From: Podarcis pityusensis
Taxonomy: Eukaryota
Strand: one strand, 5' to 3'
Assembly (NCBI GenBank): GCA_964106645.2
Contig: OZ067045.1
DNA length: 64,000 nucleotides
Part shown: one piece after another, positions 1 through 64,000 of the stretch
Position numbering within the stretch: position 1 is the first letter of the stretch
Layout of the letters: each line of letters starts with the position of its first letter
Made by a program: the position numbers and the translations under genes
The notes under the pieces: model-generated
What the model was told of the DNA's origin: nothing
The model's database searches: none
Seen by the model: the letters and a program-made list of their open reading frames with translations, nothing else

Positions 1-860
1 GGATCACGTCCTGATGCAGGTTGGACTCATAGCAGCTATCCCTCTCTGCAATTAAGGTGTTCCACCCTCTGAGAGCTACGGATTCTGGTGGATTCCTGAA
101 TGCTCTGGGGCACTTTCTGGTGGACAGAGCAGGTGATCCTGTTGAGGCTGTTGTCTCACTATGGAATGAAGAGAACTATTGCAGAGGACTACTGACATGA
201 TCACTCCTGAGTATCCTCTTCGGCACTGTGGAGCCTGCAATGTCCCCCGGTATTCTACGGAGTTGTGTGCAATGAAACAGGCTAGATGACTGCTATAGTG
301 CTGGTGGTATAGATCTTGTTCCAAGGGCTAGCAAACAATGATTAAAGTGCATAATCACACCTCCCATGTGGCATCAAGGGCATGGCCTCCACTGTGTCCT
401 CAAGTAATTGTCCAGGAAAGCTTCACAGGCTTGTCTGAAACCTGGTCTCATCTGCTGGTAGGAATGGGCCTCTGGAGGCAATGAAAGCCTGTTGTGGTCC
501 ATTGTTTTGAGAATACAGTTTTGCTTGATGCTGCAACATTTCCTGAGAGGAATTTGGGACATCAGCCTCCCCCCATCCTGCCGCCACCACTTGCCCCCCT
601 CCCACCTCACCTTGGCCATCTGTCCCTCTCCCCACACTGCCAACTGTAGAAACAGAGGCTACAGCATGCCAGAAGCACATCATCAGCATGCTTCTGGAAA
701 AGATAGTGGCCTGGGCCACAGGCAGAAGCCATAGTACTGTGCCCAAAATGGGACAAATGGGATTACTTTCAGAAGCCAAGGTGGCTTCTGTAAATCCATG
801 ATATCCCAGTAAAATTGGGGCAGTTGGGTGGGATGCTATTACCTGTTTTTCCCCCTTCAG

Positions 861-1715
861 GGCTACCTGGCAATGAAGATAATCAATCCGATGGGAGGGA
901 GACGCTCCATAATATACCAAATGCCTCCAAAGAAGAAGGAAACTCTTGAGAGGCCACCTGAAGAAGCTCCTGAAACACTGCCTCCAGTTGCTGAGAGACC
1001 ACTCCCAGCTCCCAATAAGTTGCCACCCACTCCCCAAAATCTACTCACAACTCCCGAGGAAACACCCACTACTCTCAAACCTCCCACTCCCAAGAAACCA
1101 CCTAAAGCTCCCAAGAAACCACCCAAAACTCCCAAGAAACCAGCTCCAAAGAAGCCACCCAAAACTCCCAAGAAACCAGCTCCAGCTCCCAAGAAACCAC
1201 CCAAAACTCCCAAGGAATCACCTCCAGTTCCCAAGAAACCAACTCCAGCTCCCAAGAAACCATCCAAAGCTCCCAATAAACCAACCAAAACTCCCAAGGA
1301 ATCACCTCCAGTTCCCAAAAAATCAACTCCAGCTCCCAAGAAACCACCCAAAACTCCCAAGGAATCACCTCCAGTTCCCAAAAAATCAACTCCAGCTCCC
1401 AAGAAACCATCCAAAGCTCCCAAGAAATCACCCAAAGCTCCCAAGAAACCACCCAAAGCTCCCAAGAAATCACCCAAAGCTCCCAAGAAATCACCCAAGG
1501 CTCCTAAGAAACTACCCAAAGCTCCCCAAAAATCACCTCCAGTTCCCAAAAAATCACCTCCAGTTCCCAAGAAACCACCCAAAACTCCCAAGAAACCACC
1601 CAAAGCTCCCAAAAAATCACCTCCAGCTCCCACAAAACCACCCAAAGCTCCCAAGAAGCAACCATCCACTCCCAAGAAGCCACCACTGATTCGCAAAAAA
1701 AGGCGTACCTGGTAG
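861..1715 (+). CDS. FER1L5: Terminal coding exon of a ferlin, probably FER1L5, with a long Pro/Lys-rich repeat tail (284 aa + stop)
   Basis: Polypyrimidine tract plus AG acceptor (tgtttttcccccttcag, AG at 859-860) precedes GGC TAC CTG GCA ATG AAG ATA ATC AAT CCG = GYLAMKIINP. This resembles the post-TM segment that opens ferlin last exons (dysferlin NYAAMKLVKP, myoferlin NYLSMKIVKP, human FER1L5 HYLAMSWIKP, as recalled). The exon is convergent with the LMAN2L 3' end, as FER1L5 is in human. TAG at 1713-1715, with AATAAA downstream. The TM exon is not visible in the window. Confidence 0.72.
   Translation, partial: GYLAMKIINPMGGRRSIIYQMPPKKKETLERPPEEAPETLPPVAERPLPAPNKLPPTPQNLLTTPEETPTTLKPPTPKKPPKAPKKPPKTPKKPAPKKPPKTPKKPAPAPKKPPKTPKESPPVPKKPTPAPKKPSKAPNKPTKTPKESPPVPKKSTPAPKKPPKTPKESPPVPKKSTPAPKKPSKAPKKSPKAPKKPPKAPKKSPKAPKKSPKAPKKLPKAPQKSPPVPKKSPPVPKKPPKTPKKPPKAPKKSPPAPTKPPKAPKKQPSTPKKPPLIRKKRRTW
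1092..1694 (+). repeat. Coding 21-nt tandem repeat (consensus ~AAGAAACCACCCAAAGCTCCC = KKPPKAP), ~29 units
   Basis: Heptads read directly: KKPPKAP, KKPPKTP, KESPPVP, KKSTPAP, KKSPKAP and others. One unit is 15 nt (KKPAP). More degenerate units lie upstream from ~948. Confidence 0.95.
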
Positions 1716-1943
1716 TTAGCTGCAGTGGAAGCAAATTATATCTCCAAATGCTGTTGCTTATAATGTCTTGCACCAGAGGACCACTCTGTTCATGCTCCAT
1801 CTTGCCTCCAGATATCTGGCAAAAATGGAGCATAGCTGCTTCTAAATCATAAGCCTACATCAGACAATCCTCACCTAATCTTTGCCTTCCTACAATTATG
1901 AAGGCCTTCTGATCCCAACCACAAATTTACAGCAGCATCACTG

Positions 1944-2099
1944 AATAAAACTAGCTTGGGGTGGGGAAGCAGGGGGTAAAGCACCACTGTAGAAACAGAC
2001 TATCCAAACAAACTTATGTTCAATTCCCGCCCATCCATCACCATATATTTTAGCATATTTCACTCTCACAGACTATCATATTCCCATAAAAAAAATAAA
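1944..2099 (+). terminator. Candidate polyadenylation signals of the ferlin terminal exon
   Basis: AATAAA at 1944-1949 and 2094-2099. The second is followed by GT-rich sequence (gtgggattgttggtatttg). Confidence 0.5.
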
Positions 2100-2329
2100 A
2101 GTTAAGCCCTAAGTCTCGCTGCTTCTAGAAGTGGGATTGTTGGTATTTGCTGAGCAATCCTGTGGGGTGTGCAACTGGCTTGGGTGGGGCTGCACTCCCC
2201 CTAAAGGGTCAGGCAAGCAGCTTGCGGTGGGGGGGGGGTCATTGGCTTGGCACTCTTTGGGGTGGAACAACATCTTCAGCCATGTCTTACTAACAACGTC
2301 TGTGGCCTTACTAAAGAGAAGGCATGCCT

Positions 2330-2640
2330 TGCCTCAGTGATACAGGATGGGGTTAGATTACTGCAATGAGCTTCACATGGAGTAACCCTTGAAGACAGTT
2401 CAGAAACTTTATTTGGTGGCATATGTGGGAGCTAAAATGCTTGGATCACACGGGACCTGTTTGCACCAGTTATGTTGCTTACCTATTTGCTTCTGACCCC
2501 AGTTTAAGGTGTTGCCACTGACCTTTAAACCTTAGTTTGGGACCAGGTTATCTGAAGGGTCCTCTGCACTCATAAAAACCTGCCTGAGACATCCTCCTGC
2601 CTGAGGTGAAAGTCCATACATGCCTCATTCCAGTAGCTGA
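2330..2640 (+). mobile_element. Degraded L2-type LINE fragment
   Basis: ttagattactgcaat...cccttgaagacagttcagaaactt...tttaaggtgttg...acctttaaa resembles the L2 RT C-terminal region (LDYCN...LPLKTVQKL). Boundaries approximate. Confidence 0.55.
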
Positions 2641-2719
2641 CTTTTCCTTCAGTATTGGTGTCCTCTACAGCACTGGAGGGCAGGCAGCTATTTATTGTTT
2701 GTTTGTTTTTGTTTGTTTA

Positions 2720-2921
2720 ATAACCCCCCTTTCCTCTCAGGAGCTCAAGGTGTCATATTTGCTCTCCCTCTCCCTGTATTATCCTCACCACAACCAGTGA
2801 CGTGGGTTGGGCTGAGATATGGTAGGTGACTGGCCCAACATCGGGCTTCATGGCTGGGTGGGGATTTGGACCCTGGTCTCCCAGGCCCTAGGCCAACACC
2901 CAATCCACTACACCACCACAC
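2720..2921 (-). mobile_element. MIR/CORE-like SINE
   Basis: tcctcaccacaacc...gtgactggcccaa...ggatttggaccctggtctccca...ccactacaccac is the reverse complement of a tRNA-headed CORE SINE. Related copies at ~34700-34785 (-) and ~53675-53780 (+). Confidence 0.55.
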
Positions 2922-4149
2922 TCACGGACCGCATCTGTGTGTCTCAAGAGACAATGGAGCGTGCTTCCAGGGATGAGCTCAAACCATTGCATTAGTAGCA
3001 CCAGTGTCACCTCCCCAAGGTGCAAGACAAAGTGATCCTCTCGGCCTCACTGATGGGGCCCAAGAAGAGCAAGATGTTTGGCACCAGCTTGGCTGCAGGA
3101 GCTGCTTAAAGGCGGCGTACGAGGCACCATCCAACTGACTTAGGGACTCCAGATTTGCGTAGGGTTTACTCCTGAGCCTTTTCTTCTCCCAAAGATGTTC
3201 TGCAAAGCAGCGGAGGTTTAGGATCAGTTTTCCTGCTTCTAGATTCCCAGGTTGATGAGTCCTACCTGCTCTTCACTGCTCTTGTCAGATGGAACATGCA
3301 AGACAGGTAGGTGATACTTGTTACTGAAACATATTTACATGAATTTGTATCTGAGACTGAGCAATGTTTACAGACTGGCTCTGATGCAGACATAATAATA
3401 ATTTATTATTTATACCCCACCCACCTGGCTGGATTTCCCCAGCCACTCTGGACAGCTTCTTTATGGGCTTATGTTTAAGCAAACATTTACCTGCTGCTGT
3501 TATATTCAAGGTTACACTGAGTGCTGTTTAAAACATTGTTTAAAATAATTTGGAATGTATTATCTATATTGCACCATCTGTGCACAAGACAACAAAGAGC
3601 AGTCCTAACAGGCTCCTGCCCCAAAGGAGACACAATCTAAAATAGACACAGGGAAGCAACAGAAGAGAGAAATTGGAGGTATTCAAATATGAGCTTTCAA
3701 TGTGGAGTTCTTCGTTTTGAGAGAGAGGCAGATTCCCCTTCCCCTTTTAAAGGAAAGATGTCCCATTTTGAGGGGGGTTTTTTGGAATAAGCAGACTGTA
3801 TCAAACTTCCAGGACAGGTGGAAGCCCCTGACTGCCTGTGGGATTTCAGTCAGTCCCAACACATGTTCATTCCATGTGGTGCCCCTGGCGGAGGCTGGGG
3901 GCTATGGAGTTGCCCTGTTGGGAACTCTACCACCCTCACAAATGTGGGGCATGGCAAGCTAGGAGAGGGCTTGCTTTGCAGCAACCCCTGAATCAGGACT
4001 GGTGACATCTAGCCATCCCCCATGTTGGCTGAGGCTAATGGAAGCTGGAGTCAAGGAACACCTGGAGAGCCAGTGGCTTCACCTTCCCTGTCATAGCTCA
4101 ACAAGCCTCTTATCAGCTCCAACTGATATGGCAGCTTAGACAGACCGGG

Positions 4150-4576
4150 ACACTCTGGTCACCTCCCTTTAGGACTACAGTGCACTGTAAGTAGAACTAC
4201 CTAGAAACTACAGCTGGTTCAAAATAGGCCAGTATATTTATTAATTGGACTGAGCTGTTCAATCTTATGCCAGTACCTGATCAGCCACACTGGATGCCAG
4301 GCTGCTTCCGGGGCTGGTTGAAAGCCCTTAACAGCATAAAGGTTACTCAGAACATCACATTCTCCTGCATACACTTACCCAAACCGTATTATCCTCCTCA
4401 AAGCCCTTGATCCATGTGCCAACACTCTAGTGAAGTGATGTGCATGGCTCCTTGCGAAGAGATCAGCACTTCAGCTACAGAATAGCCTCACATCTGGCAT
4501 CTTCTTTGCTCTTTTCGGCACCAGATGAAGATCCTTTTATCCACCCAAGCATTGTAAAAAACTTACACTTGAAAAT
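4150..4576 (+). mobile_element. Degraded L2-type LINE fragment, interrupted by a solo LTR
   Basis: ctctggtcacctcc...ggactac...aactacagctggttcaaaat...cactggatgcc...aaagcccttaaca matches decayed L2 RT C-terminal sequence. An AT-rich L2-like tail appears to resume after 5013. Confidence 0.45.
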
Positions 4577-5008
4577 TGTCAGGGAACTGACATCGGAGCT
4601 AGAGGTGGAGGGAAGGCTCTCAAATGATGCTGGAGAAGGGCCCAGCCAGGAGAGAGGCAGCTCAGCAGATGGGGAAGCAATTCAGCGCAACACCAGGAAT
4701 AAAGAGGGGGAGATGGGGGAATCGGTGAGAGGGCTCCCAGACTCTTCACCGGACACCAGCGGGGAGAGCACGGGTCCTCCGCTACCCACGCCCTCCCTGC
4801 GCAGAAGACTTCCGCGCAGGGAGAGCAGGAGGAGACTGGGTGTCAAACAACTTTTATGTTGGAAACGGTTTAAGAAACGCCCACTGACGGATTCTGCTAG
4901 CGACTGAGGCAGCCACGAAGTGAAGGGCTGTCCAGACTGAAAGGTTTAACAAGGCAACTAAGCCAGGAGAGGCGGCAACTTACGCACGAGCAACCCATAC
5001 TCTTTACA
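4577..5008. mobile_element. Solo LTR (432 bp) with 5-bp target-site duplication
   Basis: Begins TGTCAGGG (4577) and ends CTTTACA (5008). Identical AAAAT flanks at 4572-4576 and 5009-5013. CpG-rich relative to the flanks, suggesting a young insertion. Confidence 0.75.
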
Positions 5009-5272
5009 AAAATAAAACAGATCTGTGCTCTTTTAACGTTAGAGTTCTGCTTCTTTGATTGTCCAAGCTGCTAACTAGTTTTATTTTTCCTCCACTGGAA
5101 AGTGAAGTTTCTATGTTACAAGTTGCTGCATTTTTAATTACTGGGCTTTTTGTATTTTAACGTCTCATTCTTCATTCTGTGAGCTGTTTAGAGATCCCAA
5201 CTGTGATAGAGTAAAAGAGAACTAAATTAAGCCACCAATGCATACAGCAGCAAAGAGACTTCAGCATCTGTG

Positions 5273-5278
5273 TTTATT
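5273..5278 (-). terminator. LMAN2L: Candidate distal LMAN2L polyadenylation signal
   Basis: TTTATT on + (AATAAA on -), with a GU/U-rich downstream element on - (gtctctttgctgctgtatgc). Alternative hexamers at 7824-7829 and ~9808. Confidence 0.35.
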
Positions 5279-6305
5279 GTCAAGACACAAAAACAAATAC
5301 AGAGAAAAAGGCAGACGAGCATACAATCTTTTTACCAGATCAGGCAAAAAAAAAGGGGGGGGGGTCTTTGAAAGAGGCAATGCTTCCTGGCTACAATATT
5401 GCTTCATCACTATTTCAAGCAGCCTTCACCAAGCAGGTGTTCAGTAGATCTTTGAGCCTAGATCTACTATCAGCTCCAGCCATGCTGTTTGGAGCTAATG
5501 AGGGTTGTCAGCCAAAATATCCAAAGGGCACCGTGTTGGCAAAGGCTGATGTAGGAAACTTATCTTCAGAAAGAGGAAGGGTCCTCCTGCAGCCATTAAT
5601 TCAGCAGCAGCCCCACAGCCAGATGCTGACCCTGCTGAAGCACAGCATTTGGGCGTCAGTGAAAGTGAAGCCCCCACATTAAAAAAGCAGGACACTGCAG
5701 TGGGTGTTTTCCTTTAGCAAGGAAGGTACTGGCGTCCCTCGTGTCATGCTTTGCTTGATGCTCTAGGACCCAGGACCAGAATACAGAAAGGCGCTTGGCA
5801 TTGTTGGAGCAGCTTCTGGAGGCTCACATGCTCCCCCAATTCTACATCGTACCAAGGCTGAGCATTAGTCTGTCTAGGCCGGGGGGGAGTAGATCTCTGG
5901 CCGGTTTGGCAAGTGTTTGCTTCTCAATCCTTTAGCGATGGCAACAAATGCAAAAGGCTGCTTCACTACAAATTAGGCCACTGAATTCAAGAACACTTGG
6001 TGTTTGTGGGTCACAAGACCCAGAAGCTCACTTTTGTTACTAAATTCAAATTACTGCACTGTGCAGTGAGCAAAAGGCACCCTGTTCATGCAGGTGCACC
6101 CAGCTCTTAAAGCAACTAGTCTTCCACTTAGCGCAGGTGGTGAATCTTGGGGGGTTCAAATAAAACAAAATAGATCCTGGAAGCTTGAAGTCTGCCCACC
6201 CAATGAAGTGTTTTTCCAAAGCCTTAAAGCAGCATTTTGTTTTTAAAAACTAGAGGTGCCAGGAATTGATCCAAAGCTTCCTGTATGCAAAGCATGTGAT
6301 CTCCC

Positions 6306-6511
6306 CAGGGCTGCCACACATCCAGGTCTTCCTGGACATTACCAGGATTTCAAAGGTGGAATTAATATCTGGGGGGAATTTCCTAAAGGTGGTGCTTTGT
6401 CCTGCTGGATCTTAGGTAAGTCAATTGAAAAATCTCGGGTTTTTTGTGTAAAAAAAAAAGCTCAACTTTTGGGGTGCCCTGGTTTTTACTTTTTGAAATA
6501 TGGCAACCCTA
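6306..6511. mobile_element. hAT-like MITE with (T/C)AGGG(T/C)TGCCA termini
   Basis: cagggctgccac ... atatggcaacccta are inverted termini, of the same type as 30531-30577. Confidence 0.5.
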
Positions 6512-9500
6512 GTTCTACCTTCGTTTGTGGAGGTTGCAACACTGATATAGAAGTAAACTGCGCAACCCACTTGAGCATTTGTGGCAGGTCTCACCCCTTA
6601 GGGATCCACTGTCACTAATCCAGAACTCTTATTGAAACAATGGGGAAAGCATGCCATCTTCCTCCTCCTTCCACTGCTCACTATCACAACTGCCACTGGA
6701 GGCAACCAGGGAGGCTCCCCCTTGATAGCACAAAGATCTGCTGAGTCTTGGGCCGGAAGCTGCACCTCACCTTGGTGAGCTGCTGTCGAGTGCAGCATCC
6801 AACATCCAAGGGTGTGAGCATGCAGGTTCTGCAAACCATTGTGCGCCTGCCTGGGCACGTTGCTGATGGGCTTTGCCCAGCTAAGCACACCTGGACAAAC
6901 CATAAGCAGCAAACCATAGGGTAAACCGTGGTTACAGCTTGCGGTTAGCCAGGAGAGAGTTAAATCTGACAACACACTAAGCCAAACTATGGGTTCACTC
7001 AGCACAGCACAGCAGCAACACAATCAGGGAGGATCAAAGCTCTTCTTGCACAGCCTGCGTAACTGCGTTAAGCCATAGTTTGGCTTGCAAGACGTGTGGA
7101 CCAGGCCAATACAGAATGCTGTTGTCTCATGTGACCACCACCAAGTGCCTCCCTAAACAATAAAAAATACATTCACTTGTTTATATTAAGGACCCTATAA
7201 AATTACAGCCTGTTTCTGAAAAGCAGCTTGTGACAGATAGCAGCAAGATTTAAAACACATCCCCAATGAGAAGAACACAAGCTCCCTGTGAGTTCCTCAG
7301 GCCAATTCCCCAAAATCCACTAGTTGCTTCTGAGCAACTTCACCAATCATTTATGAGCAAGGGAATACTTGTACTTCATATCCCAGCTCTGAAGGCTGTT
7401 AAAGTTTTTTTTTAAAAAAAACTTATTACGAGATCATTCTGCTTAGCACAGCAACTCTCAAAATCATCCTTGTAACTAGACTCCCCCCCCCCATGTGGTT
7501 TCTTCTTCTTTCCACAAAGGATCTATTTTTATAATCAAGTCAAGCTCACCACTCTGCAGACTCCACACTTCTGCCCTCAGAGGCTCCCTCATAAGAAGTG
7601 TTCCCTGTGGGTAGGGCAAGTGGGATCGGGGCAAAAGAGCAATCTAGCCCAGGATCACTGCAGACAACATGGGCCAGAGACATTTGGGGGCAAGGTCACA
7701 ATGTGCCTCCACCCCACAATTATTCAGGGCAGTGCACGTGGTTTTCTTCTTTAAGGCTCTCCTGGAGATCCCCCACTTCTCTCCTGTTTCCCCTTTAACT
7801 AGGACAAGTTTATGAACATAGTATTTATTGCAGTTAATACAAAAGGTCAATTGCATCAGAGATAGAGACAAGCCCATGTTTATCGCTAAATAGAAAAGGC
7901 TCCTGAAAAGCAATATAATTTGTTAACTAAATTGGGATGAGGTAAGATGCAAACCAATAAGACACTTAGGCTCTCTCAAAATCCTGAGCTTTTCTTTTTA
8001 AGCATTGGCCTTTTCAGAGTTTTTGGCTTATTTGACTCCATCTTGGGGATCTTCTAAGCAGCTGGCTCATAACTTTTCACATTCCATTTTAAACTTACGT
8101 GTTAAAAAAACAAAAACCAGGTGTAGTGAATTATGATCTGGACAAACGTCAAAGCATTTTTAAGTTCCTTTCAAACTAGGGTTGAGCCAAAAGAGCAGAG
8201 GCAGGATTTGTGGTTGTTTTCAGCAGCATTGAAAAGCAAGTCCTGCTGTGTGCAGGGAAAGCAGTCTGTGTCCCACACAGCCAGATCCGGAAGTCCAGCC
8301 CTCCCTCTCAACTGGACTTCTTTGCTCTCACCCTTCAGATTTGGCCATCACCAGGTCCATTACATGATCCTTGATTGCCTGGCATTACTTGAGAAAAGAG
8401 ATCACAGAGCCAGCTTTTAAAAAATGGTAACTAAGGAAGAAAATTAACATGCTAAAGGCAAGATGACCATGAACAGGTTTAGGGAAACGTTTTTCTTTCT
8501 GCCCTTCCTTGCTCTCTCAAAGCTGAAATGAAGAATATTTAGCACAACCTGAGTTCCAATACACCAAAGTCACTGAATGTCATTATAAAACTTTAGAAGT
8601 TGGAAGGGGTGCAAAGATGAAAATATGCGCAGTGTGACAGTGACCAGGCTCTCCCCACTTCACAGTCAACATTTGTGCAAGCAGATGCATCCTCCCTTCC
8701 ACCCATGCACACCCCAAGGTAAGGCTCCTCTGCCTCGGGGGGGGGGGTCAGAGGTCAGGTCAGGCAGCCAAATTCACTGTAAATAATAAAGCCTTCAAGC
8801 ATCAGTTTTCAGGTGGAAAACGGTCCTGATGCCAATGGGCCTTTCCTCCTGCCATGCTGAACCGTGGCAAACGTTAAAATGATGACACCAATCTGACCAT
8901 TAAAAAGTGGGGGGGGAGCCCATCAGTAGGGAGGAAAGAGGGGACTTCTGAGTTGTATGGAGTGTGTTCAGTGCTGGAGAGCGATGGAGGTCAGGTTCCC
9001 CAGAGAACTGGGAAGAGTCACCTTACATATATATATAAAGGAGGTAATAGCAGCTATAAATGTCAGCAGCATTTTGTCTGAAACAGTAATTCGCCAATAA
9101 GAAAATAAATCCCCACTCAGCATCCTGTCTACCTTTCACTTTTCACATCAGCTTCTAGGTGCTCTGGCATAGTGCACTGCCTTCCACATTACTCGGCAGA
9201 TCAGCTGTGTGCTCAGGAAAACAACAGCAGGCAAAAGATGACTTTCAGGGAAGTGAGGCCACTAGGAGAGGCGGATTTAGGGAAACGCCTGCACTGGGCG
9301 CCGAGCTGAGAGGGCTCCACAGCGGGTGCTTCAACAATGAGGAAGAACAGAAGACAAGAGGCGGGGGCACCAAATTTTGGCATTGCACAGAGTGCCTCTG
9401 AAACGTTAGCCTCAAGTCTGCCACTGCTCCCAGTACTGATCTCTGGAACCACCAGCCACCAGGCTTCTGGTGGGACCTAGGAAGAAGAGGCATCCTGTCC

Positions 9501-10626
9501 TTTCCATCACACAGCTGGCTAGCAAGGCTCAGAGGAAGACTGGCAAGGGAGGCCCCTCAGCTGAGCTCCTGTCAATGGAGCAGCTAGTATTCCCCCACCC
9601 AACCTCCATTAGCAGAGGCAGAGCAACCAGGGGAAAGAGGAAAGAACACATAGGGGCTGCCTTTTAGCTGCTGTAGGAGTCAACTGCTTTGTAGCACCTG
9701 AATAAAAACATACAGCAGTTTGTCCAGTTAGGAAAGCCAGAAGGTCTCAATTTGGAGTGGGAGGGACAGGCTGCCATTTATTTTAGGAGGGAGGGCATTC
9801 ACATTTGTTTATTCTACAGGGTGGTGTCTTTGTAAACTAGAGGAAAAATAAGAGTAAAGGTATATTTGTGGGACATAAGGTAAGGATACCTTGGTTTCTT
9901 ATAGATACAAGCTTCCCGGCTTCCCTTGCCAAGCTAGCTGGTTGGGGCTGATGGGAGCTGTAGTCCAAAACTGGAGGGTGCTAGGTTGCCAAAGACTGAT
10001 CTACATGCTAGTTAAGGCATCCCAGTAAAACAATGTTAGCTAACCTGTGGCCCTCCATATACTGCTGGACTACAACTCCCATCATCCCCAACCACTGGCG
10101 ATTCTGGCTGGGGCTGACAAGAGCTGGAATACAACATCTGCAAAACTCAGCTTAGCCACCCCCTGCAGTAGAACATCCAGACCAAACAGCCTTGATCAAC
10201 ATACCAGTGTGTCGACACCCACCCAACTACTCTGGTTTCCAACCAGTCTCCACAGGGAACAGCAGAGGTTACCAAATCCAGATCTCATTGGCTAAACGTC
10301 TCTCCCATCTACATAGAGCGATGTGATGAATGTTCACTTCACATTGCATGATCAAGGATATGTCTATAAAGTCTTGTAGAAATGCCAGTGTTGAAAACTC
10401 ACAGTTCAAAGCAGTCAAAGTAGAGCAGAGTGATATGGCTGCCTCCATCATTGGGGGCCCACCACCAATCCAAAGGCTGCCATTGAAGTATAAGATCCAG
10501 ATGGACAGGAGTCCTCACAGCATGGCTTCTGGAAACTAGCTGCCTGCATAGGCAACCACCCATGCCAACAAAACCAATGACCCTCCAGAAGGCAAAGGAG
10601 GAGGAATGCAACAGGACGCCTCCAAA

Positions 10627-10769
10627 TCAGTAAAAGTGTTTCCGGCTCTGTTCCTGCCATTTGTTGTAGACTATAATTCCAATGACGATGGCAAACACGA
10701 TGGCAACCAACGAGAAGAAGACTATCAAGAAGAGAGCAAGGCCACTCATTGGTTCCATTGGAGTCTCTA
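10627..10769 (-). CDS. LMAN2L: LMAN2L last coding exon (exon 9): TM helix and cytosolic tail
   Basis: tttgcag acceptor. Translates (I)ETPMEPMSGLALFLIVFFSLVAIVFAIVIGIIVYNKWQEQSRKHFY*, with TGA at 10629-10627. 143 nt, phase 1. Confidence 0.96.
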
Positions 10770-11066
10770 CTGCAAAGGATGGAAACACAGATCAGGCTCA
10801 GCTACCAAGAAATAGCCATGAAAAACCTTGTGCCTCTTTGGCTGAATTCCTTGGCCAAACTTAGCTTCACGTCAAGAAAGGTTAGCAGAGTGAGTAGGCA
10901 TGGAGGACAAATTTAGCTTGTGGTTGACTATTAGCCAGAATACCTAGATGGGATCTAAATCTCAGATGTATTGTGCCTTTGAGTAACAGATTCTGGGAAG
11001 AGCAGCAGCAGGGGCTCATCTAGAGATCAAAGGTCCATCTAAGCTCAGTGCTTTCTATACCAGGGA

Positions 11067-11203
11067 AGGGGGTGCCTAACTGGTGGCCCTCTGGATGTTT
11101 CTCAACTACAACTCCCATCACCCCTGACCACTGGCCATGCTGGCTGGGGCTCATGGGAGTTGGAATCCAACCACATCTGGAGGGCCACAGCTCCCCACCT
11201 CTG
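11067..11203. mobile_element. Short palindromic hAT-derived MITE
   Basis: ggccctctggatg...actacaactcccatca...tgggagttgg...catctggagggcc is internally palindromic. Many similar copies occur in the window. Confidence 0.6.
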
Positions 11204-11689
11204 GCTTTCACTTACTTGCACAGCAGTGGCTCTCCGGGGTTTGAGGCAAACTCTTTCCTGGGGATGCTGGGAACTGAAGCTGGGACTATTTTCATGCAAG
11301 TCATGTGCTATGCCAGTGAATTGTGGCTCTTCCCCACGAACAGCAGCCAAGTTGCTTCATCTTCCTGGTCCCAAGGAGTGTTGAATTACAAGTCAGGGAA
11401 GTGGCATCCATGCTGCAGACGCACATGTGAATTATCTGGACAACTCTTAAGTTAAGCCTTCAGGGACTTAACATCTGACCTTTGAAACTGACCTCCTTCT
11501 GTCAGTGTTGCAGACAAGGCCCACTGCTGCACAGGTAAGAATTAACTGTGTGATATCAGTATCTTAAGATCAAAAGAGCAGGACTCCTCTGCAAGCAACC
11601 AAAAATCTGCATCCCTAAAGCATCTCTTCCTGAAACTCCAGCCCTAAAGCCCCATCACTCCACCCACCCACCCACCCACCCACACTTAC

Positions 11690-11809
11690 TTCCAGGCAGT
11701 TTCATGTTCTCCACCACAGGTAAGAAGACTTCTTTGTCCCGCTTGTCCTCCTCCAGTGTTCGTTGAACAGTCAGTTGGTACAGCTTCAGGGAAATGATGT
11801 CATGGTTAT
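11690..11809 (-). CDS. LMAN2L: LMAN2L exon 8
   Basis: ccccag|AT AAC CAT GAC... = (D)NHDIISLKLYQLTVQRTLEEDKRDKEVFLPVVENMKLPG, ending A|gtaagt. 120 nt, phase 1-1. Confidence 0.95.
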
Positions 11810-12792
11810 CTGGGGCAAAAGAGGAATAGGGAGAAGGAAGAGTGTGAGCACAACAGGCAGGCAGGCAGGCAGGCAGGCACTCCCCTCACACCTGCTGAAA
11901 TTCCCCCTTGCGTGGGAGGGAGCACAACCTCTACTGGTTGGCCAGGTAGCCTTCCCACTTGGCTCTCACAGACATCTCAGGAATGGCTTGCGACCATTGT
12001 TCAAGAACTCTATTTTGTCAATTCTATCTGGGGAAGAGTAGACAGATAGCTCATCCCAAACTCCTCACAAATAGGAATGACTTTGCCCATCACTGACTGG
12101 AGCGAACTTTGTGGAACTAGGCTGCCTAAACAGACCCAACACCAGCGGCTGTGTGGCAGTCCTTTAAGCTAGACTTCATTAACATGCTCACAGAACGGCA
12201 AGAGCACACAACTGCACAGCAGATCCCTTCGGTCAACTTAGATCCACCCTCTCCTTCCCACTGTGCAATGGCAGTTGGCCCTGGGCGAGGCATCCATCCT
12301 GGAGTCCTCCCCATGTTCCATGCACAGCCAGCCATTCCTTTAGATTAAAGAGGAACAACCAGCTCTGACTTATGGACAGGATTTGCATCTTCAGAGGAGA
12401 AGCTGTGCAGCCCTTAGGCCACTGGGGTGCAATGGGCAGACAGAGGTCACCGCTAAGCAATTAATAACTTATCATAGAAACTTTGGTGAGACATGAGTAA
12501 AAAAAGGGTGAATGAGCCCAGTTAGGAGCACGTAAGAGGCCATGTCTAAGTGAGAGGAACCCACACAAGGCACATGAGTGATGCCCATTTGAAAATGAGA
12601 CCCATGAAAATACAGCAGGTATGTTTGCAAGTGTAAGGACTGTGAGCTCAGTTCTAATTCTGAAACTCAAGATGTTCCTAGGTGCAATTTTCTCTTAATT
12701 CTAAGTGCACATCTTTAGCCCCTGGCTACAGCTGATGCATCTGTGAGTTGTAATGTAGATCCCACAAGCCTGAAGTCTGCCCTCGCCTGGTC

Positions 12793-12928
12793 CAGGCATA
12801 GGCAAACTCGGCCCTCCAGATGTTTTGGGACTACAACTCCCATCACCCCTAGCTAACAGGACCAGTGATGAGGGATAATGGGAATTGTAGTCCCAAAACA
12901 TCTGGTGGGCTAAGTTTGCCTATGCCTG
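12793..12928. mobile_element. Palindromic hAT-type MITE (136 bp)
   Basis: Perfect 16-bp TIR CAGGCATAGGCAAACT / AGTTTGCCTATGCCTG and a nearly fully palindromic interior. No clean TSD is visible. Confidence 0.8.
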
Positions 12929-13117
12929 AGAAAGACTAAAGATATTTTAGGCATCTACAAACAGAACTGCAGGAAAACATGAGAGCCAGCAGCCATTTAT
13001 GGGTTCACTTTTCCCTGAACTTCTTCATTTCTGCTTCTAGGAGATCTGGCTTTGGACTCTTGAAAAACACAGCAGCAGGAGGAGGAGGATGCTTTCCGCC
13101 GGCCTTAAAAGCAGTAC

Positions 13118-13232
13118 CCGACAGGTCCCCGGTGACAGAAGAGACCCCAAAGTAGTAGCCGCGTGGCAAGTGTACTCCTGGGATGTCAATGCAGTCTCTC
13201 CATTCATGCTTGCCATCGATATCAAGCAAGAC
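13118..13232 (-). CDS. LMAN2L: LMAN2L exon 7
   Basis: tttcag|VLLDIDGKHEWRDCIDIPGVHLPRGYYFGVSSVTGDLS G|gtactg. 115 nt, carrying the L-type lectin GDLSD motif. Confidence 0.95.
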
Positions 13233-13341
13233 CTGAAAAGAGAGAAGACTCAATCCAACCTACTCCTTTCTGAGGCCACACCTGAGGAATGCCGGTGGGA
13301 ATGTGGAATGCAGAGGACAAAGTGCACAGAGAAAGACTCAC

Positions 13342-13503
13342 CGTAAGCCTCCTCTTCACATAGCGGATCACCAGGAATGTGTCGTGGTTCAAGTTGCGCA
13401 CCATTGCTGTGCATCCACCAAGTTCAGTGGGTCTGCCATCTCTGTCGTGGTCATAGGCGAGGGACCCATTGCTCACCATGGCAGAGACGTATGGGAACAC
13501 CCG
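13342..13503 (-). CDS. LMAN2L: LMAN2L exon 6
   Basis: ttccag|RVFPYVSAMVSNGSLAYDHDRDGRPTELGGCTAMVRNLNHDTFLVIRYVKRRLT|gtgagt. 162 nt, phase 0-0, followed by a 109-nt intron. Confidence 0.96.
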
Positions 13504-14749
13504 CTGGAAGAGAAGGGAGGAACTGCAGGTCAGCCAGCTATTTGCACACTGCTCTGTCAAAGGTCTGGTCACATCCAGTGGACAAGGGAAGGGAAACAGG
13601 CATGCAGGGAGCCAAGCAGGACAGAGACAGAACCCAGAATGAGCATTAGCAGGGCTGGGACTTACTCTGGACAAGCAAGCACAGATCAGCACAAACTACT
13701 CCTACATCTGAGCAAAAGTTAAGGTCTAAAAAAGGGTTAGACAACAGCACTCACTCCCAAAGGAGGCAGTGATGGAGAAGAAAGCTATCAATGTCTACCA
13801 GCCATGATGCCAAAGTTCCGCCTCCACGTTCAGAGACAGTAATGTTTCTGAATGCCCGTTGCTGGAAGTCACAGGAGAGTGTGCTCTTGTGCTCAGTTAC
13901 TTGCAGGTTACCCACAGGCACAGCAGAAATAGGAGAGGCACACCCCAAATTCTGGAAGGGTGTGCTTTGATGCTCTCAAAACACATTGAGTCTCACCTAG
14001 CAAATAGGTACAAAACTAACTAATGTACAAAGATATAAAATGCCCACCACCAGCTTAAGCAACAGTAGCACCGCCTGAGCCAACAGGCTGCTCCACTTGA
14101 CTAAACAAGAGGCTGGAGACTTCCTGGTTACTGCAAGATGGCTACAGACGTAGAGTGCAGTTCTCCATGAATGGTTCGATTGTCGTGAGAGAACACAGGC
14201 CCTTTGCCAACCTCACGGGAGAACTTAACCGTGAGGCTTGTGCCCCATGAAATTCTTCTAAGAGATGCATCTTGCCCTTTTAGACTATACATTTCTAACC
14301 AGGCAACATTAGTGTATTACTTCTGATATCTGCATCAAGTGTTGTTAGGTACACCACCTTTCAGCACAAGCCTAGAAACATATAGACTATGGAACTGGGC
14401 ACAGAATTCCATTTCTCAAAACTTCAAGTTTTTTAAAATAATAATAATCCTCAAGTTTCTAAGCCATGGTTTATAAAAAATATGCTTGAAAGCCTGTAAG
14501 AGCCCCATCCCCCAGGCAGCATCAAGTCAGTCAAAAGCACAGATTCTGTTTCGCTGTTGTGACTACTGGATAATCCACCGTTAGACCTGCCCTCCTTTAT
14601 GGATTTGCCTCAACTCCCTTTAAAGCCATCTAAAGCAGTGACCATCGCCACACTTTGAATACTGTGAGTTTCATAATTTTTAACAAAACACTTGTCTGTC
14701 CTAAAGCCACCATGCAAGGTCTTCTGCTAAAGGGAAGAGGTGAGAAGGA

Positions 14750-15154
14750 AGAAGTTTATAAACTCAGGCATGGCATGAAGAAGGCAAACAGAAAAGTTTG
14801 CTCTCTCTCAAAACGCTAGAACTCATGGACCTCAATGAAGCTGAATGCTGGAAGACTCTGGATGGATAAAGTAAAGTCCTCCTTCACACGGAGCATCCTC
14901 GCTCCCACAAGAGGCAGTGATTGCCACCAACCTGGAAGGCTTTAAAAGAGGACTGGACAGATGCATGGAGGAGGGGGCTACTGATGCCTTCAAGGCCAGA
15001 GGCAGTCTGCTGCTGGAAGGCACAGAGGGGGAGAAGGCTCTTGCACTCGGGTCCTGCTTGTGGGTTTCCTCAAGGCATATGGTTGGCCACCGTGAGAACA
15101 GGATGCTGAACTAGATGGGCCACTGATCTGATCCAACAGGCTCTTATGTTCTTA
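14750..15154 (+). mobile_element. CR1 LINE 3' fragment
   Basis: gaagtttataaa...caatgaagctgaatgctggaaga...ggctttaaaagaggactggacagatgcatggag...ctagatgggccactgatctgatccaacaggctcttatgttctta is a typical squamate CR1 ORF2 end plus 3'UTR. Confidence 0.75.
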
Positions 15155-15735
15155 AGCGGTTAAAAGACCTCTCCCTCTTCCCAGGCACTTTAGGTGACCA
15201 CCATAAAGCCCTGTCTGCATCTTAGCACAGAAGGACCCTACTACGTATCTGCAAAGGCAACTGTGCCCTGCCTAACAGTGGAAGTGGCTCTCGGAAGGTC
15301 ACAGTGTGTCACTTTTCATTTTTACTAGTCCAAGTTCATCTTGGACAATCGCCCCATCTACAGATTATGAAATGAGGCCTGAAATTTGTGGTTTGCCCAA
15401 GGCCAGCTGAGGAGTCTGAGATTTGAACCCAGAGGTCCCTATGCTCCAAATGCATTAAACTGATGAGACTCACAAGAGAAGGCAGGGGAAAATATCCCAG
15501 TAACTAAACATATAGCAAAGCCAGATCTGCAGGGAAAGGATGGTGAAGAATGGAAAGATAGAGGGTGGTCCAGTAAAACAGGCTGTCATTCAATAATTGT
15601 CGCTCTGGTTCCAAGCACTGGAGTTTTCCGACCTGGGATATTGGCAGACATAAAACCCAAAAGCAGTAAGAGAGGCAGACTGGCAAAGAGAACGCTATAA
15701 GCTTGATGCAAGGCTAGGAGAGCATCTTCAAGTAC

Positions 15736-15768
15736 CTGGTTTCCTGAGGAATACCTCTTCTTCTGGGC
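15736..15768 (-). CDS. LMAN2L: LMAN2L 33-nt cassette exon (exon 5), AQKKRYSSGNQ
   Basis: ctggattctcag|GCCCAGAAGAAGAGGTATTCCTCAGGAAACCAG|gtactt. Phase 0-0, lying between ...EEKQQE and RVFPY.... Resembles the 11-aa insert of the long human isoform (recalled as AQKRRYSPGVQ). Confidence 0.85.
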
Positions 15769-18155
15769 CTGAGAATCCAGAACAGTTATTGCAAAGCAAG
15801 GGAGAGAGGGAGGGAATGAAGCAAGAGACAGTCATCCAACAGACAGTTAAACATTGACCTGTAAAACTACACACCACCACTCAACCGTGACCAAGATCCA
15901 TATGGGGGAAAGCCTTGGCAACTATTCATATTCCTGGAATTGATGGTCAGGGATATTTTGATACAAATCTAAAGAAACTCTAAAAGCGCAGGTGAGGAAA
16001 TTTAACCACAAATGGGCTCAATGATATGAACTCAAGTACCCAACACTACCAAGCAGGAATCCAGCCAAACCATGTGCTTGCATATAGGCAATGGAACGGG
16101 TTGTGTTTTTCAAACTGCAAATCCTGACATTAAAAAAAGACAGCTTTTAAATCCTGCCCAGCATACTTTATTTTTAAAATTTTTTATTAAATATCTTCTT
16201 GGGTTACAAAAGTACATATTGTTTGTTTTCAGATCTTGAAGTCCTTTCTACAGACTTCAATGTTGCATACAGTATCAAGATACTTCTTGACCCACAGAGC
16301 TTACCAGCCAAATGCTTCGTAAGCAGTGCCGCCATCCCCCAGCAAGTCATGTGCACCAGGTTCTTTGCACACTTGCCAGATGCACCAGACAACGTCCAGG
16401 AGAAATCAACTGAATCAGATGGCCAAGGACACCTGTGGCCCTAGAGATCCGCCTACAGTGATGGCTCCCTGTTGGACTAGCATTTCATCCAGAGGGGCGT
16501 CTTCACCTCCATCCACTGCTGGCCTCAACTGGCAACAGGCAATGCTGCTACTCCTGAATCTGGTGCAACTGGATCACTCTCCTCATTCCTAACTACAGGG
16601 AGGAACCAAAGTGACTCACCCTTCAAGGAGGCTGCCTGCTCCCTGCCTGAGGTATGCCTAGATCAGCAGCTCATGCAGAGGCACAGCAGGTGAGGCTGTT
16701 CTGAGGCAGGCAAGTGACTTTACAATAAAACTCTCTTGCGCGTACAAGTAAAATGAGCCTTCTTTTTCAATGGGGGGGGGGGAGGAGGTGCTTCACTTTC
16801 CCCACCCAAGTTCACACTGGCCAAGACCACGGGGAGCAGGAAGAGAAACTGAACTTCCTTTCATGGGAGGGCCCAGCAGGGTTACTACCAGAGGTTCAAG
16901 AATGGCTTTCACTGCCATTTAAGGCAAATTCAGAGCTCCACTGAAGGGAGACATTTCAAAAGGGAATACAAAGAGCCTCCTCAGGTAGCCAAACAAAAGC
17001 AAAGCTCAAATAGTATTAGAAAACCTGAGCAAATATCGGCTTATTTGGGGGGAAAACAACTGCTCAGTATTTCCACAGCAAGGCCAACCAGATTTTTTTT
17101 TAAAAGGTCTGAAACTGCAGAGCCTCATTGTGCAGCAAGTCTGCTTGCCATTTGAAGAGGAGAGATCCAAAGTAAAGATGGGAAGGGGTAGTTTTGTTGT
17201 CACAGAGCTGCTCTGCTCCACAATAAGGTGAGCCGCTACAGGGCATGCCACGTGCTGCCAAGGATGGTCCATGGTAGAAACCATTTGATTCTGGAAGCCA
17301 TGTTCAGAGGTCTTGATTTAAAGTGACCTGTGGTGGACAGGGAATGAGAGAGACAGAGGGGAGGGAGAGAAAGAGATGGAGACCCTGCTCCATGGCCTTG
17401 GAATGGGGTCATTAGTTCAACTGTATTACTGAACTTGGCCACCCTTGTTCTGAACAACCTTCCCCAACCCGGTGCCCTCCTGATGCCTTGGATTACAACT
17501 CACATCAGTCCTAGAAGACACCAGGCTGGAGATGGCAATTTCAGAACACTGGACAGAATATTCAACATAGCACATCACAGCTGTACAGAACATCTGGCAA
17601 TTCCAACCAGTTTAACTTTTAGAATAGAATCGGATGGTAAAATTTCCCGAGATTGTACAGCTTTAGGTTGCAGGAAGGGATTAAAACATTTGATTCCAAT
17701 GAAGAAAAACTCTCTGCACATACAAAAATAGAATTGAAAACGTAGAATCAAAAGCAAGCAGCATTGGCTTGGAATAACTAGTCAGATGGGTTTGGGATTT
17801 ACAGGTTACACATTATCGTATCTCAACCAAGACAGGGCAGTAATAGGATGAGAGTTGGGGATTAAACTCAGAAAAGATTTCGCATTGACAGAGAAGCTGC
17901 AATATGGCAGCAAACCTGCTAGCAGGATGTCCTTTAGGGCACCAGACAGAAGCTCCTCAATTCTGACTTGGTAAAAAGAAAAAGAGGCAGATATAATAGT
18001 CACTGATTCAAGACAAGGTTCCTTCATAGTTCCTCAGATATACGATGCATGCACACTTCCATGTACAAAAACATTTGCATCAATCTCAGAAAAGAAGGCA
18101 GAAACCAATAAAGATCTTGCAAGTTAAGGAACGTATTTTAAATAGCTGGCTAGAC

Positions 18156-18363
18156 CAGGGGTCAGCAACCCGCGGCTCCGGAGCCGCATGTGGCTCTTTT
18201 ACACCTTTGCCACGGCTCCGGGGCGGATACTAGCGAGGGGAGGAGGCGCACTGTGTGCCCCGACACTCCCCACTGTTTTAAATGTCGCAATGGTTTTGCG
18301 GCTCCCAGTTTTTTTTTCTTCGGTCCAAGTGGCTTTTTTTGTCTTAAAGGTTGCAGACCCCTG
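18156..18363. mobile_element. hAT (Charlie-like) MITE with 8-bp TSD
   Basis: TIR CAGGGGTCAGCAACC / GGTTGCAGACCCCTG. TSD GGCTAGAC at 18148-18155 and 18364-18371. Confidence 0.9.
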
Positions 18364-19354
18364 GGCTAGACCATCTTTTTTTTAAATGAGGAGTTACCAC
18401 AATTCTAGTCATGCCCTTGTCAGCCTGGTACCCAGGAGGTATCTGGTACTGCATCTACCACCAGCCACAACGTGGTCATATGCTCATCATCTGAGGCCCT
18501 TTGTGTGCTTCCTCCATGAGAGGTCCAGAAGGAGGCAACGCGAGAACGGGCCTTTTCTATGGTGGTGGCCCATTTGTGAAATGCTCTCCCCAAGGAGAAT
18601 CACCTGGCGCTTTCATTATACATTTTAAGGCACCAGGTGAAAATGTTCCTCTTCAACCAGGTCTTTGGCCTTTAACTATCTATGGCCTTTTAGAGGTGGG
18701 CCAGATGTTTTTTAATGTATTTCTTTCTCCTCTTGGTTTTAATGGGGGTTTAGTTGGTTGTAAGTCACTTTAAGTTGCCCTGGGCAAGACAGAGCAACTA
18801 ACGTATTTAATAATAAATAATACTTTGCTGGGGATCATGAGGAACCATGGCCATGTTGGTGGAGCCTGTGGGGAGCTGTCATCCAAAACACTGAGTGGAC
18901 ATGAAGCTCAAGAAAGCTGAGCTATGCTCAATGGATATAAAGTTATACAGGGAAGCACATGGGCAAAGTTGGTTGAAGCAAAGCTAAATATATATTTCCT
19001 GTCATTGGGGTGTGTGGCTTCAGTGCACAGTTTCTCAGCCCTTCAGATGAGTAGCAAAAAGCAATGCTTATGAAAAACTGAATTGATGGAGACCACGACA
19101 AATTTACATTGTGCTGGAAGTATTAAAATCCTGCACTCTAAACACACAGATCATGCTATTTGTGGTTCATTTTATGTCATTCATGGCCAATTACAGACCC
19201 TGAACCCGCTAGTAAGCAGAAAACAGACTTAGCACTTTAAAAAACCAAAACCTTCATCCCATTGCAATGGACACCCCGGGACACTGAACAACAAGGATTC
19301 CCCCCCCCCCCCCGCTTTCTCACTGCTATAACCGCTGTTCCAAAGCCACCTTAC

Positions 19355-19437
19355 CTCCTGCTGTTTTTCCTCATTTGGATAGGTGTCTACAAACACTCCC
19401 AGCCCTAGAAAGTTATCCTTGCTCCCGAAGACAGGCC
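19355..19437 (-). CDS. LMAN2L: LMAN2L exon 4
   Basis: gttctag|(G)PVFGSKDNFLGLGVFVDTYPNEEKQQE|gtaagg. 83 nt, with the Ca-binding DTYPN motif of L-type lectins. Confidence 0.96.
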
Positions 19438-21340
19438 CTAGAACAGATGTCAGTGTGTTCACCATCAGATTCCACCAGCTGCTTCTTTCTAGCATTTTAC
19501 TCCACCACTTGGTGGAGCAAGCAGAAGTTTGAGCTAAGCAGGCTTATTCCCCACAACCAAACTACAGAAGACCTGGCTTCCCATTTACACAACTTTTGGA
19601 AAGACTTATTAATGGATGCCCATTACAACACATTTCAACTTTATAGCTTATTTTGAACAATGCAAATCTACAGCAGAGAAGTGCAAGGTTCTCGTGCCTG
19701 TATTCAATAGTCATCCATCTCCCAAATCAGCACATTTTGAAGTCAGTGATGGCTAACCCTGAAATGGACCCTGGAGCAATCCAACATGATTCTTGGTGGG
19801 TTTACCAGACTTTAGTCAGGTTTTGAGCAAGAGATACAAATTTAACTCCAAGGGGAAGTGCTTTCAGAGTATAAAAGCACCCACATTCAAATGCTTATGA
19901 ATACAAGTACATTAATCAAGGAGGGGGCAGTAACCTAGTCATTCATGGACGTTGTTCTTGTAGAATAGCCATCTCCAGCTTGATGCCCTCCAGATGTTTT
20001 GGGCTACAGGCAGACCAAAAGATTTGGAAGGCACCAGGTTGGAGATGGCTATTGTGCAGCAACTCACACTTTAGGACTCTGGCTCACTGCCCAGAAAAGT
20101 ATGGTTCTTGAGAATGCAGGTCTGCCTCTCCCATTTAAAGCTACAGCTCAGTCAAACTGGTTTTAGTTGAAAAAAATACCACCTTATCCCCCGAGTCAGG
20201 GGTCAGGAATAGGATCCAGCAGGCAGGCCAAACCCTCCTCTCTCCTTTACCTGCCACCTGCCCACAGGCCAAGTTTGACAGATGGGCAGGGTCACTCCTC
20301 TGACATCACAATGTCAGGTGATCTATTTTTGCCTTTGTAGTTTGAAACCAAACCATGTGGTCAAAGGCACAGCCCTGTACTTTGCAAAGCCAACAATCAG
20401 CTGACCATTGTGTGCACAGTGCTTTGCAAGCCCTAACAATCAGATGAAAGCAAAGTGCTGTTTAGGGGTTTTGCAGGTGCTACTGTTCAGGTGCCTGCAA
20501 ACTCACTTTCGACTCAGCCGTGCCTTTACCTGCCCTACACTCAACTTCATAGACGCCATCAGATGCAAGGGAGGTTGGGCATGGCTTAGTCAAAGCAGCC
20601 TCAAAGGCCTAACGTGGAGGCTGGGAGGGCCTAAGAAGAGGTTCCCCACTGACGTCCTAAGTGCCAACTTCCTGGCTTCTTCAGGGCTCTTCTACATTAA
20701 CCTGTTTGAGAGAGAGACAGTGTGAATGCATCCAGTTACTGGGGGCAGGAGAAGTGATCGGCATCCATTTAGGGCCAAAACAAATTTATCATGTGGCATT
20801 AGGCAAAGCACAGGATCTCAGGGGTTGTCCTTCCTCACACTCTAGAGCCACTAGCCTAGAACCAGATGAGCAGACGTTGGTGTGGGAACCATTACTTATC
20901 TCCCAGTGCACTTTCAGTTGAATCCCCTGACATCACAATGAAAAAATCTGAAGAGATTCTTTGGGGTTCCCACTACATACTGAAGAGGCAACCTGCTTCC
21001 CGGATATGTTCACAACTTAAACTAGTACTAGCTTGCCAACTTTAGCAGTGCAAAACAATTGCAGCAAGAAAACAGTAAGAAGGAATTTATTATTATTATT
21101 AATTATTATTATTATTATTACTCAAGGTGGGGGGGAATGCAGGAGCTGGGGTTTTAACTCAGCAGCTTTAAGTATATTGCCTTACAGCCACTATAAAAGA
21201 AGAAAACCTAAACTGGAAAAATGGTACTCCATTCAATAAAGTTCTCAAGCCTTTGTTTGAGGTAGCTTTTAGCTCACTTCCCATCCATTACACAAGACAA
21301 GTCGTCTCCCCTTGCAAATGCAAGAGAAGATGTGAATATA

Positions 21341-21653
21341 CAGTGGTGCCTCGCAAGACGAAATTAATCCGTTCCGCGAGTCTCTTCGTCTAGCGGTTTT
21401 TTCGTCTTGCGAAGCAACCCTATTAGCGGCTTAGCGGCTTAGCGCTATTAGCGGTTTAGCGGCTATTAAAGGCTTAGCGGCTTAGAAAAAGAGGGGGGGG
21501 AGAGAAAAAAATCTCAAGACTCGCAAGACATTTTCGTCTTGCAAAGCAAGCCCATAGGGAAATTCATCCTGCGAAGCGCATCGGAAAACGGAAAACCCTT
21601 TCGTCTAGCGGGTTTTTCGTCTTGCGAGGCATTCGTCTTGCGGGGCACCACTG
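21341..21653. mobile_element. Tc1/mariner (Tigger/pogo-like) MITE with TA TSD
   Basis: TIR CAGTGGTGCCTCGCAAGACGAA vs CAGTGGTGCCCCGCAAGACGAA (21/22). TA on both sides. Internal TAGCGGCT repeats and retained CpGs. Confidence 0.9.
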
Positions 21654-21815
21654 TACACACACAAACCCCAATCCACAGCAAGCTGATCTGTGCTATCAGA
21701 ATCTAGAGACGGGCGCAAAGCAGCCAGGTGGCTCACTGCTATGCATCTGCATGCATTCGGTCCCTTGAGCAGAGGCTTGTGGTTTGGCAATGCACTCGAG
21801 AGAAAAGTCGTTTAC

Positions 21816-21933
21816 CTGGCTGCATACGGTCCTTTGTGTACCAGATTGCAAAGCCATCTCCATTCAGATTCTTCTTTCCTTGCCCGTGGATTTTGAAGTG
21901 TACCTGCATCTCCCAGTCTCTCAAGTAACAAGG
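21816..21933 (-). CDS. LMAN2L: LMAN2L exon 3
   Basis: ttgcag|PCYLRDWEMQVHFKIHGQGKKNLNGDGFAIWYTKDRMQP G|gtaaac. 118 nt. Confidence 0.96.
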
Positions 21934-22595
21934 CTGCAAAAAGCGGAAAGGGGACAGGGAGAAGACAATGTATTTGTGATATCAGGGACAACTATTCCAA
22001 CATCTGCCACACAAGCACGTAAGGAAAAAAGGAGACTTTTGGTCACATTTACACTACAAATTTAATTTGGTTTTAAAACCAGATTTGTTAAATGGCTTTC
22101 TGCCAGGAAGAAAAGTATTCCAAAAGCACTGCGAATTCTGTTATCAACCCTTAGTTTTAATATACTTTGAATGCATCTACTTTGCATGCAGAAGGTGCCA
22201 GGTTCAATCTCTGCCATCCCCAGGTAAGGCAGGAAGAGGACCTCATCTTGAACCCTGGGCAGTAGGCAGTACTGAACTAGACACTCTGAGCAAGGAAGCT
22301 CCCCGTGTCCCATAGCACAAAAGGACAGGCTCTGCCCTGAGAGGCTTACCATCTAATTTGGCATAGGACAGTGATGTGGATTTTCCAGAGCATTGTGAAT
22401 TAAAATTTCAACTGGAAAATTTCACTATGCAAGCTGGGGTAATTTGCTTTGGAATTTTTTCTGATGCCCTACAGACTGATCTAATTAAGTGTGTTTGTTG
22501 ACTAAATGCAAGTAAAACAAAGCTTTAAAAAAGAAACAATATTTTTTGTCAAAAATAAAAAAGCACTGGAGAATTTTGCATGGAGAAATTTATAC

Positions 22596-23006
22596 TAGGG
22601 CTAGGCAATATTTGGTTTTCAACCTCATGACATATCAACAGCTAAACATCATGATATACTGATGTATCACAATGTCTGAAATAAGGATGGAGCTATGAAG
22701 AGACATTGGCTGGCTTCACAGTTTTCCTCACATTGTGACTTTTGCATAGCGTGCACACACCATGATTTACGATATATTGCTGGGTCAAAAATTCTGAAAC
22801 CAATTTTATTATTATTAACATTAATTAAATTTATCTATCACCCTGTACCCACATGTCTCAGAATGATTCACAGAATAAAATCAGAATATAAAACCATAAA
22901 ATACTTTGAACAAAAACAACTCAAACCGCCTCCCCCCCCCCCCCAATATCATGATATGGACTTCAAATCAGTTTTGGCCGATGTATCTATATATCATCCA
23001 GCCCTA
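22596..23006. mobile_element. hAT-like MITE with TAGGGCT termini
   Basis: TAGGGCTAGGCAATAT ... ATATCATCCAGCCCTA. Flanks ATTTATAC / ATTTCCAC look like a decayed 8-bp TSD (6/8). Confidence 0.6.
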
Positions 23007-24407
23007 ATTTCCACCCCACCCCACTGCCCAGGGTTAAAAGAAGGAAGAGAGAAGTGGTGAGATTTCTGGAAGCAGTAAAATGGCACGACATCCCACAGTT
23101 GTTCCAAGAGACCTTGGAAGGGGAAAGGGCACATCCTTAGTCCCCTTGCACAAATCCAGCCCAGGGCCCCATGCTGTTTGTGGTGAGCCATGACAGCTCA
23201 AAGGAGTTTTAAGGCTATAACCCAACATACACAGGCAGCTCAAGAGGAAGTTTTAGCAGGGCTTATTTCTGAGTAAACGTGAATGAGGTTGGCTTGGGAA
23301 TCTGTAGCACAGATGTTTCTGTTACTCCAACAATGAAGAACAGTGCAGCTGAAAAGTGTGTACTGTGCAGGTGGGTTGAAGAATTCAGTATTCAGAATGG
23401 CGTCCCCTTTGTTGTATGCTACCCTCTTTAGTTTTAGAAGGGAAACAGAAATGCCCCTCAACCCTGATGCTGTTCTCCCCTAAATATTTCTCTGTTGTTT
23501 TTCTGAAAAGAAACAAACACCAAAAAATTGAGGGAGAAAGGAAGTTCCCATCAGCTTGTAGAAACTGCCAATTTTGTGAAGATGCAAGAACAAATAAGGC
23601 ATTCATTGTTTAGGCTACTCATTTGAAGAAAATAAGGATCCAGTAAGCAGGGAGGGAAAGGCATTTGTAAACCAGAAGGAACAAGGTCCTTTTATTTCTC
23701 AAGCTACCGATGCGCAAGAGCCCAAGAAAGCAGCCGCTAACTGCAAGCTGGCAACTTTGGCTCCAATTTGGACAGTAGTATTCCCTTAACACGCCACCCC
23801 TAGCTCCACCTTGTCAACACTGATTGGAAGCCATCAAGCAGGGACCTGGACCTGGTTCGATTTCTCACAGCTCTGAAGTCTGTTGAATACGCACAAGTGG
23901 AATTATAAAGGAGTTCAACTGTCTCCATTACGTCTACTGAAAGGAAAGGTAGAACTTAGAAGCAGGCTGAAGAAATGCGCATTAGCAGAAACAAGCATCA
24001 ACCTTTACAAAACGCAAACAGCAAAGAAGAGTGCTTTCGTGATTCCTCTTGCCAATAATCTATACATTCCCTTGCCAACTGAGTGCCAAGGAAATTAATC
24101 CCAGCTGGTGTTATTAAGATATGGGGAACTGCACACAGGCATAACAACAGAGCAAAATGGCATCAGTTTAAGGAAAAGACAAGACAGTTTCCCAAGTGGG
24201 AAGACTTCAGGATCTGACTAGCCCAGTGCCTTGATAGTCAACTCCACAAACAGCTGACAACCTACTACTGTCAAGTTATGAACCTTCTGCCACTAAAATA
24301 CAGTATTAAGGCAGCCAGCTGGTAAAATGCCTGAAAAATTCTACACTGAATGTGGCCAGTGCCAATGTTTTGCTGAAGCTCTGGGACAGCAGGCAGAAAA
24401 AGGGAGT

Positions 24408-24435
24408 TAACCCTAACCCTAACCCTAACCCTAAC
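24408..24435. repeat. Short interstitial telomeric repeat (TAACCC)4-TAAC
   Basis: taaccctaaccctaaccctaaccctaac read directly. Confidence 0.85.
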
Positions 24436-25319
24436 ACACAAATGATGAAACCCAGTCTGCTTTTGGATAGTATGAATAAACACTGAGCTTCTAACAGTTT
24501 CTGGTGTCTGCAAAGTCCAGGTCATTTAATACCTTAATGGGTCGATATTCACTATCACATTTACTGAAGTAAGAACAAAAGGAGGGTCTTGCTGGATCAG
24601 AACCAATGCCCCTCCAATCCTGCATTATTTCCAGAAGCTTTCAGATAGACTTCCCTAGGAAGCTGAAAAGCAGAGGCTCTGGATATTAGGAAATCATTCA
24701 TATTATGATACAACCTACACCCTGCCCAAATCTCCTCCTCAGCATAATTATTACAGGTAGCCATGCAGTGGAGAGGGAGCACACCTCCAGGAATTTTCAG
24801 TACAGGAGCAATAACATCTGCTGGACCTTTGCCTTGGCAAGTGAATGAAGTAATAACAAGGCTTTCAAGTTTTGAAATTGTTTGTGAAGATTAGCATAAA
24901 GGAAGTTGGAGAAAAAAGAAAATAATCAACTAGAGGGTGGATGCTGCTTGACTTTTCTTTGCTGATGTTCCTATTTCATTCTAGCACTTTTTGTTTGCAA
25001 CATTTTTACAAAATGGTTTGAATTCCTATGGTTTGTTTCCTCCAGAGATGCCATGTTCAGTCAGCATGCTAAGCTAAACTACAGCTTAGCTCATGCTTGA
25101 TTTTTATCTTAAATTATATTCTTTGGGCAGAAACAAGCAATTAATAGAGATTCAGAAACACATCTTTGTCTTAAGCCGTGTTAGAAACTGGGATAGAAAA
25201 GCTAGGAGCCAAAACAGAATGTCTAGGTGCCATTTGGGGTTGGCAACACTTTTTATTTATTATTTTGATAAGCATGAACTAATGCACAATTCACATAAGT
25301 GACAAATTGTGTGAACAAA

Positions 25320-25419
25320 CACCGGCTCCCTCGGCCTGAAAGTGAGATGAGCGCCACAACCCCATAGTCGCCTTTGACTGGACTTAACTGTCCCTGGGTC
25401 CGATACGTTTTACCTTTTA
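25320..25419 (+). mobile_element. Sauria SINE 3' fragment
   Basis: caccggctccctcggcc...gagatgagcgccacaacccc...gactggacttaa...ttttacctttta; near-identical to 58324-58417. Confidence 0.75.
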
Positions 25420-27362
25420 ACATAAATTGTTAATACGTATTTAATTTGGTATTTACAATAAAAAATATTGGTACCATACTTCAGATTTCAAAACACTCTA
25501 CTCTTTATTGTTAACCTCCTTAACATATTGTCTGTCTTTAACATATACTTTTAGGCTTCAAAGCACATAAATTTCCGTAATCCTTGAGTGTCAGCCAGGC
25601 ACAAAAAATGGCACCCAGACTTTTTGAGGTGCTCGCAAATGGAGAATCTTTAGGCACAAAATGTGCCTGCCCTTCCAGTTTCGAACCCTGGTCTTAAGGT
25701 ACAAAAAGTCTTACACTTGCAAAATACGTGATCAAAAGCCATGCAGAGTACAGAGCCGAGAAACACAGAGTTAATGAGAACGATACAATATAATTGGCAG
25801 CGAAAGCTTTAAAATTAGAAGCAAAACAGGGAATCCCTCAAGACAGCAAATGCGTAGCAAAAAGGTTGCATTAAAAAATATATTCAAGGTGTTGCACAGC
25901 AATTAAAAACTATACAATAACCTAACTTTGTGCAAAGCATTAAAAAAACACCAAGCAAAACAAACCTAAGCAGAAGGAGCTACCTAAAAGCACGGGAAAT
26001 TACACTAACATTTTAAGCAGCAAAGAAAAATGTTTTAGCAAGATGAGGGACCAACCAAAATACTCTAAAAGATACTCCACAGAGTTGGTGCCACTGCTGA
26101 AGGTCTTCACTGAGCCTTCCCTAGAATCGCTTGTTCCTTGAGAGCATTTCTTTCTGCCAGCAACTTGCACCCCCCCCCCCCGGTATTCTTCCATTTTAGT
26201 GACTAATATTGCACTGGCAAAACCAATTTAGTAAACAAGGAGACAAAGGTCACAGCTCTATGTTTTAAGACTGTGGGGAGAATAGCCTGGCTTGTGACCA
26301 GGTGAAGATGCCTGAGCACCACAATGGCACCTGTCATCTCCACTACCTAGAGATGCAGGCCTGGGAATCATTGAATCTTGACTGTTTCACACACTAATAC
26401 CACATCGTGTAGAATTCTGTCGGTTACATTTTATCTGCACAATCAGAATGAATTTCAGGAACAGATGCTTTTTCTGTGCGGCCTGAGCAGGAGCAGGGAA
26501 CAATGTTACTGTATAGTTAGTTGTTGTTGCAGTTTGTCTCCCCTTACCCCACCCCACTGCCCTGCTCACAGTTGTGAAGAATATTCTTATGTTATGAATG
26601 GTCTGTGTCACCATTAAGAAAAGAGGTTGGAATATGTGGACTGTCCCTGGATAAGGTGACTTTTCTTCCCAAAGTCATTTCTTCTAAAAGCCTTAGCTCA
26701 AGGTTGTCATCTGAACTAGCCAGATGTTTAACTGAGAATCAGTCCATCATTTGAAAAATAAGACTTTAGAGCTGCCTTACCCAAAAATGGCAACTAGACA
26801 TTCCGTTCTGGTGACTGCAGCCCTGGTTTCAGGAGCTATTTGGCAACGTTCCTAACACTGCTCTTGTGTTGTCATGGGCGTCTGATGCTAGCTTTTTTGG
26901 TTTTAAAATACCAGTTTACAAAAGCAGCAACGGAGACTGGCACATCAGTCAGCAAGCCCAGCACCAGAAAAGCATTATGATCGCTGAAGGTGGCTTTACT
27001 GCTTGGAAGCTCACTTTTAAAGTCATCTCTGATCTTGAAAATAAACATGAGCCACACAGTAACTTCTTCAATATACAGCTCTGGTATGAACAGAACTTTG
27101 TAACCAACACAACTTGGCTTTGAAACATAGTTCGTTTCACATCTAATTTTGCCTGCACTCCATAATATTTTTCGGCACATCAGACACTCTAAATATTAAT
27201 CCTCACAGGATTTCATTATCATACTATGAATTGCCTCACCTTTCACTGCTTTATTTTCAGAAAGGATAACATCAACAGGAGAAGAATTTAAAAGGCAATT
27301 ATTTCTGGTGTAATGAAGCCCTAGAGGCCACCTGCAGGCAATTAGAGGAAAATAAGCCTTAC

Positions 27363-27481
27363 CACCCTGTTCCAGAGAGCGCCCTGCTTGCTCTGAATAT
27401 CTGGAGTGAGACGAACAAACTGGGTCATCACCATCGCATTGCCCATAAGTTCCCACAGAGAGGAGCTGGCTGATCCTACAC
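27363..27481 (-). CDS. LMAN2L: LMAN2L exon 2
   Basis: tttttcag|(G)VGSASSSLWELMGNAMVMTQFVRLTPDIQSKQGALWNRV|gtaagg. 119 nt. Confidence 0.96.
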
Positions 27482-28539
27482 CTGAAAAAGTGAGGAGCAG
27501 AGCATTTAAGCCCTAATCCTAAAAACAGCTATTTCATCACAGCTTAGTACAACCAAGAAACAAAAGCAACAATGAATCTGCAACTGAAAGGATACAGAGA
27601 CAGCACCCAACTTGTTTTCTCAGTGACTGGGGACAGCACATCATTATGTTTTCCCATACAGGTGAATGGTTGACAGTCACTTCTACTGGGAGAAGTGCAT
27701 TAATTCACTTGAGGGCAATTAACCCAGCAAGAGTAAGAATGTTGCTTGCCCCAATCTGGTGGCCCAGGCCTTGCTGGTAGAGATGCTACAGAACGTGCCA
27801 TGAGGCTCTGTGCACAGAAATACACTGCAACCACCACCAATGTGCCCCAATCATACCAACATAAAAGCCCACCCAGTCACAGGGAGAGGCACTCTGCTGG
27901 TCAGTTTATTTTTTGTATTATTTATTAAATCTGTATACCACCCTTCATCTGTAGATCTCAGGGCAGTTCAGAGCACAAAAATACAAGCCAAAAACACAAA
28001 ATACATTAACAAAAGCAAGAACAAGAGTTCACTGCATACAGGCAGAACTTCAATCACACCCAAAATTTCTGAAGGGATTTGCACAAGGAAGAAGGCTTCA
28101 CTTGTTGTATTCTTAACTTAAATATAGCTACAACACCCTCCTTTCCATCTAGTCTCATAGGCACGCAAACGTTGGGGTGCACAGCCTACTCCACAAGGGG
28201 CTGCTACTCACCCCCCCCCCCTGCATTGGATAGTTGCACAGAGCAGAAGCGGAGCAGCTTTGCATTCCCACTAGGTGCCTTTCAGAGGAAAGGTTTCCCC
28301 CTGTTGGATTTCTTATGTGCCAGAGGCTGCTCATGGCAAAGGGGCAGCCCCAACTTTTCCTTCCATGAGCCACCCTTGGGCCTAGGGACAATCTCTCCCT
28401 CCCCAAAGCGGGGCATCACCTCCTCCCCCAAGCAGCACCACAGCTGGCCAACACCCCACAGGTGAAGCACTTTCTGCACAGAAATGCACCATTCAGCCTT
28501 CAGTGCCTACATCGCTTTTGAGCAGCTGCCTTGCAGACA

Positions 28540-29170
28540 GACATCCAACGGGGGAAGCGCCCCCCTGTGATAAGGGAGCCTGTCCCGGTGACAGCGCCGG
28601 TGGGCTTGCGGAAGCTGCACCGGGAGGATTCCTGCCTGCCTGCCGTGAGGAGGGCGCAGCTCACCCTGGTAAGGCTTGGTGAGGGAGTGCTCCCGCTTCA
28701 GGTGCTCCTCCATCTGCTCGGCCCGGGACCCCGGAAGCAGCAGCAGGAGGAGGAGGAGCAGCCCTGCGGGGCCCCGGCCGCCTCTCCGCCGTCGCCCCGC
28801 CGCCGCCGCTGCCGCCGCCGCCATCTTGGCCCGTCCTCCGGCCCCGGCGGGCTCTTTAAGCACAGCCCCGCCCCGCGTCTCCTCCCACGGCCAGAAACGG
28901 ACGCCGCTTTCATTGGTTCTCCCTTTAGGTGCCGCCCACTTCCGCGTCGTGCGCGCCAGTCTGTTGGCTGCAGTGCACGCCCGTTTCCTTAACCGGCAGA
29001 GACGAGGAGGTTCTCGGCAGCTTCGCCGGAGGCTTTATCCGCGGAGGAGTCTGGGAAATGTAGTCTGTGGCTCCTGCTGAGGCTTCCGGGAAGGATGCTC
29101 AGCGCGGTCTGGTCGGGCTTCTGCTCCGCTGGATGGCCCCAGAGGTTTTTCATGGGCAGGTCCCCGCCAT
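28540..29170 (-). promoter_or_regulatory. LMAN2L: LMAN2L CpG-island promoter
   Basis: High CpG density. GC box near 28866-28876, CCAAT (ATTGG at 28912-28916), ETS-like GCGGAAGTG near 28938, ZNF143/THAP11-type GACTACATTTCCCA at 29052-29065, and a YY1 motif AAGATGGCGG over the start codon. Confidence 0.8.
28665..28824 (-). CDS. LMAN2L: LMAN2L exon 1 coding part (signal peptide)
   Basis: aagATGG Kozak start, then M-A8-GRRRRGGRGPAG-L9-PGSRAEQMEEHLKREHSLTKPYQ G|gtgagc. 160 nt. KREHSLxKPYQG is diagnostic of VIP36/VIPL. Confidence 0.95.
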
Positions 29171-30530
29171 GCAGTTCAAGCGACTTCGATGCACATTTAA
29201 AGTACAAGGCTTCCCCATCCCCCCCCCGCCAGAATCCTGGGAGCTGCAGTTTGGGCTGGGAATTGTAGCTCCGCGAGGAAGAACTTGCAGTGCCCAGGCT
29301 CCTGGCGGGGAAGGCACGTGCTCTCAAGGTGCTTTCAGTGTATGAAGTGCGCTGCTCCTTAGAAATTGCTCTGTAACGACCAGGTAGAGGACTTTTATCT
29401 CTTGAGCAGACGTGGGTAGAAAGTTGCAGGGTGCAGTAGATCACTTCCCGTGGCTTGCCGGACCAGATCTCGCCCACAGGCATTAAGTTACCCCCAGGCC
29501 AGCCCTGCTGGACCCAGTTCTTTGGTGCCAGCCTTCCTTCTCCTAGCCTGTGTTGCTATTTCTCTTCGTCTTTTGAAATGAGCCATCTTTCTCTGAAAAT
29601 CGATAGTGACTCTCTTGGTGTTCAGTAAGGGCCCACTGCGGTTAAGTGCTTGCACTGACAAAAACCATGAAATTATTTTTCAATATCCAATTAATGCTGG
29701 CAGGAAGTCAAGGCCAAAAGCACTGCACCGACTGCCAATATGCTACCAAGCCCATTTCAGTACCGATAATCAAAAGTACTGGTTTTAGTACTGCTATACA
29801 ACAACCTAAACAACTTGGGAATCTGAGACACATCAGCTTGAATGTTAACATGGGCTAGGAAGATGGGCTCCCACCTGTGACAGACGTGGGCAGCCCAGCG
29901 GAGAGTCTTCTTGGTGGTTGCATCCCAGCTCTAGCTCACCATCCCTCTGAGATTCACCAACACAATTGAATTGTCACTGCCAGGTGAAGACTGGGTCATA
30001 TCTACACCAATACCCTTCTACCACTTTAATAGTCTTGGCCTCCTCCAAAGAGTTGTGGGAACCGTAGCTTACTTCTCCCAGCACCCTTCACATAGTAATT
30101 TATACTTTCCACACCAATTTTTCCGTCAATAAACCCCTGTGGATTTGCCTGCATGTCAAAAAGAGATGTGTGAACCAGTATATCCCAGGTCAGCGACTGA
30201 GCTGATCAGGAAGCTTCAGAAGTGCTTCAGAAGCCTGGCTGACTCCAACTAGGGCCCCATCCCCACCATGCATTTAAAGCACATTTATACCAATTTAACA
30301 GCCATGGTTTCCCTCAAAGAACCCTGGCACTTTCCTTGACCCCTCACAGAGCTTCAGGTCCCGGGATTATTCAAAGTCGGACATGATGTGTCACTGGTCT
30401 CATGCTGTGGAATACTCTTCCATAAATGATTCTGCACACATCCTAACTACTAATTTCTTTCTTCTTTTTAAAAATGTATTTATCATTGTCATTTTACAAT
30501 TAAAACAATAGATAATAATCCGAATACCAC

Positions 30531-30577
30531 TAGGGTTGCCAGGATGTGTGGGGAATTCCAGATATATGGCAACCCTA
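30531..30577. mobile_element. 47-bp minimal MITE with 11-bp TIR
   Basis: TAGGGTTGCCA ... TGGCAACCCTA are perfect inverted termini. Confidence 0.6.
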
Positions 30578-30669
30578 AAATACACATTTAGTTTCAACCT
30601 CCCCCCACCTTTTCCATGGTTTGCTTCATTATTTTCTCTTCCACTACATAGTCTAATTAATCTTTTCAT

Positions 30670-30960
30670 TTTCTCTCTTTCTTATATAAATTTATTTAAT
30701 TTTCAAATTTACGAACAGTCATCAAGCAAACAAAACAAAGGAAGAGTTCCATCAATTCCCCTGCCCCCCCCCACCTTGTGGGTCCTTAGGTTAACCTTTT
30801 TCTCCTGCATCTTCTCTGTTGATCCAATTCTATTAAATCTCCATTACAACATAGTCCAACATTTAACTATAAGTGTCATTCCAATCCTACTAATAATTTT
30901 ATTTGTTTACAATGATTTTTAAGGTAAATTATATATTTCCCCCATTTCTGAAGATGCAAC
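30670..30960 (-). mobile_element. L1-type LINE 3' end fragment
   Basis: The minus strand encodes QKWGKYIIYLK, resembling an L1 ORF2 C-terminus, followed by an A-rich 3'UTR. Boundaries approximate. Confidence 0.45.
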
Positions 30961-32977
30961 TCTTTACCCTGGCTTCTGACACTGGAGACGCACCGTAGTA
31001 TTTCTGTGACTGAAAGTTGTTTTAGACTGTTTTTAATAATGGGTTTTAGTTGTTGTAACCTGCCCTGGGACTGTCGGGTGAAGGATAGGTAATAAAGTAG
31101 CAACAAGAAGTTTTATTCTACCTGCCTATATTGTTGTAAACTGCCTTGATATTTTATAGGAGTGGGCAATGTGTGACTATGCTTATAACAAATATATACA
31201 TATTCCATAGATCAGGGTGGAGGGCTGCTTTCAGCCTGAGGGCCGCATTCCTAACCTTCCAGGGGCCGCACACCGGCAGTGGGCAGGCCAAGAGGCAAGA
31301 GCAGGTGAAGGAACTAAAGCAAATTTTACCTTTGTACAGTCATAGGCTCATTTCTCCACACACTCCTGTGCTCCTCTCCATCCCTATCCAGGCACCCAAG
31401 AAGTATTAGCCGACTTCCAGGACACATTCCAACCAGGTGCAAACACTCAAATCGGGTGTGAAGCAGGACGGGTAAGGCTGCAGCCTGGGGAAAGTCTCAA
31501 GGGCCGGATACAGAGATGCAGAAGGTCGCATTCTGCCCTTGTTGAACTTGGCTGGGTGGAGGAGGGGACGCAACTAGAATGAGTTGGTTCTGCCTGTCCC
31601 TGGCTCTGGCTCCCCCCACAGTGGGGCTCCCGGCCCTCCCTGCTACCAATCCCACCTGGTGCCACTGCCAATCAGACAAGTCAGAGATTCCTACACACAC
31701 ACCCCTCTCCATCCTCCATCTAAGCATGCAAGAGGGATTGTAATAGTTCAAGGGCAGGATCCAGCCAGGAAAAAGCATTGAAGAAGTGGGTGGCGCAGAG
31801 CCAGAGAGGAGCAAGGTCTGGGAAAAGGGGGCAAGGGCCACATTTTGCCCCTGAGCCTGAGATTTCCCACCCCTGCTGTGCAGGTTGCAAAATTCAGCAC
31901 TTTTTGATATGGGAGATTTCCTTCTTGTGACCCACTTGACTAATATAAAGAGGCTGCTTTAGTTACCGTGCCTGGATTTCCATTTGTTCTGCACCAGCTG
32001 AAGTGGCCTCATCAGAATGGTCTGCCCAATTGCTTTTTAAATAACTTATTGTATTCTACTGAGCTGTTAAAAAACCCACATGTTCCCCCAAGAAACTGGC
32101 TGCATTTCAGGCATAAAAGGGCAAACTCCTTCGTCAGTGTGCTCCGTCTAACAATCTGTAAAGCTTTTTTGAAATCTTGGGCAGGGGATGAAAGGCACTA
32201 TATAAATGCAAGATATTTATAGCCTTCCAAGCATTACTACCCAGGCAGATTGCCAGACAGACCTTGCTGGTTTGCTTTGTTGCCATAACATGAAGCCAGC
32301 AAGCAATGCTTTCTAGGGGGGCTGTTTCCTTGCCATGTTGCACTGCAAATTGCAAACCTCTGTGAAAACCACAAAAAGTCAAGTCAAGCCCTAAATAGAA
32401 AACCACCCATCTGCTTTGAGCATGTCCACAATGCAGATTTGCGATGATTTTTTAAATAGTTATCCCCTTTCCCCAGGGAAGTCTGACAGTGGAAAGTGCA
32501 TTTCTGTCACAGAGCTTAGGAATCTGTAACGGAGAATTCTCACTGACTGCAGTAAAACAACAATTCTCCAGATTCTGTAGAAGAAGCCATGACAGGGAAG
32601 TGAGCCTAAAAGCAGAAGGGCAAGGTCACATCCCTGCCATACATTCGGTACACTCTTATGCTACTTTAACAGTCATGGAGAATCCTGGGAACTGTTAAGG
32701 GTTCTGGGAAGTGCATCTCTTTGAGGCCAGCACTCTTAACAAACTGCAGTTCCCAGGATTTCCCATGGCTGTTAAAATGGTGCAAGGGTGCTTTAAATTT
32801 ACAGTGGGGATGTGATCCAGTTGGCAGTGTGGCTTCTCAGCTGTATGACACACAGATGTTGAGGATATGAAGCTTCCCACCTGTCACTATTGACACCCTG
32901 AGGAAATCTTCATTTCTTCAATTTCTGTGCGTTGAGCTGCCGCTAAAGGCACAGGACCAAAGGCAGTGATCAAGGGA

Positions 32978-33640
32978 CACAAGAAGAGCCCGCTGGATCA
33001 GGCCAAGGGCCCACCCTGTTCTCACAGCAGCCAGCCAGCTGTCTCTTGTGGGAAACCTGCAAGCAGGACCTGAGCACAAGGGCACCTCCCCGGCTGTGGT
33101 TTCAGAAGCATTGCTGTCTCCAACTGCGGAGACAGAGCAGAGCCATTATGGCTAGAAGCCATTGATTGCCCTTCCTGAATGAATTTGTCTAATCCTCTTT
33201 TAAAGGCATCCAAGTTGGTGGTTGTTGTTGCCTCCAGTGGGAATGAGTTCCGCAGTTTAACTATGCCCTGTGTGAAGAAGCTCTTCATTGTATCTGCCGT
33301 GAATCTTCCAATGTTCAGCTTCATTGGGTGTCCATGAATTCTAGTGTTGGGGGGGGGGACTTTTCTCTATTCCCTTATGCCATGCATAAGTTTATGAATT
33401 GCTATCATGATTCTTGCCTTTCCTGTATAAACTAAAATGTCCCAAGCACTGCAACCTTTTCTCACAAGGCAGTTGCTCCACAGCTGGTCATTTGGTTGCC
33501 CTTTTGGGAACCTTTTCCAACTCTGCAATACCCTTCTCAAAGTGAGGCGACCAGAACTGTACACAGTATTCCAAATGTGGCCAGACCATAAGAGTTGCAT
33601 AATGCCTTATGATATTGGCAGCTTTATTTTCAATTCCTTT
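32978..33640 (-). mobile_element. CR1 LINE 3' fragment
   Basis: Minus-strand peptides LMVWPHLEYCVQFWSPHFEKGIAELEKVPKRATK and FKRGLDKF, followed by a CR1 3'UTR (cctgatccagcgggctcttctt). Confidence 0.9.
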
Positions 33641-33957
33641 CCTAAGGACCAAGGGACCATGTGGCAAAGGGCAGGCTCTAAATATGCTGGATAAATTAAC
33701 AAACAAACAAAGTCCCAGGTATGCCTTTGACACATGAACTTTGCCCAATGCAGTGCTCTTTAGGGCCAAGGTATTTTGGAGAAGTCACACAGAAGTCCAC
33801 ATCAAAGACAGAATGAAGAGGTTGTTAATTAATGCTTACAAAGAGACCAAATTCTGGTTAAAAATGCAAGCAGTTCAGGTCATAAAAATGCAGCCCTGAA
33901 CTTAAAATTGTATGGAACAGTCATCCCTTGAGAGATTGTACCCCACACATAACCAGA

Positions 33958-33997
33958 CAACAACAACAACAACAACAACAATAATAATAATAATAAT
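33958..33997. repeat. Compound (CAA)n(TAA)n microsatellite
   Basis: Read directly. Confidence 0.85.
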
Positions 33998-35669
33998 CAG
34001 ACACATATTTTAACTGCCACTTAAAACCACTTTTGGCAGATTAATCCTACATTATTATTTTTTAATTCACCACATTGAAAACCACATTGGACAGGTATTG
34101 TTTGACTGAGAGTGTTCCTTTCTGGTATTTTCATTCTCCCCCATCAGATACCAGAATTTCCAGCTTGAGTTCTGCTAACAAAGCATTAATGAAGATCAAT
34201 GACAGCAGGGTTCTTCTGCATTAAATTCTAATATTTATGCATCTCCCTGCCATTATTGCCTTTTACCTTTTTAATGTGAGCCTAAATCTCCTGAATAATT
34301 AAAAGCCGGGCTAAAATAGATGTAAAAATGGTACCAAGTAAAGGCGAAGATCTTTTGGGGTCCTGGGCCCAAGAAAGGCCCTGTGGCATTTGGAAGGGTT
34401 GCCCACGGGGAGGGGCACTGGCCCCCAGAGGAGCATAGGTGGCCCAGCAGGACAGAGAGAATGAGGTGAAGGGATAATTTAGGGAAGAAACAGGCCTCTG
34501 GCCGTCCCAGCACAGCACAAACAAGGCAGAGAATGAGGCTCCTGCTGGTGCCCGTACCTTGAGCACTTGCAGGCCAAGCAGAAACCCAGCATGGTGCAAT
34601 TGTCCCTCATCAATGTGCCTGCAGGCTGATGGCAACGCTTTGCCTGTTGAATTTCACCTGCTTTGCCTGCAGGGTGATGTGGGGGTTTTCAGGCATAGGA
34701 GACCACACACAATGAGCTTCATGGCTAAGTAGGATTTGAACCCTGGTCTCCCAGGTCCTTGTCTGACAGACCAACCACCACACACTTGCTTTGGAATTAC
34801 AACCCCACAGTGGTTGGGACATCTGAAGGGCTCCAGCTCAGTCAGTCTACACTTACTGACAGCCGGTCACAAAGGTTTAGACAGGAGTAGCTCTCAGCTT
34901 TGCCTGGAGATACCAGGCTCAAACTTCGATTCTTCTGCATGCAGAGTGTGTGTGCTAAAGCCACGGCCCTTTTCTCTGCTACTCTCTTGTGCATCTTCCT
35001 CCCGCCCCCAGCTCCCCCTTATGGTGTGTTTATCAAATTTATACTCAGGATTCCATCCAAGATAAAGCTACTACAGTACAAAAAATATTCATGTACAGTA
35101 TGAAAGAAAATCACCAGGGTTTCTGCATTTTTTAAAATCACACTTTTTAATTTATTTCATGAAATTTTTAAAAAGTTGAGTACCCTTCTGGCTTCTTTTT
35201 GAAGCAGCCAGTGTTTACAAAGCAGTTCAAGTAGTAGCTGGAAAAAATACACTCAGTTTTTCCAACTGATTTCCTGTAAATTCTTCAGACCTTTCCACCA
35301 ATAGGGCACAAGTGCCAAAAAGAATATAGCAAAAGCACCTTCCTGGTGTAAGTAGGTTGGGAGTTTCAGTTTGGGTGCTGCCACACTAAAATATCTATAA
35401 AAGATATAGAGAGATATTTGTTTAATTCCAGAATTTCAATAATGGAACGAAAAGTATATGAAACAAGTCAATTCAATGACTAAAAGGGAGCTAAAAGGTG
35501 AAAAGGTACAAATGATAGAACAAGCATGTGCAAAGTGCCTTTCCCTCCAGAGCATCAGACTTAGAAGAAAAGGCCACCCTCTTAGGTCTGCATTCCTCTT
35601 CTCTTCTCCTGCTGATTCCAACTCTGATAGAAACATTGAGTACAACACCATACATTTAAAGCACATGAG

Positions 35670-36288
35670 TGTGATGCAGCAGCAAAATAAACCAATGCAA
35701 TTATTTGGCTGCATCTACAGAAGTCTAGTGTCCAGCTCAAGGGACGTAATAGTACTGCTCTCTTCTGCCTTGGTCAGAGCACACCTGAAGTATATGACCA
35801 ACTCTGGGCATCCCAAATTAAAAAGAATGTTGTGCAGAGCAGTGTGACCAAGATGATAAAGGCTTGGAAGCCATAGAATCATAGAATTGTAGAGTTGGAA
35901 GGGACTCCCAAGGGTCATCTAGTCCAACCCCCTGCAAAGTAGGACTCTTTTGCCCAACGTGGGGCTCAAACCCATGTGCGAAATGACAGCCATCTTCAAA
36001 TATCTAAAGGGCTGTCAAGTGGAAGGTGGAGAAAGCTCTTTTCCTGCTGCTCCAGAGGGTAGGACCCAAACCAGTGGCTTCAAATTGGAAAAGGAGGTTC
36101 CGCTAGATATAGGAAGAACTTTCGGAAGGTGAGGACTGCTCAGCAGTGGAAGAGATTCCCTGGGAAGGTGGGACTGGCCTTCCTTGGAACTTTTAGAACC
36201 GAGACTGGCTGGCCTGGGCTGCTTTAGCTGGGCTTCCTGCACTAGATGACCCTCGGGAGCCCCTTCCAAGTCTACAATTCTATGATTC
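35670..36288 (+). mobile_element. CR1 LINE 3' fragment with a nested inverted SINE
   Basis: RT C-terminus remnant (GCIYRSLVSSSRDVIVLLSSALVRAHLKY...AIFKYLKGC) and CR1 terminus actagatgaccc...cccttccaagtctacaattctatgattct. Confidence 0.85.
35873..35976 (-). mobile_element. 5'-truncated tRNA-Lys/CR1-tail SINE inside CR1
   Basis: Reverse complement reads catgggtttgagccccacgttgggcaaaag...gggggttggactagatgaccc...ccttccaactctacaattctatgattcta. Confidence 0.75.
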
Positions 36289-36489
36289 TCGCCCTCCCAA
36301 GGCTCGTGGCCGGGGGGCCAACTTGAATAAAATATTGGGGGGGGGGGGGCTGTAAGCCCCGCCCCGCATAACTGACCACATGATGCAATGCAGAGACACT
36401 ATTTGAATGGGAATGTCCACCAACTTTTGGGGGGGGGCGCGCCTCAAATATTTTATTGTGGGGGCCGAAGCCCCCCCCCCCCAGCCACG

Positions 36490-37560
36490 GGACTTGGCTC
36501 CTGTGAGTCGCGGGAAGTGTCGTTGTTCCGGGCGCCGCTTGGAAGTCGCTCCGGGGCCGCCGGGCGCGCCTTGGCCGGTCGGGGCGCCTCCTTAAGCGGC
36601 CGGCCCCGCCCCGGCGCTGCCCGGCGGGCGGGCGCTATGCAAAGGAGGCGAGCCCGTGACGCCGCGCGCTCCGGCGGCCGCGGCCAGTCGCAGCGCCCGC
36701 GAGCCCAAGTCAGCGAGCGCGGCAGGAGCGGCGGGCCGGGCGAGGCTAACATGGCGCTGGGCTGGAGCGGGCGGCCGCGCGGCGGAGGGGGCGAGGCCGG
36801 GGCGGCGGCGGCGGCGGCGCTGGTGGTGGCGCTGCTGTGCCCGGCGCCCGGCGCCGCTGCCCGCGCGGGCCCCCCCCGGGTGCTGGGCATGAGGCTGGAG
36901 AGCAGCGACCTGCCGGCGCCCGGCGCGGCCAGCTTCTCGCCCATCCAGGTGCTGGAGGGCGCCGAGATCAAGCTGCGCCTCTACGGGCTGGGCATGCACG
37001 CGCGCGTCTCCGAGCTGGTCTCCTTCTCCGAGGTGGGCCCGCTGGGCAACGCCTCCTCCTCCTTCTGGGGCGAGGCCGCCAACGCCACCTGCCCCGAGAA
37101 GACGCAGGACCTGGTGGTGCAGCCGCGCGCCGAGGAGAGCCGGGACACCTCGGCCCTGGTCTCCGTCAAGGTGCAGCTCCTGCGCAAGGCGGAGAAGTCC
37201 AAGCTGTACGTCCTGTGCACGCAGAGCGGCCCCGGGCAGCCCTGGCTGCCCCTGGAGGGCCGCGACGCCTTCCTGCAGGTGGTGGAGGAGAAGAAGCACC
37301 TGCTGCCCCTCTGGTTCCAGGTGATCCTCATCGGCTGCCTCCTGGTCCTCTCGGGCATGTTCAGCGGGCTCAACCTGGGCCTCATGGCCCTGGACCCCAT
37401 GGAGCTGCGCATCGTCCAGAACTGCGGCACCGAGAAGGAGAAGCGCTACGCCCGCAAGATCGAGCCCATCCGCCGGAAGGGCAACTACCTGCTCTGCTCC
37501 CTCCTCCTGGGCAACGTGCTGGTCAACACCACGCTCACCATCCTCCTCGACGACCTCATT
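36490..37560 (+). promoter_or_regulatory. CNNM4: CNNM4 CpG island (promoter, 5'UTR and 5' half of exon 1)
   Basis: Very high GC and CpG content, a GC box (ggccccgccccgg, ~36602) and GCGGGAAGTG (~36510). Confidence 0.85.
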
Positions 37561-38167
37561 GGCTCGGGACTGGGGGCCGTTGTGGCCTCCACCACGGGAA
37601 TCGTGATCTTTGGGGAGATTGTCCCACAGGCCCTCTGCTCCCGCCATGGCTTGGCAGTGGGGGCCAACACCATCGTGGTCACCAAGTTCTTCATGCTGTT
37701 GACCTTTCCCCTCTCCTTCCCCGTCAGCAAGCTCCTGGACTGCGTGCTCGGTCAAGAAATTGGCACCGTCTACAATCGGGAGAAGCTGGTGGAGATGCTG
37801 AAGGTGACGGAACCTTACAATGACCTGGTGAAGGAGGAGCTGAACATGATCCAAGGGGCTCTGGAGCTTAGGACCAAGACCGTGGAAACTGTCATGACCC
37901 CACTGCACGACTGTTTCATGATCAACAGTGACGCCATCTTGGATTTCAACACCATGTCTGAGATCATGGAGAGTGGCTACACTCGTATCCCCGTCTTTGA
38001 GGAGGAGCGGTCCAACATTGTGGATATACTTTACGTCAAGGACCTGGCCTTTGTAGACCCTGATGACTGCACCACCCTCAAGACCATCACCAAGTTCTAC
38101 AACCACCCTGTCCATTTTGTCTTCCATGACACCAAGTTGGATGCCATGCTGGAGGAATTCAAGCTGG
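36751..38167 (+). CDS. CNNM4: CNNM4 exon 1: signal peptide, extracellular domain, DUF21/CNNM TM domain, CBS1 and start of CBS2
   Basis: aacATGG start. Contains [60 protein letters not shown] and CNNM4-type [27 protein letters not shown]...[23 protein letters not shown]. Phase-1 donor G|gtaagg at 38167/38168. Head-to-head with LMAN2L, as in human. No exon 2 (KSHLAIV) found in the remaining 25.8 kb. Confidence 0.93.
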
Positions 38168-39327
38168 GTAAGGCAGATGGCTGTTAACCAGAAGGCTGGT
38201 GGTTTGGTCCACCCAGGGATGGCCGTGGGCAGGATTTCTGTGTTGCAGGGGGTTGGACTAGATGACCTTCGGGGTTCCTTCCAATTCTATGGTTCTGTGA
38301 AAGGGGGGAGGATGTGCATCTAATACTAGACTGGCGAAGTTAGTGCCCTTGTAGGGCCACCCCACACATTAATGTGGGAAACCTGGGTTTGTTACCTAGT
38401 GTATTCTCACCTAGGAATTTCAGCCAGTCACAGGTCTCCAGTGAGTGTCTGTATGACACTCGTGTGCGTTCTCATGTTGCATTTACAGCAGTGTGGGAAG
38501 AGGCTGAGTCTAGAATGGGCTGAGTTTGGTTGTCTTCTTGAACAGGTTATGTAGCCCAGTCCTACAAAGATTTACTCAGAAAAGCGGAATTGGCATTTCA
38601 TTCTAACAATTATCTTCAATTTTAGCATCAGCAAAACTCTGAAGTGGAGTAATGCTATTCACCCCCACCCGTTGTATGCTAGTATAAAACAGCCTTTATC
38701 TTATTCACACACACAAACATCAGATCCGTTTGAAACAAGGTCTTGAAAGCCCATTTTGGGGGGTTACATTGTATGTACATTTTTTCCATGTAGGGAAGCT
38801 ATCTAACAGGGATCAAATAGGATGAAAGTGAGAAATGAGATATTTCCCGCCTTGGAGCAGATTAGCTGGGTGAAGGGCTAAAAAATTACAGCTGATTTCT
38901 CTAGCATTAAACAAGAATCACTGAGAATCTGGGACTTGGGAAACTTAGTTGCAAAAGAAAAATATTTTTAAAGCTTTGAGAGTTGATAAGTGGGGAGGGC
39001 AGGTATATTGGACGCCCTCAGCGATTCAGCTAACTGCTGTGATGTTTTCCCCCATTTAAAATGCTTCAGTTCTTAGAGTTGTTGATACAGTTTCATTGCC
39101 AAAGGGATGTTTCCAACCATTTCTGGAGGAGTACCAGGAAGTCTAGATGTTAAGATGAAGTCAACCCTGCTTGATGCTGGAAGCTCTTAAAGCCACACTG
39201 CTAAAGCCTCAACCTGTGTGTTGCTTTGCAAAGACCCCCCACCCCACCCCCTGCTCCACCCCCGTTTCCCTCCTGGAGGATACAGTAATGTTTTGATTTC
39301 TTTGCAAAGCTCCACCGAGGCCCACAG

Positions 39328-39468
39328 GGTCTCTCAGTTGGTAGAGCATGAGACTTTTAATCTCAGGCTCATGGGTTTGAGCCTCCATGAGGAAAAGATT
39401 CCTGCATTGCCGGGGGTTGGACTAGATGATCCTCAGTGTCCCTCCCAACTCTGCAATTCTATGATTCT
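39328..39468 (+). mobile_element. tRNA-Lys(CTT)-headed SINE with CR1 3' tail
   Basis: ctcagttggtagagcatgagacttttaatctcagg...gggtttgagcc is a tRNA-Lys-like head, followed by gggttggactagatga...ccaactctgcaattctatgattct (CR1 end). Confidence 0.8.
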
Positions 39469-40103
39469 GTGAATCATAAAGACACGCTGCACCTCGAAAT
39501 TCTCCTCCACAAGCACCATTTCTCCTCATTTCAAAGGAGTTCAGCACAAGAAGATTGCACCCTGGTATTGCTGTTGTTTCCAACAATTAAACATGTTGAC
39601 ATGTATCAATAAGGAGAAAGGGGAAGGTTGCCTTTGGCTGGGGAGGGGGTTACCCTTATATGAATGTCTTCCTGCATTTGCAATCTAAACATGCCCTCAT
39701 GGGATGATGGTTGAAATCCTGCCGAAAAAGCGAAACTACTCAGTCTGTACGTGCATGTATTTTGTTGTTCTTCATTTCCTGCTTGAAGGAAGTGCATCTG
39801 CCCTTTTCTGCGCTGAGTCTGTGGGTGAAGAGCAAGCTAGCTGAGGTTTCAAAAGTACTTCAGAGTTCTGATGTGGTTAAATGCCATTGCAATGTTTGTA
39901 ACGTGGCAATGACCCTTTATAGCCAAAACACTGAACACCTCCTTTGGGTGGAAGAAGATTGCCTTTAAGACCAACTTTCGCCAAATTGGACCAAAAACCC
40001 CATCAGCCGCACTCAGTGCTGGCTGGAGATGGTGGGAGTTGTAGTCCAAAGCATCAGGAGGGCACCAGCTTGGCAAAGGCTGTTGTAGACAGTTGTTCTA
40101 AAC

Positions 40104-40369
40104 CAGGGGTCAGCAAGGTTTATTTTTCCTGGGCCGGATCGGTCCTGCGGAGATCCTCCATGGGTCGGATCGTGTGCCCGCCTGCGATTTTTGGCGTCTG
40201 CACAGACGCGATTTCTGGCACCGCAGAAGCGAGTCCCCGCGCTGTGCTGTGCTGCGCTGGTTTAGCACAGTGCGTGAGCGGGCGGCTCTGTTCAGGGATG
40301 GTTCATAGGCCGGTCAAACGACCTCCATGGGCTGCTTCCGGCCCATGGGCCTTAGGTTGGTGACCCCTG
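40104..40369. mobile_element. hAT (Charlie-like) MITE with 8-bp TSD
   Basis: CAGGGGTCAGCAA ... TTGGTGACCCCTG. TSD TTCTAAAC at 40096-40103 and 40370-40377. CpG-rich. Confidence 0.9.
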
Positions 40370-43300
40370 TTCTAAACAGTGTGCCGTGAGAGAATTAATA
40401 TTCAGTTGTTTAAATGCATTAACACTGAATTGTTTTTTAAAAAACAACAACAACAATTAAAGGCTTGGGTGAGCTCAATGTGCTTGTCTTCAGAGGTGAG
40501 GCTGCTTGCTGCTTCTCTGCATGATGCATTGCACTGACTTTGCCAGTTGCCACCTTCCAGTGGGGGTGAGTAACTACTTCTGCATTGGGTGTGATGGCAT
40601 GGCCTCAGAAGAGGTTACCCATTGCTTCTATGTGAACCATCACCTCTGTTCTAATTAGTTTGTATGGCTGGGGAGTTATTTTGCTGAGTACTGGTTTTGA
40701 CCTGGTCACTCATTCAGTCACTGCTGATGCAGAGATGATGCAGAATTGCTCACCCTCCAAGGAAGCTGCCCATTGTGTCCACTGCTTTGCAATGAGGAGG
40801 CAAACTGAGATCTGTGACTCATGCAGAACTACAGGATGTGAACCAACAGCACAGTCCTCAGATATATACTCGGCCCATTTAACACCCAGCCATGGCTTAA
40901 TATGATGAACATATTGTGGCTGCTTTGCTCCTGCACTGAGCTCAGCTAAGCTGTGCTTCAGCTCAGCGTATCATCCAAGCCCTGGCTCATAGGTTACCTC
41001 TCTCCAAACAAACCATGAGCTGTAACCAAGGCTTGCCCAGGTGAACAAAACCACAGGTCCAGGTTTCAGTGATATACTAAGCTTCTCTCCTAATTGAATT
41101 ACTCTAAAAGCTGAGATCGTCCAGCAGTCACCAGATTTGTGGTGCAGGAGTAGCCCTCCAGATGAAATTGGACTGCCTCTCCCACCTGCCCCAACCAGTG
41201 TTCAAAAATAGCCGGGCACCAGGCACAGTTTGCTACTGGAGTGGGACCAACTGTGGAGATTTCTGAGCACCAGATTGGCGACCACAGTTTAAAAATCTGC
41301 CTTAGTCCATAGTTCATGCCATTTCCATTTCCACTGTGTGTGTTTCTTCTCCGGTTGCATACTGGAAAAGTGAATTGTTGGAAGAGCAAGCTACAGTCAA
41401 GTTAGTTAAGATCATAGAATCGTATAATTGTTGCATTGGAAGGGACCCCCAGGGTCATCGTCCCAACTTCCTGGCGAATAGACATTCTGTTGTGGCGCCC
41501 TTAACCTAGATTTAGTAAGTTTCTAACAGTGGCCCCAACCAGCATGGACAGTGGTCAGAGCTGATGGGTGTTGTAGCCCAGCAGTATCTGAAGGGCACTG
41601 TGTTGGCTATTCTTGCCTTAAAATGCAAGAATCTGTCATGGGTGGCTTTGACCCTCTGCGTGAAAGTATAGTCTCATGAACTTTTCCCGCTGCATCTCTT
41701 GCTATGTTTGAGTCACCAGAAAGGCTCCCCAAAGGCACGGGGGATTCTGCTTCTTTTCAAAGGCCTAGGACTGAAAGACTTTAAAAGCTTTGTGTCTATA
41801 CTTTGTGGCAGACTGAAGACCTTGACACTAATGGTCTGAGCTGGCATGCTCCATTCTCAAAGGACTTAAACAGCTTGCACTCCAACTTTGGTGAGGGAAG
41901 GGAAAGTTGTCAGTTTGACTGGGATTATAGACCTCACACAGGGATAGTTTGGGAGACTGGGAACTGGTTCTGGTATATATAGAAACTTTTCAGGGACCAG
42001 AGGAGTTGAAGGAAGGGATCCACAGTCATTCATGGAACCTGAAGAAGCAGCAGATAGAGGACAGTGCTTAAAGTTGCAGTGCTAGGGTCTGGAGGGGTGC
42101 ATGTTTGGAGGCAAGGAGAGAGGAATGTTAAGAACAGTGTTAGAAACTGAGATATGAAAGCTAGGAGCTAAATGGCACTTTAAACCAATGTTATGGGTGC
42201 AACAACGGAATGTCTGGGCACGCTTTTTTATAACAAGAATACAAAGCTGAAAATGAATGAACTGCAGCTAAAATATTACGTTCATTTTTCACATGGTCTA
42301 GTCCTTTCCCTTTCCCTGCCCACCCCCCTAATATTCTTAAGAGGGTCTCTTTTCCAGTCTTCAGAGAGTTGCTGGAAGTGGGGAGGCAGAAGAGGGTCCT
42401 CCTTTCCTTCCACTCCGCAGTTTTAATCTGAAATCTTAGCCACAATACTGCGCCCAGAGCTCAGAAACTACTTGCACTAATGAAACTCCCTGTCGCAAAA
42501 TGTGCCTAGAACAAGGGGAATTTCGAACACTGGTTAAGAAGGTTGGTCAAGGGACGGGATGGCTAAAGGAAGTGGGACAGAGTGGCCGTGGCCAGAAAAG
42601 TAAGTGTCGGGGGGGGGGGGAAACAGTTGGTGGAGCTGGAGTGCCAAGAAGCGAGTCTGATTGGAGCATTACTACAGGGGTTCTCCGTTTGTGGACCACC
42701 AGTGGTCTGTGAGCTTCATTTAGATAGTACGTGGCATCGTTGTGTATCCCCATAGTAGCTGGGATGTGGAGGGATGCCTTTTGGATTTTCCAAGTTGGAC
42801 ACCAAAATGTCTTTGTATAGCTCTGGGAAAAGATGCCAGCTTGTCTGGGAGCATTTAGCTGGTACAAGAACCAAGCACTTAAAAATGAGCTGTTAAGGAG
42901 GACTTGAAACTGAGAATCTACTCAAACCGCCGTAGCAAATATCCTCTGTGGGCTGGAGGGGGGAGAGAGAGCACTGGCAAAAGGCAGAGGACAAGTTCAC
43001 AGATGGAGGGACAGCTCGCTAGCTGTAAATCGATGGGAGGAGCATGTGACAAGCGCCCGATAGCTCACCCAGCCCCAGAGGGCACATCAACAACAGATGA
43101 GGGAAAACAAGAAGAGACAATGGCTGTGGAAACCCAGAGCTTAATTTGAGCTAAAGCCCAGCGAAAGCTAGGCCCCATATCTTTCAATGCAGGCATGCAT
43201 TCCTGAAGCCTGTGAAAATAATACTCCAAGTGTAGAGCAATTAAGCATGAGCAGAGTATAATTCCCTCACCACATTCGGTCCCCTCTCCCAGTGTCTGTG

Positions 43301-46300
43301 AGAGGCAGGGAATGGCTTCCAGGGAGGATGGGTTGAAGAATAAGCGCTGCTTTGGGGATATATTTGCACCTCCAGCTGCTGCCCTTTTAGCATTGAAGGA
43401 GGAAAGAAAAAAGACCAGTGTAGAGGATTTTTTAAATCTCTGAAGGCAGGAGCAGCATATGCCCTGGGAGACCAGATCCTAAAAAGGCATAACACAAAAA
43501 GGAAAAGGGATTGGATGAGAGGTGGACGAGAGCAAACCCTGGCACTTGTTCTTGGTTGCAATGTTCAGCCAGCTGGAATGGAAAGAGTTAATGGAAGCAG
43601 AGGATCCAAAAGTTGCTGATCTCACAGCAGAGCTGGAAGAGTCCATGGGAGTAGCCATGGGGGGGGGGAGCTGTCCCCCAGTCAATAAATAAAATAAAAA
43701 TACATATCTAACTGAGGTTCTGCCCCCCTGACTACGCCCATGGAGGAGTAGTCCTGCTCCTCTTCTGCTGGTCTGCTATAGCTGCTTCTTGCTGTTGTCA
43801 CAATAAATAGTACGTAGATTTTGCTCAAGGCTGGGCCAAGGCTTGAATCTCCCTGGGTCGCACTTTTAGTTCGTTCTGGATCCCTATTGCTGGAAGCCAC
43901 AGGAAGGGCAAGAGCTCTTGTTGCTTTGGCGCTGCTTGCTGGTTTCCCGCAGGCATCTGGGTGACCACTGTGAGGACAGGGTGCTGGACCACATGGGCCA
44001 TTGGCCTGATCCAGCAGCACTCTCCTTATGATGTTCTTCCTTGCACAACACCAGTAGAATTCATCATTTACTGGTGCAATTCTTTGAAAGTTGTATTTTG
44101 ATTCAGACAAGAACAGCAAGCCATTCATAGTTACCCACACATAAGAGCCTATAGAAGAATACTGTGAACAGTCAGCAGCATCCCATCTTTCCTGTTCCTG
44201 CTCCAGACCTTACAATCCTAAAAAGCTTTCAGAGATCAGATTTTCTTTCCAGGTGCCATCATTTCTCTTAAGTGTCCAGAGGGATGCATGTCTGACTGCG
44301 TCGGTAAAGAACAACACACTCCCTCGTCCCTGTTTGGTGTTAGAGGTGACTACTTTCAGGAAGATCGGACTTTTGGGGTCTTCCATCCTGCAGATCTGGA
44401 GAGACATCCTTTGAATTTCTGGCTTGTCCAGTGAGGGTACTTGATAGGACTCAGTCATTGTTTTGTGGACTGTGGCTCTGCAATGTTCTCTTGCTCTCTG
44501 TGCTGTTTTGGGAGTGGCAGGGGAGATGAACCTTACTCTGCTTTTCAGGTCTTGTTTGCCTAGGGCTGTGTCTGCCTTGAATTGTAGGCATTACCCTCCC
44601 TCCCACCCCCACCTGAGGAGAACTTCCTGTCACTGCTGTGACCCATGGCCATCCTGCTGACACAGAGCTGGACTGCCCTCACTGCAAAAGAAATGGCCAT
44701 CTCATGGATGGCTTGCTGCAGGGGTCGCCAACATGGAGTTCTCCAGATGTTGGATCCTAGCTTAAATCAACCCCAGCTAGCACTGCCATTGGTCAGGGAG
44801 GATGGGAGCTGCTGCCAATAACATCTGGAGGCCACCAGGTCCACACTCTAAGGAGCAGTTGCAGCAACTGGGGATTCCTCACCCTCCACCCGTTTATGTA
44901 CCTTCCTCCAATGGGTTGAGTTCATGCAGCTGGAGATGACACCTTCATGAAAGCTGCTTCTGCTCTTCCCACTTCAATTCCCTCCTGGCTCTTGGAGACA
45001 GTGGTGCAGGAGAGGGTGGGGAGGCACTTGCCTGGCCTGCCTCTTCCTCCTCTTCCTCCAGCTCTGAAGCTTCTTCTGCCTCTGATTCTTGCTTCTTGGC
45101 TGGTACAGGTCCCCAGGGCACTGCTCTCCTCTCCTCTCCAGCCCCCCTCCCCCTGGTTCACACTTGCCAGCATCCTGCCAGTCCCTGCGAGTGGCTTGGC
45201 AAGAGTAGGAGTTGGTGCCAGAAGCAAGATTTGAACAGGGCTTTTGGCTTGAACTCCTAGTTGCAGTGCAGAGCTGCCTCTGAGCTGCTCATGGAACTTG
45301 GAGTTTCAGTGACTGATGATCCCGGAGTGTTCTGAGAACTTGAGGCGCTCTGTCCACAACCCCCACCCCAAGCTGGAGGGTATGTGGTACATCTAAATGT
45401 GCCACATGTAGGCCGTGTTACCTCCACCAGAGCCTCACTCCCAGATGGGTGGATTCCTCAGCCTCCTGCTCACCTGTTGCATCTGAGGGCTGACAAGCAG
45501 GGATGGACGGATGAGTTTATTTTTGGTCCATGGCTGCCAGGCTGCATTCTGCCAGGCCCTGCCCCCTCTGCCAGTCCCAAGGGTAGTCAGAGCCCTGTGG
45601 GTCCCTTTACTTTCAGAGGCCACCTGCTGAGCCCCATCTCTCATCAACCTTAACCCCTTCCTTTCCTTCTTCCAGCCTCTTTCTCTTGCAGTATCACCCA
45701 CTCTTCTCTCCTCCTTTCTGGCTTCCCTGACTTCAAAGCCATCTGCTCTACCTGCTTTCTCTCCCTCGGTTTGGGACCCTTCCAGGGAGATGCTGCCAGC
45801 TGCCTTTTCATTCTGTGGCTATTTCTGCTGTGCTGGGAGCCTCCTTTCTCAGAGGCTGATCAATCCTGCTGGCAAGCTGTGGAACCTGCTCCTCACACCT
45901 CCATTCATAAATCGGTTGGACCCTGGTTCTGTAGCAATCTGTGCATTTAAAAAAGGGGGGCAGAGAAAACTGCATTTCCCCCCTCAAAATATGCATCAGT
46001 CCACGGCATCTCCAGGTGCGGCCCCACCTGAAATCCCCGAGAGGCTCTCCACTCAGTAGAGACAGTGTGCAGCTAAAGGAACCAAATGGTCTGACTCTAG
46101 AAGTCTGTTCTGTATGGTACCATGAATATGGGGTGGGAGATAAAAAGGATGCTTCCCTACAAGCCCTTGCTTCAGATCTGGCCCTTCAGAGGCAGTAAAG
46201 GCCTCCAGTTGCTGGAAATCACAAGTGGGGAGAGTGGCTATTTATTTTATTGTTAATTATTTATTTACTTTGTATTCTGCCCTATACTCTTATATATCAG

Positions 46301-48156
46301 GGCTGGTCGCAACATAAAGTCACGACATAAAAAACAAAAAGTACATAATAAAAACAAAGACAACCCAATAGCCCCCCTTCCACACCACATTTTCAAAGGG
46401 CATCAGATGTCAACCAGCCCAAGGCCTGGTGAAAGAGGAACCTTTAAAGGTGTAGAACGAAGGTGGCAGCCGAACCTCGCTTGCCCTCAGTTCCTGCTTT
46501 CAGGCTCTATATAGGTCCCTGGTTGGCCGCTGTGAGACAGGATGTTGGACTAAATGGGCCCCCTTTGGTCTGACCCAGGGGCCAGTTCCTGTGGATTAGA
46601 TGGACAAATAAGTCACAGTGTGCAAACACCCTGCCCCCCCCGACTCAACCTTCCACATTCACACCATGCATATGATACCCCTTAAAACAATCATGGCTTC
46701 CCTCAAAGAATCCTGGGAACTCTGTGAGGGGGAAGAGGAGTCACCTAACCACTCTCAGTGCCCTTAATAGCTCCCAGGAGTCTTTGGGGGAAGCTGTGTC
46801 TGTTTAAAGTGGTATCATAGAGCTTTAAACATGCAGTGTGAATGTGGCCTCCCTGCACAATCCAGAACGTCAGTGTTTTGAGAGAGAGAAATGGAGCAAA
46901 ATCTCCTGTCCACTTTCTTCACCCCCTACAGGCCACCTTTGCCGCATCTTGCTTACACTTGGGAAGGTTTGGCCTCTTCGATCTGAGGATACTCTCCTCT
47001 TCTCTTGGCAAAGCTGAAAAGATTTGCCATTTCTGGTTGCCCTGAGAAAAGAACTGCAGCTGTCATGGGGTCTAGTTGGGTGGTTGCTGCTAACCCCTTT
47101 CAAAAGCATGTTTTGAAGGATATAGGATTAAACTGGCTCCTGCCAGAGCTGGTGCCTGTTACAAATGAGCTTAGCTCCTGCTTTCCTGCTGGGGTGGAAA
47201 TGTCATACTTTGGAACAGGATCCCCAAGAGTTTGTTAGGATCCCAAAATGTAAAATGAGAGCATGTATGTTTTGTGTGTGGTGCCCTAAGCCTACTTCAC
47301 ACAAAATGAGGTAGCTAAAAAGTGTGCCAGTTTGAGCTGCAGGTGAGAAGCATCTTATTTACTTAACATATTTTAATTACCCTGCCCTTGGGTTTTGCGA
47401 AAACTCCTAGGGCAGCTTACAATTAATTAAGACAACCAAGAAAAACCAGGGATCTTCTACATGCTAAACACCTGCTCTACAACTGAGCTGTTACCCTTCT
47501 TGAAGGATCACATTTTGCTTCCACAAATCTTTTTCCTGGTTGGATTTTAGTTGTCCATGAGCATTACATAAATATCACCACAAGTCATGGTTTATGCTAA
47601 CCAGGTTTGTTCATGATTCAGGTTTCCTGGATAACATCACCCCTTAGCTTCTAGCTGTGATTAAGGAGGAACTATGGCTGACGTTATGGCAGAAGTTAAC
47701 CTGTCTTTTGATGTAATGCTTTCCTGGCTAAGACTGGCCCCGGGCAATATGGGCCAGAGAGGAGTGTGGGTGGAGGAACTTAACTGCAGCTAAAAGTTCA
47801 GGCAAAACTTGTGGTTTCAGCCTTCTTGCTTGTGGCTGAACATCAGTTCCACTTTGCTCAACAGCAAATCAGCAGTAACAGCAGCCTGTAGAAAATGAAG
47901 TGAGTCAGCACTTTGAGGTGTGTGGGGTTTTTTTTGGTTTTTTGTTTTGGTAACTTTGCAGAATTACTGCCCACCTTCCAAGCGACTTATGCTGAGTCAA
48001 GCTGGGATATGGAAACTTGTAGCACATCTGCAAATATTAGTTGAGAGAGAAAGGGATGCTGGTTGCCATGGTGGGTGGAGAAAGCGGGGGGGGGGGGGAC
48101 ACGGACTTGTATGTTCCAAGGAACCAGGGTTAGGTTTCTTTGAGTTAGTGTCACCT

Positions 48157-49119
48157 TGTGTGGCGAGGTCCCTGGGCCCCGCAGCACCCTCCAAAATAAA
48201 TACGCAAACACAAGTAAATTGGGTTAATGGGATAAATAAGGCTGCAACTTTATTGGTTACAGATGTGAGCGGTTTGGCTTAGGCAATTGGGTGAAGCAAG
48301 ACTATATCCTGACTCCTGCCCAACTGCAGGAAGTCTCATAAAGGTCAACCACCGGAAGGGGGAACCTTATAATATACATCAATTAAGAGCACCCCCAGCA
48401 CCACAGTTGGGGTCATGGCATGACCCTAGCCCACACCCAGGCTTCGGACAGGAACCACACCCCCAGATCCCTTTAACGGGATCTTCTTCTTCTTCTTCGG
48501 CGATCACTCTTAGCCAAGTAAGATAGTCTTCCATAAAAACGGTTTTAGTAGTGAGTCCATAAGTAACTCTGGAGGCCAATTCTGGATCCACACATCCTTC
48601 CACAGTGGGGATAGTGGTTTCTGGGCGGGAGTTGATCAAGGTGTGGATTTGCCAAGCGCACCTTCCTCTTAACACGTTTCTTCCTTGCGTCCTGAGTTCG
48701 AGGGGAGGGGCAGGCGGAGGCAACAACCTCCCCTCCCATAATAAGGCTTACCCAATGCCTAGCCAAATGGCTAGTGCCAATTTTGCCAAGTGGAAAAATT
48801 CCTACCTGGCCCCACAACCAGGCGACCGACATTAGTCATAGCAAGGCCATAGTCAATCCACACAAGAAAAGAGGGTGGGCGGGCTGGGAGATCCTGAGAA
48901 TGGAGGCAAAAGGAAGCGGTTTCCCATGCCATGCCGCAATTTAAACAGTCGTAGCCACTCCCCCAGGCAAACCCGATTGGCCGGGCTGTGTGACGCAGCC
49001 GGGGATCCTGCTGACGTGGGCTGCGTTCCTCCACCCACTGCTGGGTCGCTGCAAGGACCTGGATTCCTGCTTACAAAGCAGCCCCCCCAAAAAAGGGGGA
49101 ACTGACTTCCCACCACACA
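48157..49119 (-). mobile_element. Putative solo LTR (~960 bp)
   Basis: Inverted termini TGTGTGGCG... / ...CACCACACA. AATAAA on the minus strand (tttatt ~48248) and CpG-rich. No exact TSD found. Confidence 0.45.
48482..48697 (-). mobile_element. RTE-clade LINE 3' end
   Basis: The minus strand encodes KKRVKRKVR...YPHCGRMCGSRIGLQSYLWTH, a decayed RTE C-terminal C2H2 finger (CPxCGRxCxSRIGLxSHxRTH), then a short UTR and a (GAA)n tail. Confidence 0.75.
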
Positions 49120-49398
49120 GTCCTGAAGTGATTTACAACAAGAATCAGGTGCATAAGCACCTCTGTATTTAAAGCCTATCAGAGTACAAACAGCCAAGGC
49201 CAGCTCTCTCTCCTGCCCCTGTCCCCTCAGATCTGAGGATGGGGCCGGAGAACCACGTAGCTGAGGGGACCCTCTCTGTCTCTGGCTTGTTCAGGCCTGA
49301 GGCGGATTTCTGCTATGTACCTGAAACTCCATTTCTGATGCCATCTGAGGCAACAGGTTTCTGAAGGATTCCCCCCTCTAGCATAGCTAAGAGACACA

Positions 49399-49402
<4 letters not shown>

Positions 49403-49430
<28 letters not shown>
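49403..49430. repeat. (TG)n microsatellite
   Basis: About 14 TG units read directly. Confidence 0.9.
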
Positions 49431-50010
49431 GATCAACCATTTCATTGGTAAATGAAGGAATAAAAGGTTTTAAGATAATTCAGTGCACAGAAGCATTTTA
49501 GTTCTCCTTTACTCTCTGCCAAACAGAGAGAAAAAGATGGGATACAAATGCAATGGCAAATAAATAAGTAGGAGAATTTTCCAGAAAACCCAACTTGCTG
49601 TGTATCAAGGAGGCCAATAAGTTGGCGGGGCAGAGGTGGTGTGTGCGCAGGTATTGGGAAGCGAGTGTAACTGAAGCCTGGAAGAGTCACGAGTACCGGG
49701 CAAAGATGGGTCACTTGGGAGGGTTTGTGTACTGAGAGAGACACTCCCTTCATTATCATCGCTGCTTCTGAAGCAAAGCTCCCCACCCTCAGGGCAGTTA
49801 ACTTTGTCCTCTTGGACAAGGCTGAGAGCGGCTGTTGTTTTCCCCTCTACGTGACAGTGACCCTGCTTCTCTTACCGGCTTTTCTGGTTCAGATCGTCTG
49901 CTCAAAGCCCTTGCCCCTAGATGGGAGGCTGCTTGCTGCTAGATGCTTCTCTGTGTGATGCGTTGTGCTGATTTTGCCACCTTCCAGTGGGCGTGGGTAA
50001 CTCTGTATAC

Positions 50011-50267
50011 CATGGGTAGGCAACCTAAGGCTCGGGGGCTGGATCTGGCCCAATCGCCTTCTAAATCCGGTCCACAGGCGGTCTGGGAATCAGCATGTTT
50101 TTACATGAGTAGAATGCGTCCTTTTATTTAAAATGCATCTCTGGGTTATTTGTGGGGCATAGGAATTCGTTCAAACCCCCCCCCCCCGAAAAAATATATA
50201 GTCCGGCCCCCCACAAGGTCTGAGAGACAGTGGACCGGCTCCCTCCCTGTCAGTTTGCTGACCCCTG
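50011..50267. mobile_element. hAT (Charlie-like) MITE with 8-bp TSD
   Basis: CATGGGTAGGCAA ... TTTGCTGACCCCTG. TSD CTGTATAC at 50003-50010 and 50268-50275. Confidence 0.88.
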
Positions 50268-50399
50268 CTGTATACGGTGCCTCTGCCTTGCGTGTGACAG
50301 TATCTTTCAGATAGTCCTGGAATGTCCCAAAATTACCTTTCTGTGCATCCTGGTAGTGTTTTGAATCTCTGGACTTCTAGTCCATATGCCCTTGGACGA

Positions 50400-50556
50400 G
50401 CTGGGATAACTCAGTCAGTAGAACATGAGACTTGCTCTCAGGGTTGTAGGTTTGAGCCCCACACTGGGCAAAAGATTCTTGCATTAATAGAATAGTGCAG
50501 GGGGTTGGACTAGGTGACCCTCGTTGTCCCTTCCAACTCTGCAATTATGAGTCTAT
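50400..50556 (+). mobile_element. tRNA-Lys/CR1-tail SINE
   Basis: ggataactcagtcagtagaacatgagact...gagccccacactgggcaaaagatt...ggggttggactaggtgaccc...ccttccaactct. Confidence 0.75.
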
Positions 50557-53500
50557 TACTTTTGTGATGGGTGATGATTCAGATTGAGCTGGATTCCTCC
50601 GGGCAGGGCCAAGAGGGGACAGCTATTTTTACAATTAGATTTTCTGTTTATAGCCCAAATATGTAACCCTGTATAAAAACAGGCAAACCAATAGTTTTAG
50701 AATGATCCTTTTGCACAGCTCCCACCATGAATTTCCATCATGAATTTCCCAGGAGAAATTTCCAGGGGACTGTTGCCCCTTGGCTCAAGTCTGCTTTGCA
50801 CATGGAAATTCCCAGGTTCAGTGCCCTTCGGCTCCAGGAAAATGAGCCCTGCTTGAAATCTGACTGTCTGACTGAAATCTGACTGAAGTTGCTGCTAGTT
50901 GATACACCATTCTGGCCAGACGGACCATGGATCTCATTCTGTACAAGGCAGATTACTGTGTTCCTATTTAGAATTCATTTAGAATTATGAGGACTGAAAT
51001 CTTACTTGGCCCTACAAAGGGCTCCAGCTCACTGACAGAGCCTATGCTTTACACCAGTGTTTCCCAAACTTTTTCCAAACCAGTTGTTTTTAGACTGCAA
51101 CTCCTATCATCCCTAGCTAGCAGGACCAGTGGTCAGAGATGATGGGAATGATGGTGATGAAGGGCCAGCTAGGGCTGCTTGAAACCCTGGAGCTGTCCAC
51201 GAAGTAGACAGACATCTTAGATGGCCCCGTGGTCTGACGAAGGCTGTGTACACACATTCGCATCACACTGCTCCTCTTTTAAGAGCCTCCCCAATCCGCC
51301 CCTCCTGCCCCACTCATTCAGCTGCCTTTGCTTCCCTTGTGGTCCCTAACAGGAAAGAGTCCAGCATCCTGAGTTTTATCTGCTCCTGTGGAAAGGAGAC
51401 ACCGTTAACTGTGGGCAACCACAAGGCTGCTTTTCTCGGACTTGTGGTGTGCAGATGAGCCCCTGGCTGCAACCAGCCTGCAGATTATGCTTTGGCTTAG
51501 ATAGGGGCAGGGAACTCGCTTTGCTCTGAGGGAGTCCTGGAGGGTTGTTGAGAAGGGAATGTGGCTTTTTGGATGAAAAAGGTTCCCCACCCCAGCCTCT
51601 GAGCATGTGCTTAGCCCGGCAATACGGGTTTGTATCAGAAATGATTTTACTGTCCTTTTGCCCAAGAAAGCCTGAGGTTTCTTCATTTCTGCTGCATAAC
51701 GCGGGTGGATGGGGAGTGATTTTATAGTTGCAGAAACTCTCCCCCATCTGAAACCCCAAAGGGCTGCTCTCTGCCAGTGTGGACAATACTGACCTAGATG
51801 GAGCAGTGATTTGACCTGGTACAATACAAGGTAGCCTCTTATATTCCAAAGTAGATCCCAGAACTGCTGCCTGGGACCCTGCGGTTTGTGGGAGGGGCCT
51901 TTCAGGAGGAATTTGAACATTCCTGTGTTCCCAGGGATTTGACAGCAGAAGGATCCTGAGATCACTGAATGAGACAATTTTTTAAAGGAAAAAATATTTT
52001 TAGAATGCTTTAACTGTAACTCTTTTTAGAATGTTTAAACTATTTTTAGATTGCTTTTTTGGGGATTCACTGGCGGAGGAAGAGGAGTGTGGGGGGAGCG
52101 CACCGCCCCTGGCAGCGCAATCCCAGTGGCGTGCCATCGTGGCTGCCCCCCCACCCGTGCTGGACGCTACACCCCCGCTGTCGCGCCACGCCCCCAAGAC
52201 GCGCGCCAGCCCTGCCCCACCTTCTCTCCATGCCCCCCCCCCCCCCGGTGCCGGATCATGAAGCTCCGCAAATGTGGGATTTATGGTTGTTTTGTTAAGG
52301 ATGCATTTTGCCACCCTGGGCTCCTGCATGAAGAAAGGCTGGATAAATATGTCCAATAAATAAAACAAATCTTTTGAATTCATTAAATGAATAAGGGAAC
52401 CTCCATTTTAGTTGAAACAACACTACCACTTTCCCCAAAGGGAAACTTCAGAATGAAGCTGAAGTAAACAGAAAATGGATTTCATTAGCAAATCTGACAG
52501 TGGAGACCTTGGGTCTTAGCAGATCCTGGGTGTGGCTGCTTCACTACAGAAAATGATTTTTCTCCTTGAGGTGCCTATTTGCCCTGCGGATCTGGCCCTG
52601 CCCATGTGCCTCACCCAGTGGCAGCTCGCCAGAAGGGAGTCACACCCCTCTTGATGGGCTCTCCTCTTCCTTGGGTTGGATCTCGTGTTCATAGGTACAC
52701 CTGCAGTGCTTTCTCTCTTGTATTGCTTGACCTTCTGTCCTTGCTTTGTGGTTTAGTTATTTTTAAATAAATTCTGTACTCAGAGTTGTTGCAGCAACTC
52801 AGCTAAGGACCGAGCTAGACGAAGCACCCTAAATGCAATTGGCGATTTTGTGGATGGCTTATTAAAAGTAAAATACCTGGTCCCTGGAGGTGCGGAGGGG
52901 GCAATCTGAACTGCATCCTGGTGTGGGAGGAAGGGCATATGGGTTTTAGATCATAGCCCCCCCCCGCCCCCCCAGCAGTTCCAATCCAGTTTGGCTCTCC
53001 CCCCCCCCCCCCCCGCTTCCCCCAGGCCTTCTTCTTGCGTTGGAAGGAAAACTCCATCCATGCCTATAAAGTTTTTCTTATAGTGCAGATAGCAGCCATA
53101 ACCAGCCTGAAATGGGTCATGATTACCGTGGGGAGGGGCTTAAAACCCCTAACCTTCCTTCCCTGTCACTTTCCATGCATACTATTTAGGTTTTTTTAAG
53201 CCGTTCACACTCTTTCTGTGTAAACTGGTGTCTTGTCCAGTTTGGCACCCTGGTGGCCGCTTGGTGTTTCTGATGAAGCCATTCTGGCCCCGTGTGCACA
53301 CAGTGATGAACCTTTGTGGCTTATTGTGGCTTCCTGCTTGCAAGCAGTAATCTGGTGCACACTGCCTTATCGCTCCCACAGAGATAATGGCTTTGGGCTC
53401 CCTAACATACCATGAGGGCTAACCAGCCAAGGACTCTTAAGGCTTTTGCCCATTAAAACCTTGTGCCATAGCAAACTGTTCAGTCTTTAAGGGGCCACAG

Positions 53501-54764
53501 GTCTCTCTGATATATAGAGGCATTTCCCCATAAATCCCAGTTTGCAGGGGGTGGTGAGGCAACAAGACAAACCGGCTGCCTTTAGCATTCAAGCAAGGAT
53601 GTTGGACTAGGATTTGACCCAGCAAGACCATCCTTGGGTTCTTAATTGGCTTTGGCAGCTGAACCGGCACAGAAAGCGGTGTGGTGTTGTGGTTAGGGTA
53701 TTGGACTAGGACCTGGGAGACGAGGGTTCAAGTCCCCTGCTCAGTCATCAGCTCACAGGGTTGTTGTGAAGATTATGTGGCGAGCGGGGGGGGGGGGGAG
53801 TGTCATGTACACCACTTCAAGCTCCTTGAAGGAAAGGCGAGATGGAAAAGCTAATGATTATGATAATTGGAATTGGAATGAACGGAGCCTCCAGGCTCAA
53901 AGGCTGCAATGCCTGCCATATAGAAACACCGTGCCCTGAGGTTGAGGGGGTTCATCCTGAGTAAGCCTGCATTTCTGTCTGTCTGTATACATTCACACCA
54001 TCAACTGCTTCACTTTCTGGCTTTTGGTGTCCTTTCCACCCTCTCTTTTTAGTGCAGGGCCCAGAGATCCCTGGCAGCGACTGGCAGGCAGAGAAGGACA
54101 GGCACCTGGGGAGAGGTCCTGCCAGGATGCGCCTTGCTTGGCAGTGGCAGCCCCCAGTGGGCTGCTCTGCCGCCTTTGCCAGGGCAGGGCGGGAATTCCT
54201 GCCACCAAGCAGGCACCTGTGGATGGGTGCCTGGTTGCGCCCCCTAAAATTTTTGCACCTGGGGCCAGCCCCCCCCCCCGCTATGCCACTGGGTCCCGAC
54301 TACACCACCCAAGTTCCTGCACGATCTCGCAGGAGCATCCTGGCATGCAGTAAGACCTGTGGACCTGGCATGCAGTAAGAGAGCTTAAAATCTATGGTGC
54401 TTGATGCAGAAATCCAGGGGGTGGACTAGGGGTCTCCTGCAATTCCACTTGCCTGAAGTATTTTGGACTGGGGGGAGCAATCCCCCAATCTCTTCCCAGG
54501 TTCTTTGATGATGGCATTGCACGGAGTCACTGCTGGCCGCAGGAGCCTTCTTGCTGCGTGAGGTCACCATTGCCTATTTTGGGAACTGGAGTTAGTGTGA
54601 CTTAATCCTCTTCAATTATGGCTGTCTGGGAACCCGGTGACAGAGCACACAGCAGTCTGGCAGCGCTAGCAGACTGAAACCTCCCAGCAAGGGACGGTTG
54701 TGTATGTTGCAGAGCTAGGAATTGGGAAGCTGCCTTCTGCCGAGCCAGACTGTCCAGCCCAGTA

Positions 54765-54811
54765 CAGTGGTACCTCGGGTTAAATACTTAATTCGTTCTG
54801 GAGGTCCGTTC
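54765..54811. mobile_element. Orphan left end of a Tigger-like MITE
   Basis: TA followed by CAGTGGTACCTCGG...ttaattcgttctggag; the same terminus type as 21341. Truncated by a poly-T tract. Confidence 0.6.
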
Positions 54812-55147
54812 TTTTTTTTTTAAATATAATTTTTATTAAAATTTTTCATTATATCAATTCCAACATCAAACAAATTTTCACAAATTTCAGTTTTTGGACT
54901 TCCATCAGCTTCTCTGTCAAACATCCATATTTTCCCATTTTTACACATTTTCTAAGTTTAATATTGCATTTTAATATTACTTTTTCAATCCTCTTTCTGT
55001 TTAACAAATATTCCTCTACCTTTCACAAAGCCTCTTTAAATCCCACTAGCGTTGTTTGTTCATCACATGTACTTTTCAGATATTCAGTAAATTTTTCCCA
55101 GTCCTCGATGAACTTGTGTTCCCGTTGATATCTAATCTTCCAGTCCA
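54812..55147 (-). mobile_element. 5'-truncated L1-type LINE (ORF2 C-terminus, 3'UTR, polyA)
   Basis: The minus strand encodes KIRYQREHKFIEDWEKFTEYLKSTCDEQTTLVGFKEAL*, then an A-rich UTR, AATAAA and a polyA tail (poly-T on +). Confidence 0.7.
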
Positions 55148-55766
55148 ATCCAGTCTTTTATAGGGAGTGAATCCTATTGAATTCAATGGAATTTACTTCA
55201 GAGTAAACGTGCATAGCATCATGCTGCACACAATTTGGTGTGTCCCCCCACATGACATACAATTAACATGTTTTCACAGCCACAAAGTGTGGTAGTGCCT
55301 GTTGGCATTTGGCGATATATTGCCTTGAGCTTTTACTCAGTCTGCCATGGCTGACATAACCACTGGTAGATCTGTTCTCCATGATTTTGTCCTCCCCTCT
55401 CTCTCTTTTTAAAAAAGCTCCCCAAATTTGTGACCTTCACCATATCTTGTGGTAGTTTGATAAAGCAAGGATGGGGCTTGGAGCTGAGCGAGGGGCTGAG
55501 TTGAGTCATTTGGATCTGCTTCTCAAGGCTTTGTGTGTTTCCTGCTTCCCGGATAACAAAAGCTCAGTGCCTTGCCTAAGGTTCAGGAGAAGAACTTTGC
55601 ACATGTGTTGTGTGGGCAAAAATGACTAATTTATTTAAATCATTTCTATACAGCTTTATCTCTTTAAAAAAAAAAATGATAAACAGTTTACAATCTAAAT
55701 TAAAACATCAAATAAAGCATTGCAAAATGCGAAAGCACTATATATGAAGGTTAAATATACAATATA

Positions 55767-56323
55767 CCGTATTTTTCGCTCTAAAGGACGCACCGGACCA
55801 TAAGACGCATCTAGTTTTAGAGGGGGCGAACAAGAAAAAAAATATCTCTCCCTCTATGCGCAGAGCCCCTTCAGCGAAGTGGCAGGAGAAACGGAGCCCC
55901 TTCCATTTCTCCTCCCGCTTGGCTGAAGGGGCGCTGCGCAGAGAGGGAAAGGTGTGCAGCGCCTCTCCAGCGAAGTGAAGCCAGGAGAGCAAGAGGGATC
56001 TTGCTCTCCTGGCTTCAGCAAAAGCAACGCAAAGCCTCTGGAGCGCAGCGGAAGCTCTCCCTGCGCTCCGGAGGCTTCAGGCGGCTATCCCTGAAGCCTG
56101 GAGAGCAAGAGGGGTCGGTGCGCACCAACCCCTCTCGCTCTCCTGGCTTCAGCGAAAGCAACGCAAAGCCTCTGGAGCGCAGGGGGAGCTGCTACTGCGC
56201 TTTGGAGGTTTTGCGTTGCTTTCGCTGAAGCCAAGGAGCCTGCATTCGCTCCATAAGACGCACACACATTTCCCCTTAATTTTTGGAGCGGAAAAAGTGC
56301 GTCTTATAGAGCAAAAAATATGG
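55767..56323. mobile_element. Tc1/mariner (Tc2-like) MITE with TA TSD
   Basis: TA|CCGTATTTTTCGCTCTAAAGGACGCAC ... GTGCGTCTTATAGAGCAAAAAATATGG|TA inverted termini, with subterminal CCATAAGACGCA repeats. Confidence 0.85.
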
Positions 56324-57657
56324 TACATTTAAAGCAGCATAATTAACAGAAAAACAAAATATTCATACAAACTGTTGCATCCCATAGCTTTAGATGTTAG
56401 GAAAAACAGCATCTTGTCTTTGGCAGGTAACAGCTGCCACCCAAGACACAGTGTCTTCTTTCTGTCTATCTGCAGGTTTTAAAATTGCGAGGACAGCATC
56501 AGTTGTTATCTCTTAGTTTCACTAGCCAAGGGACATCAGCTTCCACCTTGGACTTCCCACGGTGATGTTTGATGCTGAAATTGAAATCAGCCATTATTGC
56601 TACTTGCCAGTGAATGGTGGCATTATACCTGGTGGAGTAAAGCCATATTCTAAGGCGGTGTTATCACTGTTAGTTTCTGTTTCTCACTGAGCAGCTGCGT
56701 GGAGTCACAGGTTGAACGGAGTTCCAACAATCACTGTAGCCAGAACTTTCCAAACTGTGTGTTGTGACCCGTTAGTGTGCCGGCTGCAGTGGCATAGGTG
56801 TCTTGCACGAGCGCCTTCCCACACTCCTCCCAGGACTGGAAAGGGGTTAGTTTAACCTCTGCTTTGCTAGTAAAACTCAATTACTGTGTCGCAAAATGAT
56901 GCATGTCTAAAAAGTGTGTCATTAACATGAAAAGTCTGGAAAGCTTTTTTGTAGACCATAATATTAATTCATTCATTTCATAAAATCTATTTACTGCTTG
57001 AGTGTAAAAAACTTTAAAGCAGTTTACAAAAAGATAAAACAATATAATCGAGGAAAAATCACAACCATACTATAAAACATGCAAAAATTAAAATACTAAG
57101 ACAGATTAAAATGACCTCAACTTTCTAAGCACCTGAGTCGGCTTGTCTGACCAAGAATGTTCCAGCAGGTGTCAAGAAGAGCACAGGGAGTCCCAGAGTG
57201 CAGGTCCTGCCACAGGAAGCAACTGAGCACCTTCAAATTCAGAACGGGCATTGTGTGGCACCTGTAGCAGTGCCAGCGGCCAAGTGGGCACATGTGGGAC
57301 AAGCCCATCTCATAAGTAATAGAGATTGTTCTGGAGCCTCTCTGCGACCGTCCACTGCAAGGCCAGGAACTCCAGTTTTCCTGAGTGCTTGCGATACGTT
57401 TTCTGTCCTGGTGCTAATGTCCTTGACCCATAGCCAGTATCTCAGCTGGCTTCATGGCATTGGTAGAGAATGGCACCGAGCCCTTCGCTGAGGGCATCTG
57501 TCAACAGGTAGACTAAAAGGCAATGACCTATTTGGGGTCTCCAGCACAGCTATTTATGTCAGGAGATTGTTCTGGGCCATCAATACACTTTGGAGTTGAT
57601 CAGTCCAGGTCAACACCACTACTTTAAAAGGATAGACTAAAGAGGCTTGATACATGT

Positions 57658-57770
57658 CTGGGATAGCTCAGCTGGGAGAGCATGAGACTCTTAACCCCGG
57701 GGTCATAGGTTTGAGCCCCATGTTGAGACTAGATGGCTTTTGTGGTCCCTTCCAACTCTATGATTCTATA
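57658..57770 (+). mobile_element. tRNA-Lys/CR1-tail SINE (internally deleted)
   Basis: ggatagctcagctgggagagcatgagactcttaa...gagccccatgttg, then gactagatg...cccttccaactctatgattcta. Confidence 0.75.
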
Positions 57771-57829
57771 TTTTAAAAGCACCATGAATGTGAATGTATC
57801 ATAAGCATCACTGTTGTGGGACATCTAGG

Positions 57830-58050
57830 AGGAGATCTTTGTAGAAATAATGAAAAATACTGGGAAAAGCTGTTAAAGAAGACGAAAGAAAACCTCCCAA
57901 AATAGTATTGTTGGGTATATTCAGTGGAAACAACCGAGGGTTATTATATAAACATTTAATTGGTGACTTATTAATGGCAGCAAGAATACTGATAGCTAGA
58001 AATTGGAAAGAGGTAAAGGGTTTAAGTGTACAAAAATGGTATAATGTCAT
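57830..58050 (+). mobile_element. L1-type LINE ORF2 C-terminal fragment
   Basis: Encodes IVLLGIF...LLMAARILIARNWKE...KWY, the AAR..IA..WK motif typical of L1/Tx1 ORF2 ends. Confidence 0.65.
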
Positions 58051-58323
58051 TGTCTGAAAAACAAACGCAAAAACTTTGTGTACTTAGAGGGCACAAATAG
58101 AGGGAGACTTTTATGGTGGACTGATGGCCATTCATCCAGCCCAGAAACAAAGAATCTGTGGGACAAACTGTGCCTGCTGCGTTGCATAATACACAATTGC
58201 ATTAGCATCTTCCTTTATACTGACATAAGCAACTTTTGGACTCTCTCCAGTGTTTATATGGATTTTACTCTTATTATTTAGATCTGAACTGTATCATACT
58301 GGCCTCATGACCCAGAAGCTGTA

Positions 58324-58417
58324 CACCGGCTCCCTCGGCCAACAAAGCGAGATGAGCGCCGCAACCCCAGAGTCGGTCACGACTGGACCTCATGGTCAGG
58401 GGTCCCTTTACCTTTAC
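58324..58417 (+). mobile_element. Sauria SINE 3' fragment
   Basis: caccggctccctcggccaacaaagcgagatgagcgccgcaaccccagagtcgg...ggggtccctttacctttac, with an (ACCTTT)n-type tail. Confidence 0.8.
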
Positions 58418-59774
58418 ATAGGCCTTCAGGCTGGGTCAAAGGGGGGGCTCAGTTTGTCACCCCTTCAACACTTAATATAGGTGGCTTTTTACTTCTTTAT
58501 ATAATGGAGGGGGGATGGAAATGTAGGTCTTCTGAACTGGCTGTTGGTTTTATAGACTGATACCCGTCTGTAATGGTGGGATTTGCCCCAAGTTTCCATC
58601 AGCTATGGAAAATGCCCTGATTCTTCTCCCAGTATTTGTTGGGCCATTTCTTTCTGTGGTTCTGAAAGGCTACACATGTCTACAGATGGTCCAGATATAC
58701 TCTCTTGCCCCCTTCTTCCCATTGATATGATTCAGGATCAGTGCTAGAAACTGGGATTTAAAAGCTATTTGCCACTTGGCTCCTGGAACCCAGGTTGTGG
58801 GCACCAAAACAAAATGTCTAGTCCCATTTTTTTATTATTCAACAACACTTTTTATTTTTATCTTTTGAAAAGCAAGGATTAAAGATGTGCGTCTTTTGGT
58901 GCTGCACGAGCAAGGTGATCCACGGGGCATCGGGGCACCAAAAAGCTGTGTCTTCTGCCCCCGCGCTATCCCACAGATCAGCTGATTTGTGCAGCAGCGC
59001 AGCACCAAAAGAGGTGACATAGAAGATCTGGATAAAGAACCGAGGACGTCTCAGTTTTCAGTCCCATCACAGGCCCATCATCACTGAAGGCAAAATTGGT
59101 TCACAAGGATGAAAATAGGTCTTTAGAGTCACTCTGTGGAGTCTGTGGGACATATCCTGTCCTTGTCATTGATGACCATTCTTTTGGAGATCCAAAATAA
59201 AATCTGCAAAAAAAGATATGTCAGTTGGTCTTCTTAAGAAAGAAACAAATTTCAGTCCTATGAAGCGGCATAGCATGGGCAGGGCGTGGTCTCGGGCACA
59301 CAATCTGGGGGGGTGTGTGCAAACCAGCCCCCCTCCGCAGAGATCCCTGTCATGCCCTCTCTGGCTCTGCAGCAAGGGCTGGGGGAATGTGGAGGGTGAT
59401 GAGCCCCAGTGGTGCCAGCAGCAAGGGCTGGGTGAGTATGTTCCTACAGAAGCACAGAGAAAGGGAGAGTTCCTGCAACTATTGAAAATTAATGTAGTGG
59501 GTAAGGAAATGAGTGTTATCATATTATTAAACATGTAGACAGTGTGCAACACAATAAATCAGATTGTGAAGCAGCAGCTCTCAGTGAGTCCTGTCCTAAG
59601 CCTTTGTTCCAAGTTCAAGTCTTCCCTCATCCTGTCCATTTCTCATCTGGCTCCTTTTCAAAAACACCCCTCTGCAGCCTAAGCAGGAAGAGGTGAGCAA
59701 ATTAACTTTCTTTCTGAGCTGTTTGTGCAATTGAACAGAGGCCTAAAACTTGACTGTCCTGGGGCGGTGGGGGG

Positions 59775-59955
59775 GGGGCATAGCTCAGCGTTAGAGCATC
59801 TGTCCTGCATTCAGAAGGCCCCCAGGTTCAATCCTCAGCATTTCCAGGTGGGCTGGGAGAGACCCTTCTGTGAGACTCTGGAGAGCCACTGCCAGTCAGC
59901 GCAGGCAGCACAGAGCCAGATGGACCCGGGGTCGGCTTCTAGTCCAGGCTTCCCT
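59775..59955 (+). mobile_element. tRNA-derived squamate SINE (Squam3-like)
   Basis: catagctcagcgttagagcatctg...gcattcagaaggcccccaggttcaatcc (A/B boxes), then ctggagagccactgccagtcag. Related copies at ~22170-22285, ~60128-60260 and ~62445-62550 (+), and ~11275-11335 and ~34880-34975 (-). The family name is tentative. Confidence 0.65.
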
Positions 59956-61029
59956 CTCTTTTCGGAGAGAGTGGCTTGGTTTTTGCTTAAAGGGGCAGCA
60001 GCATATTAACATATTAACTAACCATGCAGACTGTACATTTACATATGATTAAGGCAGACTCCGGTTGCCTTGTACTGAGTCCGGCAGTGCCATGAGCGTC
60101 ACGACACCCCGGCGCCTGCCGTAAGGGAAGGGCGGTAGGCAGCTCAGTGGGTAGAGCACACGCTTTGGGTGCACCCCATACCCAGGTCCACTCTTTGGCG
60201 TCTCCAGGTAGGCCTGGAAGAGGCACCTGCCTGAAACCCTGGAGAGGCACTGCTAGTACTTGTCCAGTCTGGTGCCCTCCAGGTGGCTTGGACTACAACT
60301 CCCATCAGCCCAGGCCCGCACAGCCTGTTGGGAGTTGTAGTCCAACTGGGTGGGGAAGGCTGCTGCTGACAGGCTTGGTAGAAGGCAGGTTCTTGTGCCC
60401 TTCTCCTGTGTTCCTCTGCCATCTTCTTTAGGGACAAGGAAAAAGTGGTGGCAGCGGTGGTCTCTGCTGTGATCCCCAGCCTTGCCCAGGCTGCAGTTTC
60501 TTAGCAACACCCCTCTCTCTTTCCTGATGCCTCAAGGAGTTTACCACCCACCAGCTGTTTGCTTGTGGATTTCCTAGACTCCTAAACCCATAATCCTGGG
60601 TTTATCAGGCAGAGAGGAGAGCTTGGGAGGGAGCTGTGCATTTGCTTCTTAATTACTTTGGTTTCCCTGCTCTGTGGGATGGATCCCTGCGGGCCTGGGC
60701 TGCCTCTTATTGCTGTCCACTTGCAAAGTTCCTACACCGCTGCTCACAGGACAAAGTTCAGGCTCAGCGTTGGAGATGTGACTTTATTGGTGTGTAATGG
60801 CACTTCATTCCACCCAAGGGTGGTGAGAATCCGTGCTTGTGAGCAGATGGTGCGTAAAATGCCTCTCTAACTAAAATGTTAGTTTAGTTAGCTGTCTGTA
60901 GATTGCCTGTCATATGGGCAGATCAGCAAGAATGCCACAGTCTATTAAGCAAATAAAAATATCAAAAATCAAAAGATTTAAAAACTTCAAAAAGTGAAAT
61001 GCAACAACAGGGCAAATTAACATAATGCC

Positions 61030-61480
61030 GTTTCTGGAACTAAACATTGCAGGACCTGGGAACATTGGTGTGAAGACACCATAGCACCAATAGTTTTGCC
61101 GCCCGTTTGCGTTCCATTGGGAAGTGATTCCACAAAGAGGGAGCCACCACAGAAAAGGCTCTCTTCCCAGTCACCACCAAACACAATTCTCCACAATGGT
61201 GTACAGTTAAGGGGGCTCCTCAGCCATTTGCAGTGCCTGGATGTGGCTCTATGAGAAGAGGCGATCCATCAGATAACTTGATCCCAAGCTGTTTAGGGCT
61301 TTGTAGCTCAGAGCTAAAGCCTTAAACCTGTCCTGGAAGCTGACAGGCAGCCGCTGAGGTTCCTTCTGGCATGGTGTGACATGTGTCTGATTGGGCCCTG
61401 CAGTGCACAGCCAAGGTGCCACATTATCCACTGGCTGCACCTTCCAGGCCAGCCCTGAGGGCAGCTGCTGGAGGACGGGC
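61030..61480 (-). mobile_element. Degraded L2-type LINE fragment
   Basis: Minus-strand peptide HVTP...LPVSFQDRFKALALSYKALNSLGSSYLMDRL is a typical L2 RT C-terminus. Confidence 0.7.
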
Positions 61481-61564
61481 AGAACACGCCAGCCTTCACG
61501 CCTCCTCTGCTCCTTCTGCCGCTGCTTTCCCCCCTCATTGAGCACACAAAAAACAAGGGTGAGT

Positions 61565-61822
61565 TTGTTGTTGTTTAGTGGTGTCCGACTCTTTGTGACC
61601 CCGTGGACCAGAGCATGCCAGGCCCTTCTGTCTTCCACTGCCTCCCGCAGTTTGGTCAAACTCATGCTGGTAGCTTCGAAGACACTATCCAACCATATCA
61701 TCCTCTGTTGTCCCCTTCTCCTTGTGCCCTCCATCTTCCCCAACATCAGGGTCTTTTCCAGGGAGTCTTCTCTTCTTATGAGGCGGCCAATGTCTTGGAG
61801 CCTCAGCTTCAGGATCTGTCCT
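61565..61822 (-). mobile_element. Bov-B (RTE) LINE 3' end
   Basis: The minus strand encodes LEKTLMLGKMEGTRRRGQQRMIWLDSV...LREAVEDRRAWHALVHGVTKSRT, followed by a (CAA)n tail. Confidence 0.9.
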
Positions 61823-64000
61823 GAGTTACATCATTTTAACTTGCTTGCCCATGAATTGTGTCCAGTAATTTTAAGTTGTTTTAAACTGTTTTTAAAACAA
61901 CATTGCCTCTCCCCACAGCCAGCAAAAGCAGAATTATCATGTTCTGGTCTGACACCAGATCCCATGCAGTGAGGCAGGTCAGACGTTGCAGGATCACAGA
62001 CCAGGCTGAGGACGCAAATATCCCCAGCAGAAGCCGAGAGCAAACTGAGGCCCTTGAAGCCTCTATCTCCAGACTGTCCCTTCTGGGCCCTCAGACAGCG
62101 CTCCTCTATTCCTTGGCTGCCTCCTTGGTGTGCGCCTTGTGCCACTTGGCCCGCAAGGTGCTGTGGGAAGGAGCGCGTTTGGCTCCTCAGGGGAAGGCAC
62201 CCATAAGGACCCTGGCTCTGGCCCTCCATGCCGCAGTGGCAACAGAGGCTAGCCCACGAGGGTCAGTGGGGTGCTGTCCATCCTCCTGCCTTCTTACTAT
62301 CCCAACTGCTGTATTCCCTCATAGTGTCTTAAATGTGTGTTGACGTCGTTTTCTGATGCACAGACCATAATTGCCGTAATTAACGTGTTCATTACTGCCT
62401 TTCCCCAAAGATTCATTTCAGCTATTAAGATCAGAGTGGCCGTGTCTCCCTGGCAGAGTGTCTGCTTTGCATGCAGAAGGTCTCAGGTACAACCCTCAGA
62501 ACCGCCAGGTAGGGCTGAGAGAGAGACCCCATCTGAAGTCCTGGAGAGCCTGTATGTGGGGGGGGGGGGTCTCAAGGCAGTGAGGGGAATGTCTGTAAAA
62601 ATCACTAGCCCACTTGGACACAACATGCTAAGGATATAAGCTGTCTGTGGCACATGGAGGTGTTTGGGGGGGAGATCTGTCCCTGGTCACTTGGAGGCAA
62701 TTCTTTTCTCGCCTTGGGCAAACAGCTGCTTTAGGACATTTCCTGGCTGCAAGCAGAGGATCATTTATCAGGGTAGAACCTCTGGAAAAAAGTGGTGTGT
62801 TCAAGGCGAGTTGTAAGTATACTGTTTATTTTAAATTTATGTTTAGTACATATTATGGTTTTATTTGGTGTTCCCTTTTATTGTTTTACTTGCATATATT
62901 GCAAACCATTCTGGGATCTTAATCAATAAAAGGTGGCTTAAAAATGGAACAAATAATAAAAAATTTAATTGGTGAGGCGGTGAATAAGTGGCATCTGGTT
63001 TTCCGCTGCCAGGTTATTGACAGGTGTTTCTCCACAAAGTTAGCCACCGTCTGTTTTGCATGTCTCTGTGTTCCTGGGCCCAATTCAAGGTGTTCATTTC
63101 GGCCTGAATACTTGGGACCCAGGTAGTTTTCAGGCTGCCTTTCCCTTTTGACAGACTGGCCAAGGCCATGAGATCAAGGGAAAGGGGACAGGAGACAGGG
63201 CCGTTCTTGTCCTTTGCATTACTTAGTAATGGATCAAAATGTGCCTCTAAACTTTGCTTTTTTGTATTTGAAATGTGTTGCACATTCTTGTTTGGAATCA
63301 ACACATGTAGGCAAAATGGCTCTCTGTCCCCCTGCATTAATTAAAACAAGTTTGCCTATGAATAGCATCACACAGTGTTAAAATGACAACATAAATGATT
63401 TAGCCTACAAAGATGAGTAGATGGAGAAGACCAATTAAGCATATGATATGGTAGCTCAGTCCCAAAGGTGAGCTCAGTCCTTATGCTTGGCCAATGTGGC
63501 ACCTCCAGATGTTAGTTGACTGCAGCTCCCATGGCAAGATGGCTGGGCCAGATCTGGAGGGCACCAGCTTAGTAAAGGCTGACATGTGGTTAAAACATCA
63601 CCAACCACATGTAAGAATCCTAAAAACCATTATTTTGGGGAGGGGGAGTAACCTGGGGGCAGGGGGACAAAAGAAACCCCAACAGCTTGGCAACTGAAGA
63701 TGCTTAGTGACCAGATAATGCTGTATTTCTGTTGGGGGGGGATGGGATGGAGTAAGTTGCGGATTCCTCTTGTATCATCCTAACTTTCTGGAGGGGTGCT
63801 TTGACGATCGGAAATTTGGGGGAACTGTGCAGTAGCAGAGCAGACCAAATGCTCTGAGGAAGGCTTGAGTCCAGAACTTTTCCCACATAGCTCTGCACGG
63901 TGATGTATGTGCCTGTTGCATTCTGGAAAGAGTCCTGCCGAGAGCACCTTCAGAGTATTCACAGCTTAACAGTTCCAAAGGGCAGGAAAGCTCCCAGCTT

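What the first reader, a model, noticed from the sequence alone, without database searches (positions are those of the whole stretch)
861..1715. Ferlin (probable FER1L5) last exon extended into a 284-aa polycationic Pro/Lys heptad-repeat ectodomain
Seen: a strong acceptor, then GYLAMKIINP, then an uninterrupted frame of ~29 KKPPKAP-like heptads ending IRKKRRTW*, then AATAAA. Known: ferlins are C-terminally anchored C2-domain fusion proteins. Dysferlin and myoferlin end about 12-15 aa after the TM helix, human FER1L5 has only a moderately longer tail, and mammalian FER1L5 is testis-enriched and tied to the acrosome reaction. Inference: this lizard FER1L5 has gained a long, disordered or polyproline-II, highly basic luminal/extracellular domain, reminiscent of lubricin KEPAPTT, extensin or histone H1 tails. 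It could bind acidic acrosomal matrix or egg-coat glycans. A tail this long and basic is also hard to reconcile with ordinary post-translational tail-anchor (TRC40/EMC) insertion, which suggests a different biogenesis route.
Basis: partly seen in the sequence, partly recalled or inferred. Interest (0 to 1): 0.88.

Follow-up and report, generated by a model that had tools for sequence, protein, structure and literature searches.

The report
Lizard FER1L5 with long basic tail
The last exon of the sperm-fusion gene FER1L5 in this wall lizard really does encode a ~275-residue proline/lysine repeat tail beyond the membrane anchor; lacertids, agamids, anoles and snakes share such a tail, while geckos, skinks, turtles, birds and monotremes lack it, and nobody seems to have described it.

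Summary
Window 861-1715 (+) is an open frame of 284 codons that starts at a strong acceptor and holds 29 PKKxxxx heptads from a 21-nt tandem array. It ends in a stop codon, followed by two AATAAA signals.

The gene call is also confirmed. A transcript contig of a related species joins a ferlin membrane-helix exon to base 861 in phase 0. LMAN2L and a CNNM4-like gene lie downstream. Annotated FER1L5 of three Podarcis species and Zootoca carry the same exon, frame and C-terminal peptide.

New here: basic Pro/Lys repeat tails of 142-333 residues, with net charge +0.21 to +0.31 per residue, also occur in agamids, anoles and snakes. Geckos, skinks, turtles, birds, monotremes and a caecilian have 23-70 non-repetitive residues.

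In lacertids the repeat number changes fast and individual repeat residues are barely constrained. The frame, the charge density and the last 20 codons are conserved.

Three public models read the repeat in another frame. Two of them proved to be annotation artefacts.

The tail most likely forms a disordered polycationic domain on the non-cytosolic side of the membrane, and it takes the protein out of the tail-anchored class. Its function is inferred, not shown. I rate it a new variant of a known kind, of moderate interest.

The parts
843..860 (+). Polypyrimidine tract and CAG splice acceptor of the last FER1L5 intron
   Evidence: Sequence. The acceptor context is essentially identical in Podarcis and Zootoca loci. 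The X2 contig switches to an upstream exon exactly at 861.
861..890 (+). Juxtamembrane peptide GYLAMKIINP, which follows the helix-ending Pro encoded by the previous exon
   Evidence: The motif is conserved in FER1L5 of squamates, turtles, birds, monotremes and a caecilian.
891..1085 (+). Non-repetitive leader of about 65 residues, rich in Pro and Glu
   Evidence: 0 mismatches in 225 nt (861-1085) against P. raffonei and P. muralis, while the flanking intron and 3'UTR differ by about 2%. Against Zootoca pN/pS is 0.39 with no indel.
1086..1652 (+). 21-nt coding minisatellite: 29 heptads of the type PKKPPKA / PKESPPV / PKKSTPA
   Evidence: Tail length from GYLAMK, and so the number of units, differs between species: 284 aa here against 279, 307, 311 and 333, always in frame.
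1653..1712 (+). Conserved last 20 codons, KKQPSTPKKPPLIRKKRRTW
   Evidence: Against Zootoca: 5 synonymous and 0 non-synonymous changes. Against P. raffonei and P. muralis: 2 synonymous, 0 non-synonymous. X1 and X2 show only silent changes at 1703 and 1706.
1713..1715 (+). Stop codon TAG
   Evidence: TAG in four lacertid genomes. It reads TAA in the X2 transcript contig, still a stop at the same place.
1716..2115 (+). 3'UTR with AATAAA at 1944 and 2094
   Evidence: Transcript contigs run to 2055 (X1) and 2084 (X2) and then stop. The exact 3' end was not determined.

Best explanation
Window 861-1715 is the real terminal coding exon of FER1L5 in a lacertid lizard, most likely a Podarcis. It follows the exon that encodes the single membrane helix. 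It adds about 275 residues on the side of the membrane that faces away from the cytosol, meaning the acrosome lumen or the cell exterior. The tail has four parts: a conserved juxtamembrane motif, a Pro/Glu-rich leader, 29 Pro-Lys-Lys heptads made by a 21-nt coding minisatellite, and a conserved basic end, LIRKKRRTW. Its composition is 33% Pro and 27% Lys, with net charge +72, no Cys and no N-glycosylation sequon. It should therefore be an extended, disordered polycation, possibly O-glycosylated on its 37 Ser/Thr. Selection acts on frame, charge density and the C-terminal peptide, not on the exact repeat sequence or number. Such a tail occurs in lacertids, agamids, anoles and snakes, but not in geckos, skinks or other tetrapods sampled. 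With 285 residues after the helix, the protein is no longer tail-anchored. The helix leaves the ribosome long before translation ends, so co-translational SRP/Sec61 insertion as a type II anchor is the likely route (inferred). The likeliest function is electrostatic binding of acidic acrosomal matrix or surface glycans at the membrane where FER1L5 drives Ca2+-triggered fusion. I put that at about 0.3, and it is inferred only.
For: Shown by tools:
- Splice junction in phase 0 into base 861 in a transcript contig.
- Only the ferlin frame is open from the acceptor to the stop.
- The same exon, frame and C-terminus occur in annotated FER1L5 of four lacertids and in their genomic loci.
- LMAN2L and a CNNM4-like gene lie downstream.
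- Last 20 codons: 5 synonymous and 0 non-synonymous changes against Zootoca, with 14 synonymous and 46 non-synonymous sites. If changes fell at random, the chance that all 5 hit synonymous sites is (14/60)^5, about 0.0007 (my arithmetic).
- The leader is invariant among three Podarcis, while flanking DNA differs by about 2%.
- Every length difference keeps the frame.
- Net charge is +0.21 to +0.31 per residue in 13 long tails from lacertids, agamids, anoles and snakes; a 14th, the Candoia model, gives +0.16 but ends in a non-repetitive run-on. Short-tailed taxa mostly range from +0.01 to +0.13 (Hemicordylus, 32 aa, is +0.34).
- Vipera genomic DNA reads the PK[RK]GPP frame without interruption.
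- Mean scaled hydropathy is 0.316, against a folding boundary of 0.506 at this net charge, so the tail falls in the disordered region.

From papers: ferlin topology, with a small luminal or extracellular end (PMC7140416); tail lengths of the human ferlins (PMC9333456).
Against: No protein-level evidence exists. The tissue of the RNA runs is unknown, and two bulk RNA runs gave no reads. Within the array pN/pS is 0.6-1.4, so individual residues look nearly neutral, although that estimate is inflated by alignment of non-orthologous units. Repeat arrays change mostly by whole units, so frame conservation partly reflects mutation bias rather than selection. One RefSeq model (Elgaria) reads another frame and could not be checked. 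One contig (X1) runs unspliced through the acceptor. Topology, disorder, glycosylation, insertion route and binding partners are all inferred.
Confidence: 0.85

Rival explanations
1. The tail is translated but has no function. On this view a coding minisatellite expanded in the last exon, perhaps after the stop moved, and is merely tolerated on the non-cytosolic side.
For: pN/pS is 0.6-1.4 inside the array, and repeat content changes fast between close species: tails of 279 to 333 residues. Geckos, skinks, turtles and birds manage with 23-41 residues. The only matches outside FER1L5 are unrelated low-complexity proteins.
Against: The basic frame and a charge density of +0.21 to +0.31 per residue persist in lacertids, agamids, anoles and snakes, although unit length (7 or 8 residues) and sequence differ. 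The last 20 codons, which are read only if the frame survives the whole array, show purifying selection. The leader is invariant within Podarcis.
Confidence: 0.3
2. The repeat is not coding. The true protein would end earlier or on another exon, and the array would be 3'UTR.
For: Open frames are cheap in this repeat: two of the three + frames have no stop inside it.
Against: There is no stop between the acceptor and 1715 in the spliced frame. Changes in the last 20 codons are synonymous, and the stop is kept as TAG or TAA. NCBI's RefSeq pipeline and the separate GenBank annotation of P. lilfordi call the same frame and the same end.
Confidence: 0.04
3. A separate short transcript starts in the last intron, near 664, and encodes a free Pro/Lys-rich protein from the ATG at 873. 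It would resemble sperm SPKK-type basic proteins.
For: The X1 contig covers 664-1133 without splicing. The tail has 5 [ST]PKK motifs.
Against: It is not shown that X1 is RNA; the contig may be pre-mRNA or DNA. Six ATGs lie in 666-832, all upstream of the one at 873, and the upstream frame is closed by stops. X2 shows the spliced ferlin form.
Confidence: 0.03

Closest known systems
FER1L5 of mammals (human and mouse) and other ferlins (dysferlin, myoferlin, otoferlin)
   Same: Orthologous gene: the same membrane-helix end and the same juxtamembrane motif. Orthologs carry the same C2/FerI/FerA/FerB/Ferlin_C architecture. FER1L5 already has the longest post-helix tail among the human ferlins, at 66-75 residues (PMC9333456).
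   Different: The tail here has about 275 residues past the juxtamembrane motif, is repetitive and carries net charge +72. Monotreme tails of 67-70 residues are non-repetitive with net charge about +1. Dysferlin and myoferlin have 12-13 residues after the helix.
Tail-anchored membrane proteins (TRC40/GET or EMC clients; otoferlin is a WRB/TRC40 client, Vogl et al. 2016, cited in PMC8745461)
   Same: A single C-terminal helix, a large cytosolic N-terminal part, and no signal peptide expected.
   Different: 285 residues follow the helix, far beyond the few tens that define the class (established knowledge). The helix is exposed during translation, so post-translational insertion is not forced and is unlikely.
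Mucin-like Pro/Thr/Ser tandem repeats, such as lubricin KEPAPTT
   Same: Heptad tandem repeats rich in Pro with Ser/Thr, located on the non-cytosolic side, and variable in number between species.
   Different: Lys at 27% dominates and Ser+Thr is only 13%. No homology. O-glycosylation is untested.
Titin PEVK segment and histone H1 / sperm SPKK tails
   Same: Low-complexity Pro/Lys sequence expected to be extended and disordered. A titin-like protein is among the HMMER hits.
   Different: The resemblance is in composition only. There are few Glu or Val, and the compartment differs: non-cytosolic here, sarcomere or nucleus there.

Membership tests
Ferlin / FER1L5 ortholog | C-terminal membrane helix ending in a conserved Pro, followed by a [GN]Y[LA]AMK-type juxtamembrane motif | tested here: met
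   The X2 contig reads ...LFATFIYAAP just before GYLAMKIINP at base 861. The same join is present in lacertid FER1L5 proteins and loci.
Ferlin / FER1L5 ortholog | Multiple C2 domains plus FerI, FerA, FerB and Ferlin_C encoded upstream in the same gene | tested here: inconclusive
   The upstream exons lie outside the window. Orthologous loci L001 and L003-L005, whose last exon is 94-100% identical to the window over the leader, carry these Pfam domains.
Ferlin / FER1L5 ortholog | Gene order FER1L5 - LMAN2L - CNNM4 (the human order is recalled from memory) | tested here: met
   A legume-like lectin exon lies on the - strand at 13222-13692. A CNNM4-type Ig domain plus a CNNM domain lie at 36388-38184 on the + strand.
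Ferlin / FER1L5 ortholog | Testis-enriched expression (known for mouse and human) | not tested
   The tissues of the runs are coded. Two bulk RNA runs gave 0 reads, which is no test.
Tail-anchored proteins | The helix lies so close to the C-terminus (a few tens of residues) that it leaves the ribosome only after termination | tested here: not met
   285 residues follow the helix. The threshold itself is established knowledge and was not tested here.
Mucin-like PTS domain | Tandem repeats dominated by Pro/Thr/Ser, with dense O-glycosylation | tested here: inconclusive
   Pro 33% and Ser+Thr 13%, with 23 [ST]P sites, but Lys 27%. Glycosylation cannot be tested with these tools.
Histone H1 / SPKK basic proteins | S/TPKK repeats in a nuclear DNA-binding protein | tested here: not met
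   Only 5 exact [ST]PKK motifs. The sequence is joined by splicing to a membrane helix, so it is not a free nuclear protein.

The most novel reading that the evidence does not exclude
In lacertids, iguanians and snakes, FER1L5 has become a two-faced protein. Its cytosolic C2 machinery drives Ca2+-triggered acrosomal fusion. A selected polycationic tail of 140-330 residues on the other side of the same membrane binds acidic acrosomal matrix, oviduct glycans or egg-coat glycans. Its fast-changing repeat number would then be a target of post-copulatory sexual selection, and the protein would need SRP/Sec61 rather than the tail-anchor pathway for insertion.
Probability: 0.25. Interest if true: 0.72.

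Novelty: new variant of a known kind. Interest (0 to 1): 0.55.

Why it matters
Ferlins are textbook tail-anchored proteins with a tiny outer end (PMC7140416). All ideas about how they work concern the cytosolic C2 domains. Here a major vertebrate group carries a long, strongly basic outer domain on the one ferlin known to be needed for the acrosome reaction in mice (PMC9876558).

If the tail is functional, it links the fusion machinery to the contents or the surface of the sperm.

It also gives a natural test of where tail-anchor insertion stops and co-translational insertion begins. And it offers a large natural epitope for locating FER1L5, which the mouse study could not do for lack of a working antibody.

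Practically, it flags mis-framed public gene models in Zootoca (old), Vipera and probably Elgaria.

If the tail is merely tolerated, the finding is a clear example of a coding minisatellite in a reproductive gene. That would be useful to know, but ordinary.

Tried and rejected
- Frame-drift idea, rejected. The first ferlin hit (Zootoca P0004) reads the same DNA repeat as SSQETTQ, and the Vipera and Elgaria models read similar polar frames. That suggested an unconstrained tail. The newer Zootoca RefSeq model uses the PKK frame and the shared C-terminus. Vipera genomic DNA reads the basic frame without interruption, so that model had cut out a false intron. Elgaria DNA could not be fetched because the gene range is too long, so it stays unresolved.
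- Raw RNA runs X23 and X24 gave 0 reads, which is no test.
- Pfam finds nothing in the tail.
- A HMMER search of 1.8 billion representatives found, besides FER1L5, only low-complexity look-alikes: a Puccinia hypothetical protein, nesprin-2, a titin-like protein and a zonadhesin-like protein. These are not homologs.
- The scan's earlier findings hold nothing on this place or on these gene names.
- A paper search for FER1L5 in squamates was swamped by unrelated papers; none of the 15 listed mentions FER1L5. This is not proof that no description exists.
- dN/dS within the array is unreliable, because aligned units need not be orthologous.
- No structure prediction was run. A low-confidence model of a low-complexity chain would not discriminate between the explanations.
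The exon was searched by reference alone.

Full report
1. The observation.
- Window 843-860 is a polypyrimidine tract ending in CAG. From 861 the + strand reads GYLAMKIINP and stays open for 284 codons to TAG at 1713-1715.
- Tandem Repeats Finder reports a 21-nt period over 1086-1684, with 63- and 84-nt higher-order periods.
- In peptide terms there are 29 heptad units of the type PKKPPKA, PKESPPV and PKKSTPA.
- The consensus unit occurs nowhere else in the 64 kb: 16 matches, all inside the array, against 0 expected.
- AATAAA lies at 1944 and 2094.
- An open frame inside such a repeat is cheap, because the unit has no stop in two of the three + frames. The informative fact is that only the frame set by the acceptor is open from 861 to 1715. 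The +1 frame has stops at 874-910, and the +2 frame has stops at 947-1016, 1103, 1277 and 1505.

2. Which gene it belongs to.
- Downstream lie a legume-lectin exon on the - strand (13222-13692), with a first-exon-like ORF at 28507-28863, and a CNNM4-type first exon at 36388-38184 on the + strand. That is the FER1L5 - LMAN2L - CNNM4 order known from human; the human order is from memory.
- Laying public runs on 301-2400 gave the key result. In run X2, from a related species, a 949-nt contig matches the window from 861 onward, while its first 674 letters lie elsewhere. The 30 letters just before 861 translate to LFATFIYAAP, the end of a ferlin membrane helix, joined in phase 0 to GYLAMKIINP.
- Contigs of X1 and X2 cover the exon up to 2055 and 2084 and then stop. 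This fits use of the AATAAA at 2094.
- A HMMER search with the exon peptide found a 2098-residue ferlin of Zootoca vivipara. Searching on from it found FER1L5 of Podarcis raffonei, P. muralis and P. lilfordi, plus a newer Zootoca model. All carry this exon in this frame and end in KKQPSTPKKPPLIRKKRRTW, apart from one Pro-to-Leu change in P. lilfordi.
- In their genomic loci the acceptor context matches the window's. The membrane-helix exon ends with a GT donor 1.40-1.51 kb upstream. That places it about 0.55 kb before the start of this window.
- The window is closest to P. lilfordi (intron 98.6%, 3'UTR 99.2% identity) but is not identical to it.

3. How widespread the tail is.
- Counted from the GYLAMK-type motif, the tails measure as follows:
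  - lacertids: 279-333 residues
  - agamids: 200-210
  - anoles: 142-153
  - snakes: 216-289 in the models that end cleanly; the Candoia model, at 366, runs on into non-repeat sequence
- All of these are Pro/Lys repeats. The units are heptads in the lizards, and mostly octads of the PKKGPPGA type in snakes.
- Net charge is +0.21 to +0.31 per residue in 13 of the 14 long tails. Candoia gives +0.16 with its run-on end.
- Geckos (30-31), a skink (30), a cordylid (32), turtles (30), most birds (22-40), monotremes (66-69) and a caecilian (52) have short, non-repetitive tails.
- Human Fer1L5 has 66-75 residues, against 5-13 in the other human ferlins (PMC9333456).
- So FER1L5 has a longish tail everywhere. 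The long basic repeat is shared only by lacertids, iguanians and snakes. That points to an origin before these groups split, or to repeated expansion from one seed; the data do not tell the two apart.

4. A false lead.
- Three public models read the same DNA repeat in another frame, giving Ser/Gln/Glu/Thr repeats: the old Zootoca model, Vipera latastei and Elgaria.
- If real, this would mean the tail is unconstrained.
- The old Zootoca model is superseded by one in the basic frame.
- Vipera genomic DNA reads 289 residues in the basic frame straight from the acceptor, so that model had removed a false intron.
- Elgaria could not be checked.

5. Selection.
- Against Zootoca, the intron is 93.1% identical with 104 gap columns in 961, and the 3'UTR is 92.2% identical.
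- The leader has no gap and pN/pS of 0.39.
- The last 20 codons have 5 synonymous and no non-synonymous changes, with 14 synonymous and 46 non-synonymous sites. By my arithmetic, the chance of that pattern if changes fell at random is (14/60)^5, about 0.0007.
- Within Podarcis the 225-nt leader (861-1085) has no change against two species, while flanking DNA differs by about 2%.
- X1 and X2 show silent changes at 1703 and 1706, and TAG becomes TAA in X2.
- Inside the array pN/pS is 0.6-1.4. Tail length runs from 279 to 333 residues between the species, always in frame. The pN/pS estimate is inflated by alignment of non-orthologous units.
- My reading: the frame, the charge density and the end peptide are kept, while exact repeat sequence and number are free. 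Part of the frame conservation may come from whole-unit mutation bias rather than from selection.

6. What it most likely is and does.
- Ferlins sit with a large cytosolic part and a small outer end (PMC7140416). The tail therefore faces the lumen or the exterior (inference).
- Its composition is 33% Pro, 27% Lys, net charge +72, no Cys and no N-glycosylation sequon. Its mean hydropathy of 0.316 lies far below the folding boundary of 0.506 at this charge. This predicts an extended, disordered polycation. Its 37 Ser/Thr residues, 23 of them before Pro, may be O-glycosylated (untested).
- With 285 residues after the helix, the protein fails the definition of a tail-anchored protein. The helix is exposed while more than 200 codons remain to be read, so SRP/Sec61 insertion is the likely route (inference from established knowledge). 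Otoferlin, by contrast, is a WRB/TRC40 client (Vogl et al. 2016, cited in PMC8745461).
- Mouse FER1L5 is needed for the Ca2+-triggered acrosome reaction, and its location is still unknown (PMC9876558).
- The likeliest role of the tail is electrostatic binding of acidic matrix or glycans at the fusing membrane. I give this about 0.3. A merely tolerated minisatellite also gets about 0.3.

7. Comparison with what is known, and novelty.
- The gene is a member of a known family, and the exon is already part of automated gene models.
- None of the FER1L5 and ferlin papers I consulted describes a long basic tail. One tabulates the 66-75-residue human tail without comment. My squamate-specific paper search returned nothing relevant, so a description elsewhere cannot be excluded.
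- I rate it a new variant of a known kind, with interest 0.55.

8. Limits.
- There are no protein data, the tissues of the RNA runs are unknown, and one contig (X1) is unspliced.

Noticed in passing
window 13222-13692 (-), 28507-28863 (-), 36388-38184 (+): LMAN2L-like lectin exons on the - strand and a CNNM4-like first exon on the + strand. GC peaks of 0.56 at 28-30 kb and 0.65 at 36-38 kb look like CpG-island promoters with first exons.
   Followed up: partly
window 664-1133: The run X1 contig runs unspliced through the acceptor at 860/861. It could be pre-mRNA, DNA in the run, or a start inside the intron. Six ATGs lie in 666-832, upstream of the one at 873.
   Followed up: partly
window 2264-2400 and beyond: Run X2 has a separate 763-nt contig that starts at 2264 with no mismatch. 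It may be the 3' end of the convergent LMAN2L transcript, about 180 nt from the end of the FER1L5 contig.
   Followed up: no
P0004, P0133 / L002:96147-97020, P0123: Public FER1L5 models with the repeat tail in the wrong frame: the old Zootoca XP_034974750.1 and Vipera latastei KAM3830445.1 (false intron). Elgaria XP_062995536.1 is suspect but could not be checked.
   Followed up: yes
P0245 (Gavia), P0130 (Candoia): A 196-residue non-repetitive tail in one bird model, and a non-repeat extension after the snake repeats in Candoia. Both look like gene-model run-ons.
   Followed up: no
window 565-640: A long C-rich pyrimidine stretch in the last FER1L5 intron, just upstream of where the X1 contig begins.
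   Followed up: no
window 1653-1712: Synonymous divergence in the last 20 codons is high, at pS 0.14-0.36 against 0.02-0.08 in flanking DNA. It is probably driven by the CpG sites in this stretch; the numbers are small.
   Followed up: no
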